Part shown: in pieces, positions 1 through 64,000 of the stretch
How positions within the stretch are numbered: the stretch's first letter is position 1
Layout of the letters: each line of letters begins with the position of its first letter
Virus record (IMG/VR): IMGVR_UViG_3300047560_000921
Span: 1-64,000 of that record
DNA: 64,000 nucleotides
Strand: one strand, 5' to 3'
Position numbers and translations under genes: made by a program
The notes under the pieces: model-generated
Database searches by the model: none
What the model was told of the DNA's origin: nothing
The model's input: the letters and a program-made list of their open reading frames with translations, nothing else

Positions 1-173
1 GTAACTTGCACACCTACGTGCCCGGCTGGCACAATAGTAAAAGATTCAAAGGCAATTACAACTGCAAGGAAAGCCAAGCCTAGTAAAATACCTGCCTTGC
101 TTTTCTCAAACAGAACATAAACTCCGCCTGCAATGGCAAGAGCAACAAGTACCGCGATGATTAAAATATACAT
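1..173 (-). CDS. SPFH/Band-7 (prohibitin-like) membrane protein, runs off the window edge
   Basis: Translated by hand from ATG at 173 (RBS AAGGA): MYILIIAVLVALAIAGGVYVLFEKSKAGILLGLAFLAVVIAFESFTIVPAGHVGVQV. Two TM helices are followed by the typical SPFH start 'FTIVPAGHVGV'. Confidence 0.75.
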   Translation of the reverse strand, partial: MYILIIAVLVALAIAGGVYVLFEKSKAGILLGLAFLAVVIAFESFTIVPAGHVGVQV

Positions 174-182
174 GATTTTTCC

Positions 183-356
183 TTAATAAAAGATTACAAA
201 CAAAAGCATTGCGCCCATGGTAAGCATGGAGCAAATTATACTATAAGCCAGCATTTTAGTCAATGACCAACGTTGGCTTAGATCCGTATTTCGAAACGCA
301 AAAGTGCTAACAACGAACAACACGAAAATAAACGCAAACGTCAGAAACATTCTCAT
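183..356 (-). CDS. small two-TM membrane protein (57 aa), not in ORF track
   Basis: MRMFLTFAFIFVLFVVSTFAFRNTDLSQRWSLTKMLAYSIICSMLTMGAMLLFVIFY. ATG overlaps the upstream TGA (ATGA), and the ORF fills the gap to the SPFH gene. Confidence 0.7.
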   Translation of the reverse strand: MRMFLTFAFIFVLFVVSTFAFRNTDLSQRWSLTKMLAYSIICSMLTMGAMLLFVIFY

Positions 357-787
357 GCAGTGTCTCCAAATTTAACTGTTGCTCCGCCCATTGTACCTGG
401 CATGGCCATTTTAATGGGAAGGTTGTCGTAGTAAGTGTCAGCAATATCAGCCATGTACTTTAGCATCAAATCGCCATAGTCAACTACGCTGTACTTGACA
501 TCGTCCCATGCTAGATACGGGTCCACTTCTCGTTCGCGACATTCATCAAAGTATTGCTGAACATGCGAAGTGTTATTCCACAGGAACGTTTGGTCTTGTC
601 CGGGAATCTCCATTGTAATTTGATATACTTCGTAGGTCTTTGTATCAAATACACAACTTGCAAAGCCCATGCCATCTGCATCGCAGAATTCCATGTACTG
701 TGCATTAGGACCAAAACAATTCCAAAGATACGAGTCGCCGCCATTCACTCGGCCCTTTGCGGCCGTAATAACGTCAAGTAGTTTCAT
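353..787 (-). CDS. hypothetical phage protein (144 aa)
   Basis: ORF track; tightly packed in the early operon. Confidence 0.75.
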   Translation of the reverse strand: MKLLDVITAAKGRVNGGDSYLWNCFGPNAQYMEFCDADGMGFASCVFDTKTYEVYQITMEIPGQDQTFLWNNTSHVQQYFDECREREVDPYLAWDDVKYSVVDYGDLMLKYMADIADTYYDNLPIKMAMPGTMGGATVKFGDTA

Positions 788-788
788 G

Positions 789-947
789 TTAAGCCTTTTC
801 AGGAACTTTGTCTGTTTCGATGATTACTTTAATAAAGCGAAGTGCTTTGCGTTGATTGTCAAAAACAAATTCGTCCTGACCCTCGTCTGTGTTTACAACG
901 ACGATGACGCCGTTCTTCGCTTTTCGTACTTCCAATGCTTCGAGCAT
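789..947 (-). CDS. small hypothetical protein (52 aa), not in ORF track
   Basis: MLEALEVRKAKNGVIVVVNTDEGQDEFVFDNQRKALRFIKVIIETDKVPEKA; RBS AAAGGA; directly after a consensus sigma70 promoter. Confidence 0.7.
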   Translation of the reverse strand: MLEALEVRKAKNGVIVVVNTDEGQDEFVFDNQRKALRFIKVIIETDKVPEKA

Positions 948-977
948 AGTGATTCCTTTCGTAAGAAGTGATACTGT

Positions 978-1006
978 ATTATAAATTAAAAGGAATTAAA
1001 TGTCAA
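978..1006 (-). promoter_or_regulatory. early sigma70-type promoter
   Basis: TTGACA-17 nt-TATAAT, perfect consensus. Confidence 0.85.
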
Positions 1007-1245
1007 TCGCCAGTAGACAGCGAAGTCATCAAATGCTCTTGTTCGGTCATGTGTGCTGTTACTGTAATGTAGCCTAGTTGGTGGTAGTACAGGATTTGGT
1101 CTTTAATGTGGGGAGGACAGTTTTTGGATATTTCAATGCTAGCCCTGGGCGTAATTGAAATGCCGTCTGAAAAGGTAAAGCCTTTGTCACCGGGTCGGAG
1201 ACTTACTGTTTTGGTTTTTGGGAATATAAACTTTAACAAATCCAT
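1003..1245 (-). CDS. hypothetical protein (80 aa), probably leaderless early gene
   Basis: ORF track; ATG lies 6 nt after the -10 box. Confidence 0.7.
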   Translation of the reverse strand: MDLLKFIFPKTKTVSLRPGDKGFTFSDGISITPRASIEISKNCPPHIKDQILYYHQLGYITVTAHMTEQEHLMTSLSTGD

Positions 1246-1251
1246 ACCTGC

Positions 1252-1280
1252 ATTATATAACAGGTATGGATTAATGTCAA
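1252..1280 (-). promoter_or_regulatory. early sigma70-type promoter inside a 10-bp inverted repeat
   Basis: TTGACA-17-TATAAT; TCCATACCTG (1241-1250) / CAGGTATGGA (1261-1270) flank the -10 box. Confidence 0.85.
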
Positions 1281-2852
1281 TTACTTTAGCTTGCGAGTCA
1301 TTGCGACTGGCGCTTTTTTGGTTTTGGCCGCTGTAGTTTGCGCTAATTCTGGAGCCAAATCTTGCGCTACGCTACCGGTGTCTGCCTTTTTGGACTTTTT
1401 CTTCTTGTCTCGGATTTCTTTACCGTAGGTAATTTTTGGAGCAACACTTTGAGTATCTGTCCAATTGTATAAGGTGCTGTTAAGTTCAAAATCGCCCCAC
1501 TGTTCACTCATTGCATCGGGACCTTTGATATAAGAGTAAGTGAACGTAGGCTGGTGAATGAACAAGATACCATCGTATGTTTGTCCTGTTTCGTCGCGAC
1601 TTGTTTCCATGTAGTACTTGTAAGTCATTAGGAACCATTGCTTGCGGAATTCTTCTACATCAAAACTACAAGACCTGTCAATTGTTTTTAGCAAGTCATT
1701 GTACATCGACTTATCCATTTTAGGATAAACGTGCATGATCATACCATGAAACATATCCTTAACTGTATTAGGTGTTGCTCCGTTTTTCTTTGCAAATAAC
1801 TTTAGTGCTTGTGACAATGCATTTAAGTTAGCTAGACCAAAGTGCAGTGGACTCTTTCCGTTGTTCCAACCTAAACTTGGTTTAGCTCCTTTAGTAGGCG
1901 GAGTTGCTTGTGTTAGCCAATCGCTACCTTCTTTACCGATGATGTTAAACAACTGTTGGTTAAAGTCTTTATAATATGTTGCTCCATCTCCGTATGTACC
2001 TTTGCCACCGAAGCCTTTAAGTCGAGCACCTTGAGCTTTAACTTCAACTTCCTTGCCGTTAATTTCCATTGGGCTAGGGTTATGCAGTTTATCTTTCTTT
2101 GTTACGCCAGCATTGCCAACGTTCAAGTCGCCCTTACCACGCTTAGTAATGCCTGCTCCTAAGATTAAGAAGAACGCTTCGCCATCACCTGTAGCCGCAG
2201 ATGTTGTACTAGGATAAACACGCATAGTAATCAAACGTGTCTTAATAAAGTCAACAACTGGATTCTTCTTGATCATAATCAAATCATCAATACTACCCTT
2301 ACCTTGTGTTGTAAGTTTCTTAGTGTTAATAATGCCACCACCAGTGTTTGGACGTTCACCAGTAGTGTCTAAACGCATAGCAATAGCTAACTTGTCTTCT
2401 AGTGTACCCGGGGCTTCTACAAACAAGTTAATGATACGCTGATGGTCGTCTGGGCGGTTTACGTCTTTTTCTAGTAGGGCAGGAACAATGTATTCTTCCA
2501 ACATCTTCTTGTTATAGAACGCCCATACTTGGTCAGCACGTTCTGGGTTTACTTGTTTAAGCAAACTTAGCAACTGTAGCTCGTCGGCATTAATAGCTTC
2601 GCCGACTGGAGGCTGTTCAGTTGGCTCTGCCACTGGGGCAGGTTGTACTTGTGCTTGCGGCTCTTGTGCGGCTTGTTGATCTGTTTGTGCTAGCTGTGTT
2701 AAAAACTGGACCATGCTAGCCATAACATTTTGGCTAACATCTCCTGCTTTAACGTCCGTAGCAATTTCTTGTAATTCAGGCTCTAATGCTTGAATTTCTG
2801 CATCTGGCTTAGATGCTTCTGAAATGATGTTAATATATTTTCTAAGACTCAT
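1281..2852 (-). CDS. putative PD-(D/E)xK nuclease-domain protein, possibly virion-internal
   Basis: Likely start ATG 2852 (MSLRKYINIISEA); motif G-E(AFF)...GDL...EVK; TAAATA late box at 2872-2877. Confidence 0.55.
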   Translation of the reverse strand: MSLRKYINIISEASKPDAEIQALEPELQEIATDVKAGDVSQNVMASMVQFLTQLAQTDQQAAQEPQAQVQPAPVAEPTEQPPVGEAINADELQLLSLLKQVNPERADQVWAFYNKKMLEEYIVPALLEKDVNRPDDHQRIINLFVEAPGTLEDKLAIAMRLDTTGERPNTGGGIINTKKLTTQGKGSIDDLIMIKKNPVVDFIKTRLITMRVYPSTTSAATGDGEAFFLILGAGITKRGKGDLNVGNAGVTKKDKLHNPSPMEINGKEVEVKAQGARLKGFGGKGTYGDGATYYKDFNQQLFNIIGKEGSDWLTQATPPTKGAKPSLGWNNGKSPLHFGLANLNALSQALKLFAKKNGATPNTVKDMFHGMIMHVYPKMDKSMYNDLLKTIDRSCSFDVEEFRKQWFLMTYKYYMETSRDETGQTYDGILFIHQPTFTYSYIKGPDAMSEQWGDFELNSTLYNWTDTQSVAPKITYGKEIRDKKKKSKKADTGSVAQDLAPELAQTTAAKTKKAPVAMTRKLK

Positions 2853-2871
2853 GGAAAACCCCGTAATCAAC

Positions 2872-2877
2872 TATTTA
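2872..2877 (-). promoter_or_regulatory. late promoter box TAAATA
   Basis: The same hexamer precedes most structural genes in the window. Confidence 0.6.
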
Positions 2878-2878
2878 G

Positions 2879-3337
2879 TTAACCCAGGGTTGCATCTTCC
2901 ATGCCAGCCACGCGGAGTTTGACAATATTGGTAATTTGCCATTGCTTAGTGTCCAAGCCTTTGATTACGCCCAGGAACTTGTTACGCAATAGTGCAAATT
3001 CGTTTATTAGCTTGCTCAAGCTAACAACTTCCGAGTCGCCGTCTACGTATCTATCCGCATCACGTGAACTTAGTGCCCTGTTGTAGTGTTCAATGAATTT
3101 CTTGAACTTGTCGCTACGCAATTTACGTAGGTCAATGTTAAGGTGCTCCAGGATAGCTTCAATGTCCTGTAGCTGATTAAATCTATGCTCAAAAATGCCG
3201 GGCATTTCCCGGCTTGCAATTTCAACGTTACCACGAAGCCTAATATCAGATTTTGCGTCTGCAATCTCAGCTTCGTAGTACTCTATGCAATTTGCTATTT
3301 GAGTTAAGTCCTGTGTGACTGTATTAAACCAAGTCAT
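2879..3337 (-). CDS. uvsY: UvsY-like recombination mediator
   Basis: Helical 152-aa protein ending 'KQWQITNIVKLRVAGMED'; adjacent to uvsX. Confidence 0.8.
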   Translation of the reverse strand: MTWFNTVTQDLTQIANCIEYYEAEIADAKSDIRLRGNVEIASREMPGIFEHRFNQLQDIEAILEHLNIDLRKLRSDKFKKFIEHYNRALSSRDADRYVDGDSEVVSLSKLINEFALLRNKFLGVIKGLDTKQWQITNIVKLRVAGMEDATLG

Positions 3338-3612
3338 TATTCTTCGTCATCGTAGTCGTCATAGTCTAGCGTATCGCTTTCGAAAGCTTCGTCATCCTCA
3401 TATTCCGAATCCGATTCGCTGTACTCATATAGCTCGTTAAGAGCAGAATCCAAAGTATTGTCTTGGCCGCGCATATCTGCAGAAATGCTTTCTACGTCGC
3501 CGAATTCTTCTGCTGTTCTAAGCATAGACACTGCGGCTTCGAGAGCTTCTTTCTTTTGAATATACGGCTTTAGGGTAAGCCAAAGGTTTACTAAAAATTC
3601 TGGATCATGCAT
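3337..3612 (-). CDS. acidic hypothetical protein (91 aa)
   Basis: ORF coupled between uvsX and uvsY; D/E-rich C-terminus. Confidence 0.75.
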   Translation of the reverse strand: MHDPEFLVNLWLTLKPYIQKKEALEAAVSMLRTAEEFGDVESISADMRGQDNTLDSALNELYEYSESDSEYEDDEAFESDTLDYDDYDDEE

Positions 3613-3613
3613 G

Positions 3614-4684
3614 TTATTCTTCCTCAGTTGAAATTTCCTCGGTATTTATTGCCGGTGCATTTAAATTTCTTAGTGTAAAGTCTGCCATAACTTTGTCAAG
3701 ACTTCCGTTGTCGTTACGTTCCCATGCCTTGCGGAATTGTTTAATAATTTCGCCGTCAATGGTTGTGTAAACCAAACTGTTGCCTTCTTTCTTTAATAGC
3801 TCTTTACCTTCGAACATGTCAACTAAGCCGCTGTAAGGACTCATACCAGTTTCATAAGGAATCTTTACCTGCACACTTTCAAAAGGTTTGGCATAACGTG
3901 TCTTCATGATTTTACATGCTGAACGAATACCTTTAACATCGCTGACTTTGTTACCTTCGTCGTCTTCTTTCAACTTCAGTTTACGCATTGCAACAACGAT
4001 TGAGCTTGCATAGATAAAGCCCTGTCCACCAGAAATTTTATCGTCTGGATCAAACATGTCTTGACTTGCGTATGTGTGGTTAGTTGCAACTAGACCCAAA
4101 TTCAAACTACCAAACATGTTAACACAGTTACGAACAAGTGCTGTAAGTGCTTTAGGCTTGCGACCCATGTCACCTTTCATGTCACCTGCTTCAAACTGAT
4201 TAACGTCAGTTGGTGTCAACAACATACCCAAGCTGTCCAGTACGAATAGTACTTTTGGCCTATCTGCTTCTGGTAGTGTTTTGTATTCCTTAACGAACTC
4301 ACTAATCATTTTAGCGACATCGTCAATCATAGCCATGTTAAGTTTTAGCAACTTAGATTCGCTAGTGTCAACGCCAAGTGCATGTAGCCATGCTTCGTCA
4401 AGGGCGTTTTCAGTGTCAACTAGAACAACATAAATGCCTTGTTCTTGTGCGTGACGAACTAAATTACCGCTGGCAATAAAACTCTTGCCTGCTCCAGATT
4501 CACCTGCTAGTACAGTTACTTTGCCTAGTGGTACTCCGCGATTGAAGTCGCCGCTAATCAAATAGTTCAGTGCATAGTTGCCTGTACTGATCCAATCTGT
4601 AGGATCGTTAAACCCAATACTAAGTCCGTCAATTGACTTAGTCAAGGTTTTGCGAAATTTGCTCGCGTCAAATGGTTTTGTCAT
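3614..4684 (-). CDS. uvsX: RecA-like recombinase UvsX
   Basis: Walker A GESGAGKS, 'VDTENA', 'LDSLG', 'NHTY', 'SGG.GFIYASS'. Confidence 0.93.
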   Translation of the reverse strand: MTKPFDASKFRKTLTKSIDGLSIGFNDPTDWISTGNYALNYLISGDFNRGVPLGKVTVLAGESGAGKSFIASGNLVRHAQEQGIYVVLVDTENALDEAWLHALGVDTSESKLLKLNMAMIDDVAKMISEFVKEYKTLPEADRPKVLFVLDSLGMLLTPTDVNQFEAGDMKGDMGRKPKALTALVRNCVNMFGSLNLGLVATNHTYASQDMFDPDDKISGGQGFIYASSIVVAMRKLKLKEDDEGNKVSDVKGIRSACKIMKTRYAKPFESVQVKIPYETGMSPYSGLVDMFEGKELLKKEGNSLVYTTIDGEIIKQFRKAWERNDNGSLDKVMADFTLRNLNAPAINTEEISTEEE

Positions 4685-4710
4685 ATTTCTTCCTATTAGA
4701 TTAAACAGAA

Positions 4711-4732
4711 TAGCAGGGGTTTCCCCCTGCTA
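4711..4732 (-). terminator. GAAA-tetraloop hairpin after the SSB gene
   Basis: TAGCAGGGG-GAAA-CCCCTGCTA on the minus strand, followed by TTCTGTTT. Confidence 0.65.
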
Positions 4733-4736
4733 GCAA

Positions 4737-5729
4737 TTAAGCCTGTTTACGATTACGAATCATGCTCAGCAAGTCGTCTACGCTGGGCTTACCAGCGCCA
4801 CTAGCTGTTACACTAGGTGCTTCAGCTTGCGCTGGAGCGGCAGGTGCCGGAGTTGGTGCGGCCACTGGGGCTGGGCGACTTACAACTGCTGGGGTATCTT
4901 CATCCATGTCGTCAGTGGAAGCAGTAGTACCGCTACCAGAGCTAAAGCCAGCTGGCTTGTAGAAGTTTGCCCAACGAGCTGGATCATACAACTCACCGTC
5001 AACGCTAGCTTCGAACATTTCGTAGATGGCGTTTAGTTCTTCAGCATTAGGCTTCTTAGGCATAAAGTCGTTTAAGTTGTACAAACCAAACTGAGCGATA
5101 GCGCCAAGTTCTTGTTCGTTCAAGCTACGTTCTTTACGTGCCCATGAGCTAGTGCTGTAGTCAGCGTATTGACCTTTAGTGGTCTTTGCAAGGCGGAAGT
5201 CTGTACCTTGCATGTAATCGGTTGGAAGTTCAACCATTTCAGGATCCATCAATGCTGTCTTGATGATGTTGAAAATGCTTGAGTTGATAACAAAGCGACG
5301 GATCGCATTTTCAGGAAGTGCGTCTTCTTGAAGTGGGCTGTTAACAACAAAGCCTTGGAACAAGTAACTACGCTTTTTCCAGTACTTACGTGCTGTTTCT
5401 TCCATGCGCTTGTCTTTGAACCATGGGCGAATTGCCGCATGGACTGGACATGTTTCATTCCACATTTCAACGCAAGGAACTGTTACTGTTACCTTCTTGT
5501 TTGTTTCTCCGCCTTTAATGCCAGCGAAGTCAATACGAATCATTTGACGTTCACGCCAAAAGAATGTGTTGCTTTCATCTGCGTCTGGGAGGAATCGTAG
5601 TGTTGCGGTGCTACCTTCTGGGATGTTCCAGAACGGATAAATTGCATTATCCATACCGCCTCGGCTGTTGCCTTTAGATTTGTTTTCTTCTTGAAGAAGT
5701 CTTGCGCGAATATCTGCCAATGATGCCAT
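4737..5729 (-). CDS. gp32: single-stranded DNA-binding protein (T4 gp32-like)
   Basis: 'ATLRFLPD', CVEM..ETCPV, 'ARKYWKKRSY', 'YADYSTS', acidic/low-complexity tail. Confidence 0.9.
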   Translation of the reverse strand: MASLADIRARLLQEENKSKGNSRGGMDNAIYPFWNIPEGSTATLRFLPDADESNTFFWRERQMIRIDFAGIKGGETNKKVTVTVPCVEMWNETCPVHAAIRPWFKDKRMEETARKYWKKRSYLFQGFVVNSPLQEDALPENAIRRFVINSSIFNIIKTALMDPEMVELPTDYMQGTDFRLAKTTKGQYADYSTSSWARKERSLNEQELGAIAQFGLYNLNDFMPKKPNAEELNAIYEMFEASVDGELYDPARWANFYKPAGFSSGSGTTASTDDMDEDTPAVVSRPAPVAAPTPAPAAPAQAEAPSVTASGAGKPSVDDLLSMIRNRKQA

Positions 5730-5790
5730 AATTTTTCTCCTTAATGTGCCATTGTTTGCCTAGAGAGGCTTACTATATGTAAGTCTCACG

Positions 5791-5820
5791 ATTATAACTG
5801 TACTACTCAGTGTAAGTCAA
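5791..5820 (-). promoter_or_regulatory. sigma70-type promoter for SSB/uvsX/uvsY
   Basis: TTGACT-18-TATAAT. Confidence 0.7.
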
Positions 5821-5824
5821 GTTA

Positions 5825-7120
5825 TTATTTTTGTTTGGTTAAAACAGATTTTACCGAATACTTTTGGCTTACGCCACGTACTAGATCAAATACTGATTCA
5901 TCCAAACTACGTGTTTCCACGTGTTCAGTATTTACGCTTTTAGATTTCCTGATCAGATTTCTAATTGCGCTGTTAAATGAATTTTTACCTTCTACGTCCA
6001 TTGTACCGTAATGCTCAGCCGCAGTGTCAATGACGTCTTTGTGCTGGGGATTAGTTAAATGGTCGCTGATGTAACGTGCTAAGTGTTTAAGTTTAGCATC
6101 GTGATCGTCGAATGTCAAGTTAATAGGATTGTCTGGATCATTTTCATCCAGGTCGCTGATATCAAATTTCGGTTGTGCATCAACTAAGCTAACCAAATCA
6201 CGTAAGGCTTTTTGGCTGGACTCTAGTTGCTCGCGTTCTTTAACCATGCTATACAAGAATGGTGCGGCGCTTTCGACTGCTTGGTTTAGTGTATGGCGTG
6301 TGAACTTAGCTGTAATAGGACTAATGTCATCGTCTTCACTTAATGTTACTGGTCGATACTTGATAGATTCAAATTTGTTGGTACGCACTGCACGTAGAAT
6401 TTCTTCGCTACGTGTGTTGGCCATTTCAACTAAGTCGCTAGTTTCTTCATTAATGAAACCTTGACCGTTAGCGTGACGTACAAACTTACGTAGACTTGCG
6501 TACTGTTCGCACAAGCCTAAAATCATTTGGCCGCGTTCATCGTATGGGTAGCCGCCTTCTGCAATGTGACGTGCCATACTACGTGCGCCTGTTAGCCAAC
6601 GCATTGGGAACTGGAAACGTTCGCCTTGGGCGTTTTCAATGTAAATGGACTTGATGCTACGGCTACGGGCGCCGCGGATCTCTTCGTTAACAGGCTTGCT
6701 GTGGCGAATGATTAAACGAGCATTACCTGTACTTTGGTAGCTACTGCGTGTTGAGCCCGACATTGGACTAAAACTTTCATCAACATGTTCTACGTTCATA
6801 AATGCAAAATTCTTAGGTTCTAGTTTCTTGCCAAAGTTCTTTACTGTGAACTTTAGCATATAGTGTTCTGCTGTATTTTTAACTGCGTTTTTCAATAACT
6901 CAATATCGTCGGGATCTGCTTGGTTGCTTACGTTCAAACTGACTTCGCCGTTTTTGTCATCAATGAAAACTAGTGAGTGCAAGTCTTCAATAAAGAATCG
7001 TACTGCTTCATTAGGGTCCAAGGTTTTCTTAGCTTCCTCGTCGCCCATGATAAATTTACGATTTGTACCAGTTAACAAATCAAATATTCTTTTACTAACG
7101 TTTTTGTAATTGACAGTCAT
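5825..7120 (-). CDS. hypothetical late protein, probably virion (head) associated
   Basis: Probable start ATG 7120, 5 nt after TAAATA (7126-7131); several (L/V/I)xE-S/E motifs resembling prohead-protease sites. Confidence 0.7.
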   Translation of the reverse strand: MTVNYKNVSKRIFDLLTGTNRKFIMGDEEAKKTLDPNEAVRFFIEDLHSLVFIDDKNGEVSLNVSNQADPDDIELLKNAVKNTAEHYMLKFTVKNFGKKLEPKNFAFMNVEHVDESFSPMSGSTRSSYQSTGNARLIIRHSKPVNEEIRGARSRSIKSIYIENAQGERFQFPMRWLTGARSMARHIAEGGYPYDERGQMILGLCEQYASLRKFVRHANGQGFINEETSDLVEMANTRSEEILRAVRTNKFESIKYRPVTLSEDDDISPITAKFTRHTLNQAVESAAPFLYSMVKEREQLESSQKALRDLVSLVDAQPKFDISDLDENDPDNPINLTFDDHDAKLKHLARYISDHLTNPQHKDVIDTAAEHYGTMDVEGKNSFNSAIRNLIRKSKSVNTEHVETRSLDESVFDLVRGVSQKYSVKSVLTKQK

Positions 7121-7133
7121 GCTTTTATTTATC

Positions 7134-8690
7134 TTATAGTACACCAATTGGCATTGGCATTATCAAGTCAGGATTGTGCCCAGATTTGTCTGTTAACGCT
7201 TCAAATAAACGCTCATCGTAGTTACTTAGGTACTGAATAACCCTTGTAGCTAATAGTAGCGCACTAACCAAGTCGTCAGTTTCACCTTCTTTAGCTTCAA
7301 AACTTACACCCTTGGCCACAAACGTTTTTAGCTCTCGTACCAAGTTCTTGCTCTTAGGAACAAGTTTATCTGTCTCAATCCAATGCTTTAACTTAGCACA
7401 GGCTGCAATCTTACTCTTGTTAGTAGTTGTGAAACCCCTGCGTTTATTACCTGGTTCACTTACAAAACTTCCTGCAATGTTTTCTTCACCAAATTCACTA
7501 ATAGCCATTAGTGCGGCTTCCCCTAGTGTGTTGTTTTCTACACTCCAGAACAGCTCGGATTTTTTACTGCCCTTTTTAACTTCATGATCAATGTATGCTA
7601 GTATACTTTGTACAATTCTTAATTGACCTCTGATGTCTGTTTTATTATGTTGCCATTCTGCTATTTGGAACATACTAGGTAATTCAATAACTTGAATAGC
7701 GGCATTGTCGCCACCTGTACCCAAGCTAGGATCCCAGCCTAGGATATAACTGCTGTTAGGGTCAACGTGTTTATAGTAACGAACTTGTCCTGCTTTGAGC
7801 AAGGGATCGTCTCCGTGCATAGTAAACAGTTTAAGACTGTTAATTAATGTTTCATCGTATACAACGAATTCACATAAGTGCTCGCGACGGAATCGTTCTT
7901 CGCCAATCTTGTTACGTTCTGCATCTGCCCATACTTGGTCGCGTTCTGGGTGTGCATCCCATATAAACTTAATGCTCTTAAATCCGTTAACACCAATACC
8001 AGTGTCGTTACCGTACTCGTCAGTGGTCTTACATGCCTGGCGCCAAATTTGAGCAAACTGGTCATCATCTTGGTTAGGTGTGCTTGTAATAATACACTTA
8101 CCACCTGTAGACAGTGTCGGGCTCAATGACGTCCAGAATTCGCTGGCAATGCGTGGCGGAACGAACGCAAATTCGTCCAAGTAAACTAATGTTAACGACA
8201 TACCACGACCAGTGTTTTCTGTTGTTGTAGCACTTACAATACGCGATCCGTTATCAAATTCGATACTACCCTTGTTGTAGCTAGTTACACCTGCACGTAA
8301 AAAGTTAGGTAAACTTTCATACATGAAACGAATACGTTGCATAATTTCCTGGCTACCAGTATGCTTGTGCGCGGCAATAAGAATAGTACTGTCCGGTTTA
8401 AACATTGCAAACCATAACAAGTATCCGCCTGCACATGTGGACTTACCCATCTGACGTCCTAGCATGTTAATGCTATAACGGTTTTCATGGTAACATTTTA
8501 ACAAGTCGATTTGATAGTCAAACAAATCAAACTTAACACGGCCTTTAGTAGGGTGTTGAATATATGCATGTGTGGTTAAAAAGTAAACAGGGTCGTCTGC
8601 ACATCTAACAAGTTCTTCAATTTGTTCGTGTGTATATTGTTCCTGTTGATAGGGCTTTTTAACTAATACGTTTTCTTGAGGTTGTGCCAT
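7134..8690 (-). CDS. gp17: terminase large subunit
   Basis: Walker A GRQMGKST, Walker B YLDEFAF, 'ITSTPN', RNase H-like WDPSLG and DDLV. Confidence 0.95.
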   Translation of the reverse strand: MAQPQENVLVKKPYQQEQYTHEQIEELVRCADDPVYFLTTHAYIQHPTKGRVKFDLFDYQIDLLKCYHENRYSINMLGRQMGKSTCAGGYLLWFAMFKPDSTILIAAHKHTGSQEIMQRIRFMYESLPNFLRAGVTSYNKGSIEFDNGSRIVSATTTENTGRGMSLTLVYLDEFAFVPPRIASEFWTSLSPTLSTGGKCIITSTPNQDDDQFAQIWRQACKTTDEYGNDTGIGVNGFKSIKFIWDAHPERDQVWADAERNKIGEERFRREHLCEFVVYDETLINSLKLFTMHGDDPLLKAGQVRYYKHVDPNSSYILGWDPSLGTGGDNAAIQVIELPSMFQIAEWQHNKTDIRGQLRIVQSILAYIDHEVKKGSKKSELFWSVENNTLGEAALMAISEFGEENIAGSFVSEPGNKRRGFTTTNKSKIAACAKLKHWIETDKLVPKSKNLVRELKTFVAKGVSFEAKEGETDDLVSALLLATRVIQYLSNYDERLFEALTDKSGHNPDLIMPMPIGVL

Positions 8691-8698
8691 TATGTAAG

Positions 8699-8704
8699 TA
8701 TTTA
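8699..8704 (-). promoter_or_regulatory. late promoter box TAAATA (terminase)
   Basis: 8 nt upstream of the terminase ATG. Confidence 0.6.
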
Positions 8705-8721
8705 ACCTTTTTCACAGATAA

Positions 8722-8744
8722 GAAAAGGTGCCAAGCACCTTTTC
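8722..8744 (-). terminator. hairpin terminator
   Basis: GAAAAGGTGC-caa-GCACCTTTTC inverted repeat after the 323-aa gene. Confidence 0.6.
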
Positions 8745-8758
8745 CATGTTTTAAAAAA

Positions 8759-9730
8759 TTACTTTAAACCTGCTAGTTTACGCATGTATGCCAATTGTTC
8801 TGCTGATTCGTTAGTCTTAGATTTCTTGTCTTTGATAGCTTTCTTCATAGGTTCTTTCTTGTCTCCGTCTTTATCAACGTCAAGGAAGTCTGGTTTAGAT
8901 TTAGCTTCTTTTACTTTATCTTTGCTTTCTGGTTTCTTACCTGTTTGCGGTACGCCTGATTTCTTTTGTAGGTCTTTGATTAATTCTTCATCGTCGCCAT
9001 GGCCTAGTGTATCTAAAGCCTTTTTACCAAATGCTTTAACTTTGTCCATAACGCCTTCGTTGGCCTTAAATTTCTTATAGCTTTCCATCATTGATTCAAA
9101 GGCCAATGGGTTGTCTCCTTGGCCTGGAGCTTTGTTTTGTCCGTAGTTCTTATTGCCTTCGCCTGTGCCAGCGGCACTTTGGTCAGCAATGTCACCATGA
9201 CTACGAGCTTGTCCGTCAGAACCTGCAGGAGTGTTACCCCAGTCGCCAGATTCTTCAACTTCGTCGTCTTCTTCGTCTTGGTCATCGTGCTCGGCTGCTT
9301 CTTCGTCATCAGTTTCGTGTTCTTCGTGGTCGTCGCCCATTTCAACATCGCCAGCATCAATAGTACCTAGTACTTCAACACCCACTGGTTCGTCGTGTGC
9401 AGGTTCGCCGCCCATACCAGGCAGGCCCAGACCCGTCAATTCGCCACTACCGTAACCAATGTCAGTAGCTGGCTCAACAGAGTGTGAACCAACTTCAACG
9501 CCGCCCAACTTCATCATATGAATAATGTCTTCAGGGTTAGTTGTACTAACTGTAACTGTTTTGTCGTTAGTTGTGATTGTTAAGTTATAACGATCTTCTT
9601 GTTGTTGCTGTAAAGGAGCTTGCCAATCCATTCCGCACTCTTTAAGAGCAGATTCGTTGATTTTAACTTTAGCGTTGCGTAAGATGCTAGTTACTTCTTC
9701 GCCTACTGTTTTGTTGTCTTTAAATGCCAT
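8759..9730 (-). CDS. acidic internal head/core-like protein
   Basis: Multiple xxE-S motifs, DxDxDG motif, C-terminal MRKLAGLK shared with the scaffold protein. Confidence 0.65.
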   Translation of the reverse strand: MAFKDNKTVGEEVTSILRNAKVKINESALKECGMDWQAPLQQQQEDRYNLTITTNDKTVTVSTTNPEDIIHMMKLGGVEVGSHSVEPATDIGYGSGELTGLGLPGMGGEPAHDEPVGVEVLGTIDAGDVEMGDDHEEHETDDEEAAEHDDQDEEDDEVEESGDWGNTPAGSDGQARSHGDIADQSAAGTGEGNKNYGQNKAPGQGDNPLAFESMMESYKKFKANEGVMDKVKAFGKKALDTLGHGDDEELIKDLQKKSGVPQTGKKPESKDKVKEAKSKPDFLDVDKDGDKKEPMKKAIKDKKSKTNESAEQLAYMRKLAGLK

Positions 9731-9731
9731 A

Positions 9732-10331
9732 TTATCTTCCTAGTTTCATTGGATCAGGGATTGTATTTCTACCGCTGATTGGACTTAATGATTTCTCTTG
9801 CTTTTGAGGCTTAGAAGGTTTAACTTCAGACTTCTTAGCAAACTCTTGCTTGCGCTTCTGTCCAGCTAAGTCCTTTAAGAAGCTTGCATTAAAGTCATCA
9901 CCAAATGCAGGCTTTGTTTTTGTTTTTTCGATTTCAGAGTAGTCCTCGTCTGTTAAACGTGCTACATACTCTTCTTCTGCTTCTTCTTGTTGATCCACTT
10001 CGTCTTCACGTGGAACATCTGGGTTACGTACTCGAACTAGGCTAGGATCCGCACATAACAAATCACATAGTTCTTGCTTAATAGTTTCGTAACTTACAGG
10101 AAGTGCTGTTACAGCATCAATCAAGTAAATCTCATATCCCTTGTATTCTGGGAAATCTGTAGGTTGGCTTTGTAGCATTAAACGTGCTACATCGCTTACA
10201 TCCTTTACATCATACTTCTTAAGGTGACGTTCTAGCGTTGCCATTTGGTCTTTGCTAGGTTCAAACGCCAGTTTGATGCGGATTTTATAATCTTTTTGGT
10301 TAGCTTCAATGTATTCTAATAGGGTCTTCAT
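9732..10331 (-). CDS. hypothetical late/virion protein
   Basis: ORF track; MKTLLEYIEA N-terminus; TAAATA at 10351-10356. Confidence 0.7.
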   Translation of the reverse strand: MKTLLEYIEANQKDYKIRIKLAFEPSKDQMATLERHLKKYDVKDVSDVARLMLQSQPTDFPEYKGYEIYLIDAVTALPVSYETIKQELCDLLCADPSLVRVRNPDVPREDEVDQQEEAEEEYVARLTDEDYSEIEKTKTKPAFGDDFNASFLKDLAGQKRKQEFAKKSEVKPSKPQKQEKSLSPISGRNTIPDPMKLGR

Positions 10332-10349
10332 TGCATAATCTCCGATGTA

Positions 10350-10910
10350 TTATTTATCGTTTTTGATTTGATTGACAATACCTTGAAGAAGCGCATTACG
10401 GTCCGTAACAATATAGCCTTCTCCTTCAACGATCCCAGCTGGGGTATCGGGTGCTTTGCCGCTTTGGAACTTGTCTTTGTCTAGCTGTAGCTTGCTGGCT
10501 TTAAGTTGAAGTTCAATCCTACGTAGTTTTGCATCTAGTTTGCTGTTCTTTGCAGATATGGCGTTGCTCATCATTTTACTGGCTACGTCAAATATCATAC
10601 CAGCATTTCTATCGTCTACGTTCATACCTAAGTCTACCAAGCGGTCATATGTTTCCATGGCTTTCTTGGCATACTCGTCTAAGTCTGCATCTGTACTGTC
10701 TACATCTTTAACTTGAGGCAATGCACGTTCAATCTTTTCAGCTAAGTCTAAGGTTGCTTTCAATTGTTCCTGGGGTACGATGTCGGTACCAGTTGTAATT
10801 TCTTCTTCAACATCTGCATCCTGCTTGGCAAGATCCCAGTCGGGGTCTTGTGTGTTAATCGTTGCATCATTTGGAGGGAGTCCAAATAACTCTTCAAGTT
10901 TGCGTGTCAT
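10350..10910 (-). CDS. putative terminase small subunit
   Basis: Helical central region plus C-terminal 'VTDRNALL'; upstream of the large subunit. Confidence 0.55.
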   Translation of the reverse strand: MTRKLEELFGLPPNDATINTQDPDWDLAKQDADVEEEITTGTDIVPQEQLKATLDLAEKIERALPQVKDVDSTDADLDEYAKKAMETYDRLVDLGMNVDDRNAGMIFDVASKMMSNAISAKNSKLDAKLRRIELQLKASKLQLDKDKFQSGKAPDTPAGIVEGEGYIVTDRNALLQGIVNQIKNDK

Positions 10911-11350
10911 TTTTTCTTCTGTCCCATTCTGTTGTAAATGTCTTCCTCAGTGACTACCCTGAACACTGCGCCGTGTTTGCGGCACCATGCTTTACAGGCT
11001 TCCCACTTTGCCATATTTAAGACCACTGCCGCCTTTTGTTGTTGACTACGTGCTTCTTCTAATCTAGCTTGGCCGCGTGGCTTAATTTCAATTACTTCTG
11101 TTGTTTTTTGGCCTTGTGGATTTTGATACATGATGACAAAATCTGGAACATAGAATGTTGGTTTGCCAGTAAAAGGATTAATATAAGGTATACGTAAACT
11201 TTCGCTGGCCCAGTTGATAATACCAGGATGGTTATCGCAGAAACGCATAAAAGTTAATTCCCATCCACTGCGATATTTAGGCGTGCTGTTGCCTATGTAT
11301 TTGTCTGGGTTTTGTACTGTGTATCTACCCTGTCTGTAATTTGCTGCCAT
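10907..11350 (-). CDS. gp4: head completion nuclease (T4 gp4/TnsA-like)
   Basis: 'KY.G...YRSGWE..FM..CD....W.SE...IPY...Y.PDF...EIKP...N.AKW'. Confidence 0.88.
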   Translation of the reverse strand: MAANYRQGRYTVQNPDKYIGNSTPKYRSGWELTFMRFCDNHPGIINWASESLRIPYINPFTGKPTFYVPDFVIMYQNPQGQKTTEVIEIKPRGQARLEEARSQQQKAAVVLNMAKWEACKAWCRKHGAVFRVVTEEDIYNRMGQKKK

Positions 11351-11667
11351 TAAACTATTGCACGAGAAATGAACTTATTAGTCTTAGCCAAATTCTCGAC
11401 TCCTAATTTGTTGCCTGCTCCACGCAATAAATTCAACTGGTCTATTAATTGTTGGTCAATGTTTAATCCGTTAGCAGAAATCTTTGCAAGGATAGCATTG
11501 TATGGTTGTTGTGTAATATTTGCAATCAACAATACTTCATAGGCTAGAACACGAGCAATGTTAGGTGTAATACCTTTACGCTCTAAGTTAGCTGTTACAA
11601 TATCGTATGTTTGTTGATTGATAGCATAATTTAAAGGGCTATCACCGGTAATAGTTGACGCTACCAT
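11350..11667 (-). CDS. hypothetical protein in tail operon
   Basis: ORF track; coupled to neighbours. Confidence 0.7.
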   Translation of the reverse strand: MVASTITGDSPLNYAINQQTYDIVTANLERKGITPNIARVLAYEVLLIANITQQPYNAILAKISANGLNIDQQLIDQLNLLRGAGNKLGVENLAKTNKFISRAIV

Positions 11668-11668
11668 A

Positions 11669-13018
11669 TTAACCCAATCTTATAAATTTTTGCAATGAAC
11701 TCATGTTTGCCAAGTTAGTAACAGAGCCAACGTCTACACCGTTAGCGGCTGCTTTGTCTAATGTTGCTTGTTCGTATTGGCTAGCTTGTTGATTAATTTT
11801 ACTGTCAGATGTTTCGCTACCAAATGCTTTACCGCCAAGGCCACTAATAGGAGGTAATTGCTTGGCTAAGGTAACTGCAACGCCTGCGGCTGCAATAGGA
11901 TTCTTTAACAGTCCGCCAACACCTTGTTGTTTAACCATAGATGCTACGCTCAGTGCTGCCGCAATAGTTGTAGGGTTAATAGCTTTGCCTACCCCAATGT
12001 TGCCGCCGCCTAACTTGTCGATGGCCGAACTACCTGCACTAACGATGTTATTCTTTAAGTTGCTAATCTTATCACCAATTTGTTCTGCTAGGTTAGCAGG
12101 AGGTTTGTTACCTGGGCCAGTAATAGCATCACCAGACGCTCCAGTCGTCCAACCTGGTTCTTGTTCGTCCATGCCAGCTTCGCCCTGTGCATCCCAACGT
12201 TCTTCAGGAGGAAAACCTGCAAGTTCGTCACTGCTTGCATTGGGACTGTCGCCACCAAACTCATTGGCTGCACTGTTTGAGTTAGCATACTGTGCTTGAT
12301 CTTCGTGCATAGTAGTTGGACGAAATACTACGCTTTCATACTGAATTGTAATAGTCCATGTTACTGGGCTACCGGTGTCAGTATAATCTAATGTATCGTG
12401 CTGTACTGCGGTAATCTTAGGGTTGATTAATAATGTCTGGTCAACCCAGCCGCCGTACTCCCTATTAACAACCATAGTGATGAAGAAATTGTTATTTGCA
12501 TCATCGACACTAGCATAGCCGTATTCGCCCTTAAACTCCAAACTCAATTGGTCAGGGTTCATGGCATTAAAGCCAGTATCGTTAAAGTTGTTAGGGAAAT
12601 AATATTCCATGTACGCCATTAACAATGCTTGGAATGCATTGTCAATAGTGTCAAAGAATTTAACTTGAACTTGTTGCCACTCTACTTTAGTGTGGACTAA
12701 TCTATGCTTATTGTATTGATTTAAACTTTGTGTACTAACGTTCCATGTTGGCAAGTCTACGCTTTGCGCTCTAAGGGTTAGTTCACTTAATAATTCACTG
12801 ACTTTGTCTGATCCTATTTTATTAGCCAATAGGTCAGTAGCACCTGGACTTAGCTCAAAGCCAACAGTCCAGTTGTGTTTAAGTCTTGGGATCCTACCGA
12901 ATTTGATCCAGTTAGTGCTAGACAGATCTTTATCACGAGATTCCGGGGTTTGGTTATTCCCCGGAACATAGTAACCAAATGCGTAGTGAGGATCTTGTTT
13001 AAGCTCGTAATCAGCCAT
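11669..13018 (-). CDS. tail-tube paralogue / tube initiator-like protein with low-complexity C-terminus
   Basis: 'SVDLP...NQYN...KVEWQQVQVKFFD' and 'HDTLDY....V..TITIQYE' follow the gp19 pattern. Confidence 0.7.
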   Translation of the reverse strand: MADYELKQDPHYAFGYYVPGNNQTPESRDKDLSSTNWIKFGRIPRLKHNWTVGFELSPGATDLLANKIGSDKVSELLSELTLRAQSVDLPTWNVSTQSLNQYNKHRLVHTKVEWQQVQVKFFDTIDNAFQALLMAYMEYYFPNNFNDTGFNAMNPDQLSLEFKGEYGYASVDDANNNFFITMVVNREYGGWVDQTLLINPKITAVQHDTLDYTDTGSPVTWTITIQYESVVFRPTTMHEDQAQYANSNSAANEFGGDSPNASSDELAGFPPEERWDAQGEAGMDEQEPGWTTGASGDAITGPGNKPPANLAEQIGDKISNLKNNIVSAGSSAIDKLGGGNIGVGKAINPTTIAAALSVASMVKQQGVGGLLKNPIAAAGVAVTLAKQLPPISGLGGKAFGSETSDSKINQQASQYEQATLDKAAANGVDVGSVTNLANMSSLQKFIRLG

Positions 13019-13643
13019 TTGTTGCAGACGAACCTGTAGTACGTAGTGATGGGCCTAAACCTAGTTCGCCCAATTGGCCTGGTAGGTTTGGAACAACTGC
13101 GTTACCAATTTGGTAATCAGCCGCATCGTACTGTACAGTCATCTGAATTGTAACGGCGTCGCTTGCGCTATAATCCATGTCGCCGAACTGAACGTCTTGC
13201 AAGAAGCAACCATTCAAGCTCCATGTATCGATAACACCAGTAACATCATCTTGACTTCCATCAAGAGTTTGAATTAGCATACCGAACTTATAGTTAGCGC
13301 CAGCTAATGGACCGCTTTGGTTAGCGTGATCCATTTGACGACCTAGTTGTGCAGAAATCAAACTTGTTACACTGTTGCTTACATCGTCACGAACTGTGAT
13401 GCTAATTGGGCTCCAGCTGTGCTTACCTGCAACATAGATTTTACTGTTGTAAACGTCTAGTTCAACTGCTTGGTGTTGTAGTTGTGGACGACCAACACTT
13501 ACAATTTGACTTGTGAATGTATTTGCGCCTGGCATTAAGCCGTTACCTGCACCAATAAAGACTACACGAAATCTATATTTTAGTTTAGGCATTAGGAGAG
13601 GTGTATCGCCACCTGGAACTCCGAATTTTGATAATTGTGCCAT
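13011..13643 (-). CDS. gp19: tail tube protein
   Basis: 'PKLKYRFRV', 'YVAGKHSWSPISITVRDD', 'W.L.GCF......GDMDY......I.MTVQYD'; directly after the sheath. Confidence 0.88.
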   Translation of the reverse strand: MAQLSKFGVPGGDTPLLMPKLKYRFRVVFIGAGNGLMPGANTFTSQIVSVGRPQLQHQAVELDVYNSKIYVAGKHSWSPISITVRDDVSNSVTSLISAQLGRQMDHANQSGPLAGANYKFGMLIQTLDGSQDDVTGVIDTWSLNGCFLQDVQFGDMDYSASDAVTIQMTVQYDAADYQIGNAVVPNLPGQLGELGLGPSLRTTGSSATNG

Positions 13644-13673
13644 GTTATAATAACTCCTTTACGGACATACATC

Positions 13674-13679
13674 TATTTA
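13674..13679 (-). promoter_or_regulatory. late promoter box TAAATA (tail tube)
   Basis: Upstream of the AAGGAG RBS of the tube gene. Confidence 0.6.
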
Positions 13680-13714
13680 GCCAAAAAGCCAGTAGAAAAT
13701 TAAGTACATATAGA

Positions 13715-13740
13715 AAAAGCCAGGATTTCTCCTGGCTTTT
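13715..13740 (-). terminator. rho-independent terminator after sheath
   Basis: AAAAGCCAGGA-GAAA-TCCTGGCTTTT hairpin ending in a U run. Confidence 0.75.
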
Positions 13741-13780
13741 AATGCCTATTACTAGGCGCTTCCCATCCCACGGGTTGTTT

Positions 13781-16165
13781 TTATTGTAATGCCCCTGTAT
13801 TAACGATACGTACTGGGATATAGATAAATTCAGCGGCCTTTGTTGGCTCGATTGCAATATCAATCCATAGTTCGTTAGCATCAATACGTGATGGTGTATT
13901 GTTTGTAGTATCGCAAACTACTAAGAAGTCATAGATACCACGTTTCTGCATGATGTCTCCTAGGAAACCATCAAACAATGTCTTAACGTTAGCTCTTGTT
14001 GCTGTATCGTTTGGTTCAAAGATGAACGGACGAGCTAGCGGATCAAAACGCTCACGCAAGTAAGCAACTAGACGTGCTACGTTTACACGGTCTAATGCGC
14101 TGGCAATTGGACTCAATGTCTTCTGACCGAATACTACTAAACCAGTACCAGGGAAGTTGACCAATGGGTTCATCTTGTTAGCATATAATGTATCACGTTG
14201 GCCGTTGTTTAGTGCCAATGGCATAAACTCGCCTTCGCCGTTAACATAACCAAAGTTAGAACAGTTAGTTACAACACCACGTGTTAAACCAGCTGGGGCA
14301 AACCATGGGTAGCTGATGCTGTCATTGTAAGCATAGGTACGCAACACTGCATAGCTAGCTGGGGCAACTACGTCATAACCGTTTAAGTCTGTAGTCAATA
14401 CGCTTGGGTAGTACACAGCGGCTTCGCTGGACTTAGTAACAATTCCGTCTTCGCCGTTTGTACCAGCGTTAACACCTGTTACCCACTCAACCCAACCCTG
14501 TGCATCTGGTGCTAAACGTAATGGGCTGTCAACGATAACAAACGCTGTTTCCTTGCGGTCAACGTTTAGAGTTAACATTTCGTCAATTAGTTCAGGATAT
14601 CCAGGAGCCGCAATCAATGTAAATGCCATTGTTTCTTCACGGATTTGTTGATTCTCAGTTACAGCCTTTTGCATTGCACGTACAATAACTTGACGTTGTG
14701 CTTTGCGGCCCATGTAAGGGGCGCCTGCATTTGGGCCAGCACTGATGTTACCGCTGATTGTATGCCATGCACCTTCAGTCGCATTGTACTGCTTAACGTT
14801 GTAAGTAGATACCATGCTGTTCCATAGCAACATACCATCTGGATGTGTTAATGGATCTGGTGTATCTACTTCGCTGTAAGGAGTTGCGCCATAACCGTTG
14901 TATGACTCATCCGCGGCTGTTGCTGTTAAGTCAGCAAATACCACACCCTCGGGAGTTGTTTGGTCAGCATTGTTACGTAGTTGCCATGCGCTACCATCGT
15001 AAACTTTAATTACTGGATAGTTTTCCAAGTCGTTAGTGTCAACCCAAACGTCAGCGATTTGAGCACCTTCTGGCTCTGCTGTATCGATTGTAACACTATT
15101 ACCGTTCTGAACTACGCTTCTCCACAAACCGTTAGACTTAACGTAAATGTCTGCTTGTAGTTCAGTGTTGTACCATAATGTACCGTCTGCTGTTGGGCCA
15201 GTTGGTTCTGTAGCTTTAGCTTCATAAACTAATGTGTCCCATACACCTGCACTGTAACGGCGTAGTTCAAACTGTGCATTGCCTGATGTAGACATTGCAT
15301 AGATACTGCCTGTTACTAAACCTGCGCCAAACGCTGTTTCTGCTTCAGCATCGTTGGCATATACGCTAACTGGCAAGCTGGCAAATTGTCCAGTTGTACT
15401 GCTGTAACGCTTAACTGCTGGCATGAAGCCTTTGTTAGGAGTTGTAGTTTTGAACCATACATCACCGTTGTTGCCTGTGTTTGGAACTTGGTAGTGTGGT
15501 GCTACAGTAACGTTTGTATAGTAACCTGTTGCGGTAGTTAAGCTGCCGCTGTTTACATCAAACCATTGTCCGTTGATTTTCTTGAAATAGTTGTTTGCTG
15601 TTGTGCTTACTACTACTGCGTACTCGCCGTTGGCACCGATGTTGCTCAATGGGAAACCGTTGTTTGTTGTTTCAGTAGTAACTACTGTTACGTCTTGTGC
15701 AATCCACTTACCGTCGATAGCTTCAAAGACGCCCCATACTGTTTCCGCTGTATCTAACCAGTATGTACCGTTAGCAGGTAAACCAGCTGGTTCAATTGCT
15801 GTTGCTTCTAATTGTGCTACGTCTACATCAGCACGTAATACATACGCACGATTTGCTAGGCCTAAGTAGCTGTATGCTGTTAATAAACCGTATTCGTTTA
15901 GTTCGCTTCCGTGTAGCGGTGTACCATTCAAGCTCTTAAATTCAGGAGCTCCGAAAAGTTGTGCTAGTTCACGTTGGCTTGTTAATAGTACCGGTTGTGC
16001 GGCCGCAGACTTAAGAGTCTTTGATGCTAAACCTGTTCCGCCAGGTACTGTCTTATTTTCTGCTGTTGCCAGGATAATAAGTGGCACTGTGCCTTGACCT
16101 GCGCTTGCATACGCACTTTCGTCAATAACACTTACCGCTACGCCTGGAGAAACTAATGTTGCCAT
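13781..16165 (-). CDS. gp18: contractile tail sheath protein
   Basis: Start MATLVSPGVAV (ATG 16165); C-terminal 'PWFAPAG..RG', 'FGQKT', 'RVNVARL', 'FEPND', 'CD.TNNT', 'P.KAAEFI'. Confidence 0.95.
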   Translation of the reverse strand: MATLVSPGVAVSVIDESAYASAGQGTVPLIILATAENKTVPGGTGLASKTLKSAAAQPVLLTSQRELAQLFGAPEFKSLNGTPLHGSELNEYGLLTAYSYLGLANRAYVLRADVDVAQLEATAIEPAGLPANGTYWLDTAETVWGVFEAIDGKWIAQDVTVVTTETTNNGFPLSNIGANGEYAVVVSTTANNYFKKINGQWFDVNSGSLTTATGYYTNVTVAPHYQVPNTGNNGDVWFKTTTPNKGFMPAVKRYSSTTGQFASLPVSVYANDAEAETAFGAGLVTGSIYAMSTSGNAQFELRRYSAGVWDTLVYEAKATEPTGPTADGTLWYNTELQADIYVKSNGLWRSVVQNGNSVTIDTAEPEGAQIADVWVDTNDLENYPVIKVYDGSAWQLRNNADQTTPEGVVFADLTATAADESYNGYGATPYSEVDTPDPLTHPDGMLLWNSMVSTYNVKQYNATEGAWHTISGNISAGPNAGAPYMGRKAQRQVIVRAMQKAVTENQQIREETMAFTLIAAPGYPELIDEMLTLNVDRKETAFVIVDSPLRLAPDAQGWVEWVTGVNAGTNGEDGIVTKSSEAAVYYPSVLTTDLNGYDVVAPASYAVLRTYAYNDSISYPWFAPAGLTRGVVTNCSNFGYVNGEGEFMPLALNNGQRDTLYANKMNPLVNFPGTGLVVFGQKTLSPIASALDRVNVARLVAYLRERFDPLARPFIFEPNDTATRANVKTLFDGFLGDIMQKRGIYDFLVVCDTTNNTPSRIDANELWIDIAIEPTKAAEFIYIPVRIVNTGALQ

Positions 16166-16206
16166 GATGTCTTCCTCTAAAATGTCCAAATACTTGGATG
16201 TCCAAA

Positions 16207-16212
16207 TATTTA
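16207..16212 (-). promoter_or_regulatory. late promoter box TAAATA (sheath)
   Basis: GATAAATA upstream of the sheath gene. Confidence 0.6.
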
Positions 16213-16264
16213 TCGATACTTAGCGGAAAACCGGGGTATTTAGCTGAACTTGTGTTTTTTGAGT

Positions 16265-16906
16265 TTAGGCGTGCATCGTGTCTAGCACTAGTTCTACTTG
16301 CGAATATAAGTCTTCAATGCTGTTGTCGTTGTTTAGAACAAAGTCAAACTGTGTACCTACCCATGAAGTTTCGCTGGCGTGTATATTTAACCTTCTTAGC
16401 TTATCTCTGCTGGTTGCCCACGTCATATTGCCCCACTCGCCTGCATTGGCACTAACTGCGGCATCGTACCATTCTGGCTCTGGTCCGCGCTTAACTCTTA
16501 GTACTGCGCCGCCGGCATTTTTAATTGCTTTGATTTCGTTAGGAAAGCGGCAATCACTAATAACAATATTGTCTTTACTAGTACGCAATTTGTTTTCTAA
16601 GCTAGCAATCCAGATATCATCATGAAAGCCTTTGCGGCAAACTTCTGTACCCCATTGCTGTAGTATGTAACGTGGAGTAATTGTCATACCTAAACGTTTA
16701 CTCCACCATTCGTCGGGCTGTTCTCTCCACTCTCTAGCTTCTTTTGTGCGGCCTTCTATCATAGTCCTGTCCCAACTGAACACAGAACTAACTGCATCCT
16801 TTAGTGTGTTGGCGAAACTTTCTCGCCTAAATTCATGTGTGTTAACTAGATAATCAGCTATTGTATCTTTACCGCTACCAATGAATCCGCAAATACCTAT
16901 AATCAT
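16265..16906 (-). CDS. deoxynucleoside monophosphate kinase (T4 gp1-like)
   Basis: Start MIIGICGFIGSGKDT (P-loop), 'SFA..LK', 'TPR.ILQ.WGTE', 'SDCRFPNE', 'HASE'. Confidence 0.9.
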   Translation of the reverse strand: MIIGICGFIGSGKDTIADYLVNTHEFRRESFANTLKDAVSSVFSWDRTMIEGRTKEAREWREQPDEWWSKRLGMTITPRYILQQWGTEVCRKGFHDDIWIASLENKLRTSKDNIVISDCRFPNEIKAIKNAGGAVLRVKRGPEPEWYDAAVSANAGEWGNMTWATSRDKLRRLNIHASETSWVGTQFDFVLNNDNSIEDLYSQVELVLDTMHA

Positions 16907-16929
16907 AAAAATGCCCCAGTGTGTAATAT

Positions 16930-16958
16930 ATTTTAGCACTGGGGTCAGATTATTTCAA
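16930..16958 (-). promoter_or_regulatory. sigma70-type promoter inside an 8-bp inverted repeat
   Basis: TTGAAA-17-TAAAAT with extended TG; CCCCAGTG (16914-16921) / CACTGGGG (16937-16944) flank the -10 box. Confidence 0.6.
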
Positions 16959-16965
16959 CTGCAAT

Positions 16966-17703
16966 TTAACCAATAACAAACGTATATGGGGTGCCGCCTT
17001 CTATGTATTGTGTTAATTCTGTTTCTAGCTTTTCAATTTCAGCTTGAGCTTCGGATTTTAAAGCATCGCCGTTAAGTGTGGTGCCGCCGCCAGGTCCAGC
17101 TACTTGGCTGAACTTGCTACGAGCTTGGCCTAGCATCATCTTACATTGTGCTAGTGCATAGTCACGTAACCATGGGCCACCGTATGGATCATCTAACAAG
17201 AACTCTTCTGGGCGGTGCATGTAAACGTGCAAAATAACACTGTCTGCGGCACGAATATTACGGTGCAATAACAGTGTATGACGCTGTGGGTACCAATTAA
17301 AAATCATGTGAGCGCCAAACATACGGCCAACTAATTCTCTGTATTGACTGTACAATTCGAATGTCAGCAAGCCGCCTGCTCGTGCGCTGTTAAGCAAATA
17401 TGTGTTAAGGAAACCTGCTTCAAACGGCTCGATATCTTGACCTGCTGTAGAAAGGCCGCCTGCTACCCTGCGGTAAACAACACGAACTTCCATTACTTCT
17501 GCAGGAAGTACATATTCGTTTTTACCTTCTTCTACTTCTAATACTAGAAACGCTTCTTCTACGCTTCTGCTACTACGCTGACGGAATTTTTGCAAGGATT
17601 TATCTATGCACAAGTCATAGTCCTCGCGGTCCAATTCAACATCAACCATACTGCCGCCTAGGCGGCGTTCTAGTTCACTAATAATTTTATCTCTTTGAGC
17701 CAT
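16966..17703 (-). CDS. gp13: neck protein (gp13-like)
   Basis: 'RLG..MVDVEL', 'W.RDYALA.CK..LG.ARSKF.....PGG...LNG..L'; TAAATA at 17722-17727. Confidence 0.85.
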   Translation of the reverse strand: MAQRDKIISELERRLGGSMVDVELDREDYDLCIDKSLQKFRQRSSRSVEEAFLVLEVEEGKNEYVLPAEVMEVRVVYRRVAGGLSTAGQDIEPFEAGFLNTYLLNSARAGGLLTFELYSQYRELVGRMFGAHMIFNWYPQRHTLLLHRNIRAADSVILHVYMHRPEEFLLDDPYGGPWLRDYALAQCKMMLGQARSKFSQVAGPGGGTTLNGDALKSEAQAEIEKLETELTQYIEGGTPYTFVIG

Positions 17704-17742
17704 AAAATCGTCCTTATCGACTATTTATGGCTCTTGGAGTTA

Positions 17743-18891
17743 TTACTTGAAGGCCCTGAGGATTAGAATGTCTTCGCTCAGTCGGCCGTTGAGCTTAGTA
17801 TCAACACTGCGTACACCTTTAAGCCACTTGCGAGCTCCGGCTTTGGTCATGCCCATGAACTCTTTAACTTGCTCTGCTGGCTTACGCATAGTCTTTTGGA
17901 TACTAGCAACTGCGTCAAAGCCTGTAATGCTAGTGCCTTTGATGCCCAATGGGCCCAATTGGCTGTCTGCAATATAGCAACCCAACTTGCGGGTCTTAGT
18001 GTTAAACACCCATACTTCGCTAGCGCCAACGATTTGTGCTGGTTGGGCAGATACAACTTTAAGGGCAGTGTCCTCTTTCTTGAACTTGACCTTAGCTGTA
18101 ATCTTTTCCACACTCTTGGGCTTTGCCAAGCGGGGTTTACGTGCAACCTTTTTAGTGTTAACGTAACTTTCCAAGTCTTTTACAATAAGTCCATAAGCCT
18201 TAATAAGTGCTTTCATTTGAACTTTATTCAAGAAGCTGTAGCCCTCTTTAAGCTGTGCATCTTTGCCTTCCAATGCTTCTGTTACTTCGGCAATGCGCGG
18301 AGTAAACATAGCAATCATCTTACTTGCTTGGACTTGTGGCAGGTTGTGCTGTTTAAGAATAGTAAACGCACCAATTTTATCTTCTTTGCAACCACTAGTA
18401 ACAAAGTCGTCGATACCGCCTTCAATATCGCCGGCACATTCATGCATCATTTCACGCAAGCGGTCCTGGATGTTAGGCTTCCACACTGCGGGCTCGTCGC
18501 TTTTCTCTGCCTTAACTACTACTTTTTCTACTGGCACTGCGTCAAGGATACGGATAACGTGTCGCATTTCACTAAGCGATGCTTTCCAGCCCATACGAAG
18601 CATACGGCACACCCAGCCAATTGTAGTTGTAATAGAGTCTGGATTACTTTTTACTGCCTGTACCAGCTTTTTACGCTTGGGCATAGTTTCAAGATACTGC
18701 ACTACAAACTCAACTGCCTGCTTGCTGTCACAATTATAGTTGTACCAGTTTAAGGAGCGCATCAATGCCGCACGACGATTGTCTGGCATAGTGTCCCAAA
18801 CGGGTTCTTCACCTACAAACTTGCCATCGCCGGCTCGGGCATGGATTTGTTTTGGACGTGCGGTAGGGTCAGCGGGTTTGCGAGTTGCCAT
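17743..18891 (-). CDS. basic hypothetical early protein (382 aa)
   Basis: ORF track; own sigma70 promoter and GGAG RBS; Lys-rich. Confidence 0.8.
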   Translation of the reverse strand: MATRKPADPTARPKQIHARAGDGKFVGEEPVWDTMPDNRRAALMRSLNWYNYNCDSKQAVEFVVQYLETMPKRKKLVQAVKSNPDSITTTIGWVCRMLRMGWKASLSEMRHVIRILDAVPVEKVVVKAEKSDEPAVWKPNIQDRLREMMHECAGDIEGGIDDFVTSGCKEDKIGAFTILKQHNLPQVQASKMIAMFTPRIAEVTEALEGKDAQLKEGYSFLNKVQMKALIKAYGLIVKDLESYVNTKKVARKPRLAKPKSVEKITAKVKFKKEDTALKVVSAQPAQIVGASEVWVFNTKTRKLGCYIADSQLGPLGIKGTSITGFDAVASIQKTMRKPAEQVKEFMGMTKAGARKWLKGVRSVDTKLNGRLSEDILILRAFK

Positions 18892-18913
18892 TTAAATCTC
18901 CAGTAAAAGTAGT

Positions 18914-18942
18914 ATTATATAGCCAAATTGAATTGTTGTCAA
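18914..18942 (-). promoter_or_regulatory. early sigma70-type promoter
   Basis: TTGACA-17-TATAAT perfect consensus. Confidence 0.85.
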
Positions 18943-19206
18943 CTATTTGCCCAAAGCGGCTATCATCAAGTGCATTTCCAGCTCTGTAATACTTTCGTTT
19001 ATCCTGGCAACCAGTTCCCTGTACTGTATACCAGGGGGACGCTTCATGCGCCTACAGTCTACTTCCATATTACCCAACTTTTTTACTTGGCTATCTATAG
19101 TTGACAAATACTTACTAAGGTGTGTGGGATTAGTTGACGCTTTTCTGCCAATTTGGCGTAGTTGGGAGCTTACATCTCCCCAATCAAGACTAGAATGTAT
19201 TTCCAT
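18943..19206 (-). CDS. hypothetical protein (87 aa), probably leaderless early gene
   Basis: ATG 6 nt after TATAAT. Confidence 0.7.
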   Translation of the reverse strand: MEIHSSLDWGDVSSQLRQIGRKASTNPTHLSKYLSTIDSQVKKLGNMEVDCRRMKRPPGIQYRELVARINESITELEMHLMIAALGK

Positions 19207-19212
19207 TTGTGT

Positions 19213-19241
19213 ATTATAACACCAAATTCTTTTACTGTCAA
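19213..19241 (-). promoter_or_regulatory. early sigma70-type promoter
   Basis: TTGACA-17-TATAAT perfect consensus, back-to-back with the late box of the neck operon. Confidence 0.85.
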
Positions 19242-19247
19242 TTTAGG

Positions 19248-19253
19248 TAAATA
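19248..19253 (+). promoter_or_regulatory. late promoter box TAAATA (gp14-15 operon)
   Basis: Upstream of the AGGA RBS and ATG 19272. Confidence 0.6.
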
Positions 19254-19271
19254 TTGCTATTAGGACACGAA

Positions 19272-20279
19272 ATGGCACGTTTATCGCTTTGGAGAAACCA
19301 CAAAAGTAAGGACTATTATTTTATTGATAGTGCTGTAAAGAACCAATTTGAAATTGGCGGTACCGGCGTCTATGTACACAAATACCTAGGTCCAGACGTA
19401 AGTGATCAAAAAGTTAAAAATAAAGACATTCCTGAAATAACTATCCAAGACGTTGTTTTCATGGAAAACAGGGATCGTAAATATGAAACTGATGTTTATG
19501 AGCTTCGTGGTGTTTATCAAGTAAGCGATGCCGACTTTGATCTAAGTCAGTTTGGACTATTTTTACAAACTGATACAATTTTTATTACATTCCATATCAA
19601 TGACATGATTGCAAGAATGGGACGTAAGCTAATGGCCGGTGACGTATTAGAGTTGCCGCACCAAATCGACGACACTGCACTAGACACTACTAAAGCTCCG
19701 GTTAAGAAGTTTTATGTTGTACAAGATGCTAGCAAAGGACAAGAAGGTTATAGCCCTACATGGTGGCCGCATATTTGGCGTGTTAAATGTGTGCCGTTAA
19801 CTGACAGTCAAGAATACAAGCAGATTCTCGGAGATCCTAATGATCCTAACAGTATCAGCGCACAACAAAGTACATTGAATACACTGTTAGATATCACCGA
19901 TGCTATTGTAGCAGAAGCAGAATCTAATAGCCCAACAGTTACTCCATTGACACAACACCTAGTTAACTATGCAGATGAAACTCCGGGATGGGAACCAGGA
20001 CAGGCGGTGCCAATTGGAGATTCATTCCCAATGGAACCTAATCAAGGAGACTTGTACATTCGTAGCGACTTTAAACCGCATCGTTTATTCCAGTATCGCG
20101 GTAAACGCTGGCACAGAATGTACGATAACGTTGACACTAGCACATGGACTAGCAAAACAATCAACGCTGGTGGCTTTATCAATAACGAAAACGTTACGGC
20201 CATTGGCAAGCGCGAATTTGATGAACGTCAAGCTCTTAGCAAAATTGTTACTAACAGAAAACCTAAGGCGGACAATTAA
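19272..20279 (+). CDS. gp14: neck/head-closure protein (gp14-like)
   Basis: Start MARLSLW; 'LSQFGLF...D...ITF', 'GDVLELPH'; precedes the gp15-like gene. Confidence 0.7.
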   Translation: MARLSLWRNHKSKDYYFIDSAVKNQFEIGGTGVYVHKYLGPDVSDQKVKNKDIPEITIQDVVFMENRDRKYETDVYELRGVYQVSDADFDLSQFGLFLQTDTIFITFHINDMIARMGRKLMAGDVLELPHQIDDTALDTTKAPVKKFYVVQDASKGQEGYSPTWWPHIWRVKCVPLTDSQEYKQILGDPNDPNSISAQQSTLNTLLDITDAIVAEAESNSPTVTPLTQHLVNYADETPGWEPGQAVPIGDSFPMEPNQGDLYIRSDFKPHRLFQYRGKRWHRMYDNVDTSTWTSKTINAGGFINNENVTAIGKREFDERQALSKIVTNRKPKADN

Positions 20280-21628
20280 TGCAACAATTCTTTTATGACC
20301 AACAAGTTAAACGCTATCTAGAGCAATTCATGCGCCTGTTCGCAGGCCTTAGTGTTCGCATGGGCGTAGACAAAGACGGAACTGAAATATTCCAACGTGT
20401 GCCTATTCGTTATGGCGATACTAGCCGTATGGTTGCACATATTTTGGCTAACAACAGTGAAAATGCTCTGAACACTGTGCCAATGATTAGTGTACACATT
20501 CAAGCATTTAACATGAATGCCGCACGTAGAAACAATCCTACGTTCCAAGACAAAGTACAAGTATATGAAAAACGATACAACAAAGACTTGGGCGTATATG
20601 AAAACAACACTGGCGATACTTACACTGTCGAACGTTACATGCCTGTGCCTTATGACTTAGAAGTAGTATGTGACATTTGTACTAGCAACACTGACCAGAA
20701 GATGCAAATCTTAGAGCAGCTGGCTGTGGCTTTTAACCCTGGTGTTAACATTCGCAGTAGCGGTAACGTATTCGATTGGAGTGCGTTAACTTACGTAGAA
20801 ATGACTAATGTACAGTGGAGTAACCGTAGCTTGCCAGTGGGCAATGACGAGCAATTAGACTTTGCCACTGTTACATTCTTAATGCCAATATGGATCAACC
20901 CTCCTGCTAAGGTCAAGCGTCAGGTTCTTATCTATAACATCATTGGGAGTATTCAAACTGCTTCAAGTAGTTTTGATTTAAGTACTTTCCCAGAAACGTT
21001 TACTACCGATGAGCCAACCACTAAACAATACTTGGTACTTACATTTGAGAACTATAAGATTGATGTAGAAGGTGATAAAGTTTACTTGCTTAACAGTATA
21101 GGACAAAACGTTGGTGCAGATTGGTTAAATGAAATCAAGCCTTATGGCGAACTGCGTCCGGGTGTTAGTCAGTTACGTTTACGTCCTAGCGAAGCAGTGA
21201 ATCCTGGATTCAAAGACGATGACATCATTGGTACTATTGTCTATGACGAAGATCCTAATCGCTTACACTTTACTATTGACAGAAATACATTACCGGCCGA
21301 TACTTTAAGTATGGTTAACGGTATTATTGACCCTAGCAAGAACGCACCAGGACAAGGTAACTTGCCACATGCCGCTGTTGGTCAGAGATATTTGTTAATT
21401 GCAGAAACTCCTGACATTCCTGAATGGAATAATGTAGGTGGTAAGCCTAACGACATTATTCAGTTTAACGGAACAAACTGGTACATCGCATTTAATAGTG
21501 CAACAGAGCAGGAACTAAATATTGTAACTAATGCTAACACTATGTTAAAATACAAGTGGGTAGACGGAGAATGGATAGACGTTTACCAAGGCATATACAA
21601 AGAAGGTTACTGGAGATTATATCTGTGA
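20279..21628 (+). CDS. gp15: tail sheath stabiliser/terminator (gp15-like) with C-terminal extension
   Basis: 'FFYD.Q.KRY...F..LF', 'VPI.YG', 'MPVPYDL', 'QILEQ....FNP', 'WINPP'. Confidence 0.8.
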   Translation: MQQFFYDQQVKRYLEQFMRLFAGLSVRMGVDKDGTEIFQRVPIRYGDTSRMVAHILANNSENALNTVPMISVHIQAFNMNAARRNNPTFQDKVQVYEKRYNKDLGVYENNTGDTYTVERYMPVPYDLEVVCDICTSNTDQKMQILEQLAVAFNPGVNIRSSGNVFDWSALTYVEMTNVQWSNRSLPVGNDEQLDFATVTFLMPIWINPPAKVKRQVLIYNIIGSIQTASSSFDLSTFPETFTTDEPTTKQYLVLTFENYKIDVEGDKVYLLNSIGQNVGADWLNEIKPYGELRPGVSQLRLRPSEAVNPGFKDDDIIGTIVYDEDPNRLHFTIDRNTLPADTLSMVNGIIDPSKNAPGQGNLPHAAVGQRYLLIAETPDIPEWNNVGGKPNDIIQFNGTNWYIAFNSATEQELNIVTNANTMLKYKWVDGEWIDVYQGIYKEGYWRLYL

Positions 21629-22116
21629 AGACTGTTAGCGCAACTGGAGCAATATTTTATAGTATAAACACTAACAGAGTGTTAATGCAGTTGCGTAGCA
21701 CAGAATGTAGTTTTCCACTTACATGGAGTTTATGGGGTGGCAAACGTGAACACGATGAGCGCCCTGTGCAAACTTTACTGCGTGAAATTCAAGAAGAAAT
21801 TGGCTTTGTACCTGAGCTAATTAAAGTATATCCCTTACATCAATATCAAAGCAGAGACGGTGGCTTTGTATATGATAGTTTTTGTTGTGTCGTGCAAGAC
21901 GAATTCATCCCAAACATTAATCACGAAAGTGCAGGATACTGCTGGATTAATTTAGGCCATTGGCCTAAGCCGTTGCATCAAGGTGCTAAGAGTCTGTTGC
22001 TTAGTAAAAGTTTCCGTAACAAACTAGATGCGATGATTAAACATATAAGAACAAAAGATCATGACAGCGAAAGTAATACCATTTCCTATTACACAGCCCG
22101 CACAGCCGCAGTATAA
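21625..22116 (+). CDS. NUDIX hydrolase
   Basis: Nudix box GGKREHDERPVQTLLREIQEEIG; probable GTG start overlapping the gp15 stop. Confidence 0.88.
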   Translation: MKTVSATGAIFYSINTNRVLMQLRSTECSFPLTWSLWGGKREHDERPVQTLLREIQEEIGFVPELIKVYPLHQYQSRDGGFVYDSFCCVVQDEFIPNINHESAGYCWINLGHWPKPLHQGAKSLLLSKSFRNKLDAMIKHIRTKDHDSESNTISYYTARTAAV

Positions 22117-22456
22117 GTTAGTAGAGTTCAGAAGTATAGACTTACTACATTGTTGGTCTAAACAATTTTTCAATCCGTATCTCAATCGTCTTTATCAAGA
22201 CAACATCAGTTATGTGCAACGTTGGTATTTTGAAGTTGCACACTGTTTCAATTTAGAAAATACCACAGCCGTATCAAAACAATTAATTTACGACCATGAA
22301 TTTAGAGAAGGGCTCATTAAGGCCTGTGATTTAGATTTTGACCGTTGTCAGCATTATGCACAGTACGCCGAGTATGAAGCGGCCGCACTGTACTGGATGC
22401 CAAAGTTAAAACGCTGGAAAGGCAAGTTTGTTGCTTGCCGTTCACTTGCCGCGTAG
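22061..22456 (+). CDS. hypothetical protein (131 aa)
   Basis: ORF track; last gene of the plus-strand operon. Confidence 0.65.
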   Translation: MTAKVIPFPITQPAQPQYKLVEFRSIDLLHCWSKQFFNPYLNRLYQDNISYVQRWYFEVAHCFNLENTTAVSKQLIYDHEFREGLIKACDLDFDRCQHYAQYAEYEAAALYWMPKLKRWKGKFVACRSLAA

Positions 22457-25400
22457 TTCAATCAATTCTGCTTTTACAGCATCTAGCTCTGCTTTTAAGT
22501 CTTTGATACTTTCAATCAATAGACCCACCATGCTGCCGTAGTTAACAGATAGGATGTCGCCTTCATGTCCTGCTTTAACTGCTTCTGGTAATACCTTTTG
22601 TACTTCCTGAGCAATTACACCAGTACCATGAGTCTTGGTATCGATACGTGTAAATGTTACACCACGTAGTTGTAATACTTTTCCTAACGCATCTGGAATA
22701 ACTTGTACATTCTCTTTTAGTCTAGCGTCAGAGTAAGCTGTAACTTCACCCGTTGCAGTAATGTCGCCGCGACAGTCTAATGCGCCATGACGCATACCAG
22801 TGTAGCCTGTGCCTGCACTCCAGCCGTATGTGCTGAATACGTTATCGGTATCTAAACCAAAGTGAGCGCCGTATACACCTTCTCTGTGGAAGCTGATGTT
22901 ACATGCACCGCTACCTGCGTTGTTGATTTCCAATTGGCTGCTGTTACCTGTTGCCAACGTTACGCCAGTCATACGTGGAGTAATTTTAGCAGTAGTTTGT
23001 AAACCAGCAAACCAACTGTAGCCAGCGCCGATGCCGCCACTTACAACTAATGCACCACTAGCAGTGCTAGAACTTCCAGTTGTATTAGTAATGCTGATTG
23101 CGCTACCTGTACTGCTTCCGCGGCCGGTTACACTACTTAATGTGTCTGCTTCAGTTGCAGTTACAGTTACAGTCTTGTTTGTGCTGTTAAAGCTAACGCT
23201 GGCAATACCTGCGCCAGCAAAACGTAAACTGTCAGTATTTGAACCTGCACTGAATTGGGTAGTACCTGCACTGTCTGCAATGTTCTTGAAGATATTTTGT
23301 GCAGAACCTTTATCAGTGTTAGTTACACGCAATGCCACGTTAGTAGTATCAACGTCAACATCAACACCGGCGCCACTTACTACACGTAAGTTTGTACCAA
23401 CTGCACTTGTACCAGTTGCGCTCCATATAAATCCGCTGTCCGAATCAACTGCCTGGACTGTTTGTAGTGCGCTTAGTGTTGTTGTGCTTAGACTTGTAAT
23501 GTGGCCAGATGCGTTGACAGCAATAACCGGAATAGCATTACTTGCACCGTATGTACCACTTGTAACACCGCTGTTAGCGTGAGTCAATGTTACTGAACCT
23601 GTGCTTGCACTTGCTACAATTGGAGTTGTAGCTGTGATGCTAGTTACACCAGTGTTAGTGATTGTAACTGCACCAGTGGCGCCACTTACACTAATACCTG
23701 TGCCGGCCACGTTGCTTGTTACACCTGTGTTAGTTACTGTAACTGCGGCGTTGTTAGTTCCACTACCACTAATACTAATACCAGTGCCTGCACCAACTGT
23801 AGCGACATAGTTGCCAGAAGTTTCTGTACTTAAACTGATTGTAGCTGAACCAAAACGGATATCATAGTAGTTAGTTCCGTCATTGGTAATTTGCCATTTG
23901 CCGCTAGATCCGTTTTCTAACCAACGTAGTGCCGTTGTAGCTTGTGCTCCGCGGCGCACTTCGATACCTGCGTTCTCTGTCGGAGTACCGCTAGTATAGT
24001 CACTATTCAATGTAACGATATTATCTGCTACGCTTAATGTAGCAGTGTTGATTGTTGTAGTTGTACCTGCAACAGTTAAGTTTCCGCCTACGTACAAGTT
24101 CTTAGCAATACCAACACCACCTGTTACTATTACAGAACCAGTTGTTGCACTAGTAGAATCTGTTGCGTCAGAGAATGTACTTGGCACTACATGACTTACA
24201 GAACTTGCCGTTATAGTCATAGCGTTGTTAATGTTTAAGCTAGATGTATTTGAGTTAAACGCAATACCTGTGCTGGCAACACCTATCGTCTTATTGCCTG
24301 AACCAGTTGTTGTAACCCAAGTTGGATACAATACTGTGTTAGTGCTGTAGTCACTGACTGCTACTGTGCTTGCATTTACACTAGTTAAACCAGATCCGTT
24401 GCCTGTCACAGTTCCGCCAACTTGCAAGTTGCCGCCGATACCTACACCGCCTGTTACAACTACTGCACCAGTCGATGTGGTTGTACTAGCAGTTGCATTG
24501 GTAAATGTTACTGCTGTACTTGTTGTTGCTCCGCGGCTTGTAACAGTTGCCAGTGTATCTGTTTCGGCGAATGATGTCACGCTACCGCTTATTACACGAC
24601 CTTTGGCATCAACTGTTACAGTGTTGTATGTGCCTGCTGTGACGCCAGTGTTAGAAAGAGTTGCTGTAATACTTGTGCTACCCGATCCACTAACGTCGCC
24701 GCTAATGCTAATAGTTTGGTTGCCTGTCAGGTAAGCAGTATTTGAACCTGCTGTTACACGACCTTTAGTGTCTACAGTTACAGTGTTGTATGTACCTGCA
24801 CCGACTCCGCTAGTTGCTAAGGTTGCTGTATTTGAACCAGCGTTAATTGTAATATCACCGCTAATAGCTGGTTGAATGATTTGCCATGTGCTACCTGTGT
24901 CGCGATATAATGTGTTAACTGTAGTATCAATATACATACGGCCAACTGTACCTGCCGCTGGGCGGTTTACAGTTGTATCAACTTGTACGCTTACTGCATT
25001 ACCCGCATTGATAACTTGCAAGCTGTTGGCAACGTTTGCCAAGCCCACATCCGTTTTGGTCAATGAAACTGCGCCTGTCTTACCAGCTACGCTAGAAACA
25101 GGATATACAATGCTTAGGTTACCTACTTGAGTAACTTGGCCTTTGCTGTTAACTGTTAACTGTGGCACTGCTGTAGTAGTACCGTACTGGCCGATGGTTG
25201 CGTTTACATCTGCCAATGTTAAGTTAATGCTAGTAGTTCCAGAACCAGTTGCATCTCCACTTACTGTAATAGTCTGGTTACCTGTAATATATGATGCGTT
25301 GCTGCCGCTAGTTACACGACCTTTGGCGTCAACTGTAACAGTGTTATATGTACCTGCGCTTACGCCTGTAGTTGCCAATGTTGCTGTTGTACCGCCGGCA

Positions 25401-28400
25401 CTGATTGCAATATCACCTGTAATTGCAGGAGTTTGTAATTCCCAACCAGTACCAGAATCTCTATAAATGCTTCTTGTATCTGTACTAATCCAAATACGGC
25501 CAGCAGTACCGAACAATGGTCTTGTGCTAGCAATACCTTGTGCAATGCTAGGCGTGTTGCCTGCATTAATAACTTGTAAACTGTTTACAACGTTGTTTAA
25601 TCCAACATCAGTATTAGTTAAAGTAACTGCACCTGTCTTACCAGCTACACTAGACACTGCATTGACTACGGCATTTGTTGTTACGCTAGTAATACGACCT
25701 TTGGCATCAACAGTAAAGCTAGGAATCGACGATCCAGTACCATATGTACCAGCAGTAACACCGGTTACCATCAATGATGTAGATATACTAGTTGTACCAG
25801 AACCTGTTACGTCACCGTTAAGTGTAATCGTTTGATTACCGGTTAGATATGCGGTATTTAAACCAGTTGTTACACGACCATATGCATCTACAGAAACTGT
25901 GTTATATGTGCCTGCGGTGACACCAGTAGTAGCTAAGTCAATGTTGTCTGCGTTAACAACAATGCGACTTGTACTTGCTGTACCAATATCAAGCTGGCTG
26001 TAAGTTTTGTACAGGCCGGCACCGGCTGTCACTTGCGGAGCACTTAAGAATACACCAAATGTTAGTGGAGTAACGTCTAGTGTAATCGGAGCAGGAGTTG
26101 TTAATACAAAACTGTAAGCGGCAAAAGTATCACCGTATAGAACAGGCATATAAACGCCGGTTTGCATTTCAGCTGAAGAATTCAAGTCTACGCTACGAGC
26201 CCATGGGCCAGCGGCTGCAACATATACACCGTTTTGACTAGCTGTGTTTTGTGCTTTAACTAAAACTCTATCACCTGCAACAAGTTGATAGTTGTCAATC
26301 ATTGGCAAGCCCGACAACGTAATGTCAGCAGTCGTTGCCACTGCCACTGGATCTTTGGCAGAAATGTTTGATAATCCGTAAAGAGCTTGATCTACGTATG
26401 CTTTGCTTGCGGCGTGTGCTGGTAAATCTGGAGTCAATACAGACAAGTAACCAGCCATAGAATCACCTGCTCGGTTAACAGGAGTATATCCAAGAGTAGT
26501 TGTAATGTCGCTATCAGTTAATGGCACATTACTTGCACTAGTAATACGGCCTTTACCGTCGATAACCAATTGCGGGAAAGTCACGCCGCCGCCATATGTG
26601 CCCGATGTAACACCCGTTGATGCTAATGTTAAACCTGCACTTACGTTACCAGATCCATTGAAGTTTACGGTCCAGCTAGCATCGCCTGTAGCAGTAATAC
26701 TACGAGTTGTTTGTAGTGTGCCAGCTGTGCTTGCATTGCCGCTTAAACTAGCAGTGATAGTTCCTGCGCTAAAGTTACCGACTGCATCCCTGTAAACAAT
26801 AGTACTTGGAGTATTTGCATTGGTTGCATTGCTGGTAATAATACCAGTCAACGAATCGTAACTTAATCCGTTACCACTTACGCTGATAGCACTTCTTGCT
26901 CTTGCATTAGTAAAGAATAGCTTGCTTATACCTTCTATAATACCGTCGGTATTTGGTGTTGTATAACTCATTACACCTGTTGCACTGTTGTACGACAAGT
27001 TTCCGCTTGCACTAATGCTACTACGAGCTCGTAGCGTTGTAAAGTATAAGTTGTTGTAACCTTCTAAAATTTCATCGGTAGTGTCTTTAGTAGCAACAGC
27101 GTCGTCTACATATTGTTTTGTTGCCAATTGGTTTGGCATAGTAGGGGCATTGGCGCTAACTGTTCCGTTAACTTGTAGAGCATCGATGCCATTATCAAAA
27201 GAATTAATCAATACACGGCCAGCGCCGTTGACTTTAAGCCTATCGTTGCCAGCGGTAACAATACTAATCTCGTTGGCTGCTGGGCTAAACAATCCTGCCG
27301 ATGTAGTCGTGCCAAAGTACAAGCCAGGGTCAGTTACAGTACCAATAGCAAGTCCAAGTGCTCCGGACATTACGTCTCCTGCACGGTTAACTGGAGTGTA
27401 ACCCAGGTAATTCTTAATGTCTAAACTGGTTAATTGGCTACCTGCAAATGCGCGGCCTTTACTATCTACACTTAGCTTTGTGTATGTACCGCTGGTAATA
27501 CCAGTTGTGCTCAGCGTACTGTTTCCTGCGTTTGCAGGAATAATAACATCACCAGTTACAGCTGGTCGTAAAATTTCCCATGCACCACCGTTGTCACGAG
27601 CAATACTTAATGTATCTGTAGCAATATACAAACGTCCGACTACACTGGCAGCAGGACGGTTAGCAGTTAAGCCTGCAAGTACACCAGGAACGTTACCATA
27701 GTTAACTACTTGGACTTGGTTAGTAACGTTACTCAAACTAACATCGCTAGGTGTTAGCACAATAGCACCGTAACGTCCTGCTACACTAGTAACAGGGAAA
27801 GCAATAGGATTATCCTGTGCTGTGATAATTCTACCTTTGCTATCGACAATAGCAGAGAATGAACTTGTTGTGCTACCGTATGTTCCAGCAGATACGCCAG
27901 TGTCTGCTAATGTAGTAGTAATGTTTGTTGTACCAGTACCAGTTACATCTCCGTTGATAGTAATCGATTCGTTGGCTGTTAGGAATACTTCGCTGCCTAA
28001 TGCAGTAATGCGGCCTTTAGTGTCAATAGTTAAACCATTCCATGTACCCGCAGTAACGCCTGTGTCAGCAAGAGTAATAGCAATGTCAGTTTTACCTGTA
28101 CCGGTTGCATCACCGGTAAAGTTTAATGTTTGGTTTTCAGTTAGATAATTATTTTCTACTGCCCCAACAACACGGCCGTATTCGTCGATGGTTAAACCAT
28201 TATATGTACCTTGTAGTACATCTACAATGGCCAAGTCTAAGCCGGCCGCATTGGCAGTAATTCTACTTGCATTACCTAGTTTGGCGCTTAATGTATTTCC
28301 GGAAAACTCAATGCCTGGGCCAGCTACTAAACTACCTACGCCAGTGAACTGCACAAAGTCCAATGGAGTTACATCAAGTTCCACTGTTTCTTTAGTAGTT

Positions 28401-28849
28401 AAAATCCAACCAGTTCTAGCCCATTGCTGGCCTTCTGTAACAAGGGCATACATACCAGATGTAATGTCAGAGCTAGTGTTTGCATCCTCTGCTCGTGTTA
28501 ACGGTACACCAGCGCCGTTATATGTATAGATACCGTTTTGGGGTCTAAATGTTTGTCCTACTAGGAAAATTCTATCGCCGGCTTGCGGATCATGTCCGTC
28601 AATTTCAGCAGGTGCTATAGCAATGTTAATATTGTTGCGAGCAAGTAAATGACAGTTAGCTTTTACGTCTAAGCCTTGGGCAACACTGTCCACATAGGCT
28701 TTAGTTACAGCATGATTTAAGTCTGTAGGAGGTTGTTGTAGCACTAAGTGGCCACGGATTACTTCTAAATCACCTACTTCGTTAACTAGAATTTGATCCT
28801 GGTTATCAGTGTTTAAGATGTACTTACTTTGAGCTTTGGTTTTTAGCAT
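22442..28849 (-). CDS. long tail fibre protein (2135 aa) with C-terminal intramolecular chaperone (peptidase S74-type)
   Basis: About 12 'GTY..VTVD.KGRV' repeats; C-terminal 'YSDARLKENV...GVIAQEV...VNYG'; TAAATA at 28876-28881. Confidence 0.88.
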   Translation of the reverse strand: MLKTKAQSKYILNTDNQDQILVNEVGDLEVIRGHLVLQQPPTDLNHAVTKAYVDSVAQGLDVKANCHLLARNNINIAIAPAEIDGHDPQAGDRIFLVGQTFRPQNGIYTYNGAGVPLTRAEDANTSSDITSGMYALVTEGQQWARTGWILTTKETVELDVTPLDFVQFTGVGSLVAGPGIEFSGNTLSAKLGNASRITANAAGLDLAIVDVLQGTYNGLTIDEYGRVVGAVENNYLTENQTLNFTGDATGTGKTDIAITLADTGVTAGTWNGLTIDTKGRITALGSEVFLTANESITINGDVTGTGTTNITTTLADTGVSAGTYGSTTSSFSAIVDSKGRIITAQDNPIAFPVTSVAGRYGAIVLTPSDVSLSNVTNQVQVVNYGNVPGVLAGLTANRPAASVVGRLYIATDTLSIARDNGGAWEILRPAVTGDVIIPANAGNSTLSTTGITSGTYTKLSVDSKGRAFAGSQLTSLDIKNYLGYTPVNRAGDVMSGALGLAIGTVTDPGLYFGTTTSAGLFSPAANEISIVTAGNDRLKVNGAGRVLINSFDNGIDALQVNGTVSANAPTMPNQLATKQYVDDAVATKDTTDEILEGYNNLYFTTLRARSSISASGNLSYNSATGVMSYTTPNTDGIIEGISKLFFTNARARSAISVSGNGLSYDSLTGIITSNATNANTPSTIVYRDAVGNFSAGTITASLSGNASTAGTLQTTRSITATGDASWTVNFNGSGNVSAGLTLASTGVTSGTYGGGVTFPQLVIDGKGRITSASNVPLTDSDITTTLGYTPVNRAGDSMAGYLSVLTPDLPAHAASKAYVDQALYGLSNISAKDPVAVATTADITLSGLPMIDNYQLVAGDRVLVKAQNTASQNGVYVAAAGPWARSVDLNSSAEMQTGVYMPVLYGDTFAAYSFVLTTPAPITLDVTPLTFGVFLSAPQVTAGAGLYKTYSQLDIGTASTSRIVVNADNIDLATTGVTAGTYNTVSVDAYGRVTTGLNTAYLTGNQTITLNGDVTGSGTTSISTSLMVTGVTAGTYGTGSSIPSFTVDAKGRITSVTTNAVVNAVSSVAGKTGAVTLTNTDVGLNNVVNSLQVINAGNTPSIAQGIASTRPLFGTAGRIWISTDTRSIYRDSGTGWELQTPAITGDIAISAGGTTATLATTGVSAGTYNTVTVDAKGRVTSGSNASYITGNQTITVSGDATGSGTTSINLTLADVNATIGQYGTTTAVPQLTVNSKGQVTQVGNLSIVYPVSSVAGKTGAVSLTKTDVGLANVANSLQVINAGNAVSVQVDTTVNRPAAGTVGRMYIDTTVNTLYRDTGSTWQIIQPAISGDITINAGSNTATLATSGVGAGTYNTVTVDTKGRVTAGSNTAYLTGNQTISISGDVSGSGSTSITATLSNTGVTAGTYNTVTVDAKGRVISGSVTSFAETDTLATVTSRGATTSTAVTFTNATASTTTSTGAVVVTGGVGIGGNLQVGGTVTGNGSGLTSVNASTVAVSDYSTNTVLYPTWVTTTGSGNKTIGVASTGIAFNSNTSSLNINNAMTITASSVSHVVPSTFSDATDSTSATTGSVIVTGGVGIAKNLYVGGNLTVAGTTTTINTATLSVADNIVTLNSDYTSGTPTENAGIEVRRGAQATTALRWLENGSSGKWQITNDGTNYYDIRFGSATISLSTETSGNYVATVGAGTGISISGSGTNNAAVTVTNTGVTSNVAGTGISVSGATGAVTITNTGVTSITATTPIVASASTGSVTLTHANSGVTSGTYGASNAIPVIAVNASGHITSLSTTTLSALQTVQAVDSDSGFIWSATGTSAVGTNLRVVSGAGVDVDVDTTNVALRVTNTDKGSAQNIFKNIADSAGTTQFSAGSNTDSLRFAGAGIASVSFNSTNKTVTVTATEADTLSSVTGRGSSTGSAISITNTTGSSSTASGALVVSGGIGAGYSWFAGLQTTAKITPRMTGVTLATGNSSQLEINNAGSGACNISFHREGVYGAHFGLDTDNVFSTYGWSAGTGYTGMRHGALDCRGDITATGEVTAYSDARLKENVQVIPDALGKVLQLRGVTFTRIDTKTHGTGVIAQEVQKVLPEAVKAGHEGDILSVNYGSMVGLLIESIKDLKAELDAVKAELIELRGK

Positions 28850-28884
28850 TTGAATTCCAAACGGTTATATCCTAATATTTATTC

Positions 28885-28910
28885 AAAAAAATAGCGGCCG
28901 AAGCCGCTAT
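28885..28910 (-). terminator. T4-style C(UUCG)G tetraloop terminator
   Basis: ATAGCGGC-TTCG-GCCGCTAT-TTTTTT on the minus strand. Confidence 0.85.
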
Positions 28911-28927
28911 ACTAAAAACTAAGCAAA

Positions 28928-29620
28928 TTATTCTAAGTTAGGCTCTACTAAGTCGGTAGTGTAAGCAAAACTGCCCACATGCTGTAGCTTAGTGCTTAAC
29001 TCATTGTCGACTTGCACCGTATATCCCGCAGATTTCAATGCCCTACAGTGATACATGTCTTCGCCCATGTGATCATCGCTTTTAGCTTGATACTCTAAGG
29101 CGAACCATGGCTTAGGAAGTACTTTATAAACGTCAGTGCGTTCTAACATACAGCCCATGCCAATACCTTCTACTTCAGTAAGTCCTTTTGTATTTTTATC
29201 ATGAACAAGATAACTGCGCCAATCTAAAATTCTCTTATAAGCTACAGTTTTAAAAGGTGTTCTGCGAGTAGCATAATTACCTGCAACAACTGCCTTATCA
29301 TGAGCTAGTAGTCGTTCCACTGTGTCTTTAGGGAATCCCATGTCGCTGTCAATCCACATAATATGTGTAGCTCCAACATCTAAGGCTTGCTGAACTAGTG
29401 TTTCTCTCTGATTTACTACCAGGGTACCCATGTTAAAATGTACGCTGGTTCTAATACCTTTTTGTGCGTTATAGTTCATTAGTTCTGCTAGGCCAAAAGC
29501 AAAAACAGTATGTACCATATCCCTACTAGGAACACAAATTGCCACGCTAACATTTTCTAAAGATTGCTCTTTAGACTGTGATTGCAATGGCTTTTGTAAT
29601 GCGTTTTTAAGTAAACTCAT
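28928..29620 (-). CDS. GT-A fold glycosyltransferase (GT2-like)
   Basis: 'AICVPS', 'R..LV..AL', DxD motif WIDSD, 'GMGCML', 'GED..HC', 'HVG'. Confidence 0.82.
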   Translation of the reverse strand: MSLLKNALQKPLQSQSKEQSLENVSVAICVPSRDMVHTVFAFGLAELMNYNAQKGIRTSVHFNMGTLVVNQRETLVQQALDVGATHIMWIDSDMGFPKDTVERLLAHDKAVVAGNYATRRTPFKTVAYKRILDWRSYLVHDKNTKGLTEVEGIGMGCMLERTDVYKVLPKPWFALEYQAKSDDHMGEDMYHCRALKSAGYTVQVDNELSTKLQHVGSFAYTTDLVEPNLE

Positions 29621-30129
29621 CCTTGGATATCGCTACCAGTACCTAGGCCTTCTGCTTCGCTACCAAACGCTTCTTGTTCGATACGGGCAGTGGTACTACG
29701 GATATATTCCATGATTCTGTTTGTAATGATTACACTATTCTTAAAGTCTTCGATTGGCAATAGTGCTAGCTTGTCTAATGTTGCTGGACTAGGGCGATCC
29801 ATTGTTAGACTTTCAATTGCGGCTACTTTACCTAAGTAAGCGGCCCAATATTGTCCTTCTTCTGCTTCAAAGTTAGCCAGTGTTGCTTCGATTTGTTCTT
29901 CAGTAAAGCTGTCCAATACTGTGTTAACTTGTGCTAGTTCTTTTTGATATCTATCATTAAGTCTAAACTCGCCAGCACTTTCCTGAACTGCATGTTCTAA
30001 TTGTTCTTTTTCAACAAGTAAGTCTCTTACGTAACGTGCTTCAGAATTTGCGCCGCCGGTGACAAAATTATCAAATTCGTATTGGCTACGACCGATTGGC
30101 ACATTAGCCAATAATTTCTTAACATCCAT
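29617..30129 (-). CDS. helical hypothetical protein in the fibre cluster
   Basis: ORF track; RBS AGGAG; coupled to the glycosyltransferase. Confidence 0.75.
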   Translation of the reverse strand: MDVKKLLANVPIGRSQYEFDNFVTGGANSEARYVRDLLVEKEQLEHAVQESAGEFRLNDRYQKELAQVNTVLDSFTEEQIEATLANFEAEEGQYWAAYLGKVAAIESLTMDRPSPATLDKLALLPIEDFKNSVIITNRIMEYIRSTTARIEQEAFGSEAEGLGTGSDIQG

Positions 30130-30153
30130 GTGTGTCTCCTAGTGTGTTTAAAT

Positions 30154-30348
30154 TTAGTATGTGCCTGGGTAAGTTTGGCCACCCATCTTAGAACTGAATG
30201 CCCAAGGCGATGATGTTGTGTCAGCACCAGGGTAAGCTCTTTTGGCACCTAAGCCGGCACGCAATGTGATAGTTCCCGAAAGGTTATAAGCATTTCGGGT
30301 TCTGCCCATTGTAATTGTAGTGCCAGTTGCTGGTAATGTTCCTGCCAT
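30154..30348 (-). CDS. small Gly/Thr-rich fibre-associated protein (64 aa)
   Basis: MAGTLPATGTTITMG...GGQTYPGTY; follows an S74 fibre gene. Confidence 0.7.
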   Translation of the reverse strand: MAGTLPATGTTITMGRTRNAYNLSGTITLRAGLGAKRAYPGADTTSSPWAFSSKMGGQTYPGTY

Positions 30349-30363
30349 AGTTAAATTCTCGTG

Positions 30364-33300
30364 TTATTTAGTACTTAGCAATTCTTTAACCAGAGCTTTT
30401 AGCTCGGCGATTTCTTTTGCCTGTGCTTCAATCTTATCATTCAAATCTTTGGTAGATTCGATTAATGCACCAACCATTGCACCGTGATTAACGTGCAGGG
30501 TCTTCATTTCATCATTGGCTTCACCAACAACTTCTGGGAATACTTCTCTGATTTCTTGTGCAATTACACCAATTTGGCGTTTGCCGTCTTTGTCAAAGTA
30601 TACACCACGTAATTTTACAACCTTGTCTAGTGCCTTGTCAATGGTTACAATGTTTGTTTTCAAACGTGCGTCTGAGTAAGCGGTAACTTCGCCGGCAAAT
30701 GTTGCGTTACCTGTGTTAGAGATAGATGCTTTGTTACCGTTGGTTGTATCACGGAAAATCCAACCGCGGTTAGCAGTTGAGTCCATTGTAAAGTATGTTG
30801 CCCAATCTGCTGTTACGTTACCGTGTGTACCCCACGACGCAGTTTGTCCAAAGAATATACCGTATGTTGGTTGACCTGCTACTGCACCGTTGTACAACGA
30901 TAAACCATAACCTGTGCCGCCACTTGTGTTTTGTACACCTAAATAGTTACCGTTAACTGTACCGCCGCTGGTGTTTGTAGCTGTAGTAGCAGTAGACGAG
31001 TTGCCGGAGCAACTTGTAGAGCTACCGCTAATGTTCATTGATTGGCCAGAAAGAAACGCGGCCACTTTGGCGGCGCTGGCACTTCTATGGTAGTTGTCGC
31101 CAAACTTAGCCATTATGTAAGTAACACTACCAGTATTAACATCATCAGATGTATTCAAGTAACCGTAGAAACCGTAGTTACCAGTAATGTGACCGCTGCC
31201 GTCGCGATATACAATAGTATTTGCTGTAGCCGCAGTAGTTGGGTTGTTATATCCGCTAATAGAGCCAGCTGTACCTGTTACGTTAATGCCCCATGTGCCG
31301 CTGGCTCCAGTACCAGTTAGTGTTGGACTGTAGCTGTTGTAGTTGGCCGCTGTTAGCACTTCATAGAAGCTGTTCCATGTGCTATCAATACCGTTACGAA
31401 TTCTCAGTCTTGGTGTGCCAGAACCGTTAGTTGCCGTTGAACCAAATGCCAGCTGATAAGATGCATCACCAGTACTTGCACTAGTTCCAGTATATGGTGC
31501 AAATGTCATTACACCACCATAGTTACCACTTGTACCAATTGCACTAGCGTTAACAAAGTCAAAACGTACACTTTGTCCGAATGTTGTTGGCAATGTGCTG
31601 GCTAAGGATCTATCTCTGTCGTAGCTAGGAATTGCAGTTGCGCTAGCAACCGTACCAGTAACGTTAACGGTTACTGCGCCAGTTGAGCCGCTCAGTGATA
31701 TATTTGTACCAGCAGCCAAACTAGTTACACCAGTGTTAGTAATAGTCAATGGATTAGTACCGCTTACACTAATACCAGTACCTGCACTTGCTGTAATAAT
31801 ACCAGTGTTTGTAACTGTTGTACCACTTACACTAATACCTGTGCCTGCTGTATGCACTGTCACGTCTGCACTACCGTTGAATGATACGCCGTTAATTAAG
31901 CGAGCTGTTTGCAATGTTGTGGCTGTGGTTGCGTTACCGCTTACCGCACCAGTATGGGTTCCTTCTGTGTTTGCTTTTAATGTATCTATTGCAAACGTAG
32001 GATCAGTTAACGTAATAGTACCAGCAGTCTGCGGTTCAGTTGTCACACCGCTGAATAATCTCCATTTTCCGTCTGCCGCAGAACGGGCTAAACCAGTATG
32101 TTGATATGTACCGTTGTTAAAATGGCCTACAAAACCAATGTCATTGGAGTTACCACTATTACCAGAAGCCAAATAAATTAGCGCATCACTAATGCTCAAA
32201 TTTGTTGCACTAATTGTTGTACTAGTACCGTTAACTGTTAAGTTGCCGGTAACTGTTAAATCTCCGGGCACGGTTACTGCACTTGGCAAGCTCAATGTTA
32301 CGCCACCAGTGCTAGCACTGGCTGTGATTTGGTTTGCTGTACCTGCAATACTTGTTACACCTGTGTTAGTTACTGTAACTGCACCAGTTGCGCCGCTTAC
32401 ACTAATACCTGTGCCAGCTACAGCACTAGTTACACCAGCGTTAGTTACTGTAGTGCCGCTAATACTAATGCCAGTGCCAGCAGTGTGTACAGTTACATCA
32501 GCACTGCCGTTAAACGACACGCCGTTAATTAAGCGAGCAGTTTGTAATGTAGTGGCTGTACTAGCGTTACCGGTAACGTTACCTGTTAGTGCACCAGTAA
32601 ACGCTGTACTTGTTACACTGGTTAATCCGGCCAATGTAGTAGAACTCGCGCCTAGGCTAATAGCAGTTGTACCAATAGTAACTGCGCTGTTTGATAGTTT
32701 TGCATTAGAAATGCTACCAGCCAACATTGTATTAGTTACTGTACCACTGTCGCCAGTTGTTACCACTGTGCCAGTCGTTGCCGGTAGTGTTAATACAGTA
32801 CCAGTCCCTGCTGTGGCTGCTGGAATAACTTGTACCGATCCACTGCTACTACCAGGAAGTGTAACACTGCTAATACCAGTTAATGCCAGGTTAGCACTTG
32901 CACGGTTTAATGCAACAGATGTTGTACCAATGAAATGTGCATCAGCTTTTAATGCTACAGTGCTATCAATGCCTACGGTAATAGCCGCTGTTTCGCTACC
33001 GCTACCACTAACAGTAATTCCAGATCCGGCGGTTACAGTAGCAATATAGTTACCGGTTGTATCTGTTCCTAAGACTACAGTGTTTGCACCAATTGTAGTT
33101 GAAATAGTAGCGTTTGACGAACCGTCGAAACTTACACTACCTGTTACATCACCTGTTAAAGCAATTGTTCTAGGAGTTAGTAATTTGTTAGCAATCGTAT
33201 ATGTACCAGCAATACCGTCTTCTGCGTCTGTTAAAAACGCGGCTGCGGCCAAGACTGTAATATTCTTTTCAACAGCATCTAGTCGATCACTGATGTTGGA

Positions 33301-33462
33301 TTTTTTACCGATGATAACAATGTCGCTAGTTGTAACGGACGCATCGTCTGTAAACGTATCGTATGCGCCAGTTGTTCTATTCAACTTATAGTTGTTTGTT
33401 CCGCTGGTAAGGTCAGCGCCTACACCTGCGTTTCTAATTTGATATTTTCTAGAGTTTGACAT
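30364..33462 (-). CDS. tail fibre protein (1032 aa) with peptidase S74-type chaperone
   Basis: 'ASTATTLQTAR.I' repeats; C-terminal 'YSDARLKTNI...GVIAQEI'. Confidence 0.85.
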   Translation of the reverse strand: MSNSRKYQIRNAGVGADLTSGTNNYKLNRTTGAYDTFTDDASVTTSDIVIIGKKSNISDRLDAVEKNITVLAAAAFLTDAEDGIAGTYTIANKLLTPRTIALTGDVTGSVSFDGSSNATISTTIGANTVVLGTDTTGNYIATVTAGSGITVSGSGSETAAITVGIDSTVALKADAHFIGTTSVALNRASANLALTGISSVTLPGSSSGSVQVIPAATAGTGTVLTLPATTGTVVTTGDSGTVTNTMLAGSISNAKLSNSAVTIGTTAISLGASSTTLAGLTSVTSTAFTGALTGNVTGNASTATTLQTARLINGVSFNGSADVTVHTAGTGISISGTTVTNAGVTSAVAGTGISVSGATGAVTVTNTGVTSIAGTANQITASASTGGVTLSLPSAVTVPGDLTVTGNLTVNGTSTTISATNLSISDALIYLASGNSGNSNDIGFVGHFNNGTYQHTGLARSAADGKWRLFSGVTTEPQTAGTITLTDPTFAIDTLKANTEGTHTGAVSGNATTATTLQTARLINGVSFNGSADVTVHTAGTGISVSGTTVTNTGIITASAGTGISVSGTNPLTITNTGVTSLAAGTNISLSGSTGAVTVNVTGTVASATAIPSYDRDRSLASTLPTTFGQSVRFDFVNASAIGTSGNYGGVMTFAPYTGTSASTGDASYQLAFGSTATNGSGTPRLRIRNGIDSTWNSFYEVLTAANYNSYSPTLTGTGASGTWGINVTGTAGSISGYNNPTTAATANTIVYRDGSGHITGNYGFYGYLNTSDDVNTGSVTYIMAKFGDNYHRSASAAKVAAFLSGQSMNISGSSTSCSGNSSTATTATNTSGGTVNGNYLGVQNTSGGTGYGLSLYNGAVAGQPTYGIFFGQTASWGTHGNVTADWATYFTMDSTANRGWIFRDTTNGNKASISNTGNATFAGEVTAYSDARLKTNIVTIDKALDKVVKLRGVYFDKDGKRQIGVIAQEIREVFPEVVGEANDEMKTLHVNHGAMVGALIESTKDLNDKIEAQAKEIAELKALVKELLSTK

Positions 33463-33474
33463 CTGTTATCCTAT

Positions 33475-35697
33475 TTAAATGTATGTAAATGTAGAGATTT
33501 CTAATTCATCGCCTACATCTAGCACGCCTGAACCAAAGGTAATTGTACCGTTTGAATTCACTGTATACTCTGCCCCGCGCATTTTCAATCTGTTAAAGAA
33601 CACCGTAACGTTATCTGGGTTAACTGCAATTGGTGTTGTGTTCAATGTAAATGTATATGTTAACGTAGATGCGTTAGTGACTGTAATTACATCGCTATGC
33701 ACTGTACCAATGTGAACTTCTGTGATACCGGTTACACGACCTTTGGCATCAACAATTACAGTACCAACTGTTCTTGAATTTGCTGTACCATATGTGCCTG
33801 CTGTAACACCACTGTTAGACAATGTTACGCTAATGTTCGTTCCGCCCGAACCTGTTGCGTCGCCACTTAGGTTAACAGTTTGGTTAGTTGTTAAGTAACC
33901 TACGGTGCTTGCCGCTGTAACACGGCCGTTTATGTCAACTGTTACGCTGTTATATGTTCCTGCCGCAACACCAGTGTTAGTTAATTCTAACGACAGCTTG
34001 TTTGTGTTGTCATAATAAATTGTACTAATACCAACGTGTGTAGCATTAGTAATCATTGCACTAGCACTATCTTGAACTGCTTCAGTCCAATCAGTAACTT
34101 GTGTGCTTGGGATAGCAATGTCTTGCTGTGCGGCACTAGTTAAACGGCCTTTAGCATCAACTGTATATGTTGTTGTTTTGGTTGCACTACCGTATGTACC
34201 AGCAGTAACACCAGTAGTTGACAGCGATGTGCTAATTGTTGCGTTAGCGGTGCCGTTAAATGTTGTTGTGCCGGTTACATCACCGCTAACTGCTAATGAT
34301 CTAGATGTTTGCAGTGCTGTAGCTGTACTTGCGTTACCTGTTAACGCACCCTCTACGTTGGCCACTAGTGTATCTGTAGTCCATGTTGTAAAATCAACAG
34401 TGTTGGTTACTTCCGGGACCACTCCGCTAAACAATTTCCACTTACCATCAGTTGCATCTTTTACTAAACCTGTATGTTGGTATATGCCTGGGTTAAAGTG
34501 TCCTACAAAACCAATGTCATTGACGTTGCCGCTATTTCCTGTTGCAAGGTAGATAATTGGATCACTTAATTCCAAGTTAGTAGAACTAATTGTAGTTGTT
34601 GTGCCGCTAATAGTTAAGTTGCCGCCCACTGTTATGTTACCAGTTGTAGTAACTGTTCCGAATGTTACATCACTAGTTGTTGCAACTGCTTGGCCAATAC
34701 TAAAAGTCACGTTGCCTGTTGCGCCACTTACGCTTACGCCTGTGCCTGCTACTGCACTTAACACACCAGTGTTAGATACAGTAATAGCCGCAGTTTCTGA
34801 ACCAGAACCGCTAATACTAATACCAGAACCTGCTGTAGCTGTAGCAACATAGTTACCAGTTGTATCTGTACCAAGTGCAACACTGTCCGGTTGGATAGTT
34901 GCCGTAATTGTTGCATTAGCACTGCCGTTAAATGATACGCTGCCTACAACGTCGCCTGATAAGGCGATTGTTCTTGCTGTTTGTAATGTTGTGGCTGTAC
35001 TTGCGTTACCTGTCAGTGCTCCAACAAACGATGTTGCGGTTACAGTTGTTAGCCCGCCCAATGTAGTAGAACTTGCGCCCAATGCAATACTTGTTGTACC
35101 AACTGTAACAGTGCTGTTAGCTAGTTTTGAGTTGGCGATTGCCGCTGATGCGCTGATATCTCCGTTAACAATACTAGAAGTTAAGTTTAGCTTACTATAG
35201 GCAATTGCCGCAGAACTATTAATATCAGTGTTTACAATCGTATCGTTGGCAATCATTGTACTTGTGACTGTACCGCTATCGCCAGTGGTTACCACTGTAC
35301 CAGTGGTTGCTGGCAAAGTAATTGTAACTGTAGATCCTGTTGCGCTAGGAATTAGCAATACACTGCCACTTGTACTGCCCGGTAATGTAACACTACTAAT
35401 ACCTGTTAAAGCCAAGTTACCGCTTAGTCTATTTAAAGCAACGCTAGTTGTACCGATATAATGAGTATTATCAGTAAAAGCGATTGTTTTCCTATCAAAT
35501 CCTGGGGTAAAGAATAAGTCAGTCCCGTCGAATTCCATTGCACCTTGGTAGGGCGTAGTTAATGTATCACCGTCTGCAAATAGCAACGGCGCCGCGGTAG
35601 TTGTACCTGCGGGTAAAGTAATGGTGCTAGTGAACGTTGCACTACTTGGGGTGATTACGCCAGTTAATAAACTTGCTCTTACTCTTGTTAAACTCAT
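33475..35697 (-). CDS. tail fibre-like structural protein (740 aa)
   Basis: Shares modules with the 1032-aa and 2135-aa fibres; TAAATA at 35718-35723. Confidence 0.8.
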   Translation of the reverse strand: MSLTRVRASLLTGVITPSSATFTSTITLPAGTTTAAPLLFADGDTLTTPYQGAMEFDGTDLFFTPGFDRKTIAFTDNTHYIGTTSVALNRLSGNLALTGISSVTLPGSTSGSVLLIPSATGSTVTITLPATTGTVVTTGDSGTVTSTMIANDTIVNTDINSSAAIAYSKLNLTSSIVNGDISASAAIANSKLANSTVTVGTTSIALGASSTTLGGLTTVTATSFVGALTGNASTATTLQTARTIALSGDVVGSVSFNGSANATITATIQPDSVALGTDTTGNYVATATAGSGISISGSGSETAAITVSNTGVLSAVAGTGVSVSGATGNVTFSIGQAVATTSDVTFGTVTTTGNITVGGNLTISGTTTTISSTNLELSDPIIYLATGNSGNVNDIGFVGHFNPGIYQHTGLVKDATDGKWKLFSGVVPEVTNTVDFTTWTTDTLVANVEGALTGNASTATALQTSRSLAVSGDVTGTTTFNGTANATISTSLSTTGVTAGTYGSATKTTTYTVDAKGRLTSAAQQDIAIPSTQVTDWTEAVQDSASAMITNATHVGISTIYYDNTNKLSLELTNTGVAAGTYNSVTVDINGRVTAASTVGYLTTNQTVNLSGDATGSGGTNISVTLSNSGVTAGTYGTANSRTVGTVIVDAKGRVTGITEVHIGTVHSDVITVTNASTLTYTFTLNTTPIAVNPDNVTVFFNRLKMRGAEYTVNSNGTITFGSGVLDVGDELEISTFTYI

Positions 35698-35760
35698 GTT
35701 AGGATCCTATATCCAAATATTTATCAAATACTCTACCGAAGTATTTTGAATTCATTTACT

Positions 35761-36219
35761 TTACGGTTTTTCGGGCCAAATTATAGCGTTAGGAAAACCT
35801 TCTTGATTTGTAATATCTCTTAATGCTTGTCTGTACTCAGTCCACTGCGATGATACTGCATCCGGAATGTCTTTTGCTTGGGTCCAGTCACATTCTTCTA
35901 ATAACCTGTTTCTGCGATTTCTTGCAAATCCAGCGGCAGCATTAGTATCTAATAACTGTTGATAATCGTCAAGCAAAATCCACGACGCTGTGTATTCCCC
36001 TGATTCGGACTTAGACACTGCTAGTACAGAGTCTGCAGGCTGTTGCTCTATAGGTTCTTCTACAGCAATATAGCCTGCGGCGCTGATTTGTTCTGCGGTT
36101 GTACTTTCAGAAAATCCCAGCCATGTCATGTTTTGTATACTCTCAGCCGACAATACCTCTGTTGTCGGAAATACTGTTAAGTTAGGTTTAATATATATTG
36201 TCATTTTAATAATTTCCAA
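35761..36219 (-). CDS. tail fibre assembly chaperone
   Basis: C-terminal 'RNRRNRLLEECDWTQ..D....W..YRQALRDI..Q.GFP..I.WP.KP'. Confidence 0.85.
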   Translation of the reverse strand: MEIIKMTIYIKPNLTVFPTTEVLSAESIQNMTWLGFSESTTAEQISAAGYIAVEEPIEQQPADSVLAVSKSESGEYTASWILLDDYQQLLDTNAAAGFARNRRNRLLEECDWTQAKDIPDAVSSQWTEYRQALRDITNQEGFPNAIIWPEKP

Positions 36220-38968
36220 AGTAATAACCGTTCACGCCATATGATCCAGTAAACCCGGCCAATGAACCAATTGGCGGGTTGCCTATTGAATTATTCCAGA
36301 ACGATGCAGGAACTTTAATAAAAGTAAACCCGGCCATAGAATCATAATATGCTGTCACGCCTGCGGCTGCTTGAAAATTGTTCATGTCGTAGCCACCGCC
36401 GCCGCCTTGCAAGTATAATATACCGTAAAAATAATTTGTAGTTGACCAATATTGGTTGCCGTATTGTTGCGGTGCATTAAACATCGAAAAGTTACCGTCC
36501 GGGCTATATAAGCCAGCACCACCGTTGAAACAGGCCATTGTCGATGGATCAGTTGTGCTATCTAAAACCCATCCTAATATATCCATGCTACCGGAACCGC
36601 CGTTTGCATAGTTAGTGCTAACATGCACCGTTGTGCCTGATGCGATCGACTGAGACGAATACCATGGATATTGCTGGCCGCTTGGACCGTAATACGGAGC
36701 GTTGAGTAGTTGATTGAAAGGACCTAAACCAGGTCCTCCTACTGACATAATCGACTCATTAAATGACATTGGTTGCACTAACAGTTTACCTGTGACTGGC
36801 ATAGTAAATGTGGCGTCACCGTTTGTGTATGCCACACTAGATGGACCCATTTTTGTAACAAAAGGAGGAACATTACTGCCTCCGCCACTACTGCCTCCGC
36901 CACCTGTTGAGCTAATAGTAATAGTTCTTGATCCTGAGTTAGATGTTAATGTTACATTTGACCCTGCCGCAAAGTTAACATAGTCGCTCCCTGACGCCAT
37001 CATCGATGGTGAACCGTTGACATATATTTGTGTATAAGCGTCTGTCATACCAGCACTTGGTAAGGTAAAGCCATTTTTCGTTACTGCTACCACTCTGCCG
37101 TATTCGTCAACTTGTAATGTTGGTAGTTCTACATAGTTGTTAGAGTTGTTATAACTTCCGTATAAGCCAGGAATAACAGATGTTTGCGACAATCCAATAG
37201 TTGTTGCTGTGTTGCCATTAAATGCTAGCGAACTGAAATTGTATAATACAACCATGCCGCCGCCTTGGTTTTGCCAGCCAGACCCGCCGCCACTGCTTAA
37301 TTCTCCAGGGGCGCCGATGGCAGCTGACGTTCCAGACAAAGATACTGCACCACCAAATGAATCTCGCTGGTAGTTACCTTCTGCACCAATGGGGTTAGGT
37401 GAGTAGATTGTTTTTATTAATGTACCTGTGTTTAAGTCGTATAAGTGAGCCGCACCTGGTGTGTCGTTACTGTCGCTGAAACTTTCACCTACTAATAGTT
37501 GAGTACCTGATATCGATATAGATCCACCAAACCATTGGCCACCGTTTATAACCGGTGCAGGAGAATATATTGTGTACAGCAATGCATTGTTGTCTAATGT
37601 ATTGAATACGTACACTGCTCCGACTTGTTGTTTGCCGCCTGATGTCGGAGGTACGTTTCCTCCTATCCATGGTGCGCCGACTGCAATATAAATGCCGTTG
37701 GTTGCAACAGAGAAACCAAAGTATGCGGCTGCGTTGTTTGGGTTCGGTCTATTGATAGTAACACCGTACGATGACCAGTTAGACGAACTTACTGTACTTC
37801 CTTGCGGAGCAAAGTTAGCTAAGTCAATCTTATATGCTTTACCGTTGGAGTTATTATAGCTATCGCCTTCGATATACGCACCCATAACTACCATATTACC
37901 AGATATTGCCACAGAACATCCAAAGAAGTCACCTGTGCCGTTAGACGAATATGCATTAGGATTAGTAATAGTCCAACGTAATACGTTATCGGCTAGTGTG
38001 TAAATGTACACTGCCCCAGCCTGGCTATTATTCCCTTGCGCTCCTACTACTAATCTTGTTGTGGACATGGCAATAGCTGATCCAAATCCGGCACCTGTGG
38101 GTGCCGCTACTGGATTAGAAATCGTAGCAGTTGCAGATGTAATAGTTATAGTAGAGCCAGAATATGTTGTCCATGTTGACATGTCAAATAAACAAACCCT
38201 GCCAGCAGTTGACCAATTGTCTCCGATGGCAATAATATTATTTGAGTTAATACATACTGCGCCATTCAAATAATAGTTTGTCATCTGAATTTTATACAAG
38301 CACTTACCTGTTGCATTTGAAAATACATAAGCGTAGAATGCCGAACCGCCTCCTGCTACAACTGTATAAGTTCCGTTAGTAGAAACTTTACCACCAAAAT
38401 ATGTGTTTTCTACAACTGGCGAGTATAAGATTTGCGATAGTTCATTACTAGTTGTCAATCCGTTACCAATTGTAAGTGCATTTGTAGTTGTTCCGCTACT
38501 ACCACCTCCGCCGGCAACTGTGCCCCAGCTTAGTGTAGTACCGTCTGTAGTCAAGTATTTGCCAGTGTTACCAGTTTGCGATGGTAATGATGTTCCGCCA
38601 CCAGTAGACGAAATAATGCCATTACTAATAGTAATCGTAGAACCGTCTACTTTTACGCCGCCCAATGTGCTAGTACTTGCTGTTGGCAATGTATATGGTG
38701 CTGGCGGCGTAAATGTAAATGCTCCGCCGCTGTAGCTCAATCCGCCATTACCGCTAGCAGACGCTGTACTTACGCTAATGTTACTAGCAGTAATAAATCC
38801 TGCACCGTTAGTCAATTGGCTAGTATTAGACGGGATAGAAATAATACCAGTTAGTGGGTTAAAGCCTGCGGTACCAGCCGTAACACTAATTAAATTTCGA
38901 GCTGTAGCATCTGCAGAGTTATCTGCACTGTATGTTCTATCAACTCTGGTTTTTATGGTTGCTGCCAT
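36206..38968 (-). CDS. fibre/receptor-binding protein with FG-GAP-like beta-propeller repeats
   Basis: About six 'FG.(S/A)(V/I)(A/S)......VGA.......G.VY' repeats. Confidence 0.75.
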   Translation of the reverse strand: MAATIKTRVDRTYSADNSADATARNLISVTAGTAGFNPLTGIISIPSNTSQLTNGAGFITASNISVSTASASGNGGLSYSGGAFTFTPPAPYTLPTASTSTLGGVKVDGSTITISNGIISSTGGGTSLPSQTGNTGKYLTTDGTTLSWGTVAGGGGSSGTTTNALTIGNGLTTSNELSQILYSPVVENTYFGGKVSTNGTYTVVAGGGSAFYAYVFSNATGKCLYKIQMTNYYLNGAVCINSNNIIAIGDNWSTAGRVCLFDMSTWTTYSGSTITITSATATISNPVAAPTGAGFGSAIAMSTTRLVVGAQGNNSQAGAVYIYTLADNVLRWTITNPNAYSSNGTGDFFGCSVAISGNMVVMGAYIEGDSYNNSNGKAYKIDLANFAPQGSTVSSSNWSSYGVTINRPNPNNAAAYFGFSVATNGIYIAVGAPWIGGNVPPTSGGKQQVGAVYVFNTLDNNALLYTIYSPAPVINGGQWFGGSISISGTQLLVGESFSDSNDTPGAAHLYDLNTGTLIKTIYSPNPIGAEGNYQRDSFGGAVSLSGTSAAIGAPGELSSGGGSGWQNQGGGMVVLYNFSSLAFNGNTATTIGLSQTSVIPGLYGSYNNSNNYVELPTLQVDEYGRVVAVTKNGFTLPSAGMTDAYTQIYVNGSPSMMASGSDYVNFAAGSNVTLTSNSGSRTITISSTGGGGSSGGGSNVPPFVTKMGPSSVAYTNGDATFTMPVTGKLLVQPMSFNESIMSVGGPGLGPFNQLLNAPYYGPSGQQYPWYSSQSIASGTTVHVSTNYANGGSGSMDILGWVLDSTTDPSTMACFNGGAGLYSPDGNFSMFNAPQQYGNQYWSTTNYFYGILYLQGGGGGYDMNNFQAAAGVTAYYDSMAGFTFIKVPASFWNNSIGNPPIGSLAGFTGSYGVNGYYFGNY

Positions 38969-38986
38969 GTTACAATATTCCCTTTA

Positions 38987-41047
38987 TTATATTAATTTAA
39001 ATGCTGTGGCTCTAACTTTAAACTTAGTGTTTGCGTTTGTTGGTGTAACTAATAGTTTCAAATTTCCACCAGTGACTGTTGCATCGTAAGTAGCTTGGAA
39101 AGGTGTTACAGTTGAAATTAATGTCACTGTGTTGATGTACGGTGTTGTACCGCTGTAGGTTAGTGATATTTCTACTAGTTCTGTACCTGTTGAATTAATT
39201 GCTTCTACAATATACTTTACTGATGTATAGCTAGCAACTGCTAGTGTATCTAAGACTTGGTTCGCTGTAGTTGTTGATGCGTTCAAATACACTACATATT
39301 CGTCCGCAACACTAGTGCTACCAGTTTTCATTACAGTAGCGCCTGTGATAGTAGGTGTTGTTATTGCAGGACTCGATCCAGTTATAAAACTAGAATCGTT
39401 AGTTAATTGACTAACTGCTGTTGGTATTGTTGGCTTATTAGTTAAGTCAGTATAGCTACCGCTTGTCGACACTGTAGCTAGTCCCAAGTTAGTCACTGCG
39501 TTAGCTTTTTGCTGTGTAGTTAAACTTTGTGTGTTTATATCCACACGCAATCTGTTACCCAACGCTGTGCTAACTGTTGTAGAATAGTTTGCGTCACTGC
39601 CTAATGCTTGTGCTAGTTCGTTTAAGGTGTTTAATGCACTTGGAGCACTGGCCACCAAATCACTTACTGCTGTGTTAACATAGGTTTCTGTAGCGTAACC
39701 AGTCAAACTAGGAATTGTCGGTTTGTTTGTTAAGTCGTTATAGTCGCCGCTAAAGCTAGATGGATTTATTCCTCCACCACTTGCTCCTGCTGTATAATCT
39801 GCACTAAAATTCCAAGCATCGTCTGTATAAATGCCTGTAACGACTACTGGGAATTGGCTTACGTTTCCAAAAGGTTTATATGTTGCATTCGTACTAACTG
39901 TGGACTCTCCTAGTACTACGGTACGCAAGCGAGATACTGTAATATCTATGTCCGATACTGTTCCTGCGCCCGGTACAAACTGAATAATCTGGCCTTCTAT
40001 TCCAGGATCTAATGTATACGCATACGAGCCAGTCCAACTAAGTTTATGAACTTGCTTGCTTAAATCAATAGGTGTATCTACGCCGATGCCGTCATTATTT
40101 TCTGCGATTGTAGTTGCCGCAGTAGTCGATGTAGTTGCATCAATCGGGCTTCCAGTTATAAGTGTAAGTTCTAACCAATCACCTGCGGGAATAGACTCGC
40201 TTAGTGTCAGCGTATAATCTAATGTAGTGTATGCATCAGTGTGTTGATATAAGCCGTTCCATACTACCTTACACAAGTCGCCAGCTTGTAAACTATATCC
40301 CATGTTAAACACGGCAGTTGTGCTAGTGGCCAGCAACGTCATTTTTTTAATGTTTAGTGTTGGGCTATACGTTAGTATTTCTATTAGGCTTCCAGATTCT
40401 GGTGCTTCTGACAAAATAAGCTGACTTTTCTTGTCGATAATGACGATTTCTATTAGTGTATCTGTAGGAATTGCTTCGGAGAAAGAAACAGTATCATCTG
40501 TTAATGTATATGCCGAAGTGTCTTTTTGTAATAAGCCTTGCAAGTATACTTCAATGTAAGATGCATCGACTGGCGTAACTGTTAGTACGAAATCTGTTTG
40601 AATGCCGTTACCAGTAAATGTGTTCTTAATACCTGTACCTGATCCAGCTGTAAACGAATCTTTCTTTTGGTACACACCATCGATGTACAAGTCTACATAG
40701 TCAGGTGCTTTTGGAGCAACGTCTAAAATGTATGTTAATGTGCTTCCGTTGCCAATGATTTCTTGTCTATTAATTGTATAAGCGGCTGTACCTGCGCTGA
40801 TAACACCTGTTTGACTAACGGTAATCGATGTACCGTCAACTTTAACACCGCCCAATACACTAGTAGTTGCAACTGGCAAGCTATAGCCGGCGCTAACGTC
40901 GACGATAGTGTCATTGCCTGCGGCAGAGCGTCTTAGGTATAATTTACCGTCGTAGGTATTAATTGCAAGTTCGCCAAGCTCCAAGTCTTGGACTACCGGA
41001 ACGCGACCCGGTACCGCTGAACGTTTCAGCTTAATATTAGAAGCCAT
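38987..41047 (-). CDS. fibre/whisker-like structural protein (686 aa)
   Basis: N-terminal 'IKLKRSAVPG.VP...L..GELAINT.DGKLY'; three 'VY..G..Q....YT' repeats; 'AP..LNTLNELA.ALG.D.N'. Confidence 0.75.
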   Translation of the reverse strand: MASNIKLKRSAVPGRVPVVQDLELGELAINTYDGKLYLRRSAAGNDTIVDVSAGYSLPVATTSVLGGVKVDGTSITVSQTGVISAGTAAYTINRQEIIGNGSTLTYILDVAPKAPDYVDLYIDGVYQKKDSFTAGSGTGIKNTFTGNGIQTDFVLTVTPVDASYIEVYLQGLLQKDTSAYTLTDDTVSFSEAIPTDTLIEIVIIDKKSQLILSEAPESGSLIEILTYSPTLNIKKMTLLATSTTAVFNMGYSLQAGDLCKVVWNGLYQHTDAYTTLDYTLTLSESIPAGDWLELTLITGSPIDATTSTTAATTIAENNDGIGVDTPIDLSKQVHKLSWTGSYAYTLDPGIEGQIIQFVPGAGTVSDIDITVSRLRTVVLGESTVSTNATYKPFGNVSQFPVVVTGIYTDDAWNFSADYTAGASGGGINPSSFSGDYNDLTNKPTIPSLTGYATETYVNTAVSDLVASAPSALNTLNELAQALGSDANYSTTVSTALGNRLRVDINTQSLTTQQKANAVTNLGLATVSTSGSYTDLTNKPTIPTAVSQLTNDSSFITGSSPAITTPTITGATVMKTGSTSVADEYVVYLNASTTTANQVLDTLAVASYTSVKYIVEAINSTGTELVEISLTYSGTTPYINTVTLISTVTPFQATYDATVTGGNLKLLVTPTNANTKFKVRATAFKLI

Positions 41048-41080
41048 ATGGCAGTAATCCTTTTTCTATATAGAAAAGCA

Positions 41081-41109
41081 AAACAGGATAGTATGTAACT
41101 ATCCTGTTT
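41081..41109. terminator. 12-bp inverted repeat between fibre genes
   Basis: AAACAGGATAGT-atgta-ACTATCCTGTTT. Confidence 0.6.
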
Positions 41110-41133
41110 ATGGTATATAACATACTCTGTTAT

Positions 41134-43710
41134 TTAGTATGTGCCGCCATCAATTTCATTGCTAAAATATGGAGCGCCCGAAGCATCTTGACGTAAGAAG
41201 CTACCTGCTACTGTAGCAACTGCTGTAACTTGTAATGCACCAGTGCCGTTGCCGTAGATTACACCATTGCTTGTGAATGTTGTAGCACCAGTACCACCTT
41301 GTGCTACGGCGACAGTAGTAAAACCTGTACCTAAAGCACCGCTAGTTAATGTGCCAACAGTAACAATGCTGTTTTGACCAGCGTATGTGCTAGCAATGTC
41401 AATACTATCAGCGTTAACTGTGATACGGTTTGCAGTACCAACTACGTCTAATACGCCGCTTGTGTAAGTTAAACCAGCACCAGCTACTGTAGTTGCAAGA
41501 GCAACGTCGTTGGCGTTAACTGTAATACCTAAGCCTGCACCAACGTCAATTTGGTTACCAGTCTTAGTTAAACCAGCACCAGCAATTAACTGGCCTGCAC
41601 CGCTGAACTGTGCAAATGTTAGGGCTGTTGTACCTAATGTTACTGTACCGTCGTTGGTCAATACCCAACCAGAGTCAGCGTTTGTTGTACCTTCTTCAAC
41701 GAAAGTAAACATACCTGGGTTAACTTCGTTGCTTCCGTTGCCTGCATCTGCGCTGTTATTAGCATCCAATGCACGAGTCCATGCACCACCGCTTACAACA
41801 ACGTAAATACCGTTTTGGCTAGCAGTTGTTTGATCTTTAACAAGAACACGGTCACCAGCGGCTAGTGCAATACTGTCAACCGTTTGAGTGTTGCTTAGTG
41901 TAATGTTGGCTGTTGTAGCAACACGTACACTTTGTTTTACGTCCAAACCGTTACGGCTTGCATCAACGTAGGCTTTTGTAGCGGCATCTTGTGGGTTAAC
42001 CGGATCAGCCAAGCCAGTGATGTAGTTGCTACCCATTGCAATGTTTGCACTGTGAGTAGTAACCCCAGTTACTGCCAATGTACCACTTAATGTTGTGTTA
42101 CCAGTTACTGCCAATGTACCAGCTACGCTAGTGTTACCACTGGCTGCTACTACTGTAAACTTGTTTGTATTAACTGCAAAGTCGCCTGCAACGCCTGCTG
42201 TACCAGCAATAACAGTGTTACCGCTAGCGGCAGCTACAGTAAACTTGTTTGTATTAATAGCTACATCACCAGCAACACCTAAAGTACCAGCAATCGCTGT
42301 GTTACCACTTGCGGCTGTTACTGTAAACTTGTTTGTGTTAACTGACAAATCGCCAGTAATACCAACTGTACCACCAAATGTAGCATTACCAGTGTGAGCA
42401 CTTGTACCAGTTACGCTGAATGTACCTGCAACTGCTGTGTTACCTGAACTAGCGGCTACTGTAAACTTGTTTGTGTTTACACTGAAATCGCCAACTACGT
42501 TTGCAGTACCACTTAGTGTTGTGTTACCAGTTACACCCAATGTACCTGCTACAGTAGCGTTATTCTTAATAGCTGTTGTACCTGTTGCGGCGCCGATGTT
42601 AACTGTTGTGCCAGCGCCAGCAAAGTTAACTGTAGTTGCTGTAGAGTTTACTAAGTTAAATGTTGTTGCTGTTGTAGTGATGTCGCCACCGTTAACTGCT
42701 AAATCGCCAGTTAATGTAGTATCGCCAGTGATACCAACTGTACCACCAAATGTAGCATTACCAGTGTGGGCACTTGTACCAGTTACGCTGAATGTACCTG
42801 CAATGGTAGTGTTACCGCTAGCAGTGTCTACTTGGAACTTAGTTACGCCTGATGCGTTGTTTAATGTTAAGTATTCTGTTGCGGCAGTATCTGAACCAGA
42901 TAATGTCAAACCGTTGTTAAAAGTAACGCTACCGATAGCTGTTTCAGTTCCAGTTAGAACTAAGTTACCACCAACATACAAGTTACCAGCAATACCAGCA
43001 CCGCCAGCAACTACAAGGGCACCTGTTGTTGTGCTAGAACTTGCTGTTGTTTGTAGTAAATTTAACTTTGTTGTGTTTAATTGAGCGACTTCAACGGCTG
43101 TAGTGTTATTACTTGCATAGAAGTGGATAATGTCATCGCTAGCACCTGGGCTACTTTCAGCAATAACATAAGTTAAACCGTCGACGCTACGCACGCCGCC
43201 CAAGCTACTCCAGTTAGTACCACTATAGCCTTCAAATTGGCTAATAGTTGTGTTGTAACGGATAGCACCCTGGATCGCAGGACCTTGTTGTGCTGTTGTG
43301 CCTACTGGAATTACTAAGCCGTTTGTACCAGATATAGAAACGTAACCAGTGCCGTTTGGTGTTAATACGATGTTACCGTTGGCGTTTGTTGCGCTAATTG
43401 TGTTGGTACTACCAGTTGTAGTTAAGTTACCAACGTTAATAACATCAATCTTGTTATTTGAATCAGTGATAAGCGCACTGTCAGCAGTTAATGTACCATG
43501 TACATGGTCCATCATATCTGTAAAGTACTTACCGCCAATTACATAGTGGTTGGCAGCATTACCAGAGGATTCAGTACCGAAACCAATGTATAATCTGTCG
43601 CCGCCGTTTGCCTGCGTTCCTGCTAATGCAGAATAGGCTAGTTCGCCTGCCAACAAGGCTGCTGGATTGCCATTGGTAGACGAACGTTTAATTCTAATTG
43701 TTGATGCCAT
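41134..43710 (-). CDS. fibre-like structural protein (858 aa)
   Basis: 'MASTIRIKRS..GELAYS'; repeated 'GD..VNTNKFTV.A.SGNT..AGT'; ends 'IDGGTY'. Confidence 0.8.
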   Translation of the reverse strand: MASTIRIKRSSTNGNPAALLAGELAYSALAGTQANGGDRLYIGFGTESSGNAANHYVIGGKYFTDMMDHVHGTLTADSALITDSNNKIDVINVGNLTTTGSTNTISATNANGNIVLTPNGTGYVSISGTNGLVIPVGTTAQQGPAIQGAIRYNTTISQFEGYSGTNWSSLGGVRSVDGLTYVIAESSPGASDDIIHFYASNNTTAVEVAQLNTTKLNLLQTTASSSTTTGALVVAGGAGIAGNLYVGGNLVLTGTETAIGSVTFNNGLTLSGSDTAATEYLTLNNASGVTKFQVDTASGNTTIAGTFSVTGTSAHTGNATFGGTVGITGDTTLTGDLAVNGGDITTTATTFNLVNSTATTVNFAGAGTTVNIGAATGTTAIKNNATVAGTLGVTGNTTLSGTANVVGDFSVNTNKFTVAASSGNTAVAGTFSVTGTSAHTGNATFGGTVGITGDLSVNTNKFTVTAASGNTAIAGTLGVAGDVAINTNKFTVAAASGNTVIAGTAGVAGDFAVNTNKFTVVAASGNTSVAGTLAVTGNTTLSGTLAVTGVTTHSANIAMGSNYITGLADPVNPQDAATKAYVDASRNGLDVKQSVRVATTANITLSNTQTVDSIALAAGDRVLVKDQTTASQNGIYVVVSGGAWTRALDANNSADAGNGSNEVNPGMFTFVEEGTTNADSGWVLTNDGTVTLGTTALTFAQFSGAGQLIAGAGLTKTGNQIDVGAGLGITVNANDVALATTVAGAGLTYTSGVLDVVGTANRITVNADSIDIASTYAGQNSIVTVGTLTSGALGTGFTTVAVAQGGTGATTFTSNGVIYGNGTGALQVTAVATVAGSFLRQDASGAPYFSNEIDGGTY
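42349..42803. repeat. 83-bp near-identical direct repeat inside a fibre gene (42349-42431 and 42721-42803)
   Basis: Copies differ at 2 positions only. Confidence 0.8.
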
Positions 43711-43724
43711 TTATAATTTCTCCA

Positions 43725-44144
43725 TTAAAATTCGCCTGCATCCATGACTTGTTGATACAGGTAATTTGAAACTAACCACTTGTCGATATCCGCCGCGTAA
43801 ATTAATACGTCACCTGATCTTAAACCATCTCCTGGCGTTGGATCTTGCACGTTAGATAATTGTTGTAACTTTAAATTAGCAATGTAGTTGTTAACTTGTG
43901 CTATAGCAGAGTCTAAATCGTCTTTGATTGGAATCTGCTTAACTACTAATTGCCCTGAATCATTCAGAGCGGACATTTTAATGTGCTTATCAGTAGTATT
44001 GTACCAAACTCTTCCAGATACTGTGAGTGATGGGTCTGTGCTTACACGCTCAACGTTCAGGTTTTCCACCATTGTACTTTGAAAGTTCAATGTTTCGTTA
44101 GAAGTTGTTAGTGCATTGTCTTGATGGTTGAGATTAATGGCCAT
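43725..44144 (-). CDS. small structural protein (139 aa)
   Basis: 'GRVWYNTTD', ends 'MDAGEF'; TATAAATA at 44170-44177. Confidence 0.7.
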   Translation of the reverse strand: MAINLNHQDNALTTSNETLNFQSTMVENLNVERVSTDPSLTVSGRVWYNTTDKHIKMSALNDSGQLVVKQIPIKDDLDSAIAQVNNYIANLKLQQLSNVQDPTPGDGLRSGDVLIYAADIDKWLVSNYLYQQVMDAGEF

Positions 44145-44169
44145 GTTTATTCAGTTACTAATATTGTTA

Positions 44170-44177
44170 TATTTATA
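44170..44177 (-). promoter_or_regulatory. T4-consensus late promoter TATAAATA
   Basis: Exact T4 late consensus heading the fibre cluster. Confidence 0.7.
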
Positions 44178-44220
44178 CCAAAAATGTTTTTTATTTTTGA
44201 AACTTCCTGATTTGCTCAAC

Positions 44221-44246
44221 AAAAAAGCGCCTTGCGGCGCTTTTTT
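44221..44246 (-). terminator. rho-independent terminator after the major capsid gene
   Basis: AAAAAAGCGCC-GCAA-GGCGCTTTTTT. Confidence 0.88.
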
Positions 44247-44270
44247 GATTTTGCTAAAGCAATCCTTGGA

Positions 44271-45440
44271 TTACTGGAAGCTGATGTTAGCCATTGCAAT
44301 TTTTGCAACGTAGTCAGCAGCGTTACCAAGAGAGCTTGCAGTGTTTGTAAGCTCAACATAGCCATAACGTGTCATGAACGAAACAACTGGTTCGAATGTT
44401 GTTGGGTCAAGAACAACACCAGAGCTCATCAATGGAATGTATGGGCAGTAGAAAGCAGCCGCATCCATCTCGTTAGGACCTTTGTAACCAACTAGAACTG
44501 GGCTAGTTTCGTTAGCATAGCTGTTTACGTAAACACGCATAGAGCTATTCAATGTACCAACGAACTTAGTGTTTGTTGGAGCTTCGAATGTACCTTCAGT
44601 TGTACGTGCGAATGCAGATGTAGTAGCACTTTGTAGTACTGTCAATGCTGTTGGGCTAACAACAACATAGTTACCTGCGCCACGACGTGTACGCTGAGCG
44701 ATCAAGTTAGCGGCGTTGTTGATAAGGATAGCAAGAACGGCATGACGATCACCAACGTATGTAGGTGTACCAGTGAAAGCACCAGTGTTGTTCATGTCGA
44801 ATGTGCTTACTGGAGTACCAGCTAGGCTCAATAACGAACCGATAACTTCTTGGTCGATTTCAGCAGTGATTTCTTGTGCTAGAGCAGCCATGATTTCTGC
44901 TTCAACGTCCAAACCGTGCATAGCTTGAGCATCTTGAGCAGCTTCGAAAGTCCAGCGAGCGCTTAACTTACGAGTTTTAGCTTCAACAGTTTGCTTCAAT
45001 ACTTGAATGCTTAGTTTGTTACCAGCTTCAGCTTCTAGTGCGCTTGTAGCGGCAGCTTTACCTGTGCTAGCACCAGAGTAGGCTTCAGCGATTTTGAATG
45101 GGCTTAGAGCTTCTTCACCAGCAGTTGCGCCGTTAGCAGTTTGTGCATAACGTACACGCAATGTGTGGATTTGACCAACTGGGCCAGTCATTGGCTGAAC
45201 ACCAACGATTTCGTTAGCGATAACAGTAGGCATAACACGACGGATAACTGGCAGAATTACTTTGTTTAAAACTGCAACGTTACCGCTAGATGTAGCACCA
45301 GCTGAAACAGATTCGCTCAAATACTTACGTGTATTTTCTAATGTTGTTTCCATTACGGCCTTCTTGTTGCCGTCGAGTCCTTCTAGCAGAGCTTCTTTAG
45401 TAGCTGACCAGTTTTGTGACTCAAAAAGTTGACTTGACAT
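44271..45440 (-). CDS. gp23: major capsid protein (gp23 family)
   Basis: 'PVIRRVMP..IANEIVGVQPMTGP.GQI', 'AKTRKL.A.WT.E..QD..A.HGLD.E', 'FYCPYIPL', 'TRYG'. Confidence 0.97.
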   Translation of the reverse strand: MSSQLFESQNWSATKEALLEGLDGNKKAVMETTLENTRKYLSESVSAGATSSGNVAVLNKVILPVIRRVMPTVIANEIVGVQPMTGPVGQIHTLRVRYAQTANGATAGEEALSPFKIAEAYSGASTGKAAATSALEAEAGNKLSIQVLKQTVEAKTRKLSARWTFEAAQDAQAMHGLDVEAEIMAALAQEITAEIDQEVIGSLLSLAGTPVSTFDMNNTGAFTGTPTYVGDRHAVLAILINNAANLIAQRTRRGAGNYVVVSPTALTVLQSATTSAFARTTEGTFEAPTNTKFVGTLNSSMRVYVNSYANETSPVLVGYKGPNEMDAAAFYCPYIPLMSSGVVLDPTTFEPVVSFMTRYGYVELTNTASSLGNAADYVAKIAMANISFQ

Positions 45441-45457
45441 TTAATGTCTCCTTACTT

Positions 45458-46558
45458 TTATAATCCTGCAAGTTTGCGTAGTGCAACAATCTCAGCTTTA
45501 CCTGTGGATTGATCTGCGCTAACAGACTTGTTACCAGTAAACACAGTACTCTGTGCTTTGGCGCTCTCAACTAGCGTGGATTTAGCTGTCTTGCTAACTG
45601 CTTCGTTAAGAACTGCTGGTAGATATTTTTCAAAAGATTCCTTAAGATTTGTTGTCTTTACTGTTTGCAGTAAATCTTCCATAATCTCACGCTTCTCTTT
45701 GGACAATGGAGCTACCAGCTCCTGCATTACACGGGTACGTTTTGCTACGTCTTCTGCGACTGTGGCCTTACGTACAGCTTCTGCAATCATATTGTCTTTT
45801 TGTGCTAGTCGTTGAGCGGACTCATCCAACTTAGCTTGAAGTTCGGCAACTTGTTTGCCCATCTTCTTAACTTCAGTTCCATCTGCAAAGTGGCTTGCCA
45901 TGAATTCTGCGGCGAATGTTTCCATGATCTTACGACCAAACGCATTTTCACGAGCAACCTTGATGTCTTCTTTAAGCTGAGTTAGCTCAGTCTTCATAGC
46001 ACTAGAAATAATGCCTTCAACTTTGCCAGCGGCTTCTTTAACAAACTTAGCCTTTGCATCTGCAATAATCTTTTTACCCTCTTGAACCATACGAACACGA
46101 GCTGTGCGTAGAGCCTGCTCATCTTCATGTAATTCATTAAGTTCACCGGTTAGACGTTGTAACACAAATTCTTCTAACTTAGCAAAGTTAGTTTCATGTG
46201 CTTGGCGGTCTTTTCTCAATTCACCGATTTCACGTGCAAGAGCTTCCATAACAAACTTGTTTAAAAGTTCATTGTGTTCAGCAACTTTCTTTTTGTAAGC
46301 TACACGAGCTTCAACTAGAGCGTCTTTATCTTGCTTGAATTCTACGATTTCTTGTTTAATTGCTTCTTCAATCATTTGATTCATTGATTCAACAATTAGA
46401 CCCTTATCGTGCTCATAACGCTGAGCAAATTCTTCGCGAAGGTTGGCTGTCATTTCTGCCTTAGCTTCATTTACTTTCTGTTCGAAAGCTTCAGCTAATT
46501 TAGATTTAACGTCTTCTGAGAGTACCTCTGAACCGAGTAGTTCCGAAAAAACTGTCAT
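45458..46558 (-). CDS. gp22: prohead core scaffold protein (gp22-like)
   Basis: Coiled-coil, 'LSEDVK..L.EAFE', located between protease and capsid genes. Confidence 0.8.
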   Translation of the reverse strand: MTVFSELLGSEVLSEDVKSKLAEAFEQKVNEAKAEMTANLREEFAQRYEHDKGLIVESMNQMIEEAIKQEIVEFKQDKDALVEARVAYKKKVAEHNELLNKFVMEALAREIGELRKDRQAHETNFAKLEEFVLQRLTGELNELHEDEQALRTARVRMVQEGKKIIADAKAKFVKEAAGKVEGIISSAMKTELTQLKEDIKVARENAFGRKIMETFAAEFMASHFADGTEVKKMGKQVAELQAKLDESAQRLAQKDNMIAEAVRKATVAEDVAKRTRVMQELVAPLSKEKREIMEDLLQTVKTTNLKESFEKYLPAVLNEAVSKTAKSTLVESAKAQSTVFTGNKSVSADQSTGKAEIVALRKLAGL

Positions 46559-46570
46559 TATACCTTCTCC

Positions 46571-47212
46571 TTAGACTTTAAGGTTTTGGATAAACTTCAG
46601 AACCTCTTCCTGGAGGTATTTCTGTGCTTTAGAGTCATACTTTACAGCCTCTGCGACTTCCATGATTTGTCTCTGACGAGAGCTCATCATTACTCGTTCG
46701 TAAATAGCCTTAGGATACGCCTCTGGCGCACTAGGGTTCGCAACAATATCAACCGTAACGATTTCAAAGTCTTTGACTTCGCCGCTTTCGTTGACATTAC
46801 CTGAACCTCTAGAACTTACACCCAATTTTACACCGCTTTCTAACAATGTTTTCACAATGTTGCCCATCGGTGTTGGTAGGATCTTTAGCTTGCCCAAACC
46901 ATTACCACCATCCATGTAGATGTCAGTAATCATGTGGCTTACACGATCCAAATTCACTTGTAAATCATCTGGGTGATCTGCCTCACCCAATACACTATAT
47001 CCCGAATTAATGCGTTCTTTTATACTCTTGACGGCACGACCAATTTCGTTTACAGGGTAAACTCGTTGGTTTTGATTTTTAACGCCGCCTTGTATAAAAA
47101 TACCACTCATAAACAAGTCCTTAGACTTGCCGTCTTGGCCTTCACGGCTTTCCACGACAAGCTGGGCTTGATCGAAAGTCAGTGCTTCTTTAAGTGGTAC
47201 GTATTTCATCAT
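46571..47212 (-). CDS. gp21: prohead protease
   Basis: 'GIFIQ....N.N.RVYP', 'LGEADHP', 'GVSSRGSG', 'DIVA.PSAP.A'. Confidence 0.95.
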   Translation of the reverse strand: MMKYVPLKEALTFDQAQLVVESREGQDGKSKDLFMSGIFIQGGVKNQNQRVYPVNEIGRAVKSIKERINSGYSVLGEADHPDDLQVNLDRVSHMITDIYMDGGNGLGKLKILPTPMGNIVKTLLESGVKLGVSSRGSGNVNESGEVKDFEIVTVDIVANPSAPEAYPKAIYERVMMSSRQRQIMEVAEAVKYDSKAQKYLQEEVLKFIQNLKV

Positions 47213-48066
47213 TAACGTCCTGCAACTGGAGAGCGTGTGTTACCAGCAGCTTCGCCTTTAGCAGGCTTAGCAACTGCACTTAAACTAGGAGCTTTTTTGT
47301 TGCCAGTAGTGTTTACGTTACCAGCATTGTCTTCCTTAGTAGATGGGTTTAAAAGTCCACCTTGTGTACCGCCTTTGTTGCTTTCACTTCCGCCTAGCTT
47401 GAATGGCTTAGCAGCCATACCTTTTGCACCACTGTTAGCGGCTACTGGGCTCTTAGTGTTATTACCGTTGTCGCCGTGTGATGGCTTTGCAACTGCAATA
47501 AGGTCAGCGCTTTCGTCTAGTTCGTCAGCATCTTCGAACTGGAAACTTTCTTCTGTTTCTTCTTCATCACCGAAGTCGTCACCAAGATCGTCACCGCCCA
47601 AGTCGTCGCCTAGATCGTCGCCTGTACCGTTTTCGTCTTTTAATTGAGCAAATAAGCTCTTTAGCTCGTCTAAAGCATCTTCAACGTCCATAACAGCGTC
47701 GTCGATTTGGTCTTCAGTGTCACCACCTGCATCATCACCAAACTCGTCGCCCATGTCTTCGTCGCCACCTAGCTCTTCGCTATCGTCGCCGAATTCTAGT
47801 TCGTCTTCGTCTTCTTCGCTAAACATTTCTTCGCTAGCGATGTCTTCTTTAGCGGCGCTAATATCGTCGCCGAAGTCATCTTGCATGTCGCCGTCTAATT
47901 CTTCAGTTTCTAAAACTTCTTCCTCAGACACGTCATCGCTCTCGATTAAGCCTTCATAAATGCTACGACCTTTCTCTACGAAGAAAGAGTGTAGTAAATC
48001 TTGAGCTTTGTCTTCTTCCTTATTCAGGATGTGCTCTAGCACTTGTTCTAATATCTTTTTTGACAT
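47212..48066 (-). CDS. acidic prohead core protein
   Basis: Probable ATG 48066; very D/E-rich; between portal and protease; TAAATA at 48110-48115. Confidence 0.7.
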   Translation of the reverse strand: MSKKILEQVLEHILNKEEDKAQDLLHSFFVEKGRSIYEGLIESDDVSEEEVLETEELDGDMQDDFGDDISAAKEDIASEEMFSEEDEDELEFGDDSEELGGDEDMGDEFGDDAGGDTEDQIDDAVMDVEDALDELKSLFAQLKDENGTGDDLGDDLGGDDLGDDFGDEEETEESFQFEDADELDESADLIAVAKPSHGDNGNNTKSPVAANSGAKGMAAKPFKLGGSESNKGGTQGGLLNPSTKEDNAGNVNTTGNKKAPSLSAVAKPAKGEAAGNTRSPVAGR

Positions 48067-48200
48067 TCCTATATCTCCTTTGGCCAAAGATAGTTTATTA
48101 TCGTAACAATATTTAAATGATGGGAGTAAAATACCCTTAGAAAAGGCCTAAAAAACGTAGTTTTTTGATTCTAGGCCTTGGCATAAGTATGCCTAGGGTA

Positions 48201-48428
48201 TTATTGTGCTGATGCTCTAGCGTAAATTACGCCAAGTTTTTGCGCTTTTTTATTGACTTCTGCTTTACGTAGCTCTTTCATCTTACGCAATTTATTCAAG
48301 TGCATAAGCGTTAAACGGCTTCTACGTGTGTCCGTTTTACGTAATTGATCCAATTGTCCTTTGAAAATATCATTGGACGTTTGCTCTTGTTGCTCTTCTG
48401 CACTTTCACGCAATTCTAGGAATTTCAT
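48201..48428 (-). CDS. small head-module protein (75 aa)
   Basis: 'MKFLELRES', 'DTRRSRLTL.HLNKLRKM'; coupled to portal. Confidence 0.7.
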   Translation of the reverse strand: MKFLELRESAEEQQEQTSNDIFKGQLDQLRKTDTRRSRLTLMHLNKLRKMKELRKAEVNKKAQKLGVIYARASAQ

Positions 48429-50116
48429 TGTGGGGCTCCTTCTGGAGGTGCTTCGCCTCCCATATCGCCGCCTTCTGGAGGTGCTTCTTCGCCGCCTTCA
48501 GCCGGAGGCTGTACGCCAACTGCGCCTAGTTCGTTGGTACCAATGCCGCCTGCTGTGCCTGCGCTCATCATGTCGTCCGAACCTACACCAGCATCTTCGT
48601 GCTTGTCTGGGTTCTCTTCTAACCACAACTCTTCGTTTTCTACAATCTCGTCTTCTTCTAAGCCTAGATATTTCTGTAGTACAAAGCGTCTGCTTAGGAA
48701 TGGTACCTCTGCTAGCTGTGTAAACACGCTGGCTCTGCTTGCATTTAGTTCGGTTTCTCTGTATGCCGCAAAGTTTTGTGGCGGTAGGAAACGCAAATCA
48801 AATGTACTTGCATCAATCTCGATGCCTTTGAACTTTAAGAATAGTTTAAATTCTTCGTCAAAACGTGGGGCAATTAAACCCTGAATACGTTGGCAATACT
48901 TGTTAAAGCGGAACTCTTGAATAAACGCTGTTCCTACTTTACCGTCTTGATATGCGGCTGTTCCGTCGTCTGGTCCAGTAGGCAAATAGCTACTAGGAAT
49001 ACGCAATGCTCGCATCATTTTGTTAGTAAAGAACTTCAAGTCATCAATTTGACCTAAGTTTTCACCGCCTGGAAGTGTTTCTACTTTACTGCCACGGCCG
49101 TCTGCTGTTGTGGCAAAGAAGTAGTCTTCCATCATAGATAGCGGATTGTAACCAGCATCCATAACTGTTTGTCCCCCGCCGTTACGGCTAGGAATACGGC
49201 GTTGGTGAATTTCGTTTTTAACACGTTCAACAAAAGCCATGGCCATGTGCGCTGGCATGTTACCTGTGTCAATATAGAATACACGACGTTCTGGCGCACG
49301 TTGTACGCGGTAGATAATAATAGCGTCTTCTAATAATTCTTTTTGCTTGTAAATCTTAAAAATACTATCAAGGATACTTGTACCAAAAGGCCAGTTGTTG
49401 TCCATACCTTCAGTCATTGACAAATGTACAACGTGGTCACTGTCAATACCAAATTCTTCAATTTGTCCTTGATTGCTTTTGCTACCATAGTTCATAGCTT
49501 GACCAGGTTGAATGTTACCTAGTCTGCTCATTGCACTCATGGCCATAAACTGTGTATCGTGCTTGATAACATCAGTTGCTGTTTTGTCCATAATATCTAA
49601 CGACAAATTCTTAACAACGTATTGCTCAGGTTTCTTGCCTTTAGTTTGGTTAATAATAATCTTTGTCAGTGCAGTTGGGTCTAACCAAATCCACTCAAAC
49701 GTTTCTGGATCACGAATGAAAAAGTTGTCGCCATACTTTAGTACGCTACGCACTGCTCTGAATAATCGCTTGTCCCATTCATTAATACGGCACCATTGCT
49801 GTAGTGCTTTACGCAATACTTTAACTTCACTGTCAGTTGGTGTATCGTTAAAATGTACGTCAAATGGAACGTTTGTCTTGGCATCGAACTGTGTACAAAA
49901 CTCAGCAATAGTGTCTAGGGCCGCATTGATTTCACTGTCCATGTCCATTTGGTCATATTGCATATAACGGTCAACACGGTTTGGTGTACCAGTGTACACT
50001 TCATTAAGATAACTAGAAAATTTGCTAGTAGTGACGCTTCTGGAATTGGAGCTTTGTGGCTGATTTCCAGTATTAAACGACGATTTTTGAACGTTAAAGT
50101 ATTTTTTCCAAGACAT
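48425..50116 (-). CDS. gp20: portal protein
   Basis: 'LLEDAIIIYRVQRAPERRVFYIDTGNMP', 'MEDYFF', 'VETLPGG.NL', 'ALRIP.S'. Confidence 0.96.
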   Translation of the reverse strand: MSWKKYFNVQKSSFNTGNQPQSSNSRSVTTSKFSSYLNEVYTGTPNRVDRYMQYDQMDMDSEINAALDTIAEFCTQFDAKTNVPFDVHFNDTPTDSEVKVLRKALQQWCRINEWDKRLFRAVRSVLKYGDNFFIRDPETFEWIWLDPTALTKIIINQTKGKKPEQYVVKNLSLDIMDKTATDVIKHDTQFMAMSAMSRLGNIQPGQAMNYGSKSNQGQIEEFGIDSDHVVHLSMTEGMDNNWPFGTSILDSIFKIYKQKELLEDAIIIYRVQRAPERRVFYIDTGNMPAHMAMAFVERVKNEIHQRRIPSRNGGGQTVMDAGYNPLSMMEDYFFATTADGRGSKVETLPGGENLGQIDDLKFFTNKMMRALRIPSSYLPTGPDDGTAAYQDGKVGTAFIQEFRFNKYCQRIQGLIAPRFDEEFKLFLKFKGIEIDASTFDLRFLPPQNFAAYRETELNASRASVFTQLAEVPFLSRRFVLQKYLGLEEDEIVENEELWLEENPDKHEDAGVGSDDMMSAGTAGGIGTNELGAVGVQPPAEGGEEAPPEGGDMGGEAPPEGAPQ

Positions 50117-50123
50117 AGTTGTA

Positions 50124-50129
50124 TATTTA
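50124..50129 (-). promoter_or_regulatory. late promoter box TAAATA (portal)
   Basis: 7 nt upstream of the portal ATG. Confidence 0.6.
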
Positions 50130-50130
50130 G

Positions 50131-52260
50131 TTAACCGTAAGCCCCTGCCTGTTCAACAGCTTTGCCAGTTCTTTCAGTATTATCTGCAATAACTTTCTGT
50201 TGGGCAACACCGGCTTTAGTAGCATCTGCCATATCCTGCATTAATTGCATTTGCGCTTTTTGTACGTCTGCTTGGGTTCCATATGAATATGATTCACGTT
50301 TAGTTGCGGCTGCAACCACTGAACTACTAGCATCACTTACTTCGCTACCCATAACAGGATTGCCCATAGCATCTGTCTGCGAAGGACCTGACGCCATATC
50401 GTCTTTACTAATACCTAGAACTTTACGGCCTAGCCATGAGCTCTTTAGCCAATCCCATAATAGTGTAAATGGTTGCATTGCAAACTCGCCAACTTTGGCT
50501 AACATCTTAAATGGCAAAGATATAACATCAAATAATACTGATGCCAAGCCCTTTGCAAGATCCCACAATAGGCCAGGTACATTACCTAGTCCTGTTGCTA
50601 GTGAATCCCAAATCTTTTCAAAGTTTAATTCAACTAGACCTTCTACTACACCCGACAGAGTATCAAATAAATTCTTAAAGATTGCCCACACTGGTTTAAT
50701 TACTTTAAAGGTTTCTCCAATTACCCATCCCAGTGATTTGAAAACTGGCATTAACAACGATTTAGTAATATTAATTAACGACCCTAATACATCAACGGCG
50801 ATAGACAATGTATCAGATAAGCCATCGATCATTTCTTCCGGGATTAAGTCGATAAATCCAAACAGTTTGCTACTTAATTTTTCAAATGTAGCACCCATCT
50901 TTTCGCTGATGCTTTTTAATTTTTCTTCTGCACGGCCTTTGGCTTTCATTGCTTCAAGCTCTTCGGTACTCATTTCTGTATATTTTTTAGCACTATTATA
51001 CATATCAAGCAGTCGCTTGGCGCTAGCATCGCCTTGTTGTGCTAACAACTGCAAGGTAGGAATGTTAGGTGCCATACTGCTGACCATGGCTTGTGCGCTG
51101 GCACCAAATTCACCTGCGCTAACTGTATTGTCTTTTAATTTCTTTTGGAAGTTGTCTAATACTTGAATATCAGCAAACGGTGCAATTTCTTGACCTAGCT
51201 TGGTGTTAATAATACTCAAACCTGCGCTTTGTGCTTCTGCAACTTGATTGAATAGTTCTTTACCTATCTGACCAAAAACTGCTTCAAAGCCGCTTGCACC
51301 ACGTGCTAGTGCTTCTACTGCTTCGCCTGTGCTACGACCAAATGCACGTAGACCGTTAATAATAACTGGACTCTTTAACAAGTCACCTAGGCTCTTTTTC
51401 ATTGCATTCATATCAGCACCTGTTGCAATGCTAACTTTACGCAATGTTTCTAAACTTTTACCGTATGCATGTGCGGCGCCGCTTACTGCATCGGCACCTT
51501 TAGCGCCTGTTGCGGCAAATACATTAATAAAGTCTGCACTGCCCTTGGCTAAGTCTGAGGCACTCATACCAAACGTGCCATAAGTGTCTCTTACTTGTGT
51601 TTGTAAGTCACCAAACGCACGGGCAGCATCCATACCATTTGAGCCTAGTGCTCTGTATGCTTGACCTGTTTCTTTTAATGCACCATAAAAACTCTTTAAT
51701 GCTAGTCCGCTGTTAGCGGCAATTTCTGCACTTTCGCCTAATTTGCTACTATAACCCAAGCCAGCATTAACCATGTCTTCCATGCTGTCAAGGTATTCTT
51801 TAGTTTTATTGGCCAGCATCATTAAGCCTTGTGCGCCTACTTGTAATGCTAGTCCCCATGGACCGCCCATCATTGATCCAATGGCAGACATACCACTACT
51901 CATGGTGCCCATTGCACCGGCAAAGCTATTACTACTACCAGCTATTTTGTATAATTCTTTAGAACCTTGGAATGCAGCGGTGCCTAGCATACCTAGTGTA
52001 CTGCTGTGACGCAGAGCGTTTGTGCCCATATCGCCAAAATTCTTTTTAAGTGTCTTGGCTGTTTCGCCTAAATCATCTAATTGTTCTGCTGGATTTTTAG
52101 TAGCAGGTGCGCCGCCGCCTGCTTTTCCTGCACTTGCACCAGTGGCGCCGGCACTACCACCGCCAAACTTATCTAGCAGTTTAAGTAGCGTTTCTTCTGT
52201 TGCCCATTGCGGTCTACTCGACCCGTCGGGTAAGTTAATATCCTGTGGTGGTTTAGCCAT
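50131..52260 (-). CDS. probable tape measure protein
   Basis: 709 aa, Ala/Gly-rich helical with W/F-spaced amphipathic region; divergent from the gp26-like gene. Confidence 0.65.
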   Translation of the reverse strand: MAKPPQDINLPDGSSRPQWATEETLLKLLDKFGGGSAGATGASAGKAGGGAPATKNPAEQLDDLGETAKTLKKNFGDMGTNALRHSSTLGMLGTAAFQGSKELYKIAGSSNSFAGAMGTMSSGMSAIGSMMGGPWGLALQVGAQGLMMLANKTKEYLDSMEDMVNAGLGYSSKLGESAEIAANSGLALKSFYGALKETGQAYRALGSNGMDAARAFGDLQTQVRDTYGTFGMSASDLAKGSADFINVFAATGAKGADAVSGAAHAYGKSLETLRKVSIATGADMNAMKKSLGDLLKSPVIINGLRAFGRSTGEAVEALARGASGFEAVFGQIGKELFNQVAEAQSAGLSIINTKLGQEIAPFADIQVLDNFQKKLKDNTVSAGEFGASAQAMVSSMAPNIPTLQLLAQQGDASAKRLLDMYNSAKKYTEMSTEELEAMKAKGRAEEKLKSISEKMGATFEKLSSKLFGFIDLIPEEMIDGLSDTLSIAVDVLGSLINITKSLLMPVFKSLGWVIGETFKVIKPVWAIFKNLFDTLSGVVEGLVELNFEKIWDSLATGLGNVPGLLWDLAKGLASVLFDVISLPFKMLAKVGEFAMQPFTLLWDWLKSSWLGRKVLGISKDDMASGPSQTDAMGNPVMGSEVSDASSSVVAAATKRESYSYGTQADVQKAQMQLMQDMADATKAGVAQQKVIADNTERTGKAVEQAGAYG

Positions 52261-52270
52261 TATCTATGTA

Positions 52271-52298
52271 TATAAATACTCCAGTACACTATTATTTA
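52271..52298. promoter_or_regulatory. face-to-face late promoters (+ TATAAATA 52271-52278; - TAAATA 52293-52298)
   Basis: Each box points at the ATG of the divergent gene on the far side. Confidence 0.6.
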
Positions 52299-52312
52299 TC
52301 GGAGTAAAAACC

Positions 52313-53158
52313 ATGGAAAACACACGCACAAACCCACTGATTCAATACAATCGCAGGCCAGCCAGATATGTTAAGTTGCCTAGCATGGGCAAATGCTATC
52401 TTAAAGGGATCGACTTAACAGATACTAACGAAGTAGCTGTGTATCCAATGACTGCCAAAGACGAACTATTATTGAAAAGCCCAGATGCATTGCTTAACGG
52501 CGAGTCTATCAAGCAAGTATTCAAGGCTTGTGTACCTGGCATTGTAGATCCAAACGAAATCCCTATTATCGACCAAGATGCTATTATGGTTGGTATTCGC
52601 ATGGCCACGTATGGCGACCATATGGAATTAGACTTTACTCATGATTGTGAACCTGATGCTGTTACACAAGTTAACGTTAACTTGGGTTCTATTTTAGATA
52701 GCACTACATTCTACGGCGGTGATGTTGAAGTTGTATTACCTAGCAGTGGTATGCGAGTATTCGTTAAGCCTTATACACTAGTGGAACAAAACAAAGTTAA
52801 TATTGCTGGATTTGAAGAAATGGCTAAAAGCCAACAAGTTGAAGCAGAAGTCAAAGAACAGTTACAAAAGCTAAAAATGGCAGGCAAGAGCTTTACCCGC
52901 TTGCTAGATGCAACACTAGACTTGATTACTGCCAGCATTGACAAAGTTATCACGCCCGACAATCAAGAGTTCATCGACAAGCGCATGATCCGCGAATGGG
53001 TTACTACTATTAGTAAACCGGAATTTGACTTAATAGATCGCGCTCTTAAAAGCATTACCGAAGTAGGCGTTAATAGTAAAATCACAGTTAAGTGCGCCAA
53101 ATGCGGACAAGACTATGAAGCTGAGCTAACTTTCAACCCTAGCGATTTTTTCGGTTAA
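52313..53158 (+). CDS. gp26: baseplate hub / tail assembly chaperone (gp26-like)
   Basis: Start MENTRTNPL (ATG 52313); 'LPS.G..Y', 'MTAKDEL.L', 'IR.ATYG', C-terminal CxxC and 'FNPSDFFG'. Confidence 0.75.
   Translation: MENTRTNPLIQYNRRPARYVKLPSMGKCYLKGIDLTDTNEVAVYPMTAKDELLLKSPDALLNGESIKQVFKACVPGIVDPNEIPIIDQDAIMVGIRMATYGDHMELDFTHDCEPDAVTQVNVNLGSILDSTTFYGGDVEVVLPSSGMRVFVKPYTLVEQNKVNIAGFEEMAKSQQVEAEVKEQLQKLKMAGKSFTRLLDATLDLITASIDKVITPDNQEFIDKRMIREWVTTISKPEFDLIDRALKSITEVGVNSKITVKCAKCGQDYEAELTFNPSDFFG
53146..53152 (+). other. -1 ribosomal frameshift slippery heptamer T TTT TTC
   Basis: In-frame X XXY YYZ immediately before the last sense codon; the -1 frame is open from 53143 to the stop at 53388. 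Confidence 0.6.
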
Positions 53159-53193
53159 GGCTTTCTCAATTACTGAAAGAGCCCGCTAAACTA

Positions 53194-53388
53194 ATGCAAT
53201 TCGTTAGCTCTTTCGAAAAAGACCAGAAGGCCATACAAAAAGATTTAATGCTATTAGCCATATACAGCGGAATGCCTTACAGCGAAATCTATAACTTATG
53301 CCCAGAAGAACGCAATGCTCTTTCCGAGGCATTACAGTATAAAGCTGAACAAGAAGAAAGAGCAATGAAAGAATCGACAAGAAGATAA
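53194..53388 (+). CDS. gp51-like / tail-chaperone extension ORF, possibly made as a frameshift fusion
   Basis: 'GMPYSEIYNLCPEER' resembles tail-chaperone C-terminal extensions; no strong SD. Confidence 0.6.
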   Translation: MQFVSSFEKDQKAIQKDLMLLAIYSGMPYSEIYNLCPEERNALSEALQYKAEQEERAMKESTRR

Positions 53389-53863
53389 TAGCTGTGTAAA
53401 CACAGCTTATTCTTCACTTTACTGCGTAAAGCTCGAATAATTTATTGTTTAATAATTGTTGAATGATTAAGTATTATCCTGAGTTCAGTCACACTTAGCC
53501 TTAAGCAAAGGCCAAGTATTCGAGACATTATCCTTCATCCATATGTCACACTCTAAATAAGCAACTTGTTTTGACCAAGTAAGGGCGGTTCCGCTGTACC
53601 CTTTTACGCTAGACTTAAACGCAACTACACAACACTTTTAGAGCAGTTTGTGTAACCTGTGAGTTGTAATTGTCAACAGAGCTCACTCTTTTCAGCTTTA
53701 CATATACTAAACCCAGTTCTTTTCAAGCAATTGAACTTCGTCCTGTTAAGGATAGTGGTTTTAGTCTCTGCTACGGCGCAGAAGTTCCATCCCTGTGCTC
53801 ACGCTTGGCCAGGTATAGGATCCCTTAATATGCGGCCGGGACTGGGCCTTTCCGTAGTTGTTA
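53389..53863 (-). ncRNA. candidate large structured non-coding RNA (~475 nt), family unrecognised
   Basis: Only long ORF-free gap in the window; at least 9 hairpins, several needing G-U pairs possible only on the minus strand; putative 8-bp pseudoknot. Confidence 0.6.
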
Positions 53864-54292
53864 TTAGAGTTTGTTTATAATGTGGGAGCCATGGACGCGA
53901 ACTTGAATGTGCCCGTTGTAATAATCTGCTGATTCCAGTACTCTGTGAGTAAACTGTTCTCTAGCTTCTATGTACGAGCATTGAGCCTTAGATGTACAGT
54001 AAAATAAGATTTCTCTAGTAAAATTATCTTTACCTAGGGTCTCTACGTCCTTGTTGAGTTCAATGTTTGAGCCAAAATATTCGCGCCAATCAGAATCGAT
54101 TTTGCTACGAATTTTCTTTTTCTTTTTTGTGCCGTTTTTGAGTTTAACTGTTTTGTATGTGGTTTTAGAGAATTTTGCTAATTTCTTGCCGATGTATTTG
54201 CGGCCTGTTGCATTATTTGTGATAATGTAAACAAACCCAATACAATCTTCCGGAAGTGCTTCCACTTCAACTCCCTGATATAGCCAAGTCAT
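53864..54292 (-). CDS. stand-alone GIY-YIG family endonuclease (142 aa)
   Basis: GFVYIIT....RKYIGKK, 'YFGS', conserved E (YIEAREQ) and YYN; Lys-rich insertion; no C-terminal DNA-binding domain. Confidence 0.8.
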   Translation of the reverse strand: MTWLYQGVEVEALPEDCIGFVYIITNNATGRKYIGKKLAKFSKTTYKTVKLKNGTKKKKKIRSKIDSDWREYFGSNIELNKDVETLGKDNFTREILFYCTSKAQCSYIEAREQFTHRVLESADYYNGHIQVRVHGSHIINKL

Positions 54293-54309
54293 AGCTTACT
54301 ATATAGTCG

Positions 54310-54948
54310 TCATGCTTGATTTGTATCACTTTCAGGCGAAAAACCTAGCACCATGGGAAGTTTAGATAGTTGTATTCTATTAGAGTTTATAAGTTGAGCC
54401 GTTGCGTCTTGATAATATTGTTCTACTAATTCTATGGTTTCTGCTGTTTGGATTTTGTTATTAAATGTGTATCTTAAGGATTCTAGTTGAAAAACAGATG
54501 TTTCGTATTCTTCTTGTTTAAATTTTAAAAGTTTTTGTGCGCTATCTGCAGAGCAGTTATGTACGTGCTGGAACACATCGACCCACTGATCTATAGATTT
54601 TAAATTATTGTAAAATTGATGATTGCTGTAATTGTATTTTTCAAATTGAAAGTCTACTGCACTGTTTACATAATTGATAGCCAGTGCTTTAGCCCGCATG
54701 AACTGCAACTGCTTGAATTCTGTGGGATTAGTAGTCTTTGCTTTTTTGTATAGTATACGTTTTCCGTTGTCGTAAAACAACTGGTATGTGCAGTAAAGAT
54801 GCCAAACAGACAACTTAGTTTCACCGTTAAACACATTGTAGCTAAGATTGCTTTCAAAGTTAGGAGGCTGATTATCGATGTAATAACTCAGCCAAACTAC
54901 TTGGTCAGTAATTTGATCGACTAACATTTTAAATCGATGAATAGCCAT
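54310..54948 (-). CDS. hypothetical protein (212 aa), last gene of the enzyme cassette
   Basis: ORF track; overlaps the upstream gene. Confidence 0.7.
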   Translation of the reverse strand: MAIHRFKMLVDQITDQVVWLSYYIDNQPPNFESNLSYNVFNGETKLSVWHLYCTYQLFYDNGKRILYKKAKTTNPTEFKQLQFMRAKALAINYVNSAVDFQFEKYNYSNHQFYNNLKSIDQWVDVFQHVHNCSADSAQKLLKFKQEEYETSVFQLESLRYTFNNKIQTAETIELVEQYYQDATAQLINSNRIQLSKLPMVLGFSPESDTNQA

Positions 54949-55999
54949 CTATACTCCTTACATTGGAAAACTTTATTACTCCATCTTCTTCGTAAATTTG
55001 TGTCTTGTATGTTTGTCGCAATGACATGCGTTGACTAAATGCCTTTTGTTTATTCATGTAACTAACATCATTAGTTGCATTAACAATATATCGTTTAGGC
55101 CATAGCTTGTTGTCTATGTAGTTGTGGTATTCTGGATTAGTGCTCATGTACTCAAAACTAAACGTCATTACGTCGTCATCGTAGAAGAAACGGAATATTT
55201 TGTTTTGTGTAGCAATGTCGCTAAGGTCACCGGTCGTACTCCAGTACCATGGACGTATTAAGTCGTCTTGGTGATCCAATGCATTTGCCCACCACCAACT
55301 TAGTTGGTTAATAGACTTAATTTCAAAAGGAGCTTGTCTTGCTAGTTTGATAATTATATCCTGATACAGTGTCGAGTTATCAATCCTAGTAATGTATGGC
55401 AGTAAGTTAATCCACGGATCCATTAAATCTAAGTCGCTGACATTGCCTTTAGAAAATTTTAAAATATCTGTAGACCCTATGACATGGTCGCCCATGTCTC
55501 CCGTTACTAATAATACATTAGGGTCACTCATTAGCTTGGGATAGTTTAATGGAACGATAGGAATGTTTGGTAGTATGTCTCTGTAAAATAGTTCAGGATA
55601 CTCGCCAATACTATATGATGTCATGGCAAGATTAAATTTGCCTGCTTCTAAAAATTCTTTAAATTTAGGATGCTTACGTAATGATACCAATGCACATACG
55701 CTATCGATACCACCACTGTACATTAATGTTATAGTTCTATTGCCCGCAGTGGTATAAATCTTATCAGCAACAGAATCTAGTATACTGTAGTATCTATCTT
55801 CCCAGTCATTGGTTAAGTTCTCTAATTTATACTTGGGGTCTTTAACTATACTGTAGCAAGGAAGTTCGATAGTATCTTTTAATAAGTTAAACCGATCCAC
55901 AGGGAATTCAAAGTTACCCACAACATTACGAAAGCTAGCCCGGTAAGGCAGCTTATCATATGGCATGCTACTCCAATTGACCCACAAGTATTGCTTCAT
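54929..55999 (-). CDS. N-type ATP pyrophosphatase (asparagine-synthetase C-domain-like)
   Basis: PP-loop MYSGGIDS, 'VTGDMGD', no glutaminase domain. Confidence 0.7.
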   Translation of the reverse strand: MKQYLWVNWSSMPYDKLPYRASFRNVVGNFEFPVDRFNLLKDTIELPCYSIVKDPKYKLENLTNDWEDRYYSILDSVADKIYTTAGNRTITLMYSGGIDSVCALVSLRKHPKFKEFLEAGKFNLAMTSYSIGEYPELFYRDILPNIPIVPLNYPKLMSDPNVLLVTGDMGDHVIGSTDILKFSKGNVSDLDLMDPWINLLPYITRIDNSTLYQDIIIKLARQAPFEIKSINQLSWWWANALDHQDDLIRPWYWSTTGDLSDIATQNKIFRFFYDDDVMTFSFEYMSTNPEYHNYIDNKLWPKRYIVNATNDVSYMNKQKAFSQRMSLRQTYKTQIYEEDGVIKFSNVRSIDGYSSI

Positions 56000-57072
56000 G
56001 CATTTGGTCCGCTGAGTTTTCTAGTAGCCACTAAGTTGTGCGTATGCGGCGTAGTAAGGTATGTAATTAAGTCAGCAATAGGAGTTGCGATTACTTGCCC
56101 GCTACTAATACCACCGGCAGCTTCATCGACATACGCTTGATATAGCATTTCTTTGCCTGAGTTAAAGTTTTTTCCTTGTAGCTGTTCAAAGCCTGTGTAT
56201 TTTCTAGCAGGTAACATTTCTGGCCATTCACGCTGAGTCATCAACGGCTTGAACAACATATGGAAACAACGCCACCACATTCTGGGATGTGGTAACCAGC
56301 GTATAAACACTTCGTAGATAACATCTTGTGTGTTTAAAAAGTCTTTTACAGCAGGATCAGTTAAGTATGCAACAATTAGCTCAGGGGTGTAAAGATAAAA
56401 TTTACTAGTACCCTCGTAACCCATGGCCATCATGTGTTGCATAATTGGCAAAGGGGTTTGCCACCAAACTGGCTTTGCAACTCCGGGCACGTTATCTAGT
56501 TCGGGTAAATCTAAATCAGGAGTTAATGTTTTCTTATAAGGTGCAAATACAATGTCTCCGCCTGCCATAATATAACAGTAGTCGGGACAAATAAAATCCA
56601 TAGTAGCACATTGCAACAAAACGTGAACACCAGTGAATCCATACTTTGCCGCGTACTCTTTGCCCTTAGTTGCATAAAATTCATCAGGATTAATTTTAAA
56701 ATCGATGTATTCTATGTTGTACTTTTCGCAAAAAGCATAAGCATTTTTAATGTCATGGTCGTTGAGTATGCGCCCGTCGGCATCAACCATACTAACGATA
56801 ACAGTTTTAAAAGGAATGTCGGCTTGCATAAAACTCAAACATGCCATTTGACTATCACTGCCGCCACTGAGTCCTACACAAATAGGCTTAGTAGCTTTAC
56901 TGGCAATTAGTCTAGCAGTGTTAATACATTCCTGTCTGAATGATTGTATAGGCCTGGTTGTATGGCCTAACTGTATTTGATATTGTTTAGTGGGATCGGG
57001 CTTGTTGTACCACTCGCCGCCAAATCCCCATTTAAAATGGTTGTTTTCTGTGTATTCAAACTTTAAGTCCAT
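55996..57072 (-). CDS. N-type ATP pyrophosphatase (asparagine-synthetase C-domain-like)
   Basis: PP-loop GLSGGSDS, 'MAGGD', 'RKYTGFE'; probable start MDLKFEY at 57072. Confidence 0.7.
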   Translation of the reverse strand: MDLKFEYTENNHFKWGFGGEWYNKPDPTKQYQIQLGHTTRPIQSFRQECINTARLIASKATKPICVGLSGGSDSQMACLSFMQADIPFKTVIVSMVDADGRILNDHDIKNAYAFCEKYNIEYIDFKINPDEFYATKGKEYAAKYGFTGVHVLLQCATMDFICPDYCYIMAGGDIVFAPYKKTLTPDLDLPELDNVPGVAKPVWWQTPLPIMQHMMAMGYEGTSKFYLYTPELIVAYLTDPAVKDFLNTQDVIYEVFIRWLPHPRMWWRCFHMLFKPLMTQREWPEMLPARKYTGFEQLQGKNFNSGKEMLYQAYVDEAAGGISSGQVIATPIADLITYLTTPHTHNLVATRKLSGPNA

Positions 57073-57583
57073 AATGTTCATTCCACCACTGTGTGTTTTT
57101 AAATCCAACGGATCTAATAGGTCTCTTAAACGGCAACTTTAGTTTCCAAATCAAGTAAGAACTAAATGTGTTGCAGTTTGCTTTTAATAAATTAAACTCT
57201 GTAATAGGATAGCTTTTTGTTGCATACAATATGTCACTAAAGTCTACAGCAGGACAGCTATCAATGATTTTTACTTTGTGGCCAAACCAACGAGCATTGT
57301 ATACTCTGTTAGTGATATAAGGAGCACGTTCATAATAGTCCATGGTACCTGCATAGATAGCATTGCATTTTTGCACATCTAGCGTTTCTCGGTCTGTAAC
57401 TTCCGCAACAAACCAAACCCCGCGAGATTTATCATAGCAGGCTATAAACGAATGGGTACCGCCCAGCAACCCTTTAAGGTGCCAGGCAGTAGCGTGTAGA
57501 TAATATGTTTTCTCTGTGTCTAATATTAAATCAAAGTCTTGACTAATATCGCACTGTTTCCAATCTTTAAACAGCATGATCAA
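57056..57583 (-). CDS. permuted papain-like Cys hydrolase (DUF3750/PPPDE-like)
   Basis: N-terminal His 'GGTHSFI', 'RWFG', 'SYP', C-terminal nucleophile motif 'NCNTF'. Confidence 0.6.
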   Translation of the reverse strand: MIMLFKDWKQCDISQDFDLILDTEKTYYLHATAWHLKGLLGGTHSFIACYDKSRGVWFVAEVTDRETLDVQKCNAIYAGTMDYYERAPYITNRVYNARWFGHKVKIIDSCPAVDFSDILYATKSYPITEFNLLKANCNTFSSYLIWKLKLPFKRPIRSVGFKNTQWWNEHYGLKV

Positions 57584-58403
57584 ATTTTGTATAAGGGCTT
57601 GCTGGACTTTGTTCCATTTTGTAGTAGTTATCGTGCTGTCTGTCGTAAGCGGCTTTCCAGTTAACTACGTCGGTGTCCCAATCACCTGTTGGTGCAGGAT
57701 CATGTTGCATATAGTTGTTCTTGTCTTCACCTGCAACCATTACAGTTGATTCTGGTGCAATGTTTAAGATAGGCTTACATTCGGTACTTGCAAGAATCAT
57801 GCCCATAGCAACACGAGGAGTGCTAGCCATATTAGGACCAGAACCGTGAATAATATAAGGGCTGTGTAACAATACACTTCCTGCAGGTACTACAGTTTTA
57901 ACACGCTCCTTAGGTAGATCTTCGTCTACAGTTTGGCCACGCATTAGTAAGTTAGTATCTGTTTTAACGTCTTTGTGCTTACGCTGGAATACGCGATGAC
58001 TACCTTGTACATATTCAATGCTACCGTGTTCTTCTGTAACATCGTCGAAAGCAAACCATGCGGTAACTGCTAGGTGTTTATTATCAAAGTTCCAGTAAGT
58101 AGCGTCTTGATGGAAGCTGACGTCTTTGCCGTCGCCAGGCTTCTTAACCCAAAACAATGTGTCCCAACAATGAATGTTAGGACCGATGAGTTGTGTTAAT
58201 GCTTCTATAAGTTTAGGACTGCGGCTAATTTTATCAACGAACGGAAATAGTACATTACTCTTACAACGATAATCGCTGTTCATAAGATGTAGTTGTTCTT
58301 CGGCTTCTAATACTAGCTTTTTAAGTTCCAGGGCTTCTTCCCTGGACATAATTTCGATGGGCCCAACCCAACCATTGTTTTCAAATTGTTCTTTTAATGT
58401 CAT
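57567..58403 (-). CDS. Fe(II)/2-oxoglutarate dioxygenase, PhyH/EctD family
   Basis: 'FHQDATYW' (HxD), 'GSH', 'HGSGPN....R'. Confidence 0.9.
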   Translation of the reverse strand: MTLKEQFENNGWVGPIEIMSREEALELKKLVLEAEEQLHLMNSDYRCKSNVLFPFVDKISRSPKLIEALTQLIGPNIHCWDTLFWVKKPGDGKDVSFHQDATYWNFDNKHLAVTAWFAFDDVTEEHGSIEYVQGSHRVFQRKHKDVKTDTNLLMRGQTVDEDLPKERVKTVVPAGSVLLHSPYIIHGSGPNMASTPRVAMGMILASTECKPILNIAPESTVMVAGEDKNNYMQHDPAPTGDWDTDVVNWKAAYDRQHDNYYKMEQSPASPYTKFDHAV

Positions 58404-58855
58404 AATGTTTTTTCCATCCTAATAAAATCGGGCTTCATACCAACCGATGCACAACTGGCTTGACGCACTTTGTTGTCTACATGTACATGACTGGCAATAC
58501 GTTTGCTGCCTGCATTGCGTACGATTTGCTCAAAGTGTCTATGCATGATGTTATATAGGCCGCGACGTCGGAACCCGTCTTCTACACAACTGAATACAAT
58601 CCATGCAGTTTTGTAATTGTCTTCTAAAATGTCGTATACAATGTGCCCTGCTACTTGGCCGTTGATTTCTATATAAACAGCTTTGCTTTTGTTAGTGCCA
58701 AACATAAACGGATTTGAATGGCCTGCATCAATTAGCCCGGCATAATTACGCAAGAAAAACGGCATTACTGGACTGCCGCCAATTTGTTGTGCCATTTTAA
58801 TAGTCACATCTTGTCCAGTTTTGTCTTTTTCCGTTGCAATAGTTATGTCTGCCAT
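58400..58855 (-). CDS. GNAT acetyltransferase
   Basis: Motif A 'V...FRRRGLY', 'N' before the last helix, 'GM'; probable ATG 58855 just after the gp46 stop. Confidence 0.82.
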   Translation of the reverse strand: MADITIATEKDKTGQDVTIKMAQQIGGSPVMPFFLRNYAGLIDAGHSNPFMFGTNKSKAVYIEINGQVAGHIVYDILEDNYKTAWIVFSCVEDGFRRRGLYNIMHRHFEQIVRNAGSKRIASHVHVDNKVRQASCASVGMKPDFIRMEKTL

Positions 58856-58856
58856 G

Positions 58857-60632
58857 TTATACCTCAATCATATCTACGTCCAGACCAAATGTAGTAAACC
58901 CATTCTCTTTGGTAACTTGTAGGATTGTATTTACACGACTGACCAGTTCGTCTCTGTGACTGATTAAGAATATGTTTTTGCTTTGTTCACGTGCCATTTT
59001 CTTAAGGATGCCTAACGCACTGTCCACGCCGTTTGGATCCATACCGCTGTCAATCATTTCGTCGATGAACAAAATGTTAATAGGTGTGTTTAGACTTTCA
59101 TAAACATCGCGGAAGCTCCAGCTTAGTCCCAAGATTAAACGATTACGCTCGCCACGTGACAAATTGTCAAAGTCGAACTCTTGGCCCAGCTGACTAATAG
59201 TAACCGACAAGTCACTTTGGAACTTAACTTCATGTGGCAGTGCTAGTTTTTCTAAATAGTATTCTAGCCTATGGTTCAAGTAGCTTAAATTCTGCTCGAT
59301 AATTTTACGGCGAATAAAGCTGTCTTTGTTTGTTAACAGTTTAAGCAAGAACTCTTGGTGTTCAATTAGTCTTGTCAGTTCGTTAACTCTAGTCCAGTCT
59401 AGTTCAGACAATGCTGTTGCCTTAAGGTGATTAATTTGTTCATCGTAAGGATCGGTTTCTAACAGTTTGTTTTCTAACTGATTGTATGTATTGTCTAATG
59501 TAGTTTTGTGATTAATTGCATCGTCCAAACTAGCATACTTTAGAACAGGACATGCACCTAAGTCGCCCAGTGCAAGAATTGCATCGCTGGCTTCTTTTTC
59601 TAATGCTTGCTCTTTAGTTAGGTCTGTTTGGATCAAACTAACTGCTTCTTTAATTTCGTTAAGCATCGACTCTTGCTTTGAATCGTGGATGTCTTGCCCG
59701 CAAGCATGGCACTTGTGATCCTCAGCTTTAACTAATGCGTTGGTCAATTCGGTTAGTTGAATGGTTAAACGTTTTACTGCACTTTGGTGTGTGCTTAGGT
59801 CTTTGTTAAATCGCTTTAATTTGTTTTCTTTTTCGCGCCATGCTGTTACTAATTGGTGATTAGCAAGTTCAGCGTTAATGTCAATGTTTTCTAACTCTTC
59901 GATTACACGTTGCAACATAACAATGTCGTCTTCGTGCTTCTTAAGCCATACGCCACTGCGACGCTCTAAGTCTTCGATTGAAGTCTTAATCTTGTTATTG
60001 CTTTCTTGTTGAGCTTTGATGCGGAACTCTTCTTCTTTCAAAGAATCTCTGCTACCTTTAGTAAGCTCTTTAAGTATGTCAGCCTTTTCACTTAACAGTG
60101 TAATGCCCAACAACTGCTCGATAATGGCACGTTGGTCGTTGCTCTTCATACTCAGGAACGGCTCAGTAAAAGTATTAAGAGCTAGAATATGCTTAAACAT
60201 ATCATAGCTCATACCTAATACTTGTTCGATATGTTCCTGAGTTAGTCTGTTCTCACCCTGTCCCTCGTCGCTAGCGTTACCAGCAATCTCGCTTTCGTTG
60301 ACAATGAATTTGAAAATGTTAGGCTTGCGACCTCTTTCGATTCTGTACGTTGATCCGTTCTTTTCGAAGTCGATAGTAACCAGCATATTTTTGGCATTGG
60401 TTTTGTTAACAAGATTGTCTTTCCTAATGTTAGTAATAGCTTGACCATACAAGCCATAGCACAGTGCATTAACTAAAGTAGTTTTTCCTGTTCCGTTACG
60501 ACTACCGTCGCCGCCAAGGTCCATGTTATTACCTAGCACCAACGTTAGTCCGTGTTGATCCAATTGAACAGCTTGGGTCACATTGCCCACGCTCATAAAG
60601 TTTTTGATTGTTAGATTTTTAACTGTAATCAT
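58857..60632 (-). CDS. gp46: recombination endonuclease ATPase subunit (Rad50/SbcC-like)
   Basis: 'KNFMSVGN', NGTGKT, zinc hook CHAC, LSRGE, FIDE, ISH. Confidence 0.93.
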   Translation of the reverse strand: MITVKNLTIKNFMSVGNVTQAVQLDQHGLTLVLGNNMDLGGDGSRNGTGKTTLVNALCYGLYGQAITNIRKDNLVNKTNAKNMLVTIDFEKNGSTYRIERGRKPNIFKFIVNESEIAGNASDEGQGENRLTQEHIEQVLGMSYDMFKHILALNTFTEPFLSMKSNDQRAIIEQLLGITLLSEKADILKELTKGSRDSLKEEEFRIKAQQESNNKIKTSIEDLERRSGVWLKKHEDDIVMLQRVIEELENIDINAELANHQLVTAWREKENKLKRFNKDLSTHQSAVKRLTIQLTELTNALVKAEDHKCHACGQDIHDSKQESMLNEIKEAVSLIQTDLTKEQALEKEASDAILALGDLGACPVLKYASLDDAINHKTTLDNTYNQLENKLLETDPYDEQINHLKATALSELDWTRVNELTRLIEHQEFLLKLLTNKDSFIRRKIIEQNLSYLNHRLEYYLEKLALPHEVKFQSDLSVTISQLGQEFDFDNLSRGERNRLILGLSWSFRDVYESLNTPINILFIDEMIDSGMDPNGVDSALGILKKMAREQSKNIFLISHRDELVSRVNTILQVTKENGFTTFGLDVDMIEV

Positions 60633-60642
60633 GTCTTATAGT

Positions 60643-61662
60643 TTACTGCAATCCGTTGTAAATGTCAACGAGCAACTGTTTATCAATTACTTTGCTTTCA
60701 ATTGCTGTCAATTGGCCTAGCACAATAGTATCAACACTTTCGAAATGTATATCCCCGCCTTCCCATTCTGTTGCGTGGTCTTCTTTCTTACCTGGAATAA
60801 AACTAATTTCCCTCAGCTTGTATGTGTCCATAAAGTTTTCTTTAAGGAACGTACTTTCTTCGTAGCTAATGTCAACGTCAACAGTTACACGAATGAATGT
60901 GTTGTTGTTAAGATAGTAGTCGGGATTTTCAATTAGCTGTGTTAGTGTAACGTTTCTAAATCTAGGCTGCTGATCCCACGTTATGTATTCAGGCTTGCCG
61001 CCCCATTCCAATAACATCATACCGCGGTCATCGTCGCCAGCATCTGCATAGTTGTGCGGGAACGCATTACCAATGTAATGAATGTTACCGCGACTTTGAC
61101 GTTTGTGGAAATGTCCACTAAACACATATTCTTGATTAGGGAAATGTCCGCTGTTAAGTCCGCCATGATCCGGCATAGCAACCATGGCGTTCATGTAAAA
61201 GTTAGGAAGTTCAAAATGTCCAAACACATAACGTTCTTTCAAGTTACGCATCTTTGTCCATTCATCTTCTACAAGCCAAGGAATGATAGCAACATCACCT
61301 AACTGTAGTACTTCGTCTACCATAATAATGTTGTCAATGTTCTTGGCAAACGGCAAACTGTTAAGCTCTCGCTTTTCCCTATAGTACAAATCGTGGTTAC
61401 CGGTTATAAAGTAAACCTTTTCAAAGTTTTTGCTTAATGTTTCCAGGTTGTTAACAGTATAGTTTAAGGTACTAACGTTAACAGTGGCACGGTGATGATG
61501 CCAGTCACCTAAGAAGATACAAGTTTCTGCACCAGCTGCCTTGGCAGTTTCGCAAAACCAATTGATAAAGTTTTCACAGTCTTGGTTGTGTGCCCTGCTG
61601 TTTTGTCGCATACCAAAGTGTATGTCTGTAAAACACGCTACCTTTTTAAACAGTTGATCCAT
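60643..61662 (-). CDS. gp47: recombination endonuclease nuclease subunit (Mre11/SbcD-like)
   Basis: DIH, GDWHH, GNHD, GHF, GHFH; start MDQLFKK at 61662. Confidence 0.93.
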   Translation of the reverse strand: MDQLFKKVACFTDIHFGMRQNSRAHNQDCENFINWFCETAKAAGAETCIFLGDWHHHRATVNVSTLNYTVNNLETLSKNFEKVYFITGNHDLYYREKRELNSLPFAKNIDNIIMVDEVLQLGDVAIIPWLVEDEWTKMRNLKERYVFGHFELPNFYMNAMVAMPDHGGLNSGHFPNQEYVFSGHFHKRQSRGNIHYIGNAFPHNYADAGDDDRGMMLLEWGGKPEYITWDQQPRFRNVTLTQLIENPDYYLNNNTFIRVTVDVDISYEESTFLKENFMDTYKLREISFIPGKKEDHATEWEGGDIHFESVDTIVLGQLTAIESKVIDKQLLVDIYNGLQ

Positions 61663-61859
61663 TATACTAGTTCCTCTAGAATGCCTAAACATTCGGCAAG
61701 CATTAAGAATCCAGCTGTAACTTTAAGCCAAGAGGTCATTAGTTCTGGATTAGCGCCTGCTAAGAATAGTGTAACGCCTCCTGAAATACGTAGAAAACTT
61801 TTTAACAAACTAACATAAAAATGTCCGCGACTTGTATCTTTAGGTTGTACTTCAATCAT
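61662..61859 (-). CDS. small membrane protein (65 aa)
   Basis: Two hydrophobic segments; coupled at both ends. Confidence 0.65.
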   Translation of the reverse strand: MIEVQPKDTSRGHFYVSLLKSFLRISGGVTLFLAGANPELMTSWLKVTAGFLMLAECLGILEELV

Positions 61860-62796
61860 TTACTTCTCCCTCCGCTGCCTCAGTTTCGCCTTCAGTGGCT
61901 TCTGCTACAGCTTCTTCAGCTTCACGCAACGCATTATTGCGTTCACGTTCTTGTGACATTAGTGCTTCGTACTCTAGCTGTCTAGTATAGCTAGGCAGTT
62001 GTCCGCTGTCAATTAACAAGTCATCGCGGATAACTTGGTTTTTCTTTTCGATATTAAGAATACGTGTAAATGAGTTTGTAATCGCCGCAGTGTAGTAAGC
62101 AAACGGGTTTTCTGATTTTGATTCGTCAAACTGTAAACCAATTTGACTTAACTGTAGTAATGCTTGACCGCGCATTTCTTCTACGTAAGTGTAACCGCGC
62201 CAGTTGCTACGCATACTATAACGTTCGCAAAGTTTGATATACATTTGGGCTAAACCACGTGTAGTTTGTCCATGGTCAACACTAAATGATCCTGTAGCCA
62301 AATCGCCCTTCCAGTGACTGCGGGCAACTTCTTCCCATGCACCGTTAATTTTAGCAAAGTGCTTGTATGGTGGGAAATTTACTTTGCTGTGATAGTCAGA
62401 TGTAATCTTAGGCTTGTTTTTGCGCCCAGGCTCTTCGGGAATATGCCCAAACGTCATTAGTCTAATAACTAAGTCGTCGGCATTAATAGTTTCTGGATCT
62501 ACTTTGTGCTGAATAGCTTTTGGCCTTTCGCCCTTGCTGTTGCGTACTTCTTCCCATTCTTTAAGAGCGGCTTCGTGTGCTTTTACGCTGAGTACACTGG
62601 CTCTGTTAGCTTTTGCTTCAGCAATAACGCCGTTAGGGAATTTTTCAGTGGGAGTATCGTTAAAATCATTTAAATCACGTACAATAATGTCATATTGAAA
62701 GTATTCTGGGGCTTTGAGCCAGGAGTAAGTCATCTTACTTTTGTGAATTTCTTTAAGCAATTCTTTGTTGCTTAGATATATTTTAGGTGCGGTCAT
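61852..62796 (-). CDS. gp55: late transcription sigma factor (gp55-like)
   Basis: Start MTAPKIYLSNKELL; 'NWRGYTY.EEM', 'FD..KS.NPFAYYT....NSF.R....EKK'. Confidence 0.8.
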   Translation of the reverse strand: MTAPKIYLSNKELLKEIHKSKMTYSWLKAPEYFQYDIIVRDLNDFNDTPTEKFPNGVIAEAKANRASVLSVKAHEAALKEWEEVRNSKGERPKAIQHKVDPETINADDLVIRLMTFGHIPEEPGRKNKPKITSDYHSKVNFPPYKHFAKINGAWEEVARSHWKGDLATGSFSVDHGQTTRGLAQMYIKLCERYSMRSNWRGYTYVEEMRGQALLQLSQIGLQFDESKSENPFAYYTAAITNSFTRILNIEKKNQVIRDDLLIDSGQLPSYTRQLEYEALMSQERERNNALREAEEAVAEATEGETEAAEGEVND

Positions 62797-62802
62797 AAGG
62801 CT

Positions 62803-62832
62803 ATTGTAACAGTTATGCAGTACAAGAGTCAA
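62803..62832 (-). promoter_or_regulatory. sigma70-type promoter of the late sigma factor gene
   Basis: TTGACT-18-TACAAT with extended TG; palindrome ACAAGAGT-ca-ACTCTTGT (62822-62839) over the -35 box. Confidence 0.6.
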
Positions 62833-62894
62833 CTCTTGTCAACGTCAAAAACACCGTTTTTACTTGCCATAAATATTAGATAAGGATCCGTAAT

Positions 62895-63515
62895 ATGAGA
62901 TTTAGTCAAATTAGCAAAAACTTTGTAGTAGTATATCCAGGCCGTTTTCAGCCTTTCCACTTAGGGCACAGGGGTGTTTACGACCATTTAGTGCATCAGT
63001 TTGGTGCAAGTGCTGTGAGTATTGCTACCAGCGATAAAGTTGAATTGCCTAAAAGTCCGTTTAGTTTTGCGGAAAAGAAAGCATTAATGATGCTTACTGG
63101 TGTACCGGGCAATGCAATCGTACAGACTAAAAACCCATATCAAGCTCAAGAAATTACAGCACAGCACAATCCTGCAAAAGACGTTCTAGTATTTGCAGTG
63201 AGCCAAAAAGATATGGACGAAGATCCTAGGTTTAAGTTTGGCACTAAAAAGGACGGAAGTCCAAGCTATTTACAGCCTTTTAAGAAAGATTTCGATTTCG
63301 CAACGTTTGACAAGCATGGCTACGTTTATGTTGCGCCTACGGTACAATTTAAGATTCTGGGACAGGAAATTCAAAGCGCCAGTGAGATTAGACGCATGTT
63401 TGCAGAATCAGATACAGAAACAAAAATGAAGTTGTTTACTGAGTTGTTTGGGAAGTTTGACCAGCAGTTGTTTAATATGGTTGATGCTAAACTAGGAGCA
63501 ATCCAGCATGATTGA
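62895..63515 (+). CDS. cytidylyltransferase-like (HxGH) nucleotidyltransferase
   Basis: 'YPGRFQPFHLGH', 'PFSF.EK', 'SASEIR'; TAAATA at 62870-62875. Confidence 0.82.
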   Translation: MRFSQISKNFVVVYPGRFQPFHLGHRGVYDHLVHQFGASAVSIATSDKVELPKSPFSFAEKKALMMLTGVPGNAIVQTKNPYQAQEITAQHNPAKDVLVFAVSQKDMDEDPRFKFGTKKDGSPSYLQPFKKDFDFATFDKHGYVYVAPTVQFKILGQEIQSASEIRRMFAESDTETKMKLFTELFGKFDQQLFNMVDAKLGAIQHD

Positions 63516-64000
63516 TTATACAAAAAGAGTAGCATTGGCCAGCAAGAAAGGTGTTGCTGATCCATTGTTTACTAGTCCTATGCTTGCACCGCTAAAGCAG
63601 TTTGGCGGCGTAATGTTTCCTTACATGCCCGACATTCAATACGATGTGCGAGCAGTATGGGACCCACAGCCGTTAACACATACAAACTACGCACCTAACA
63701 TTTATCAAAGAACAGAAAACCCAAAGATAAGTATTAACAATGCTAAGTTTACAGCCAGTACAAAAGAAGAAGCAGAGTACATGGTTGCAGTTATGCATTT
63801 CTTTAAAACTGTAACTAAGATGCACTTTGGTGTAAACGACAGTTTACGTGGCAGTCCTCCTCCTGTACTAGAGTTTAGTGCGTATGGTCCTGCTATATTC
63901 CAAAGCGTTCCGGTAGTAATCAGTTCTGTAAACTACAGATACCCTAGTGATGTAGACTACACTCCAGTAGATACCCCAATCGGGCAAGTGGTTGTTCCTG
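63508..64000 (+). CDS. baseplate tube-cap/tube-initiator-like protein, truncated by window end (not in ORF track)
   Basis: ATG 63508 after AGGAG; MIDYTKRVAL...GVMFPYMP...HTNY...HFFKTVTKMHFG...GSPPPVLEFSAYG..F..VPVVI..V.Y.YP.DVDY. Confidence 0.7.
   Translation, partial: MIDYTKRVALASKKGVADPLFTSPMLAPLKQFGGVMFPYMPDIQYDVRAVWDPQPLTHTNYAPNIYQRTENPKISINNAKFTASTKEEAEYMVAVMHFFKTVTKMHFGVNDSLRGSPPPVLEFSAYGPAIFQSVPVVISSVNYRYPSDVDYTPVDTPIGQVVVP

What the first reader, a model, noticed from the sequence alone, without database searches (positions are those of the whole stretch)
952..1280. Early promoters built into hairpins that hide the next gene's RBS or start codon
Seen: at 1241-1270 a perfect 10-bp inverted repeat flanks the TATAAT box, and its downstream arm (CAGGT-ATG-GA) contains the start codon of the 80-aa ORF. 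At the next promoter the spacer holds ATTCCTTT (989-996), exactly complementary to the SD region AAAGGAAT (952-959) of the 52-aa ORF. A transcript from the local sigma70 promoter starts inside the loop and lacks the 5' arm, while read-through RNA from upstream (e.g. the late 1281-2852 gene) would fold and occlude initiation. Established: T4 uses the reverse arrangement to silence late genes (soc, e, 49) on early transcripts. Inference: this is an early-on / read-through-off translational timer.
Basis: partly seen in the sequence, partly recalled or inferred. Interest (0 to 1): 0.6.

Follow-up and report, generated by a model that had tools for sequence, protein, structure and literature searches.

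The report
Early promoter nested in terminator-like hairpin
In an uncultured freshwater jumbo phage, a perfect host-type promoter sits inside a conserved RNA hairpin that can form only on transcripts arriving from the upstream operon, where it probably ends or silences them, while the promoter's own transcript begins at the start codon; the second reported hairpin is not supported.

Summary
Both sequence observations are present as described. Hairpin 1 (1272-1239, minus strand) is a perfect 12-bp inverted repeat, not 10 bp. It wraps the -10 box of a 12/12 sigma-70 promoter. It folds at -19.8 kcal/mol (z about -6.5). It is kept in every close relative, with compensatory changes and G.U wobbles that work only in sense-strand RNA.

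The ATG of the 80-aa gene lies 6 nt after the -10 box, so it is the predicted +1 and the local mRNA is leaderless. This is one of 11 such promoters in the genome (P = 5e-8). The hairpin also starts 8 nt after the upstream stop codon and carries a U-rich tail that is kept although the codons change, so it looks like an intrinsic terminator. Relatives with a separate canonical terminator lack the wrapping hairpin.

My best reading is a terminator/insulator that also buries the AUG on read-through RNA.

Hairpin 2 (996-989 with 959-952) is exact but statistically unremarkable. No relative keeps this pairing. Two relatives bury the AUG with a different helix.

Promoter-in-hairpin masking is supported statistically elsewhere in this genome, at 138.4 kb. 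This is a new variant of known kinds.

The parts
1281..2852 (-). 523-aa gene of unknown function, last gene of the 91aa-uvsY-523aa block. Its stop codon TAA (1283-1281) directly abuts the -35 box.
   Evidence: ORF list. No Pfam or PHROG hit. Homologs are all 'hypothetical'. The stop-then-TTGACA junction is conserved in all close relatives.
1275..1280 (-). -35 box TTGACA of promoter P1280
   Evidence: 12/12 match, 17-nt spacer. Invariant in relatives.
1252..1257 (-). -10 box TATAAT of P1280, inside the hairpin loop
   Evidence: It is TATAAT or TACAAT in relatives.
1261..1272 (-). 5' arm of hairpin 1. It lies in the promoter spacer and is absent from the local transcript.
1239..1250 (-). 3' arm of hairpin 1. 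It contains the ATG (1245-1243) and codon 2.
   Evidence: 95.8% of cells are paired across relatives. Two pairs carry compensatory changes and three carry wobble changes.
1245..1245 (-). Predicted transcription start (7th base after the -10 box), which is the A of the ATG. The mRNA is therefore leaderless.
   Evidence: The 6-nt gap between -10 and ATG is conserved in all WIN-group relatives, and a 5-6-nt gap holds in a wider clade. Not mapped experimentally.
1224..1238 (-). U-rich tail after the stem, lying in codons 3-7 of the 80-aa gene
   Evidence: Tail score -4.24 counted from 1241, just after the GGA of the 3' arm; only 0.5% of genomic 15-mers score as low. U-richness is kept in L001, L002, L003 and L230 although the encoded residues differ.
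1003..1245 (-). 80-aa gene, a conserved small protein of unknown function
   Evidence: Protein alignment A3. 80 IMG/VR loci carry homologs.
1001..1006 (-). -35 box TTGACA of promoter P1006. It overlaps the TGA stop of the 80-aa gene.
978..983 (-). -10 box TATAAT of P1006. The predicted +1 is near 971.
989..996 (-). ATTCCTTT in the P1006 spacer, the proposed 5' arm of hairpin 2
   Evidence: Exact complement of 959-952. Found only in this genome. No covariation.
952..959 (-). AAAGGAAT, the SD region of the 52-aa gene and the proposed 3' arm of hairpin 2
   Evidence: The SD core AAAGGA is invariant in relatives while the partner is not.
789..947 (-). 52-aa gene with a normal SD-led start
   Evidence: 30 nt between -10 and ATG, SD present.
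3643..3649 (-). ATAAATA late-promoter-like motif, 37 nt before the 91-aa gene. It is a likely source of transcripts that run into hairpin 1.
   Evidence: 24 of 31 genomic copies lie within 60 nt upstream of a gene start. Conserved in L001-L005.
2871..2878 (-). CTAAATAG, a 7-of-8 late-like motif flanked by a small covarying inverted repeat, ending 18 nt before the 523-aa gene
   Evidence: Identical in all relatives. The flanks are TTAAC/GTTGA here and ATCAGC/GCTGAT in L004.

Best explanation
Hairpin 1 is an RNA stem-loop on the gene strand, wrapped around the -10 box and +1 of a consensus sigma-70 (early-type) promoter. The DNA is double-stranded when RNA polymerase binds there. The local transcript starts at or next to the A of the ATG, lacks the 5' arm, and is a leaderless mRNA for the 80-aa gene.

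The hairpin can form only on RNA arriving from the upstream 91aa-uvsY-523aa block, which carries late-type motifs. On that RNA it most likely acts as an intrinsic terminator. It has a 12-13 bp stem, an 8-nt loop in the RNA fold and a U-rich tail, and it starts 8 nt after the stop codon. This would insulate the early-gene cluster from foreign transcription. Any RNA that reads through has its SD-less AUG buried in the stem, so translation is off as well.

Shown: the anatomy, the conservation, the covariation, the strand asymmetry, the leaderless spacing and the tail statistics. Inferred: the transcription start site, actual termination, timing and translational effect.

Hairpin 2 is most likely a lineage-specific, possibly fortuitous, 8-bp complement.
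For: Structure and conservation:
- z is about -6.5.
- Across WIN, L001/L003, L002 and L004, 95.8% of cells are paired against 17-42% when partners are slid. There are 2 compensatory pairs (C-G to U-A, A-U to G-C) and 3 wobble changes.
- L230 adds a third compensation (U-A to G-C) that accommodates a changed codon 2.
- L002 folds at -19.9 kcal/mol on the sense strand and -9.7 on the antisense strand. The constraint is therefore on RNA of the gene strand, not on a DNA palindrome.

Terminator features:
- Tail scores are -4.24 (window), -4.21, -4.41, -3.54 and -5.84 (L230 has seven U). Only 0.5% of genomic 15-mers reach -4.24.
- Residues 2-6 differ between relatives while U-richness stays.
- The stop codon abuts the -35 box, so there is no room for a separate terminator.

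Natural experiments:
- L237 has a canonical GC-rich UUCG-loop terminator with U6 between stop and promoter, and no significant wrapping hairpin. Its sister L231 has no separate terminator and an 11-bp wrapping hairpin.
- L071 has a -15.6 kcal/mol upstream terminator and no wrapping hairpin.
- In L028/L038/L043 the 80-aa gene is absent. The first promoter after the 523-aa gene is again wrapped, by an unrelated 11-bp repeat that ends at about +1 and cannot touch the SD or AUG.
- A twin exists in the same genome at 185,158: a 13-bp stem with the -10 box in a 10-nt loop and a U6 tail, with the start codon outside the hairpin. It is conserved in L209.

Leaderless class: 11 of 47 strong promoters have an ORF-opening ATG 5-8 nt after the -10 box, against 1.2 expected, P = 5e-8.
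Against: - No RNA 5' or 3' ends are available. The only possible RNA run gave sparse contigs.
- L004/L005/L238 and L231 keep the hairpin with poor U tails (scores about -2.2). This fits masking or RNA stabilisation better than termination.
- The 10-nt DNA loop (8 nt in the RNA fold) is at the upper end for terminators.
- Codon 2 is Phe (TTT/TTC) in 7 of 10 distant homologs, so part of the U-richness after the AUG could be a protein trait.
- Distant lineages in which tRNA genes follow the promoter have no hairpin at all.
- This phage group does use non-terminator masking helices: the promoter at 138,429, and P2 in L002 and L004.
Confidence: 0.5

Rival explanations
1. The hairpin does not terminate transcription. 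It only sequesters the start codon on read-through RNA, so the 80-aa protein is made only from P1280 transcripts (a translational timer).
For: - The AUG lies in the 3' arm in every lineage that has the hairpin.
- L004/L005/L238 and L231 keep the stem without a good U tail.
- Weak AUG-containing helices recur in 8 of 12 more distant leaderless homolog contexts.
- Non-terminator promoter-TIR helices are real in this phage group. The promoter at 138,429 folds at -26.8 kcal/mol, z -4.5. Lineage-specific pairing there has permutation p = 0.0018.
- P2 in L002 and L004 buries the AUG (z -3.6 and -3.3).
- The T4 precedent is genes e, soc, 49 and I-TevI (PMC3014915).
Against: - The AUG has no SD and is predicted to be leaderless. 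It should be nearly silent when internal, so a 12-bp stem is more than masking needs.
- For a -10-wrapping stem on a leaderless promoter, the AUG must fall in the 3' arm by geometry.
- The significant U tails, the L237/L231 and L071 contrasts, the L028 hairpin that avoids the TIR, and the twin at 185,158 all point to termination.
Confidence: 0.25
2. The hairpin is a 3'-end protector or processing site for the upstream operon mRNA (an exonuclease barrier or an RNase III-type target) rather than a terminator or a translational mask.
For: - It sits 8 nt after the stop codon of the last gene of the block.
- It is conserved as sense-strand RNA.
- It persists in lineages with weak U tails.
Against: - Nothing specific supports it, and there is no Rfam or other match.
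- It does not explain the U-tail significance.
- It does not explain why a separate canonical terminator replaces the hairpin in L237.
Confidence: 0.08
3. The palindrome acts in DNA, as an operator for a dimeric regulator that shuts off P1280, or as a cruciform.
For: - A perfect inverted repeat is centred on the -10 box.
- The main early-promoter family of this genome also has a palindromic spacer.
Against: - L002 keeps pairing only through three G.U wobbles. Its sense fold is -19.9 kcal/mol and its antisense fold -9.7.
- The half-sites change by compensatory pairs, and the loop length varies from 9 to 10 nt.
- No two hairpin-bearing promoters share arm sequences.
Confidence: 0.05
4. Hairpin 2 (996-989 with 959-952) is a functional SD mask on read-through RNA.
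For: - The complement is exact over 8 nt.
- The 76-nt fold gives -12.8 kcal/mol, z -2.25, with 7 of 200 shuffles as good.
- Only 1 of 46 other promoters pairs as well with this leader.
- L002 and L004/L005 have a different, stronger helix that buries the AUG of the same gene.
Against: - The local helix has z -1.6, with 13 of 200 shuffles as good.
- Across 6 distinct sequences, 60% of cells are paired against 48-56% in slid controls, with zero compensatory changes.
- The closest relatives L001, L003 and L012 show no structure (z +0.5).
- The TCC in the spacer is part of the promoter-family consensus.
Confidence: 0.2

Closest known systems
T4 genes e, soc, 49 and I-TevI: RBS/AUG-sequestering hairpins with an internal promoter (PMC3014915)
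   Same: A promoter lies inside the sequence that encodes the 5' arm or loop. Transcripts from it lack the 5' arm, and longer upstream transcripts fold over the start site. The pairing is conserved in relatives.
   Different: In T4 the internal promoter is a late one (TATAAATA) and the silenced RNA is early. Here the internal promoter is a sigma-70 consensus and the incoming RNA probably comes from late-type motifs. The masked gene here has no SD and is predicted to be leaderless. The hairpin also carries terminator features that the T4 cases lack.
Intrinsic (Rho-independent) terminators, including terminator-promoter cassettes between phage early genes
   Same: A stem of 12-13 bp with 5 G-C pairs, an 8-nt RNA loop and a U-rich tail partly paired to an upstream A run, placed just after a stop codon. 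Other terminators of this genome have the same style.
   Different: The -10 box and +1 of the next promoter lie inside the loop and 3' arm rather than downstream of the terminator. The U tail is coding sequence.
Leaderless mRNAs (for example lambda cI from PRM; reported in jumbo phages phiKZ and AR9, PMC8244752 and PMC5312081, seen only as search hits and not read)
   Same: The AUG sits at the predicted +1 with no SD.
   Different: Here it is a whole class of about 10 early genes behind consensus promoters in a T4-related jumbo phage. At this locus it is combined with a promoter-wrapping hairpin.

Membership tests
Sigma-70-type promoter | TTGACA and TATAAT hexamers 16-18 nt apart | tested here: met
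   12/12 match with a 17-nt spacer at both P1280 and P1006. The boxes and spacing are conserved in relatives.
Sigma-70-type promoter | Transcription start mapped 6-9 nt after the -10 box | not testable with these tools
   No RNA reads were usable.
Intrinsic terminator | Stable stem with G-C pairs and a short loop on the transcribed strand | tested here: met
   -19.8 kcal/mol, 13 pairs and an 8-nt loop in the RNA fold.
Intrinsic terminator | U-rich tract directly after the stem | tested here: inconclusive
   Tail score -4.24 here (top 0.5% of the genome). Similar scores (-3.54 to -5.84) in L001, L002, L003 and L230, but about -2.2 in L004 and L231.
Intrinsic terminator | Transcript 3' ends in the U tract | not testable with these tools
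   Only contigs are available, and they cannot show RNA ends.
T4-type read-through-specific TIR-masking hairpin | SD and/or AUG paired in the long transcript, with the 5' arm upstream of the internal promoter's start | tested here: met
   Met for hairpin 1 by prediction: the AUG is in the 3' arm and the 5' arm is in the spacer. Hairpin 2 is formally met but weak.
T4-type read-through-specific TIR-masking hairpin | Pairing conserved, with compensation, in relatives | tested here: met
   Met for hairpin 1 (plus L230). NOT met for hairpin 2.
T4-type read-through-specific TIR-masking hairpin | Translation is reduced on long transcripts and restored when the 5' arm is removed | not testable with these tools
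   This needs reporter or toeprint assays.
Leaderless mRNA | AUG at the transcript 5' end with no SD | tested here: inconclusive
   The 6-nt gap between -10 and ATG puts the A at the predicted +1. There is no SD at a usable distance. The spacing is conserved and the class is enriched (P = 5e-8). The start site itself is not mapped.
N4-type hairpin promoters (virion RNA polymerase) | Short 5-7 bp DNA hairpin with a 3-nt loop as the promoter itself, and no sigma-70 boxes | tested here: not met
   The stem is 12 bp and the loop 10 nt. Perfect sigma-70 boxes are present. The pairing is RNA-type with G.U wobbles.

The most novel reading that the evidence does not exclude
In this clade of freshwater jumbo phages a set of early genes would be 'promoter-gated'. 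Each is leaderless, so it is translatable only from its own promoter's transcript. Hairpins wrapped around those promoters terminate and also silence RNA that arrives from neighbouring, differently timed operons. Together this would form a general transcript-identity insulation system, with turnover between separate terminators, promoter-wrapping terminators and pure TIR masks.
Probability: 0.3. Interest if true: 0.65.

Novelty: new variant of a known kind. Interest (0 to 1): 0.5.

Why it matters
The locus shows how a very large, uncultured T4-related phage packs regulatory signals. A consensus host promoter, the end of the preceding operon and the start codon of the next gene share 42 bp.

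If the reading is right, three things follow:
- It gives a compact natural terminator-promoter-leaderless-start module.
- It extends the T4 read-through-specific hairpin principle to host-type promoters.
- It points to unexpectedly common leaderless early genes in such phages, which affects gene calling and start-site annotation in metagenomic phage genomes.

Tried and rejected
- Close relatives among deposited phages: none found by DNA or by the 523-aa protein. UvsX places the genome near the CBB/GAP32/Atu_ph07-type jumbo phages at about 60-70% identity.
- PHROG and Pfam scans of the 523-, 80-, 52- and 144-aa proteins: no hits.
- Rfam: nothing relevant.
- Reads: the genome comes from a freshwater metagenome. 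One run labelled metatranscriptomic holds identical but sparse contigs (509-953, 2055-2692, 3360-3638, depth about 4). These say nothing about RNA ends.
- Genome-wide duplex test of promoter (-40..-1) against leader (+1..+40): only a mild excess (13 against 7.6 at -12 kcal/mol or lower; p = 0.015). The test splits hairpin 1 at its +1, so it is unsuitable for that hairpin.
- I first took T runs upstream of the promoter in L051, L052, L067 and similar loci for terminators. They are the coding end of a membrane protein gene, so that correlation was dropped.
- A -10-wrapping helix seen by eye at the in-window leaderless promoter 19241 is not significant (z +0.44).
- The T4 genome review (PMC150520) is not held.

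Full report
**What the window is.** It is the first 64 kb of a single 231,384-bp contig (41% G+C) laid as G000. It encodes UvsX (3614-4684) and a UvsY-like protein (2879-3337) on the minus strand. UvsX is 61-70% identical to those of CBB, GAP32, XbC2, Phosso and Atu_ph07-type jumbo phages. No deposited phage matches at the DNA level or with the 523-aa protein. The only public runs that hold the stretch are freshwater metagenomes. It is therefore an uncultured jumbo myophage of unknown host.

**The observation.** On the minus strand the 523-aa gene ends with TAA at 1283-1281. TTGACA (1280-1275) follows at once, then a 17-nt spacer, then TATAAT (1257-1252), then 6 nt, then the ATG of the 80-aa ORF (1245). 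The inverted repeat is perfect for 12 bp (1272-1261 with 1250-1239), and the -10 box lies in its 10-nt loop. As RNA it folds at -19.8 kcal/mol, z -6.4 to -6.8. Only three other perfect repeats in the genome are as long, and two of those are plain terminators. The second promoter (1006-978) is also 12/12. Its spacer octamer 996-989 is the exact complement of 959-952. That helix is only -6.6 kcal/mol, z -1.6, and 13 of 200 shuffles fold as well.

**Relatives.**
- Five IMG/VR loci carry the 523-aa homolog at 71-85% identity (L001-L005).
- A pattern scan added L012 and a divergent lineage, L028/L038/L043.
- Contig look-ups added L230-L239.
- Hairpin 1 is present in the window, L001, L003, L012, L002/L236, L004/L005/L238 and L230.
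- On the registered alignment A2, 95.8% of cells pair, against 17-42% when partners are slid. Two pairs carry double changes (C-G to U-A, A-U to G-C). Three pairs in L002 are kept only as G.U or U.G.
- L230 changes a further pair (U-A to G-C) together with codon 2.
- L002 folds at -19.9 kcal/mol on the gene strand and at -9.7 on the opposite strand. Selection therefore acts on sense-strand RNA, not on a DNA palindrome.

**A leaderless start.**
- With the -10 box ending at 1252, the canonical +1 (7th base downstream) is 1245, the A of the ATG.
- No SD lies at a usable distance.
- The 6-nt gap is invariant in the WIN group. A 5-6 nt gap holds in a wider clade of homologs of the 80-aa protein: L050-L053, L067, L069, L071, L072, L090, L096, L097 and L115. 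In still more distant phages the gene has no promoter and is translationally coupled to the gene before it.
- Genome-wide, 47 minus-strand promoters match at 11/12 or better. Their -10-to-ATG distance is bimodal. Eleven have an ATG that opens an ORF of at least 45 codons at 5-8 nt with no SD, against 1.2 expected (P = 5e-8). None has one at 0-4 nt, three at 9-19 nt and 22 at 20-34 nt; those I inspected in that last range carry an SD.
- One of the eleven begins MDYYKVLGI, a typical J-domain N-terminus, which fixes that start codon.
- The 80-aa gene therefore belongs to a leaderless early class. The local transcript starts in the 3' arm, not in the loop. Read-through RNA would carry an internal, SD-less AUG.

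**What enters the hairpin from upstream.** ATAAATA occurs 31 times in the genome, and 24 copies lie within 60 nt upstream of a gene start. This behaves like the T4 late promoter TATAAATA; the analogy is inference. One copy at 3649-3643 precedes the 91-aa gene and is conserved in L001-L005. A 7-of-8 variant, CTAAATAG (2878-2871), ends 18 nt before the 523-aa gene and is identical in all relatives. The 91aa-uvsY-523aa block runs straight into hairpin 1. One caveat is a terminator-like site inside uvsY (3213-3197).

**Terminator or translational mask.**

*Evidence for termination:*
- The stem begins 8 nt after the stop codon, and the stop abuts the -35 box, so a separate terminator has no room.
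- The tail score (d'Aubenton-Carafa form) is -4.24 here. It is -4.21, -4.41, -3.54 and -5.84 in L001, L002, L003 and L230, which has U7. Only 0.5% of genomic 15-mers reach -4.24.
- The encoded residues 2-6 differ between relatives (DLLKF, DSCFT, DYFIS, DSCFK, AFFIT) while U-richness is kept.
- The same design occurs at 185,158: a 13-bp stem, a 10-nt loop holding the -10 box and a U6 tail. The start codon lies outside the hairpin and the upstream stop is 8 nt before the -35 box. It is conserved in L209.
- In L237 a canonical GC-rich UUCG-loop terminator with U6 stands between the stop codon and a leaderless promoter, and no significant wrapping hairpin exists. In its sister L231, with the same downstream gene, there is no separate terminator and an 11-bp wrapping hairpin.
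- L071 likewise has a -15.6 kcal/mol upstream terminator and no wrapping hairpin.
- In L028/L038/L043 the 80-aa gene and its promoter are missing. The next promoter is wrapped by an unrelated perfect 11-bp repeat that ends near +1 and cannot reach the SD or AUG.

*Evidence for masking:*
- L004/L005/L238 and L231 keep the stem with poor tails (about -2.2).
- Weak AUG-containing helices recur in 8 of 12 distant leaderless contexts.
- This phage group clearly uses non-terminator masks (see the 86-aa gene below).

*Weighing the two:*
- The two functions are not exclusive.
- For a leaderless promoter, any -10-wrapping stem must contain the AUG.
- I rank a terminator/insulator with masking as a by-product at 0.5, and pure masking at 0.25.

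**Hairpin 2.**
- In a gapless alignment of six distinct sequences, the SD core AAAGGA is invariant but the spacer octamer is not: TTTAATAT in L001/L003, TATCATTT in L002, TGCTTAAT in L004, TTCAATAT in L012.
- 60% of cells pair, against 48-56% in slid controls, with no compensatory change.
- The TCC of the spacer also belongs to the consensus spacer of this genome's main promoter family.
- L002 and L004/L005 have a different and significant helix (-14.3 kcal/mol, z -3.6; -17.7, z -3.3). In it the 3' end of the spacer plus the -10 box pairs with the AUG and the first codons of the same 52-aa gene.
- The closest relatives L001, L003 and L012 show nothing (z +0.5).
- The specific pairing reported is therefore unsupported. 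Masking at this promoter remains an open possibility at about 0.2.

**The concept elsewhere in the genome.** At 138,429, outside the window, a promoter lies downstream of an endolysin-like gene and upstream of an 86-aa gene that matches a family annotated as transcriptional regulator (phrog_639). The -35 box and spacer there pair with the SD and AUG (-26.8 kcal/mol, z -4.5). Among 40 non-redundant relatives, native promoter-TIR duplexes at -14 kcal/mol or lower number 11 against 5.0 expected, with permutation p = 0.0018. Different lineages use unrelated arms; examples are 11-bp perfect matches in L159 and L192 and anti-SD CCTCC spacers in L136-L138.

**Comparison with known systems.** T4 genes e, soc, 49 and I-TevI have the same logic with late promoters (PMC3014915). 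Intrinsic terminators and leaderless mRNAs are each well known. What is unusual here is their superposition on one 42-bp element, and the size of the leaderless class. I file the finding as a new variant of known kinds.

Noticed in passing
Genome-wide; in the window at 1245 and 19206 (minus strand): Eleven of 47 strong sigma-70-type promoters have an ORF-opening ATG 5-8 nt after the -10 box and no SD, against 1.2 expected (P = 5e-8). This is a class of predicted leaderless early genes and includes a DnaJ-like protein at 178,407.
   Followed up: partly
Genome 71-72 kb, 115-119 kb and 218-227 kb (outside the window); the family consensus also shapes the spacers at 1280 and 1006: About 20 early promoters share one cassette, TTGACA-ATAAATCCAATTTATTG-TATAAT. 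Its spacer is itself a 9-bp palindrome (ACAATAAAT / ATTTATTGT with a 3-nt loop). It could be a binding site for a dimeric factor, or a duplicated cassette.
   Followed up: no
Window 3649, 10357, 16213, 17728, 28882, 35724, 44176, 52299 (minus strand) and 62869 (plus strand), among others: ATAAATA behaves as a late-promoter-like motif. 24 of its 31 genomic copies lie 12-39 nt upstream of a gene start.
   Followed up: partly
Window 2866-2883 (minus strand): CTAAATAG before the 523-aa gene is identical in all relatives. It sits in the loop of a small stem that covaries (TTAAC/GTTGA here, ATCAGC/GCTGAT in L004). This is a late-type motif in a hairpin loop, as in T4.
   Followed up: partly
L125 (genome 138,355-138,445, minus strand): A long helix pairs the -35 box and spacer of a promoter with the SD and AUG of an 86-aa regulator-like gene. 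Unrelated arms do the same job in many IMG/VR lineages.
   Followed up: yes
L126 (genome 185,115-185,150, minus strand): A 13-bp perfect repeat has the -10 box in a 10-nt loop and a U6 tail. It lies between a 397-aa gene and the clamp-loader gene, and is the twin of hairpin 1.
   Followed up: partly
L127 (genome about 148,230-148,272, minus strand): A TAGAAT -10 box overlaps an ATAAATA late motif inside a 12-bp bulged hairpin that ends 3 nt before the ATG of a 547-aa gene (-18.5 kcal/mol, z -4.0).
   Followed up: no
L128 (genome 123,549-123,580, minus strand): A 10-bp perfect repeat has the -35 box TTGACA in its loop (-15.6 kcal/mol, z -4.3). It is followed by U-rich sequence and then the -10 box.
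   Followed up: no
L028, L038, L043 against window 1003-1280: A related lineage lacks the 80-aa gene together with its promoter and hairpin as one unit. Other lineages have a 154-158-aa leaderless gene or tRNA genes at the same junction.
   Followed up: partly
Window 3197-3213 (minus strand): A terminator-like GC stem plus AUUUUUG lies inside the uvsY-like ORF. It could limit read-through towards hairpin 1.
   Followed up: no

What the first reader, a model, noticed from the sequence alone, without database searches (positions are those of the whole stretch)
53140..53388. Programmed -1 frameshift fusing the gp26-like and gp51-like ORFs (lambda G/GT-style) in a T4-like phage
Seen: the gp26-like gene ends GAT TTT TTC GGT TAA, giving an in-frame X XXY YYZ heptamer T TTT TTC (53146-53152). 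The -1 frame opens right after a TAG at 53140 and runs with no stop (RLRLSQLLKEPAKL-MQFV...) into the 64-aa ORF, which lacks a strong SD. Predicted products are 281 aa and about 358 aa. The gene is adjacent to the putative tape measure. Established: tail assembly chaperones of long-tailed phages use this frameshift. Inference: this gp26/gp51-like pair is the chaperone G/GT equivalent. I saw no clear downstream stimulatory structure.
Basis: partly seen in the sequence, partly recalled or inferred. Interest (0 to 1): 0.62.

Follow-up and report, generated by a model that had tools for sequence, protein, structure and literature searches.

The report
Tail-chaperone frameshift in a jumbo phage
The T4 gp26-like gene of this uncultured freshwater jumbo phage very probably makes a short and a long protein by a programmed -1 ribosomal frameshift, a way of making tail assembly chaperones already described for T4-like phages, so this is a real but unannotated new example.

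Summary
The gp26-like gene (52313-53158, PF12322) ends GAT TTT TTC GGT TAA. The heptamer T_TTT_TTC (53146-53152) is in phase. The -1 frame opens at 53143 and runs to TAA 53386-53388, giving products of 281 and 358 aa.

Comparison makes chance untenable. All 83 related IMG/VR loci that could be scored, plus phages Atu_ph07, 121Q, Ettore, S-PM2, P-SSM2, HTVC008M and KVP40, carry an in-phase slippery heptamer just before the stop. Each has a -1 extension of about 55-79 codons. The -1 peptide is conserved from the slip site itself (FFRxRLL...). Start codons in that frame are erratic, and Ettore has none.

A stem-loop with covarying arms starts 4-7 nt after the heptamer.

Genomes with the frameshift have one PF12322 gene. 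T4 has two: gp26, the short form, and gp51, the long form in one frame.

[quoted passage not shown] I could not read that paper. The kind is therefore known, and this window is a new, unannotated member from a jumbo-phage clade. No protein or reporter evidence exists.

The parts
52271..52278 (+). TATAAATA, identical to the T4 late-promoter consensus, 35 nt before the start codon; possible late promoter of the unit
   Evidence: one of only two copies in the window, which is not more than chance. That TATAAATA is the T4 late-promoter consensus is from my own knowledge. This is a lead, not a finding.
52313..53158 (+). gp26-like gene in the zero frame, 281 aa: the short product (the TAC-N of the literature)
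   Evidence: PF12322 T4_baseplate 67.3 bits against a cut-off of 24.5. phrog_150 baseplate hub 8e-22. AF2 model pLDDT 89.5. Best solved match is the HK97 tail assembly chaperone 2ob9, Z 6.7, 103 of 107 residues aligned.
53146..53152 (+). slippery heptamer T_TTT_TTC in X_XXY_YYZ phase; tRNA-Phe in both the P and A sites can re-pair one base back
   Evidence: The heptamer is kept in phase in all 83 scored IMG/VR loci and 7 cultured phages. The preceding codon always ends in T although its amino acid varies (N, S, T, D, H, A). Eight loci have A_AAT_TTT instead.
53143..53388 (+). open -1 frame, stop codon included; residues added after the shift are encoded by 53152-53385 (78 aa), giving a 358-aa long product
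   Evidence: The -1 peptide is conserved from the slip site (A3). Substitutions in the linker fall 289/173/534 on -1-frame codon positions 1/2/3. AF2 model of the 80 residues has pLDDT 92 with four helices, and the 'intergenic' part forms helix 1.
53159..53232 (+). predicted two-tier RNA stem-loop, 6 nt after the heptamer: outer stem 53159-53166 / 53225-53232, inner stem 53174-53182 / 53207-53215
   Evidence: -21.3 kcal/mol, z -2.42, 3 of 200 shuffles fold as well. In 77 distinct loci a helix starting 4-7 nt after the heptamer has a median of 9 bp, against 5.3 at control positions. On A6 the outer stem is 89% paired, with 21 double-change cells against 6.0 in shuffles, 0 of 500.
53194..53388 (+). 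the 64-aa ATG ORF that a gene caller would list separately; read here as the 3' part of the long product, not a gene of its own
   Evidence: The ATG is not conserved (GCA in L006 and L007). The conserved peptide starts 16 codons upstream of it.
53390..53407 (+). terminator-like hairpin AGCTGTG-TAAA-CACAGCT followed by a T-rich tail, directly after the -1 stop codon
   Evidence: It is conserved in L001-L004.
50131..52260 (-). divergently transcribed 709-aa protein, putative tape measure: the presumed client of the chaperone
   Evidence: Weak matches to tape-measure PHROGs (1.6e-5 and 1.6e-3). The same position between portal and gp26-like gene is seen in 121Q ('virion structural protein') and Ettore. 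There is no significant BLASTP match to T4 gp29.

Best explanation
The gp26-like gene and the 64-aa ORF behind it are one recoded gene. Most ribosomes stop at TAA 53156 and make a 281-aa protein. A fraction slips back one base on U_UUU_UUC while tRNA-Phe occupies both the P and A sites. The slip is probably helped by an RNA stem-loop that begins 6 nt further on. Those ribosomes then read CGG UUA AGG ... to UAA 53386 and make a 358-aa protein with the same N-terminal 280 residues plus a 78-residue helical domain. By homology (PF12322) and position next to the putative tape measure, the pair is the tail assembly chaperone of this T4-like jumbo phage: the equivalents of lambda G and GT and of T4 gp26 and gp51. 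What is shown: the signal, the open frame, and their conservation and coding signature. What is inferred: that ribosomes actually shift, at what rate, and that the short part binds the tape measure while the added domain recruits a tail-tube or hub partner.
For: Sequence as described. All 83 scored IMG/VR loci (33-95% identical) and Atu_ph07, 121Q and Ettore have an in-phase heptamer within 28 nt of the stop and a -1 frame open for 69-79 further codons; the +1 frame is mostly open for fewer than 20. S-PM2, P-SSM2, HTVC008M and KVP40 show the same with shorter extensions, about 55-62 codons. The codon before the heptamer always ends in T while its amino acid varies. Eight loci use the different but equally valid A_AAT_TTT. 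The -1 peptide is conserved from the slip site (FFRxRLL), upstream of any start codon, and start codons are erratic or absent. The linker between the zero-frame stop and the ATG is nucleotide-invariant in the four closest relatives. It shows third-position-biased substitution in the -1 frame and is part of a confidently folded helix. The downstream helix has compensatory changes and a movable 3' arm. There is one PF12322 gene in each genome that has the signal, against two in T4, where gp51 is the PF12322 domain plus about 48 extra C-terminal residues in frame. The cyanophage and KVP40 extensions align without gaps to the gp51 C-terminus starting at the FF. The best solved structural match is the HK97 tail assembly chaperone. 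Literature.
Against: There is no direct evidence of the 358-aa protein, no peptide across the junction and no reporter assay. U_UUU_UUC is not among the heptamers I know to be most efficient in E. coli, and the host here is unknown. The window's own outer stem is only 8 bp with one G-U pair and is not significant by itself (12% of control positions do as well). RNAalifold found no consensus on the mixed set. The stem lies in coding sequence and I derived it from the same sequences used to test it. The fold match to a chaperone is middling (Z 6.7; Foldseek E 0.3). The extension does not match phrog_634 and its link to gp51 is weak (E 9e-5). Tape-measure identity of the neighbour is weakly supported. 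The related loci are not phylogenetically independent.
Confidence: 0.85

Rival explanations
1. There are two ordinary genes. The small ORF is translated on its own from ATG 53194, perhaps by coupling to termination at TAA 53156. The heptamer is only the codons of a conserved Phe-Phe at the C-terminus.
For: An ATG exists in the window and in its four closest relatives. Public records annotate the small ORF separately (121Q gp595, S-PM2 gp51, KVP40.0327). T4 gp26 also keeps ..EFFELL without a slippery sequence, so FF has some protein-level value.
Against: The ATG is GCA in L006 and L007. The first start codon ranges from -126 to +186 nt from the heptamer and is missing in Ettore. About 16 conserved residues lie upstream of the window's ATG. 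The third base of the codon before FF is always T while its amino acid varies, and TTT TTC or TTT TTT is used rather than TTC TTT. Eight loci replace FF by the heptamer A_AAT_TTT. The linker shows a coding signature in the -1 frame.
Confidence: 0.05
2. The long product is made by transcriptional slippage. RNA polymerase adds one U in the T6 run, so a minority of mRNAs carry the two parts in one frame.
For: The site is a homopolymer run, and RM378 has a T7 run with the extension in the other frame. The title of Vladimirov et al. [quoted passage not shown]
Against: The run is only 6 T, and 5 T in the A_AAT_TTT loci. That is shorter than the runs of about 7-9 or more known to me to slip in bacteria. 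The run is always in X_XXY_YYZ phase with the zero frame, which matters for ribosomes but not for polymerase. A conserved helix sits at the spacing typical of ribosomal stimulators. Contigs from RNA libraries that span the site show no inserted base, although contigs drop rare variants. PMC10885494 paraphrases the 'other mechanism' as T4's two separate genes.
Confidence: 0.07
3. It is an assembly or sequencing error, or a decaying gene: one 358-aa gene broken by a one-base deletion in a homopolymer.
For: Homopolymer runs are error-prone. T4 gp51 shows that an in-frame long form is viable.
Against: The same run length, the same frame relation and a zero-frame stop 1-6 codons later recur in more than 80 independent assemblies and in finished genomes of cultured, viable phages. 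Runs from several studies hold the stretch without an indel.
Confidence: 0.01

Closest known systems
[quoted passage not shown]
   Same: Same protein family (PF12322, T4 gp26/gp51), the same poly-T slip site at the 3' end of the short gene, and the same short and long pair. The S-PM2, P-SSM2, HTVC008M and KVP40 genes I checked have the identical arrangement.
   Different: The window belongs to a jumbo-phage clade whose nearest cultured relatives are Atu_ph07, 121Q/PBECO4, RaK2, GAP32, CBB and PA5oct-like phages at 27-33% identity. Its short part is longer (about 280 aa) and its extension is longer (78 aa) and not recognised by phrog_634. The gene lies head-to-head with the putative tape measure, next to the portal gene. 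I cannot tell whether that paper covered this clade or the downstream stem-loop.
T4 gp26 and gp51
   Same: Both are PF12322 (8.8e-64 and 3.9e-52). gp51 equals the gp26-type domain plus about 48 C-terminal residues. Both are listed as hub assembly chaperones absent from or uncertain in the virion.
   Different: T4 uses two divergently transcribed paralogous genes and no frameshift. Gene 26 reads GAG TTC TTT GAG, which is not slippery, and gene 25 follows it.
Lambda G/GT and the conserved -1 frameshift of long-tailed phages (Levin et al. 1993; Xu et al. 2004, as described in PMC5009743)
   Same: [quoted passage not shown]
   Different: There is no detectable sequence similarity. The heptamer differs. 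Lambda's genes lie between tube and tape measure on one strand, whereas here the tape-measure candidate is divergent. The fold similarity to the HK97 chaperone is only Z 6.7.
T7 gene 10A/10B frameshift
   Same: A -1 slip on a U-rich Phe site (GGUUUUC, from my own knowledge; mentioned in PMC12846349).
   Different: It is a capsid protein, an imperfect heptamer and an unrelated gene.

Membership tests
PF12322 T4_baseplate (gp26/gp51 family) | Match to the Pfam model above the gathering score | tested here: met
   67.3 bits against a cut-off of 24.5, residues 37-280, model positions 11-218 of 219. It is the only such gene in the 231-kb record.
Canonical -1 programmed ribosomal frameshift site | X_XXY_YYZ heptamer in phase with the zero frame, inside the overlap of the two frames | tested here: met
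   T_TTT_TTC at 53146-53152. The overlap window is 53143-53158. It is conserved in phase in all scored homologues.
Canonical -1 programmed ribosomal frameshift site | Stimulatory RNA structure 5-9 nt downstream | tested here: met
   In silico only. The stem-loop starts 6 nt downstream, z -2.42. Family-wide the helix has a median of 9 bp against 5.3 at control positions. Covariation exceeds all 500 shuffles. RNAalifold on the mixed alignment found none.
Canonical -1 programmed ribosomal frameshift site | Trans-frame protein actually made | not testable with these tools
   It needs mass spectrometry, western blot or a reporter assay. RNA-library contigs only show that the region is present without an indel.
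Phage tail assembly chaperone (lambda G/GT type) | Short and long products sharing the N-terminus, with the gene next to the tape measure gene | tested here: inconclusive
   The two-product architecture is met. The neighbour is only a weak tape-measure match (1.6e-5; no match to T4 gp29) and is divergently oriented.
Phage tail assembly chaperone (lambda G/GT type) | Chaperone fold | tested here: inconclusive
   HK97 chaperone 2ob9 is the top VIA match (Z 6.7, rmsd 5.0, 103 of 107 residues) but lies below the level the tool calls safe. Foldseek gives E 0.31.
Phage tail assembly chaperone (lambda G/GT type) | Binds the tape measure; the long form binds the tube; absent from virions | not testable with these tools
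   The one complex prediction gave no verdict (see Tried and rejected).
gp51 C-terminal domain / small 'gp51' ORFs of cyanophages (phrog_634) | Match of the extension to the family profile | tested here: not met
   phrog_634 finds S-PM2 (2.6e-32) and KVP40 (1.3e-22) but not the window's genome, 121Q or Ettore. There is no Pfam or PHROG hit. Only a profile-profile hint exists: E 6e-4 and 9e-5 over about 28 residues at the equivalent C-terminal place.

The most novel reading that the evidence does not exclude
The frameshift is stimulated by a so far undescribed, family-wide RNA helix. Its 5' arm is fixed 4-7 nt after the slip site, inside the codons for the conserved R-L-L. Its 3' arm has moved during evolution, giving loops of 11 to 58 nt. 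The jumbo-phage clade carries a distinct, longer (78 aa, four-helix) chaperone C-domain that is not the gp51 tail, implying a different tail partner. T4's FF (TTC TTT) would be the fossil of the lost slip site.
Probability: 0.35. Interest if true: 0.45.

Novelty: new member of a known kind. Interest (0 to 1): 0.33.

Why it matters
For annotation: the small ORF behind gp26-like genes is listed as a separate hypothetical gene, as 'gp51', or not at all, in every record I looked at (121Q, Atu_ph07, Ettore, S-PM2, KVP40). It should instead be a joined CDS with ribosomal slippage. For biology: the result extends the near-universal short and long chaperone rule of long-tailed phages to a clade of jumbo myoviruses. 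It also gives cultured relatives in which the slip site and its stem-loop can be tested. It does not open a new kind of mechanism.

Tried and rejected
1. blastn of the region against GenBank phages found nothing, so relatives had to be found by protein.

2. RNAalifold on 30 mixed sequences gave no consensus structure. The helix became visible only when the 3' arm was allowed to lie at different distances.

3. Complex prediction of the 709-aa neighbour with the 281-aa protein gave no verdict (score 0.00). This is neither for nor against binding.

4. Foldseek of the extension model against BFVD gave only small uncharacterised phage proteins and no gp51.

5. Foldseek of the gp26-like model against PDB gave no match at E <= 0.001.

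6. BLASTP of the neighbour against T4 gp29 was not significant.

7. PF28602, which the protein database lists on gp51 homologues, is not in the local Pfam copy, so its name and reach are unknown.

8. The fused 358-aa sequence could not be handed to the profile or fold tools, because a -1 junction has no reference. The two parts were analysed apart, and the joined step was done only inside scripts for peptide printing.

9. The key paper (Virology 2022) is not held.

10. Sequencing error and independent initiation were considered and rejected (see rivals).

Full report
WHAT IS THERE. The window is the first 64 kb of a 231,384-base IMG/VR virus record, judged 65% complete. It comes from freshwater metagenomes. 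Around the finding lies a T4-type structural block on the minus strand: major head protein (phrog_138, 7.7e-101), head protease and tail-fibre-like proteins, a gp20-type portal (PF07230, 2.5e-106) and a 709-aa protein with weak tape-measure matches. Divergent from that block, on the plus strand, is a 281-aa gene (52313-53158). It matches PF12322 T4_baseplate at 67.3 bits against a cut-off of 24.5 and phrog_150 'baseplate hub'.

The gene ends GAT TTT TTC GGT TAA. T_TTT_TTC (53146-53152) is an X_XXY_YYZ heptamer in phase. The -1 frame has its last stop at 53140-53142 and is then open to TAA 53386-53388. It contains the 64-aa ATG ORF 53194-53388. A terminator-like hairpin follows at 53390-53407. 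The predicted products are 281 aa and 280 + 78 = 358 aa.

IS IT MORE THAN CHANCE? A pattern search with the protein, and then with an alignment of 29 diverse homologues (A2), brought in 84 IMG/VR loci that are 33-95% identical to the window protein. One of them runs off its contig. In all 83 others a script found three things:
- an in-phase slippery heptamer within 28 nt of the zero-frame stop: T_TTT_TTC in most, T_TTT_TTT in three, A_AAT_TTT in eight;
- a -1 frame open from before the heptamer;
- 69-79 further open codons in the -1 frame, against mostly fewer than 20 in the +1 frame.

The cultured jumbo phages Atu_ph07, E. coli 121Q and Pseudomonas Ettore behave alike.

Among 32 clusters below 60% identity, in-phase heptamers occur at 0.39% of internal codons, so about 4% of ten-codon windows would hold one. 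Stops occur at 10% of -1 codons inside the genes. The codon before the heptamer is AAT, AGT, ACT, GAT, CAT, TCT or GCT. The amino acid changes but the final T does not. That is what a nucleotide signal, not a protein motif, looks like. The loci are related, so the naive product of probabilities is not a p-value. Even so, retention of the signal down to 27-33% protein identity is strong.

ONE GENE OR TWO? The -1 peptide is conserved from the slip site itself (FFRxRLL..., then ...WYMRG..S..EA..LS..ER...; A3). The first ATG, GTG or TTG of that frame lies anywhere from -126 to +186 nt from the heptamer. Ettore has none, and the window's ATG is GCA in the 66%-identical L006 and L007.

In the four closest relatives the stretch 53138-53196 is nucleotide-invariant except GGT to GGC, which is synonymous in both frames, while synonymous sites just upstream vary freely. 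Substitutions in the 14 codons after the slip fall 289/173/534 on -1-frame positions 1/2/3. For the part beyond the zero-frame stop the counts are 31/15/58. AlphaFold folds the 80 residues from the heptamer on into four helices with pLDDT 92, and the 'intergenic' part is helix 1. Independent initiation therefore cannot explain the conserved sequence.

THE STIMULATOR. RNAfold of 53153-53245 gives a two-tier stem-loop that starts 6 nt after the heptamer: 53159-53166 pairs with 53225-53232, and 53174-53182 pairs with 53207-53215. Its energy is -21.3 kcal/mol and z = -2.42.

In 77 distinct loci the best helix whose 5' arm starts 4-7 nt after the heptamer has a median of 9 bp. At control positions in the same genes the mean is 5.3. 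The arms change together: GGCTCTTG/CAAGAGCC, GGCTTTTG/CAAAAGCC, GGCTCCTG/CAGGAGCC, GACTCCTC/GAGGAGTC, AGCTCATCA/TGATGAGCT and GGCTTTCGAC/GTCGAAAGCC. The 3' arm lies 11 to 58 nt away in different clades.

On 29 sequences with the distant arm (A6) the eight pairs are 89% paired, against 28-64% when slid. There are 21 double-change cells against 6.0 +/- 1.8 in shuffles, and no shuffle of 500 does as well.

Several caveats apply. The helix lies in coding sequence. I derived it from these same sequences. RNAalifold on the mixed set found nothing. The window's own outer stem alone is unremarkable. The A_AAT_TTT group has weaker helices.

WHAT IT IS. T4 gp26 (208 aa) and gp51 (249 aa) both match PF12322, at 8.8e-64 and 3.9e-52. 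gp51 carries about 48 extra C-terminal residues. T4 gene 26 ends GAG TTC TTT GAG TTA CTA TAA, which is not slippery, and gene 25 follows it.

A six-frame search finds two PF12322 genes in T4. It finds one each in the window's record, Atu_ph07, 121Q, Ettore, S-PM2, P-SSM2, HTVC008M, KVP40 and RM378. In S-PM2, P-SSM2, HTVC008M and KVP40 that single gene also ends ...FF with T_TTT_TTC or T_TTT_TTT. Its -1 extension is the small ORF annotated as 'gp51'. That extension aligns without gaps to the gp51 C-terminus, starting exactly at the FF.

So T4's gp26 and gp51 are the two-gene version of the short and long pair that other T4-like phages make from one gene.

This is not new. PMC10885494 cites Vladimirov, Gautam & Davidson (Virology 2022). 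[quoted passage not shown] PMC12846349 cites the same paper for poly-T -1 signals in the TAC-N genes of T4-like phages. Leiman et al. 2010 list gp26 and gp51 as hub assembly chaperones. I could not read the 2022 paper itself.

The structural test agrees modestly with this reading. The AF2 model of the 281-aa protein (pLDDT 89.5) has the HK97 tail assembly chaperone 2ob9 as its best solved match by VIA-align (Z 6.7, 103 of 107 residues). Foldseek gives only E 0.31.

WHERE THE WINDOW DIFFERS. Its clade has a longer extension, 78 aa against about 48-60. The nearest cultured relatives are the jumbo phages listed. phrog_634 does not detect this extension, although it finds S-PM2 and KVP40. Pfam and PHROG scans find nothing. 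Profile-profile comparison with gp51 gives E 6e-4. With gp51 plus the cyanophage extensions it gives 9e-5, over about 28 residues around the shared S..E..(L/M)(S/P)..ER motif. 'gp51-like' is thus positional and probable, not shown. None of the public records I inspected annotates a joined CDS, and Ettore leaves the extension unannotated.

MECHANISM AND RIVALS. Tandem slippage of tRNA-Phe on U_UUU_UUC, aided by the helix, is the best account. I put it at about 0.85.

Transcriptional slippage is the main rival. The constant X_XXY_YYZ phase, the short run (6 T, and 5 T in the A_AAT_TTT loci), the spacing of the helix, and the absence of an inserted base in RNA-library contigs that span the site (weak evidence) all speak against it.

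Independent initiation and sequencing error are excluded as general explanations by the comparative data.

Function is inferred by homology and analogy. The shared N-part would coat the tape measure and the added domain would recruit a tail partner. The one complex prediction gave no verdict.

VERDICT. It is a new, unannotated member of a kind described in 2022. Interest is modest.

Noticed in passing
window 53864-54292 (-): A 142-aa SegE-type GIY-YIG homing endonuclease (PF19835, 6.5e-33) sits directly behind the terminator of the chaperone gene. It may be a mobile insertion at a conserved structural locus.
   Followed up: no
L105 (Rhodothermus phage RM378, NC_004735 about 26440-26700): The single PF12322 gene ends ..ESFFWNKL with a T7 run (TCC TTT TTT TGG) and no in-phase heptamer. 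A 76-aa extension is open in the +1 frame, not the -1 frame. This could be an old homopolymer sequencing error, a +1/-2 shift or transcriptional slippage.
   Followed up: no
L088 2803-2860 (T4 gene 26, 3' end): T4 gp26 keeps the Phe-Phe (..KEFFELL) but encodes it TTC TTT after GAG, so the site is not slippery. It looks like the fossil of the ancestral slip site after the gene was duplicated into 26 and 51.
   Followed up: partly
window 52271-52278 (+) and 44170-44177 (-): These are the only two copies of TATAAATA in the window; by my own knowledge this is the T4 late-promoter consensus. One lies 35 nt before the chaperone gene's ATG and the other lies between the major head gene and the next structural gene. 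The count is not above chance.
   Followed up: partly
window 53103-53330: Many freshwater metagenomes and four metatranscriptome runs hold only 6-17% of the words of 52300-53450. Laid contigs show that the slip site, linker and extension are the best-kept part: 3-8 differences in 150-190 nt, against 13-20 in the gene body. The nucleotide conservation is unusually high.
   Followed up: partly
proteins P0124-P0215 (T4-type gp51 homologues): The protein database lists a second Pfam family, PF28602, on gp51 homologues but not on gp26-type proteins. It is absent from the local Pfam copy. It presumably models the gp51 C-terminal tail.
   Followed up: partly
window 22442-28849 (-): A 2135-aa ORF lies in the structural region. 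It was not examined.
   Followed up: no
L087 3352-3576 (Pseudomonas phage Ettore, OR805294): The 75-residue -1 extension has no ATG, GTG or TTG at all and the stretch is left unannotated in the record. This is the cleanest natural case against independent initiation.
   Followed up: yes

What the first reader, a model, noticed from the sequence alone, without database searches (positions are those of the whole stretch)
53389..54305. Candidate novel system: ~475-nt highly structured ncRNA transcribed directly behind a stand-alone GIY-YIG nuclease
Seen: this is the only long non-coding stretch in 64 kb and it starts at the nuclease stop codon. Minus-strand helices: UCUGC/GCAGA (53767-82); a junction closed by ACUAAA/UUUAGU holding UCCU-UAAC-AGGA (53741-52) and AGUUC/GAACU (53715-37); GUGA..GUUG/CAAC-UCAC (53659-86); UUACACAA/UUGUGUAG (53625-55); AAGG..GCG/CGC-CCUU (53581-603); ACUUG/CAAGU (53564-80); ACUUGGCCUU/AAGGCUAAGU (53493-517); GCUUUAC/GUAAAGU; and a terminal AGCUGUG/CACAGCU. 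Several helices need G-U pairs that would be A-C mismatches on the plus strand, which favours a minus-strand RNA over a DNA element. The nuclease is only the catalytic domain plus a Lys-rich insertion (KTVKLKNGTKKKKKIRSK), with no DNA-recognition domain. A late-box variant (TATATA, 54300-54305) sits 7 nt before its ATG, the same spacing as at the portal gene. Inference: nuclease and RNA form one late transcript and possibly an RNP, either RNA-assisted targeting analogous to HEARO/OMEGA loci or a ribozyme/structural virion RNA. I do not recognise the family and cannot show a guide segment.
Basis: partly seen in the sequence, partly recalled or inferred. Interest (0 to 1): 0.85.

Follow-up and report, generated by a model that had tools for sequence, protein, structure and literature searches.

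The report
Large modular phage RNA behind nuclease
The stretch is a real, about 460-base, intricately folded non-coding RNA of an uncultured freshwater jumbo phage; its first third is the already catalogued "Polynucleobacter-1" motif, its function is still unknown, and the data do not support the idea that it guides the neighbouring nuclease.

Summary
Window 53390-53847 (minus strand) encodes a structured RNA that starts just after the stop codon of a 142-aa GIY-YIG nuclease gene.

It is not an unrecognised family. Bases 53706-53847 match Rfam RF01718 (Polynucleobacter-1 RNA) at 91.6 bits against a cut-off of 37. The 2010 description already noted that the motif lies downstream of a gene family related to P-SSM2 gene 218, and I show that this gene is a homologue of the nuclease.

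New here:
- The Rfam motif is only the 5' third of a 390-540-nt RNA.
- Across 111 non-redundant copies, 76 base pairs are 94% canonical. 59 of them show compensatory changes, and two pseudoknots are supported.
- G-U outnumbers A-C 9:1, which fixes the strand.
- The family has at least three interchangeable 5' "heads" on one universal 3' module.
- Heads are swapped between near-identical phages, with one breakpoint at the nuclease stop codon.

RNA and nuclease are adjacent in about 97% of contigs. However, the nuclease sequence does not track RNA type, cultured-phage homologues lack the RNA, a few RNAs lack the nuclease, and no guide-like segment was found.

Best reading: an autonomous structured RNA co-transcribed with the nuclease gene. 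Its function is unknown.

The parts
53864..54292 (-). Gene for a 142-aa stand-alone GIY-YIG nuclease (SegE-type catalytic domain only)
   Evidence: Pfam PF19835, E 6.5e-33, whole profile matched. AlphaFold model pLDDT 82; best PDB fold match is the I-TevI catalytic domain 1LN0, probability 0.99. GIY/YIG tyrosines, R93, E109 and N126 are invariant in 25 homologues.
53390..53847 (-). Full-length structured RNA of about 458 nt; 475 nt if counted from the stop codon at 53863
   Evidence: The whole stretch aligns with relatives. Covariation is shown. There is one copy per genome.
53706..53847 (-). 5' domain, equal to the Rfam RF01718 Polynucleobacter-1 motif. Helices: P1 53842-38/53824-20; P2 53812-06/53801-793; P3 53782-78/53771-67; P4 53765-57/53714-06; P5 53752-49/53744-41; P6 53737-33/53719-15
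   Evidence: cmscan 91.6 bits against a gathering score of 37, model positions 1-141 of 141. Pairing checked and covariation.
53659..53686 (-). P7 hairpin (GUGA+GUUG / CAAC+UCAC)
   Evidence: Pairs in the window. The equivalent hairpin covaries in the family.
53625..53655 (-). P8 hairpin (8 bp). Its loop at 53643-53637 forms pseudoknot PK1
   Evidence: 5-6 pair types per position in the family.
53551..53557 (-). 3' strand of pseudoknot PK1 (UUUAGAG), pairing with CUCUAAA at 53643-53637
   Evidence: 7 of 7 bases pair in the window. In typical members the pairing is UUAGCGU with ACGCUAA. Mutual information and 96-99% canonical pairing support it.
53581..53625 (-). Core segment. Contains the PK2 5' strand (53625-21), the P10 5' strand (53610-07), and hairpin P11 (53603-598/53586-81), whose loop (53594-88) pairs with the PK2 5' strand
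   Evidence: PK2 covaries GUUGU/ACAAC, GUCAU/AUGAC and, in class B, GUUGA/UCAAC. P10 shows up to 5 pair types. Pairing in the window checked.
53560..53580 (-). Lineage-specific inserted hairpin (53580-76/53568-64) followed by the P10 3' strand (53563-60)
   Evidence: Other members carry different insertions at the same site.
53528..53552 (-). Repeat unit 1 (GUGUGAC..GGAUGA)
   Evidence: Conserved in all three RNA classes. Its G/C state is tied to that of unit 2.
53493..53517 (-). H1 hairpin (10 bp)
53468..53497 (-). Repeat unit 2 (GUGUGAC..AGGAUAA)
53409..53438 (-). H3: outer stem 53438-35/53412-09, conserved GA / GAA internal loop, inner stem 53432-26/53422-16
   Evidence: Family alignments. 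Covariation. The 3' arms are placed one base above the coordinates tried, read from the sequence.
53390..53407 (-). H4 terminal hairpin, at the point where the nuclease unit and the baseplate unit converge
   Evidence: It is terminator-like on both strands in the window. All 6 pairs covary. In the family the U-tract is weak on the RNA strand: mean 3.1 U in the 10 nt after H4, against 4.8 on the other strand.
54298..54306 (-). CTATATAGT just upstream of the nuclease ATG; possible promoter element, unverified
   Evidence: Shared with close relatives L003, L037 and L047. Other relatives have ATAACTA/ATAATTA at this place. It is not enriched in the window.

Best explanation
This is a genuine, autonomously folding, large non-coding RNA of an uncultured freshwater T4-like jumbo phage.

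Shown:
- The phage contig is 231 kb, and complete relatives are about 350 kb.
- The RNA's 5' third is the Rfam Polynucleobacter-1 motif.
- The full molecule is about 390-540 nt (458 nt here) and has three parts:
  1. A variable 5' 'head', which exists in at least three structural classes.
  2. A double-pseudoknotted core.
  3. A universal 3' module: two copies of a GUGAC..CUNGAUGA motif flanking a hairpin, then a hairpin with a GA/GAA internal loop, then a terminal hairpin.

Inferred:
- It is made by read-through of the GIY-YIG nuclease gene, as the 3' part of that transcript.
- It ends at or near hairpin H4, where transcription converges with the baseplate genes.
- It acts through its three-dimensional architecture as a scaffold, protein-binding platform or catalytic RNA, in the manner of other large ornate phage-associated RNAs.
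- It does not act as a base-pairing guide for the nuclease.
- The nuclease is an ordinary conserved catalytic-domain-only GIY-YIG enzyme. Its adjacency to the RNA reflects a shared, vertically inherited transcription unit.
- The heads are exchanged between related phages by recombination. That suggests the head is the specificity-determining or selected part and the 3' module is the common functional platform.

The molecular function remains unknown.
For: Identity:
- RF01718 match at 91.6 bits.
- P-SSM2 gene 218, named in the 2010 description (PMC2864571 supplement), is a homologue of the nuclease (36% identity, E 1e-19).

Structure:
- 76 pairs are 93.9% canonical; 59 show compensatory changes.
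- Two pseudoknots were recovered by mutual information on a structure-blind alignment.
- G-U to A-C is 952:105.
- The 3' module is confirmed on 88 independent sequences.

Full length: the distance from stop codon to the end of H4 has a median of 435 nt, range 388-539, in 52 loci.

Co-transcription: the RNA starts 0-50 nt after the stop codon, on the same strand.

Fixed synteny: gp46-like ATPase, then accessory genes, then nuclease, then RNA, then the convergent baseplate module.

Modularity:
- Classes B and C lack any Rfam hit but share the 3' module, and class B also shares the core.
- Mosaic breakpoints lie at the nuclease stop codon and inside the 3' module.

Against guidance by the RNA:
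- No guide-like complementarity.
- No co-variation between nuclease residues and RNA type; 9 switches on the nuclease tree.
- Nuclease homologues in cultured phages lack the RNA.
- L311 has a complete RNA with no nuclease upstream, and L252 has a PD-(D/E)XK nuclease there instead.
Against: - No direct evidence of a discrete stable transcript. Metatranscriptome contigs from four freshwater runs cover the RNA and its flanks at similarly low depth (2-4), are unstranded, and could be DNA carry-over.
- The adjacency to a nuclease gene is extremely tight: 97 of 101, 103 of 103 and 41 of 44. The one clear replacement is by another nuclease. This is what a functional partnership would also predict.
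- The nuclease has a conserved Lys-rich beta-hairpin arm that could bind RNA.
- H4 is a poor intrinsic terminator in most members, so the 3' end is not defined.
Confidence: 0.55

Rival explanations
1. The RNA and the GIY-YIG nuclease form a ribonucleoprotein. The RNA recruits, targets, activates or restrains the minimal nuclease, which lacks a DNA-binding domain. This is functionally analogous to HEARO/omega-RNA with IscB.
For: - About 97% adjacency in both sampling directions.
- The nuclease consists of the catalytic domain only, with a conserved basic beta-hairpin.
- In L252 a PD-(D/E)XK endonuclease occupies the nuclease position.
- A variable head on a constant module is the layout expected of a specificity part plus a protein-binding part.
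Against: - No unstructured hypervariable segment. The variable parts are themselves folded helices with covariation.
- No complementarity to the phage's own contig.
- No nuclease residue correlates with RNA state, and sister nucleases L074 and L076 carry different RNA classes.
- Homologues at 36-51% identity in cultured phages have no such RNA.
- L311 has a complete RNA with no nuclease upstream.
- From my own knowledge, stand-alone GIY-YIG catalytic domains such as T4 endonuclease II work without RNA.
Confidence: 0.15
2. It is a cis-acting 3' untranslated element of the nuclease transcript. It could be an exonuclease block or stabiliser, an insulator or terminator between convergent transcription units, or a sensor that sets nuclease expression.
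For: - Its position is at the 3' end of the unit, at a convergence point.
- The terminal hairpin is terminator-like in the window.
- P1 abuts or overlaps the stop codon.
Against: - About 450 nt with 19 helices, two pseudoknots and many invariant unpaired bases is far more than such roles need.
- The RNA persists behind unrelated inserted ORFs and, in L311, without the nuclease.
- H4 lacks a U-tract in most members.
Confidence: 0.12
3. It is a ribozyme. It could be self-processing, releasing itself from the mRNA, or trans-acting, with the double-pseudoknot core as the active site and the heads as peripheral stabilisers.
For: - Compact pseudoknotted core with invariant junction nucleotides.
- Peripheral domains are interchangeable while the core and 3' module are kept.
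- The RNA must be separated from a coding transcript.
Against: - No match to any ribozyme family in Rfam at E <= 1.
- Class C lacks the class A/B core motif, so the only universal part is the 3' module, which is made of simple hairpins.
- No cleavage site can be inferred.
Confidence: 0.08
4. It is a DNA-level element, such as a replication origin, a packaging site, or the homing or recognition site of the adjacent endonuclease. The head swaps would then be co-conversion tracts.
For: - Head replacement has a breakpoint exactly at the end of the nuclease gene, which resembles co-conversion next to free-standing homing endonuclease genes.
- The nuclease has a Seg-type domain.
Against: - The 9:1 excess of G-U over A-C and the compensatory changes show selection on a single-stranded RNA of one strand.
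- The nuclease is universal and syntenic rather than sporadic.
- The nuclease sequence does not differ between RNA classes.
- The nuclease has no DNA-binding domain.
Confidence: 0.03

Closest known systems
Polynucleobacter-1 RNA motif (Rfam RF01718; Weinberg et al. 2010, PMC2864571)
   Same: - The window's 53706-53847 matches the whole model at 91.6 bits, with the same helices P1-P6.
- The genetic context is the same, downstream of the GOS11034 / P-SSM2 gp218-like gene.
   Different: - The catalogued motif is 141 nt, typed as sRNA or possible cis-regulator, and 'not detected in any sequenced purified phage'.
- Here it is the 5' third of a 390-540-nt RNA carried by T4-like jumbo-phage contigs.
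- The full RNA has a pseudoknotted core and a 3' module that is also joined to two other, uncatalogued head types.
HEARO / omega-RNA with IscB, and TnpB reRNA (OMEGA systems)
   Same: A large structured RNA from the same generation of comparative-genomics discoveries, encoded next to a small nuclease gene.
   Different: - No Rfam HEARO match.
- The nuclease has a GIY-YIG fold, not RuvC/HNH.
- The RNA lies 3' of the gene.
- No guide segment and no transposon ends.
- The nuclease does not co-vary with the RNA.
GOLLD, ROOL and OLE large ornate RNAs (cryo-EM multimers: bioRxiv 10.1101/2024.12.08.627333)
   Same: - More than 400 nt, many covarying helices and pseudoknots, unknown function, and linked to phages or prophages.
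- From my own knowledge, GOLLD also has a conserved 3' half and variable 5' halves; the 2010 supplement lists GOLLD-Strep5 and GOLLD-other5 alignments.
   Different: - No sequence or structure match to those Rfam families.
- Here the RNA is fixed behind a nuclease gene rather than near tRNAs.
- Multimerisation is untested.
T4 Seg-type free-standing GIY-YIG homing endonucleases and the I-TevI catalytic domain
   Same: The nuclease matches the Pfam SegE GIY-YIG domain and the I-TevI catalytic-domain fold, with the catalytic residues intact.
   Different: - Only 142 aa, with no C-terminal DNA-binding domain.
- Universal, syntenic and 54-96% identical across hundreds of contigs, rather than sporadic.
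Group I intron carrying a GIY-YIG homing endonuclease gene
   Same: A GIY-YIG gene physically joined to a large pseudoknotted RNA in a T4-like phage.
   Different: - No interrupted host gene; the region lies between convergent genes.
- Only 17 nt separate the upstream ORF from the nuclease start.
- No group I intron match in Rfam.

Membership tests
Rfam RF01718 Polynucleobacter-1 RNA | Covariance-model score at or above the curated gathering score (37 bits) over the full model | tested here: met
   91.6 bits, E 2.8e-18, model positions 1-141 of 141, not truncated.
Rfam RF01718 Polynucleobacter-1 RNA | Located downstream of a GOS11034 / P-SSM2 gp218-like gene (2010 description) | tested here: met
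   The upstream ORF is 36% identical to PSSM2_218, E 1e-19.
Rfam RF01718 Polynucleobacter-1 RNA | Helices of the model are supported by compensatory changes in related sequences | tested here: met
   P1, P2, P4 and P6 each have pairs changed on both sides in 10-40 of 111 sequences.
OMEGA-type RNA-guided nuclease (HEARO/IscB, TnpB) | Nuclease with a RuvC (with or without HNH) fold | tested here: not met
   PF19835 GIY-YIG; best fold match is the I-TevI catalytic domain.
OMEGA-type RNA-guided nuclease (HEARO/IscB, TnpB) | RNA matches the HEARO / omega-RNA family | tested here: not met
   No such hit at gathering threshold, or at E <= 1.
OMEGA-type RNA-guided nuclease (HEARO/IscB, TnpB) | An unstructured, hypervariable guide segment at one end of a conserved scaffold | tested here: not met
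   The variable parts are folded, covarying domains or insertion hairpins. There is no above-chance complementarity to the phage's own 231-kb contig.
Group I intron with homing endonuclease gene | Interrupts a conserved gene and matches the group I core | tested here: not met
   It lies between convergent genes, and there is no RF00028 hit at E <= 1.
Seg-type free-standing homing endonuclease | N-terminal GIY-YIG catalytic domain | tested here: met
   PF19835, E 6.5e-33.
Seg-type free-standing homing endonuclease | C-terminal DNA-binding domain (total length about 200-250 aa; my own knowledge of T4 SegA-G) | tested here: not met
   142 aa. The Pfam domain covers residues 3-129, and the tail is disordered in the model.
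Seg-type free-standing homing endonuclease | Sporadic presence among otherwise collinear phage genomes | tested here: not met
   Present at one syntenic place in all related contigs sampled. More than 8000 homologues of about 142 aa were found.
Large ornate RNAs (GOLLD / ROOL / OLE kind) | More than 400 nt with many covarying helices and pseudoknots, and no coding potential | tested here: met
   19 helices, 2 pseudoknots, 76 pairs. The ORFs overlapping it are not conserved outside the closest relatives.
Large ornate RNAs (GOLLD / ROOL / OLE kind) | Homology to one of those families | tested here: not met
   No Rfam hit other than RF01718.
Large ornate RNAs (GOLLD / ROOL / OLE kind) | Forms RNA-only multimers | not testable with these tools
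   Needs native gels, SEC-MALS or cryo-EM.
Rho-independent terminator (for hairpin H4) | GC-rich stem followed by a U-tract | tested here: inconclusive
   The window passes the simple scan on both strands. In 62 relatives the RNA-strand tail has a mean of 3.1 U in 10 nt, and the opposite strand 4.8.

The most novel reading that the evidence does not exclude
The extended Polynucleobacter-1 RNA is the RNA subunit of a new kind of phage ribonucleoprotein built around a minimal GIY-YIG nuclease, or around another dimeric partner that reads the two repeated motifs. The swappable structured heads would set what the complex recognises. That would be an RNA-dependent nuclease system outside the RuvC/HNH world. 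Alternatively, the RNA is a new ribozyme or a self-assembling RNA.
Probability: 0.12. Interest if true: 0.9.

Novelty: new variant of a known kind. Interest (0 to 1): 0.6.

Why it matters
Bacterial and phage RNAs longer than 400 nt with complex conserved folds are rare. Each class has proved informative: HEARO turned out to be the guide RNA of IscB, and GOLLD, ROOL and OLE form unexpected assemblies.

This work does four things:
- It re-defines a 2010 'orphan' Rfam motif as one head of a three-times larger, modular RNA.
- It places that RNA in abundant uncultured freshwater jumbo phages.
- It provides a testable secondary structure with two pseudoknots.
- It documents head swapping between near-identical phages, and a strict same-letter coupling between two repeated motifs.

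It also tempers the attractive 'RNA-guided GIY-YIG nuclease' idea with concrete negative evidence, and it defines the experiments that would settle the question.

Tried and rejected
- **Nucleotide search against cultured phages.** blastn of the locus found no match.
- **Pattern scan of bacterial genomes.** A degenerate pattern for repeat unit 2 returned 120 stretches. None of them matched the 3'-domain HMM, so they are chance hits.
- **Single-sequence folding.** z = -2.1 on both strands, which does not discriminate.
- **RNAalifold on the full-length MAFFT alignment.** It recovered only 40 pairs because of insertions. I replaced it with domain-wise alignments and mutual information.
- **Regex anchoring.** My first attempts failed.
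- **Rfam scan of class B and C loci.** No hit.
- **PDB sequence search with the nuclease.** No hit.
- **Metatranscriptomes.** Only low-depth unstranded contigs from relatives, covering the RNA and its neighbours alike. This does not show transcription.
- **Guide hypothesis.** Short-match search of the RNA against the phage's own contig gave only chance-level matches; the best was 15 nt at E 0.085.
- **Nuclease-RNA co-evolution.** No discriminating column; the best frequency difference was 0.5.
- **Covariance model of the 3' module in cultured phages.** No credible hit in Melnitz, phiM12, S-SRM01 or P-SSM2. The best was E 0.04, far from the nuclease gene. The positive control scored E 1.7e-32.
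- **Resemblances considered by eye and not pursued.** RNase P, tmRNA, hammerhead, group II domain 5, k-turn / C'-D' box and 5S rRNA. They rest on short motifs only and have no Rfam support.
- **The 'late box' TATATA.** Not enriched in the window.
Full report
**What is there**

Window 53864-54292 (minus strand) encodes a 142-aa protein. It matches the whole Pfam SegE-type GIY-YIG domain (PF19835, E 6.5e-33). The 475 bases that follow, down to the stop codon of a convergent plus-strand ORF at 53388, have no conserved reading frame. They belong to the longest internal stretch of the window free of ORFs of 80 aa or more.

A scan of the whole window against Rfam gives a single hit. Bases 53706-53847, minus strand, match RF01718 (Polynucleobacter-1 RNA) over the full 141-position model at 91.6 bits, against a gathering score of 37.

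The only paper in the library that mentions the motif is its 2010 description. [quoted passage not shown] I fetched PSSM2_218. It is a homologue of the window's nuclease (36% identity, E 1e-19). The linkage of gene and RNA was therefore noted in 2010, but the gene was not recognised as a nuclease. GenBank records still label it 'NAD synthetase'.

**Origin**

The window is the first 64 kb of a 231-kb IMG/VR viral contig that CheckV rates 65% complete. A relative with terminal repeats is 346,856 bp and rated complete. The neighbours are a T4 baseplate protein (PF12322) and, in relatives, a gp46-like SMC/AAA protein and radical-SAM genes. The runs that hold related sequence are freshwater metatranscriptomes. 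This is an uncultured freshwater T4-like jumbo phage. The contig holds one copy of the RNA and one of the nuclease gene.

**The RNA is much larger than the Rfam motif**

- In 52 of 62 related loci, the distance from the nuclease stop codon to the end of the last conserved hairpin has a median of 435 nt, range 388-539.
- In the other ten, an extra ORF sits between the gene and the RNA.
- The entire stretch aligns among relatives.

I collected 129 copies below 95% identity. 111 of these are of the window's type, class A. On a structure-blind MAFFT alignment, mutual information recovers the Rfam helices P1-P6 and further elements:

- hairpins P7, P8 (two segments), P10 and P11
- 3' hairpins H1, H3 (two segments) and H4
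- pseudoknot PK1, which joins the P8 loop to the strand 3' of P10
- pseudoknot PK2, which joins the strand 5' of P10 to the P11 loop

The statistics are as follows:

| Measure | Value |
|---|---|
| Pairs defined | 76 |
| Pairs changed on both sides in at least two sequences | 59 |
| Cells canonical, real structure | 93.9% |
| Cells canonical, partner slid 1-3 columns | 34-43% |
| Cells canonical, partners shuffled | 77.6% (sd 0.24) |
| G-U cells vs A-C cells | 952 vs 105 |

The G-U excess puts the selection on an RNA of the nuclease's sense strand. A covariance model of the 3' module found exactly one copy in 93 of 95 further loci. On that alignment, 99.3% of cells pair against 67% when shuffled, and 11 of 12 pairs have changes on both sides.

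PK1 is a perfect 7-bp match (53643-53637 with 53557-53551). Its sequence differs entirely from the typical family sequence, which is itself a compensatory case. The window lineage (with L003, L037 and L047) is a divergent subgroup. It has an extra hairpin at 53564-53580 and a longer H3.

**A modular family**

Only 29 of 50 related records carry an RF01718 match, yet nearly all have the same-sized gap after the nuclease gene. Those without a match carry RNAs with other 5' parts.

- Class B shares the P11/PK2 core with class A. Its PK2 strands are compensated (GUUGA/UCAAC instead of GUUGU/ACAAC).
- Class C shares only the 3' module.
- Neither class hits any Rfam family.

The universal part, in order, is:

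1. repeat unit 1
2. hairpin H1
3. repeat unit 2
4. an optional UUCG hairpin and an A-rich linker
5. H3, with a conserved GA/GAA internal loop
6. H4

Pairs of phages whose flanks are 80-91% identical carry different classes. Similarity stops at the nuclease stop codon and resumes inside the 3' module. Heads are therefore exchanged as cassettes.

**Linkage to the nuclease**

Sampling from the nuclease side, a 3'-domain HMM hits 64 of 80 loci. Most of the rest lack enough downstream DNA.

Sampling from the RNA side, I scanned IMG/VR with class-specific strings and asked whether the GIY-YIG gene lies upstream on the same strand:

| RNA class | Matches with enough upstream DNA | With the nuclease gene upstream |
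|---|---|---|
| A | 101 | 97 |
| B | 103 | 103 |
| C | 44 | 41 |

The exceptions are:

- One chance match (L267).
- One locus cut too short to reach the gene (L230).
- L311, a complete RNA behind a divergently oriented gene.
- L252, where a PF24608 PD-(D/E)XK endonuclease gene takes the nuclease's place.
- Three class C head matches in other contexts (L482, L500, L505). The two that were searched, L482 and L500, lack a detectable 3' module.

In relatives P1 begins 0-50 nt after the stop codon and sometimes overlaps it. Read-through transcription from the nuclease gene is therefore the simplest way to make the RNA. Gene order around the pair is conserved, so the pair is inherited in place and is not a mobile cassette.

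**Does the RNA serve the nuclease?**

*The nuclease.* The AlphaFold model (pLDDT 82) is a GIY-YIG fold whose best PDB match is the I-TevI catalytic domain (probability 0.99). The Lys-rich segment forms a confident long beta-hairpin. The catalytic residues are invariant. The enzyme is probably active, and it has a basic arm that could bind nucleic acid.

*Evidence against an RNA-guided mechanism:*

- The variable parts of the RNA are folded domains, not a single-stranded spacer.
- The RNA has no above-chance complementarity elsewhere in the 231-kb contig.
- No column of the nuclease alignment tracks the RNA state. The state needs nine changes on the nuclease tree, at least five of them forced by well-supported branches.
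- Sister nucleases L074 and L076 carry class A and class C RNAs.
- Homologues in Melnitz, phiM12, S-SRM01 and hundreds of T4-like cyanophages are followed by gaps of only 28-148 nt. Their genomes have no credible match to the 3'-module model.

*What remains open.* These results do not exclude a structural partnership. The near-obligate adjacency and the L252 replacement by another nuclease keep that possibility alive. I put it at about 0.15.

**Transcription evidence**

This evidence is weak. Contigs from four freshwater RNA libraries, 85-99% identical to the window, cover most of 53371-53847. They also cover the nuclease gene and a neighbouring gene, at assembler depths of 2-4, without strand information. 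One 205-nt contig bridges the stop codon. None of this shows a discrete RNA.

H4 passes a simple terminator scan on both strands in the window. In the family, however, its tail is U-poor on the RNA strand.

**An unexplained regularity**

In 156 loci, the base before 'AU' in the two repeat units is G in both (135 loci) or C in both (21 loci). It is never mixed. The switch recurs across the nuclease tree. A same-letter coupling is not Watson-Crick covariation. It points to a symmetric contact between the units, or to a dimeric reader other than the nuclease.

**Verdict**

The interpretation as a novel RNA-guided nuclease system is not supported. The object is a new, much larger and modular version of a known orphan RNA family. 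It is most likely an autonomous structured RNA made from the 3' end of the nuclease transcript, and its function is unknown. It deserves experimental follow-up.

Noticed in passing
window 53468-53552; loci L003-L324: The two repeat units of the 3' module change in concert. The base before 'AU' is G,G in 135 loci and C,C in 21 loci, and never mixed. The switch recurs at least about 5 times on the nuclease tree and is independent of the nuclease sequence.
   Followed up: partly
L074 vs L076, L004 vs L041, L058 vs L044 (nuclease stop at about 3429): Related phages with 80-91% identical flanks carry different RNA classes. Similarity ends at the nuclease stop codon and resumes inside the RNA's 3' module. 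The 5' heads are therefore exchanged by recombination.
   Followed up: partly
L252:8819-9385 (+): In one contig a PF24608 phage PD-(D/E)XK endonuclease gene, not the GIY-YIG gene, sits directly upstream of a class A RNA.
   Followed up: partly
L311:1545-2034 (-); L482, L500, L505: There are rare copies without an upstream nuclease. L311 has a complete RNA next to a divergent 403-aa gene. Three class C head matches lie in other contexts, and the two that were searched (L482, L500) have no detectable 3' module.
   Followed up: partly
L084 (phiM12 gp201), L325 (P-SSM2 PSSM2_218), and many cyanophage records: GenBank/RefSeq records annotate homologues of this GIY-YIG nuclease as 'NAD synthetase'. 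This looks like a propagated mis-annotation.
   Followed up: no
30-45 nt upstream of the nuclease start in loci L004-L082; window 54298-54306: A recurring ATAACTA / ATAATTA / ACTAACTA motif, CTATATAG in the window lineage, lies 5-30 nt before the nuclease ATG. It may be a phage promoter element. The canonical T4 late box TATAAATA is rare in the window (2 matches, 5.4 expected).
   Followed up: partly
L011, L030, L036, L061 (between P11 and the 3' strand of P10): Some class A RNAs carry a 20-50-nt insertion made of repeated UAUAG-containing units. It sits at the same site where the window has its extra ACUUG/CAAGU hairpin.
   Followed up: no
window 54929-55999 and 55996-57108 (-): Two adjacent ORFs of 356 and 370 aa upstream of the nuclease unit contain SGGxDS-like motifs suggestive of PP-loop ATPases. 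The first has no Pfam hit at E 0.1, and the second was not scanned. Relatives have radical-SAM genes at this position.
   Followed up: no
S-SRM01 record NC_070963.1:163047-163206 (+): Weak match (E 0.04, 17 bits) of the 3'-module model, 16 kb away from that phage's nuclease homologue. It is probably noise.
   Followed up: no
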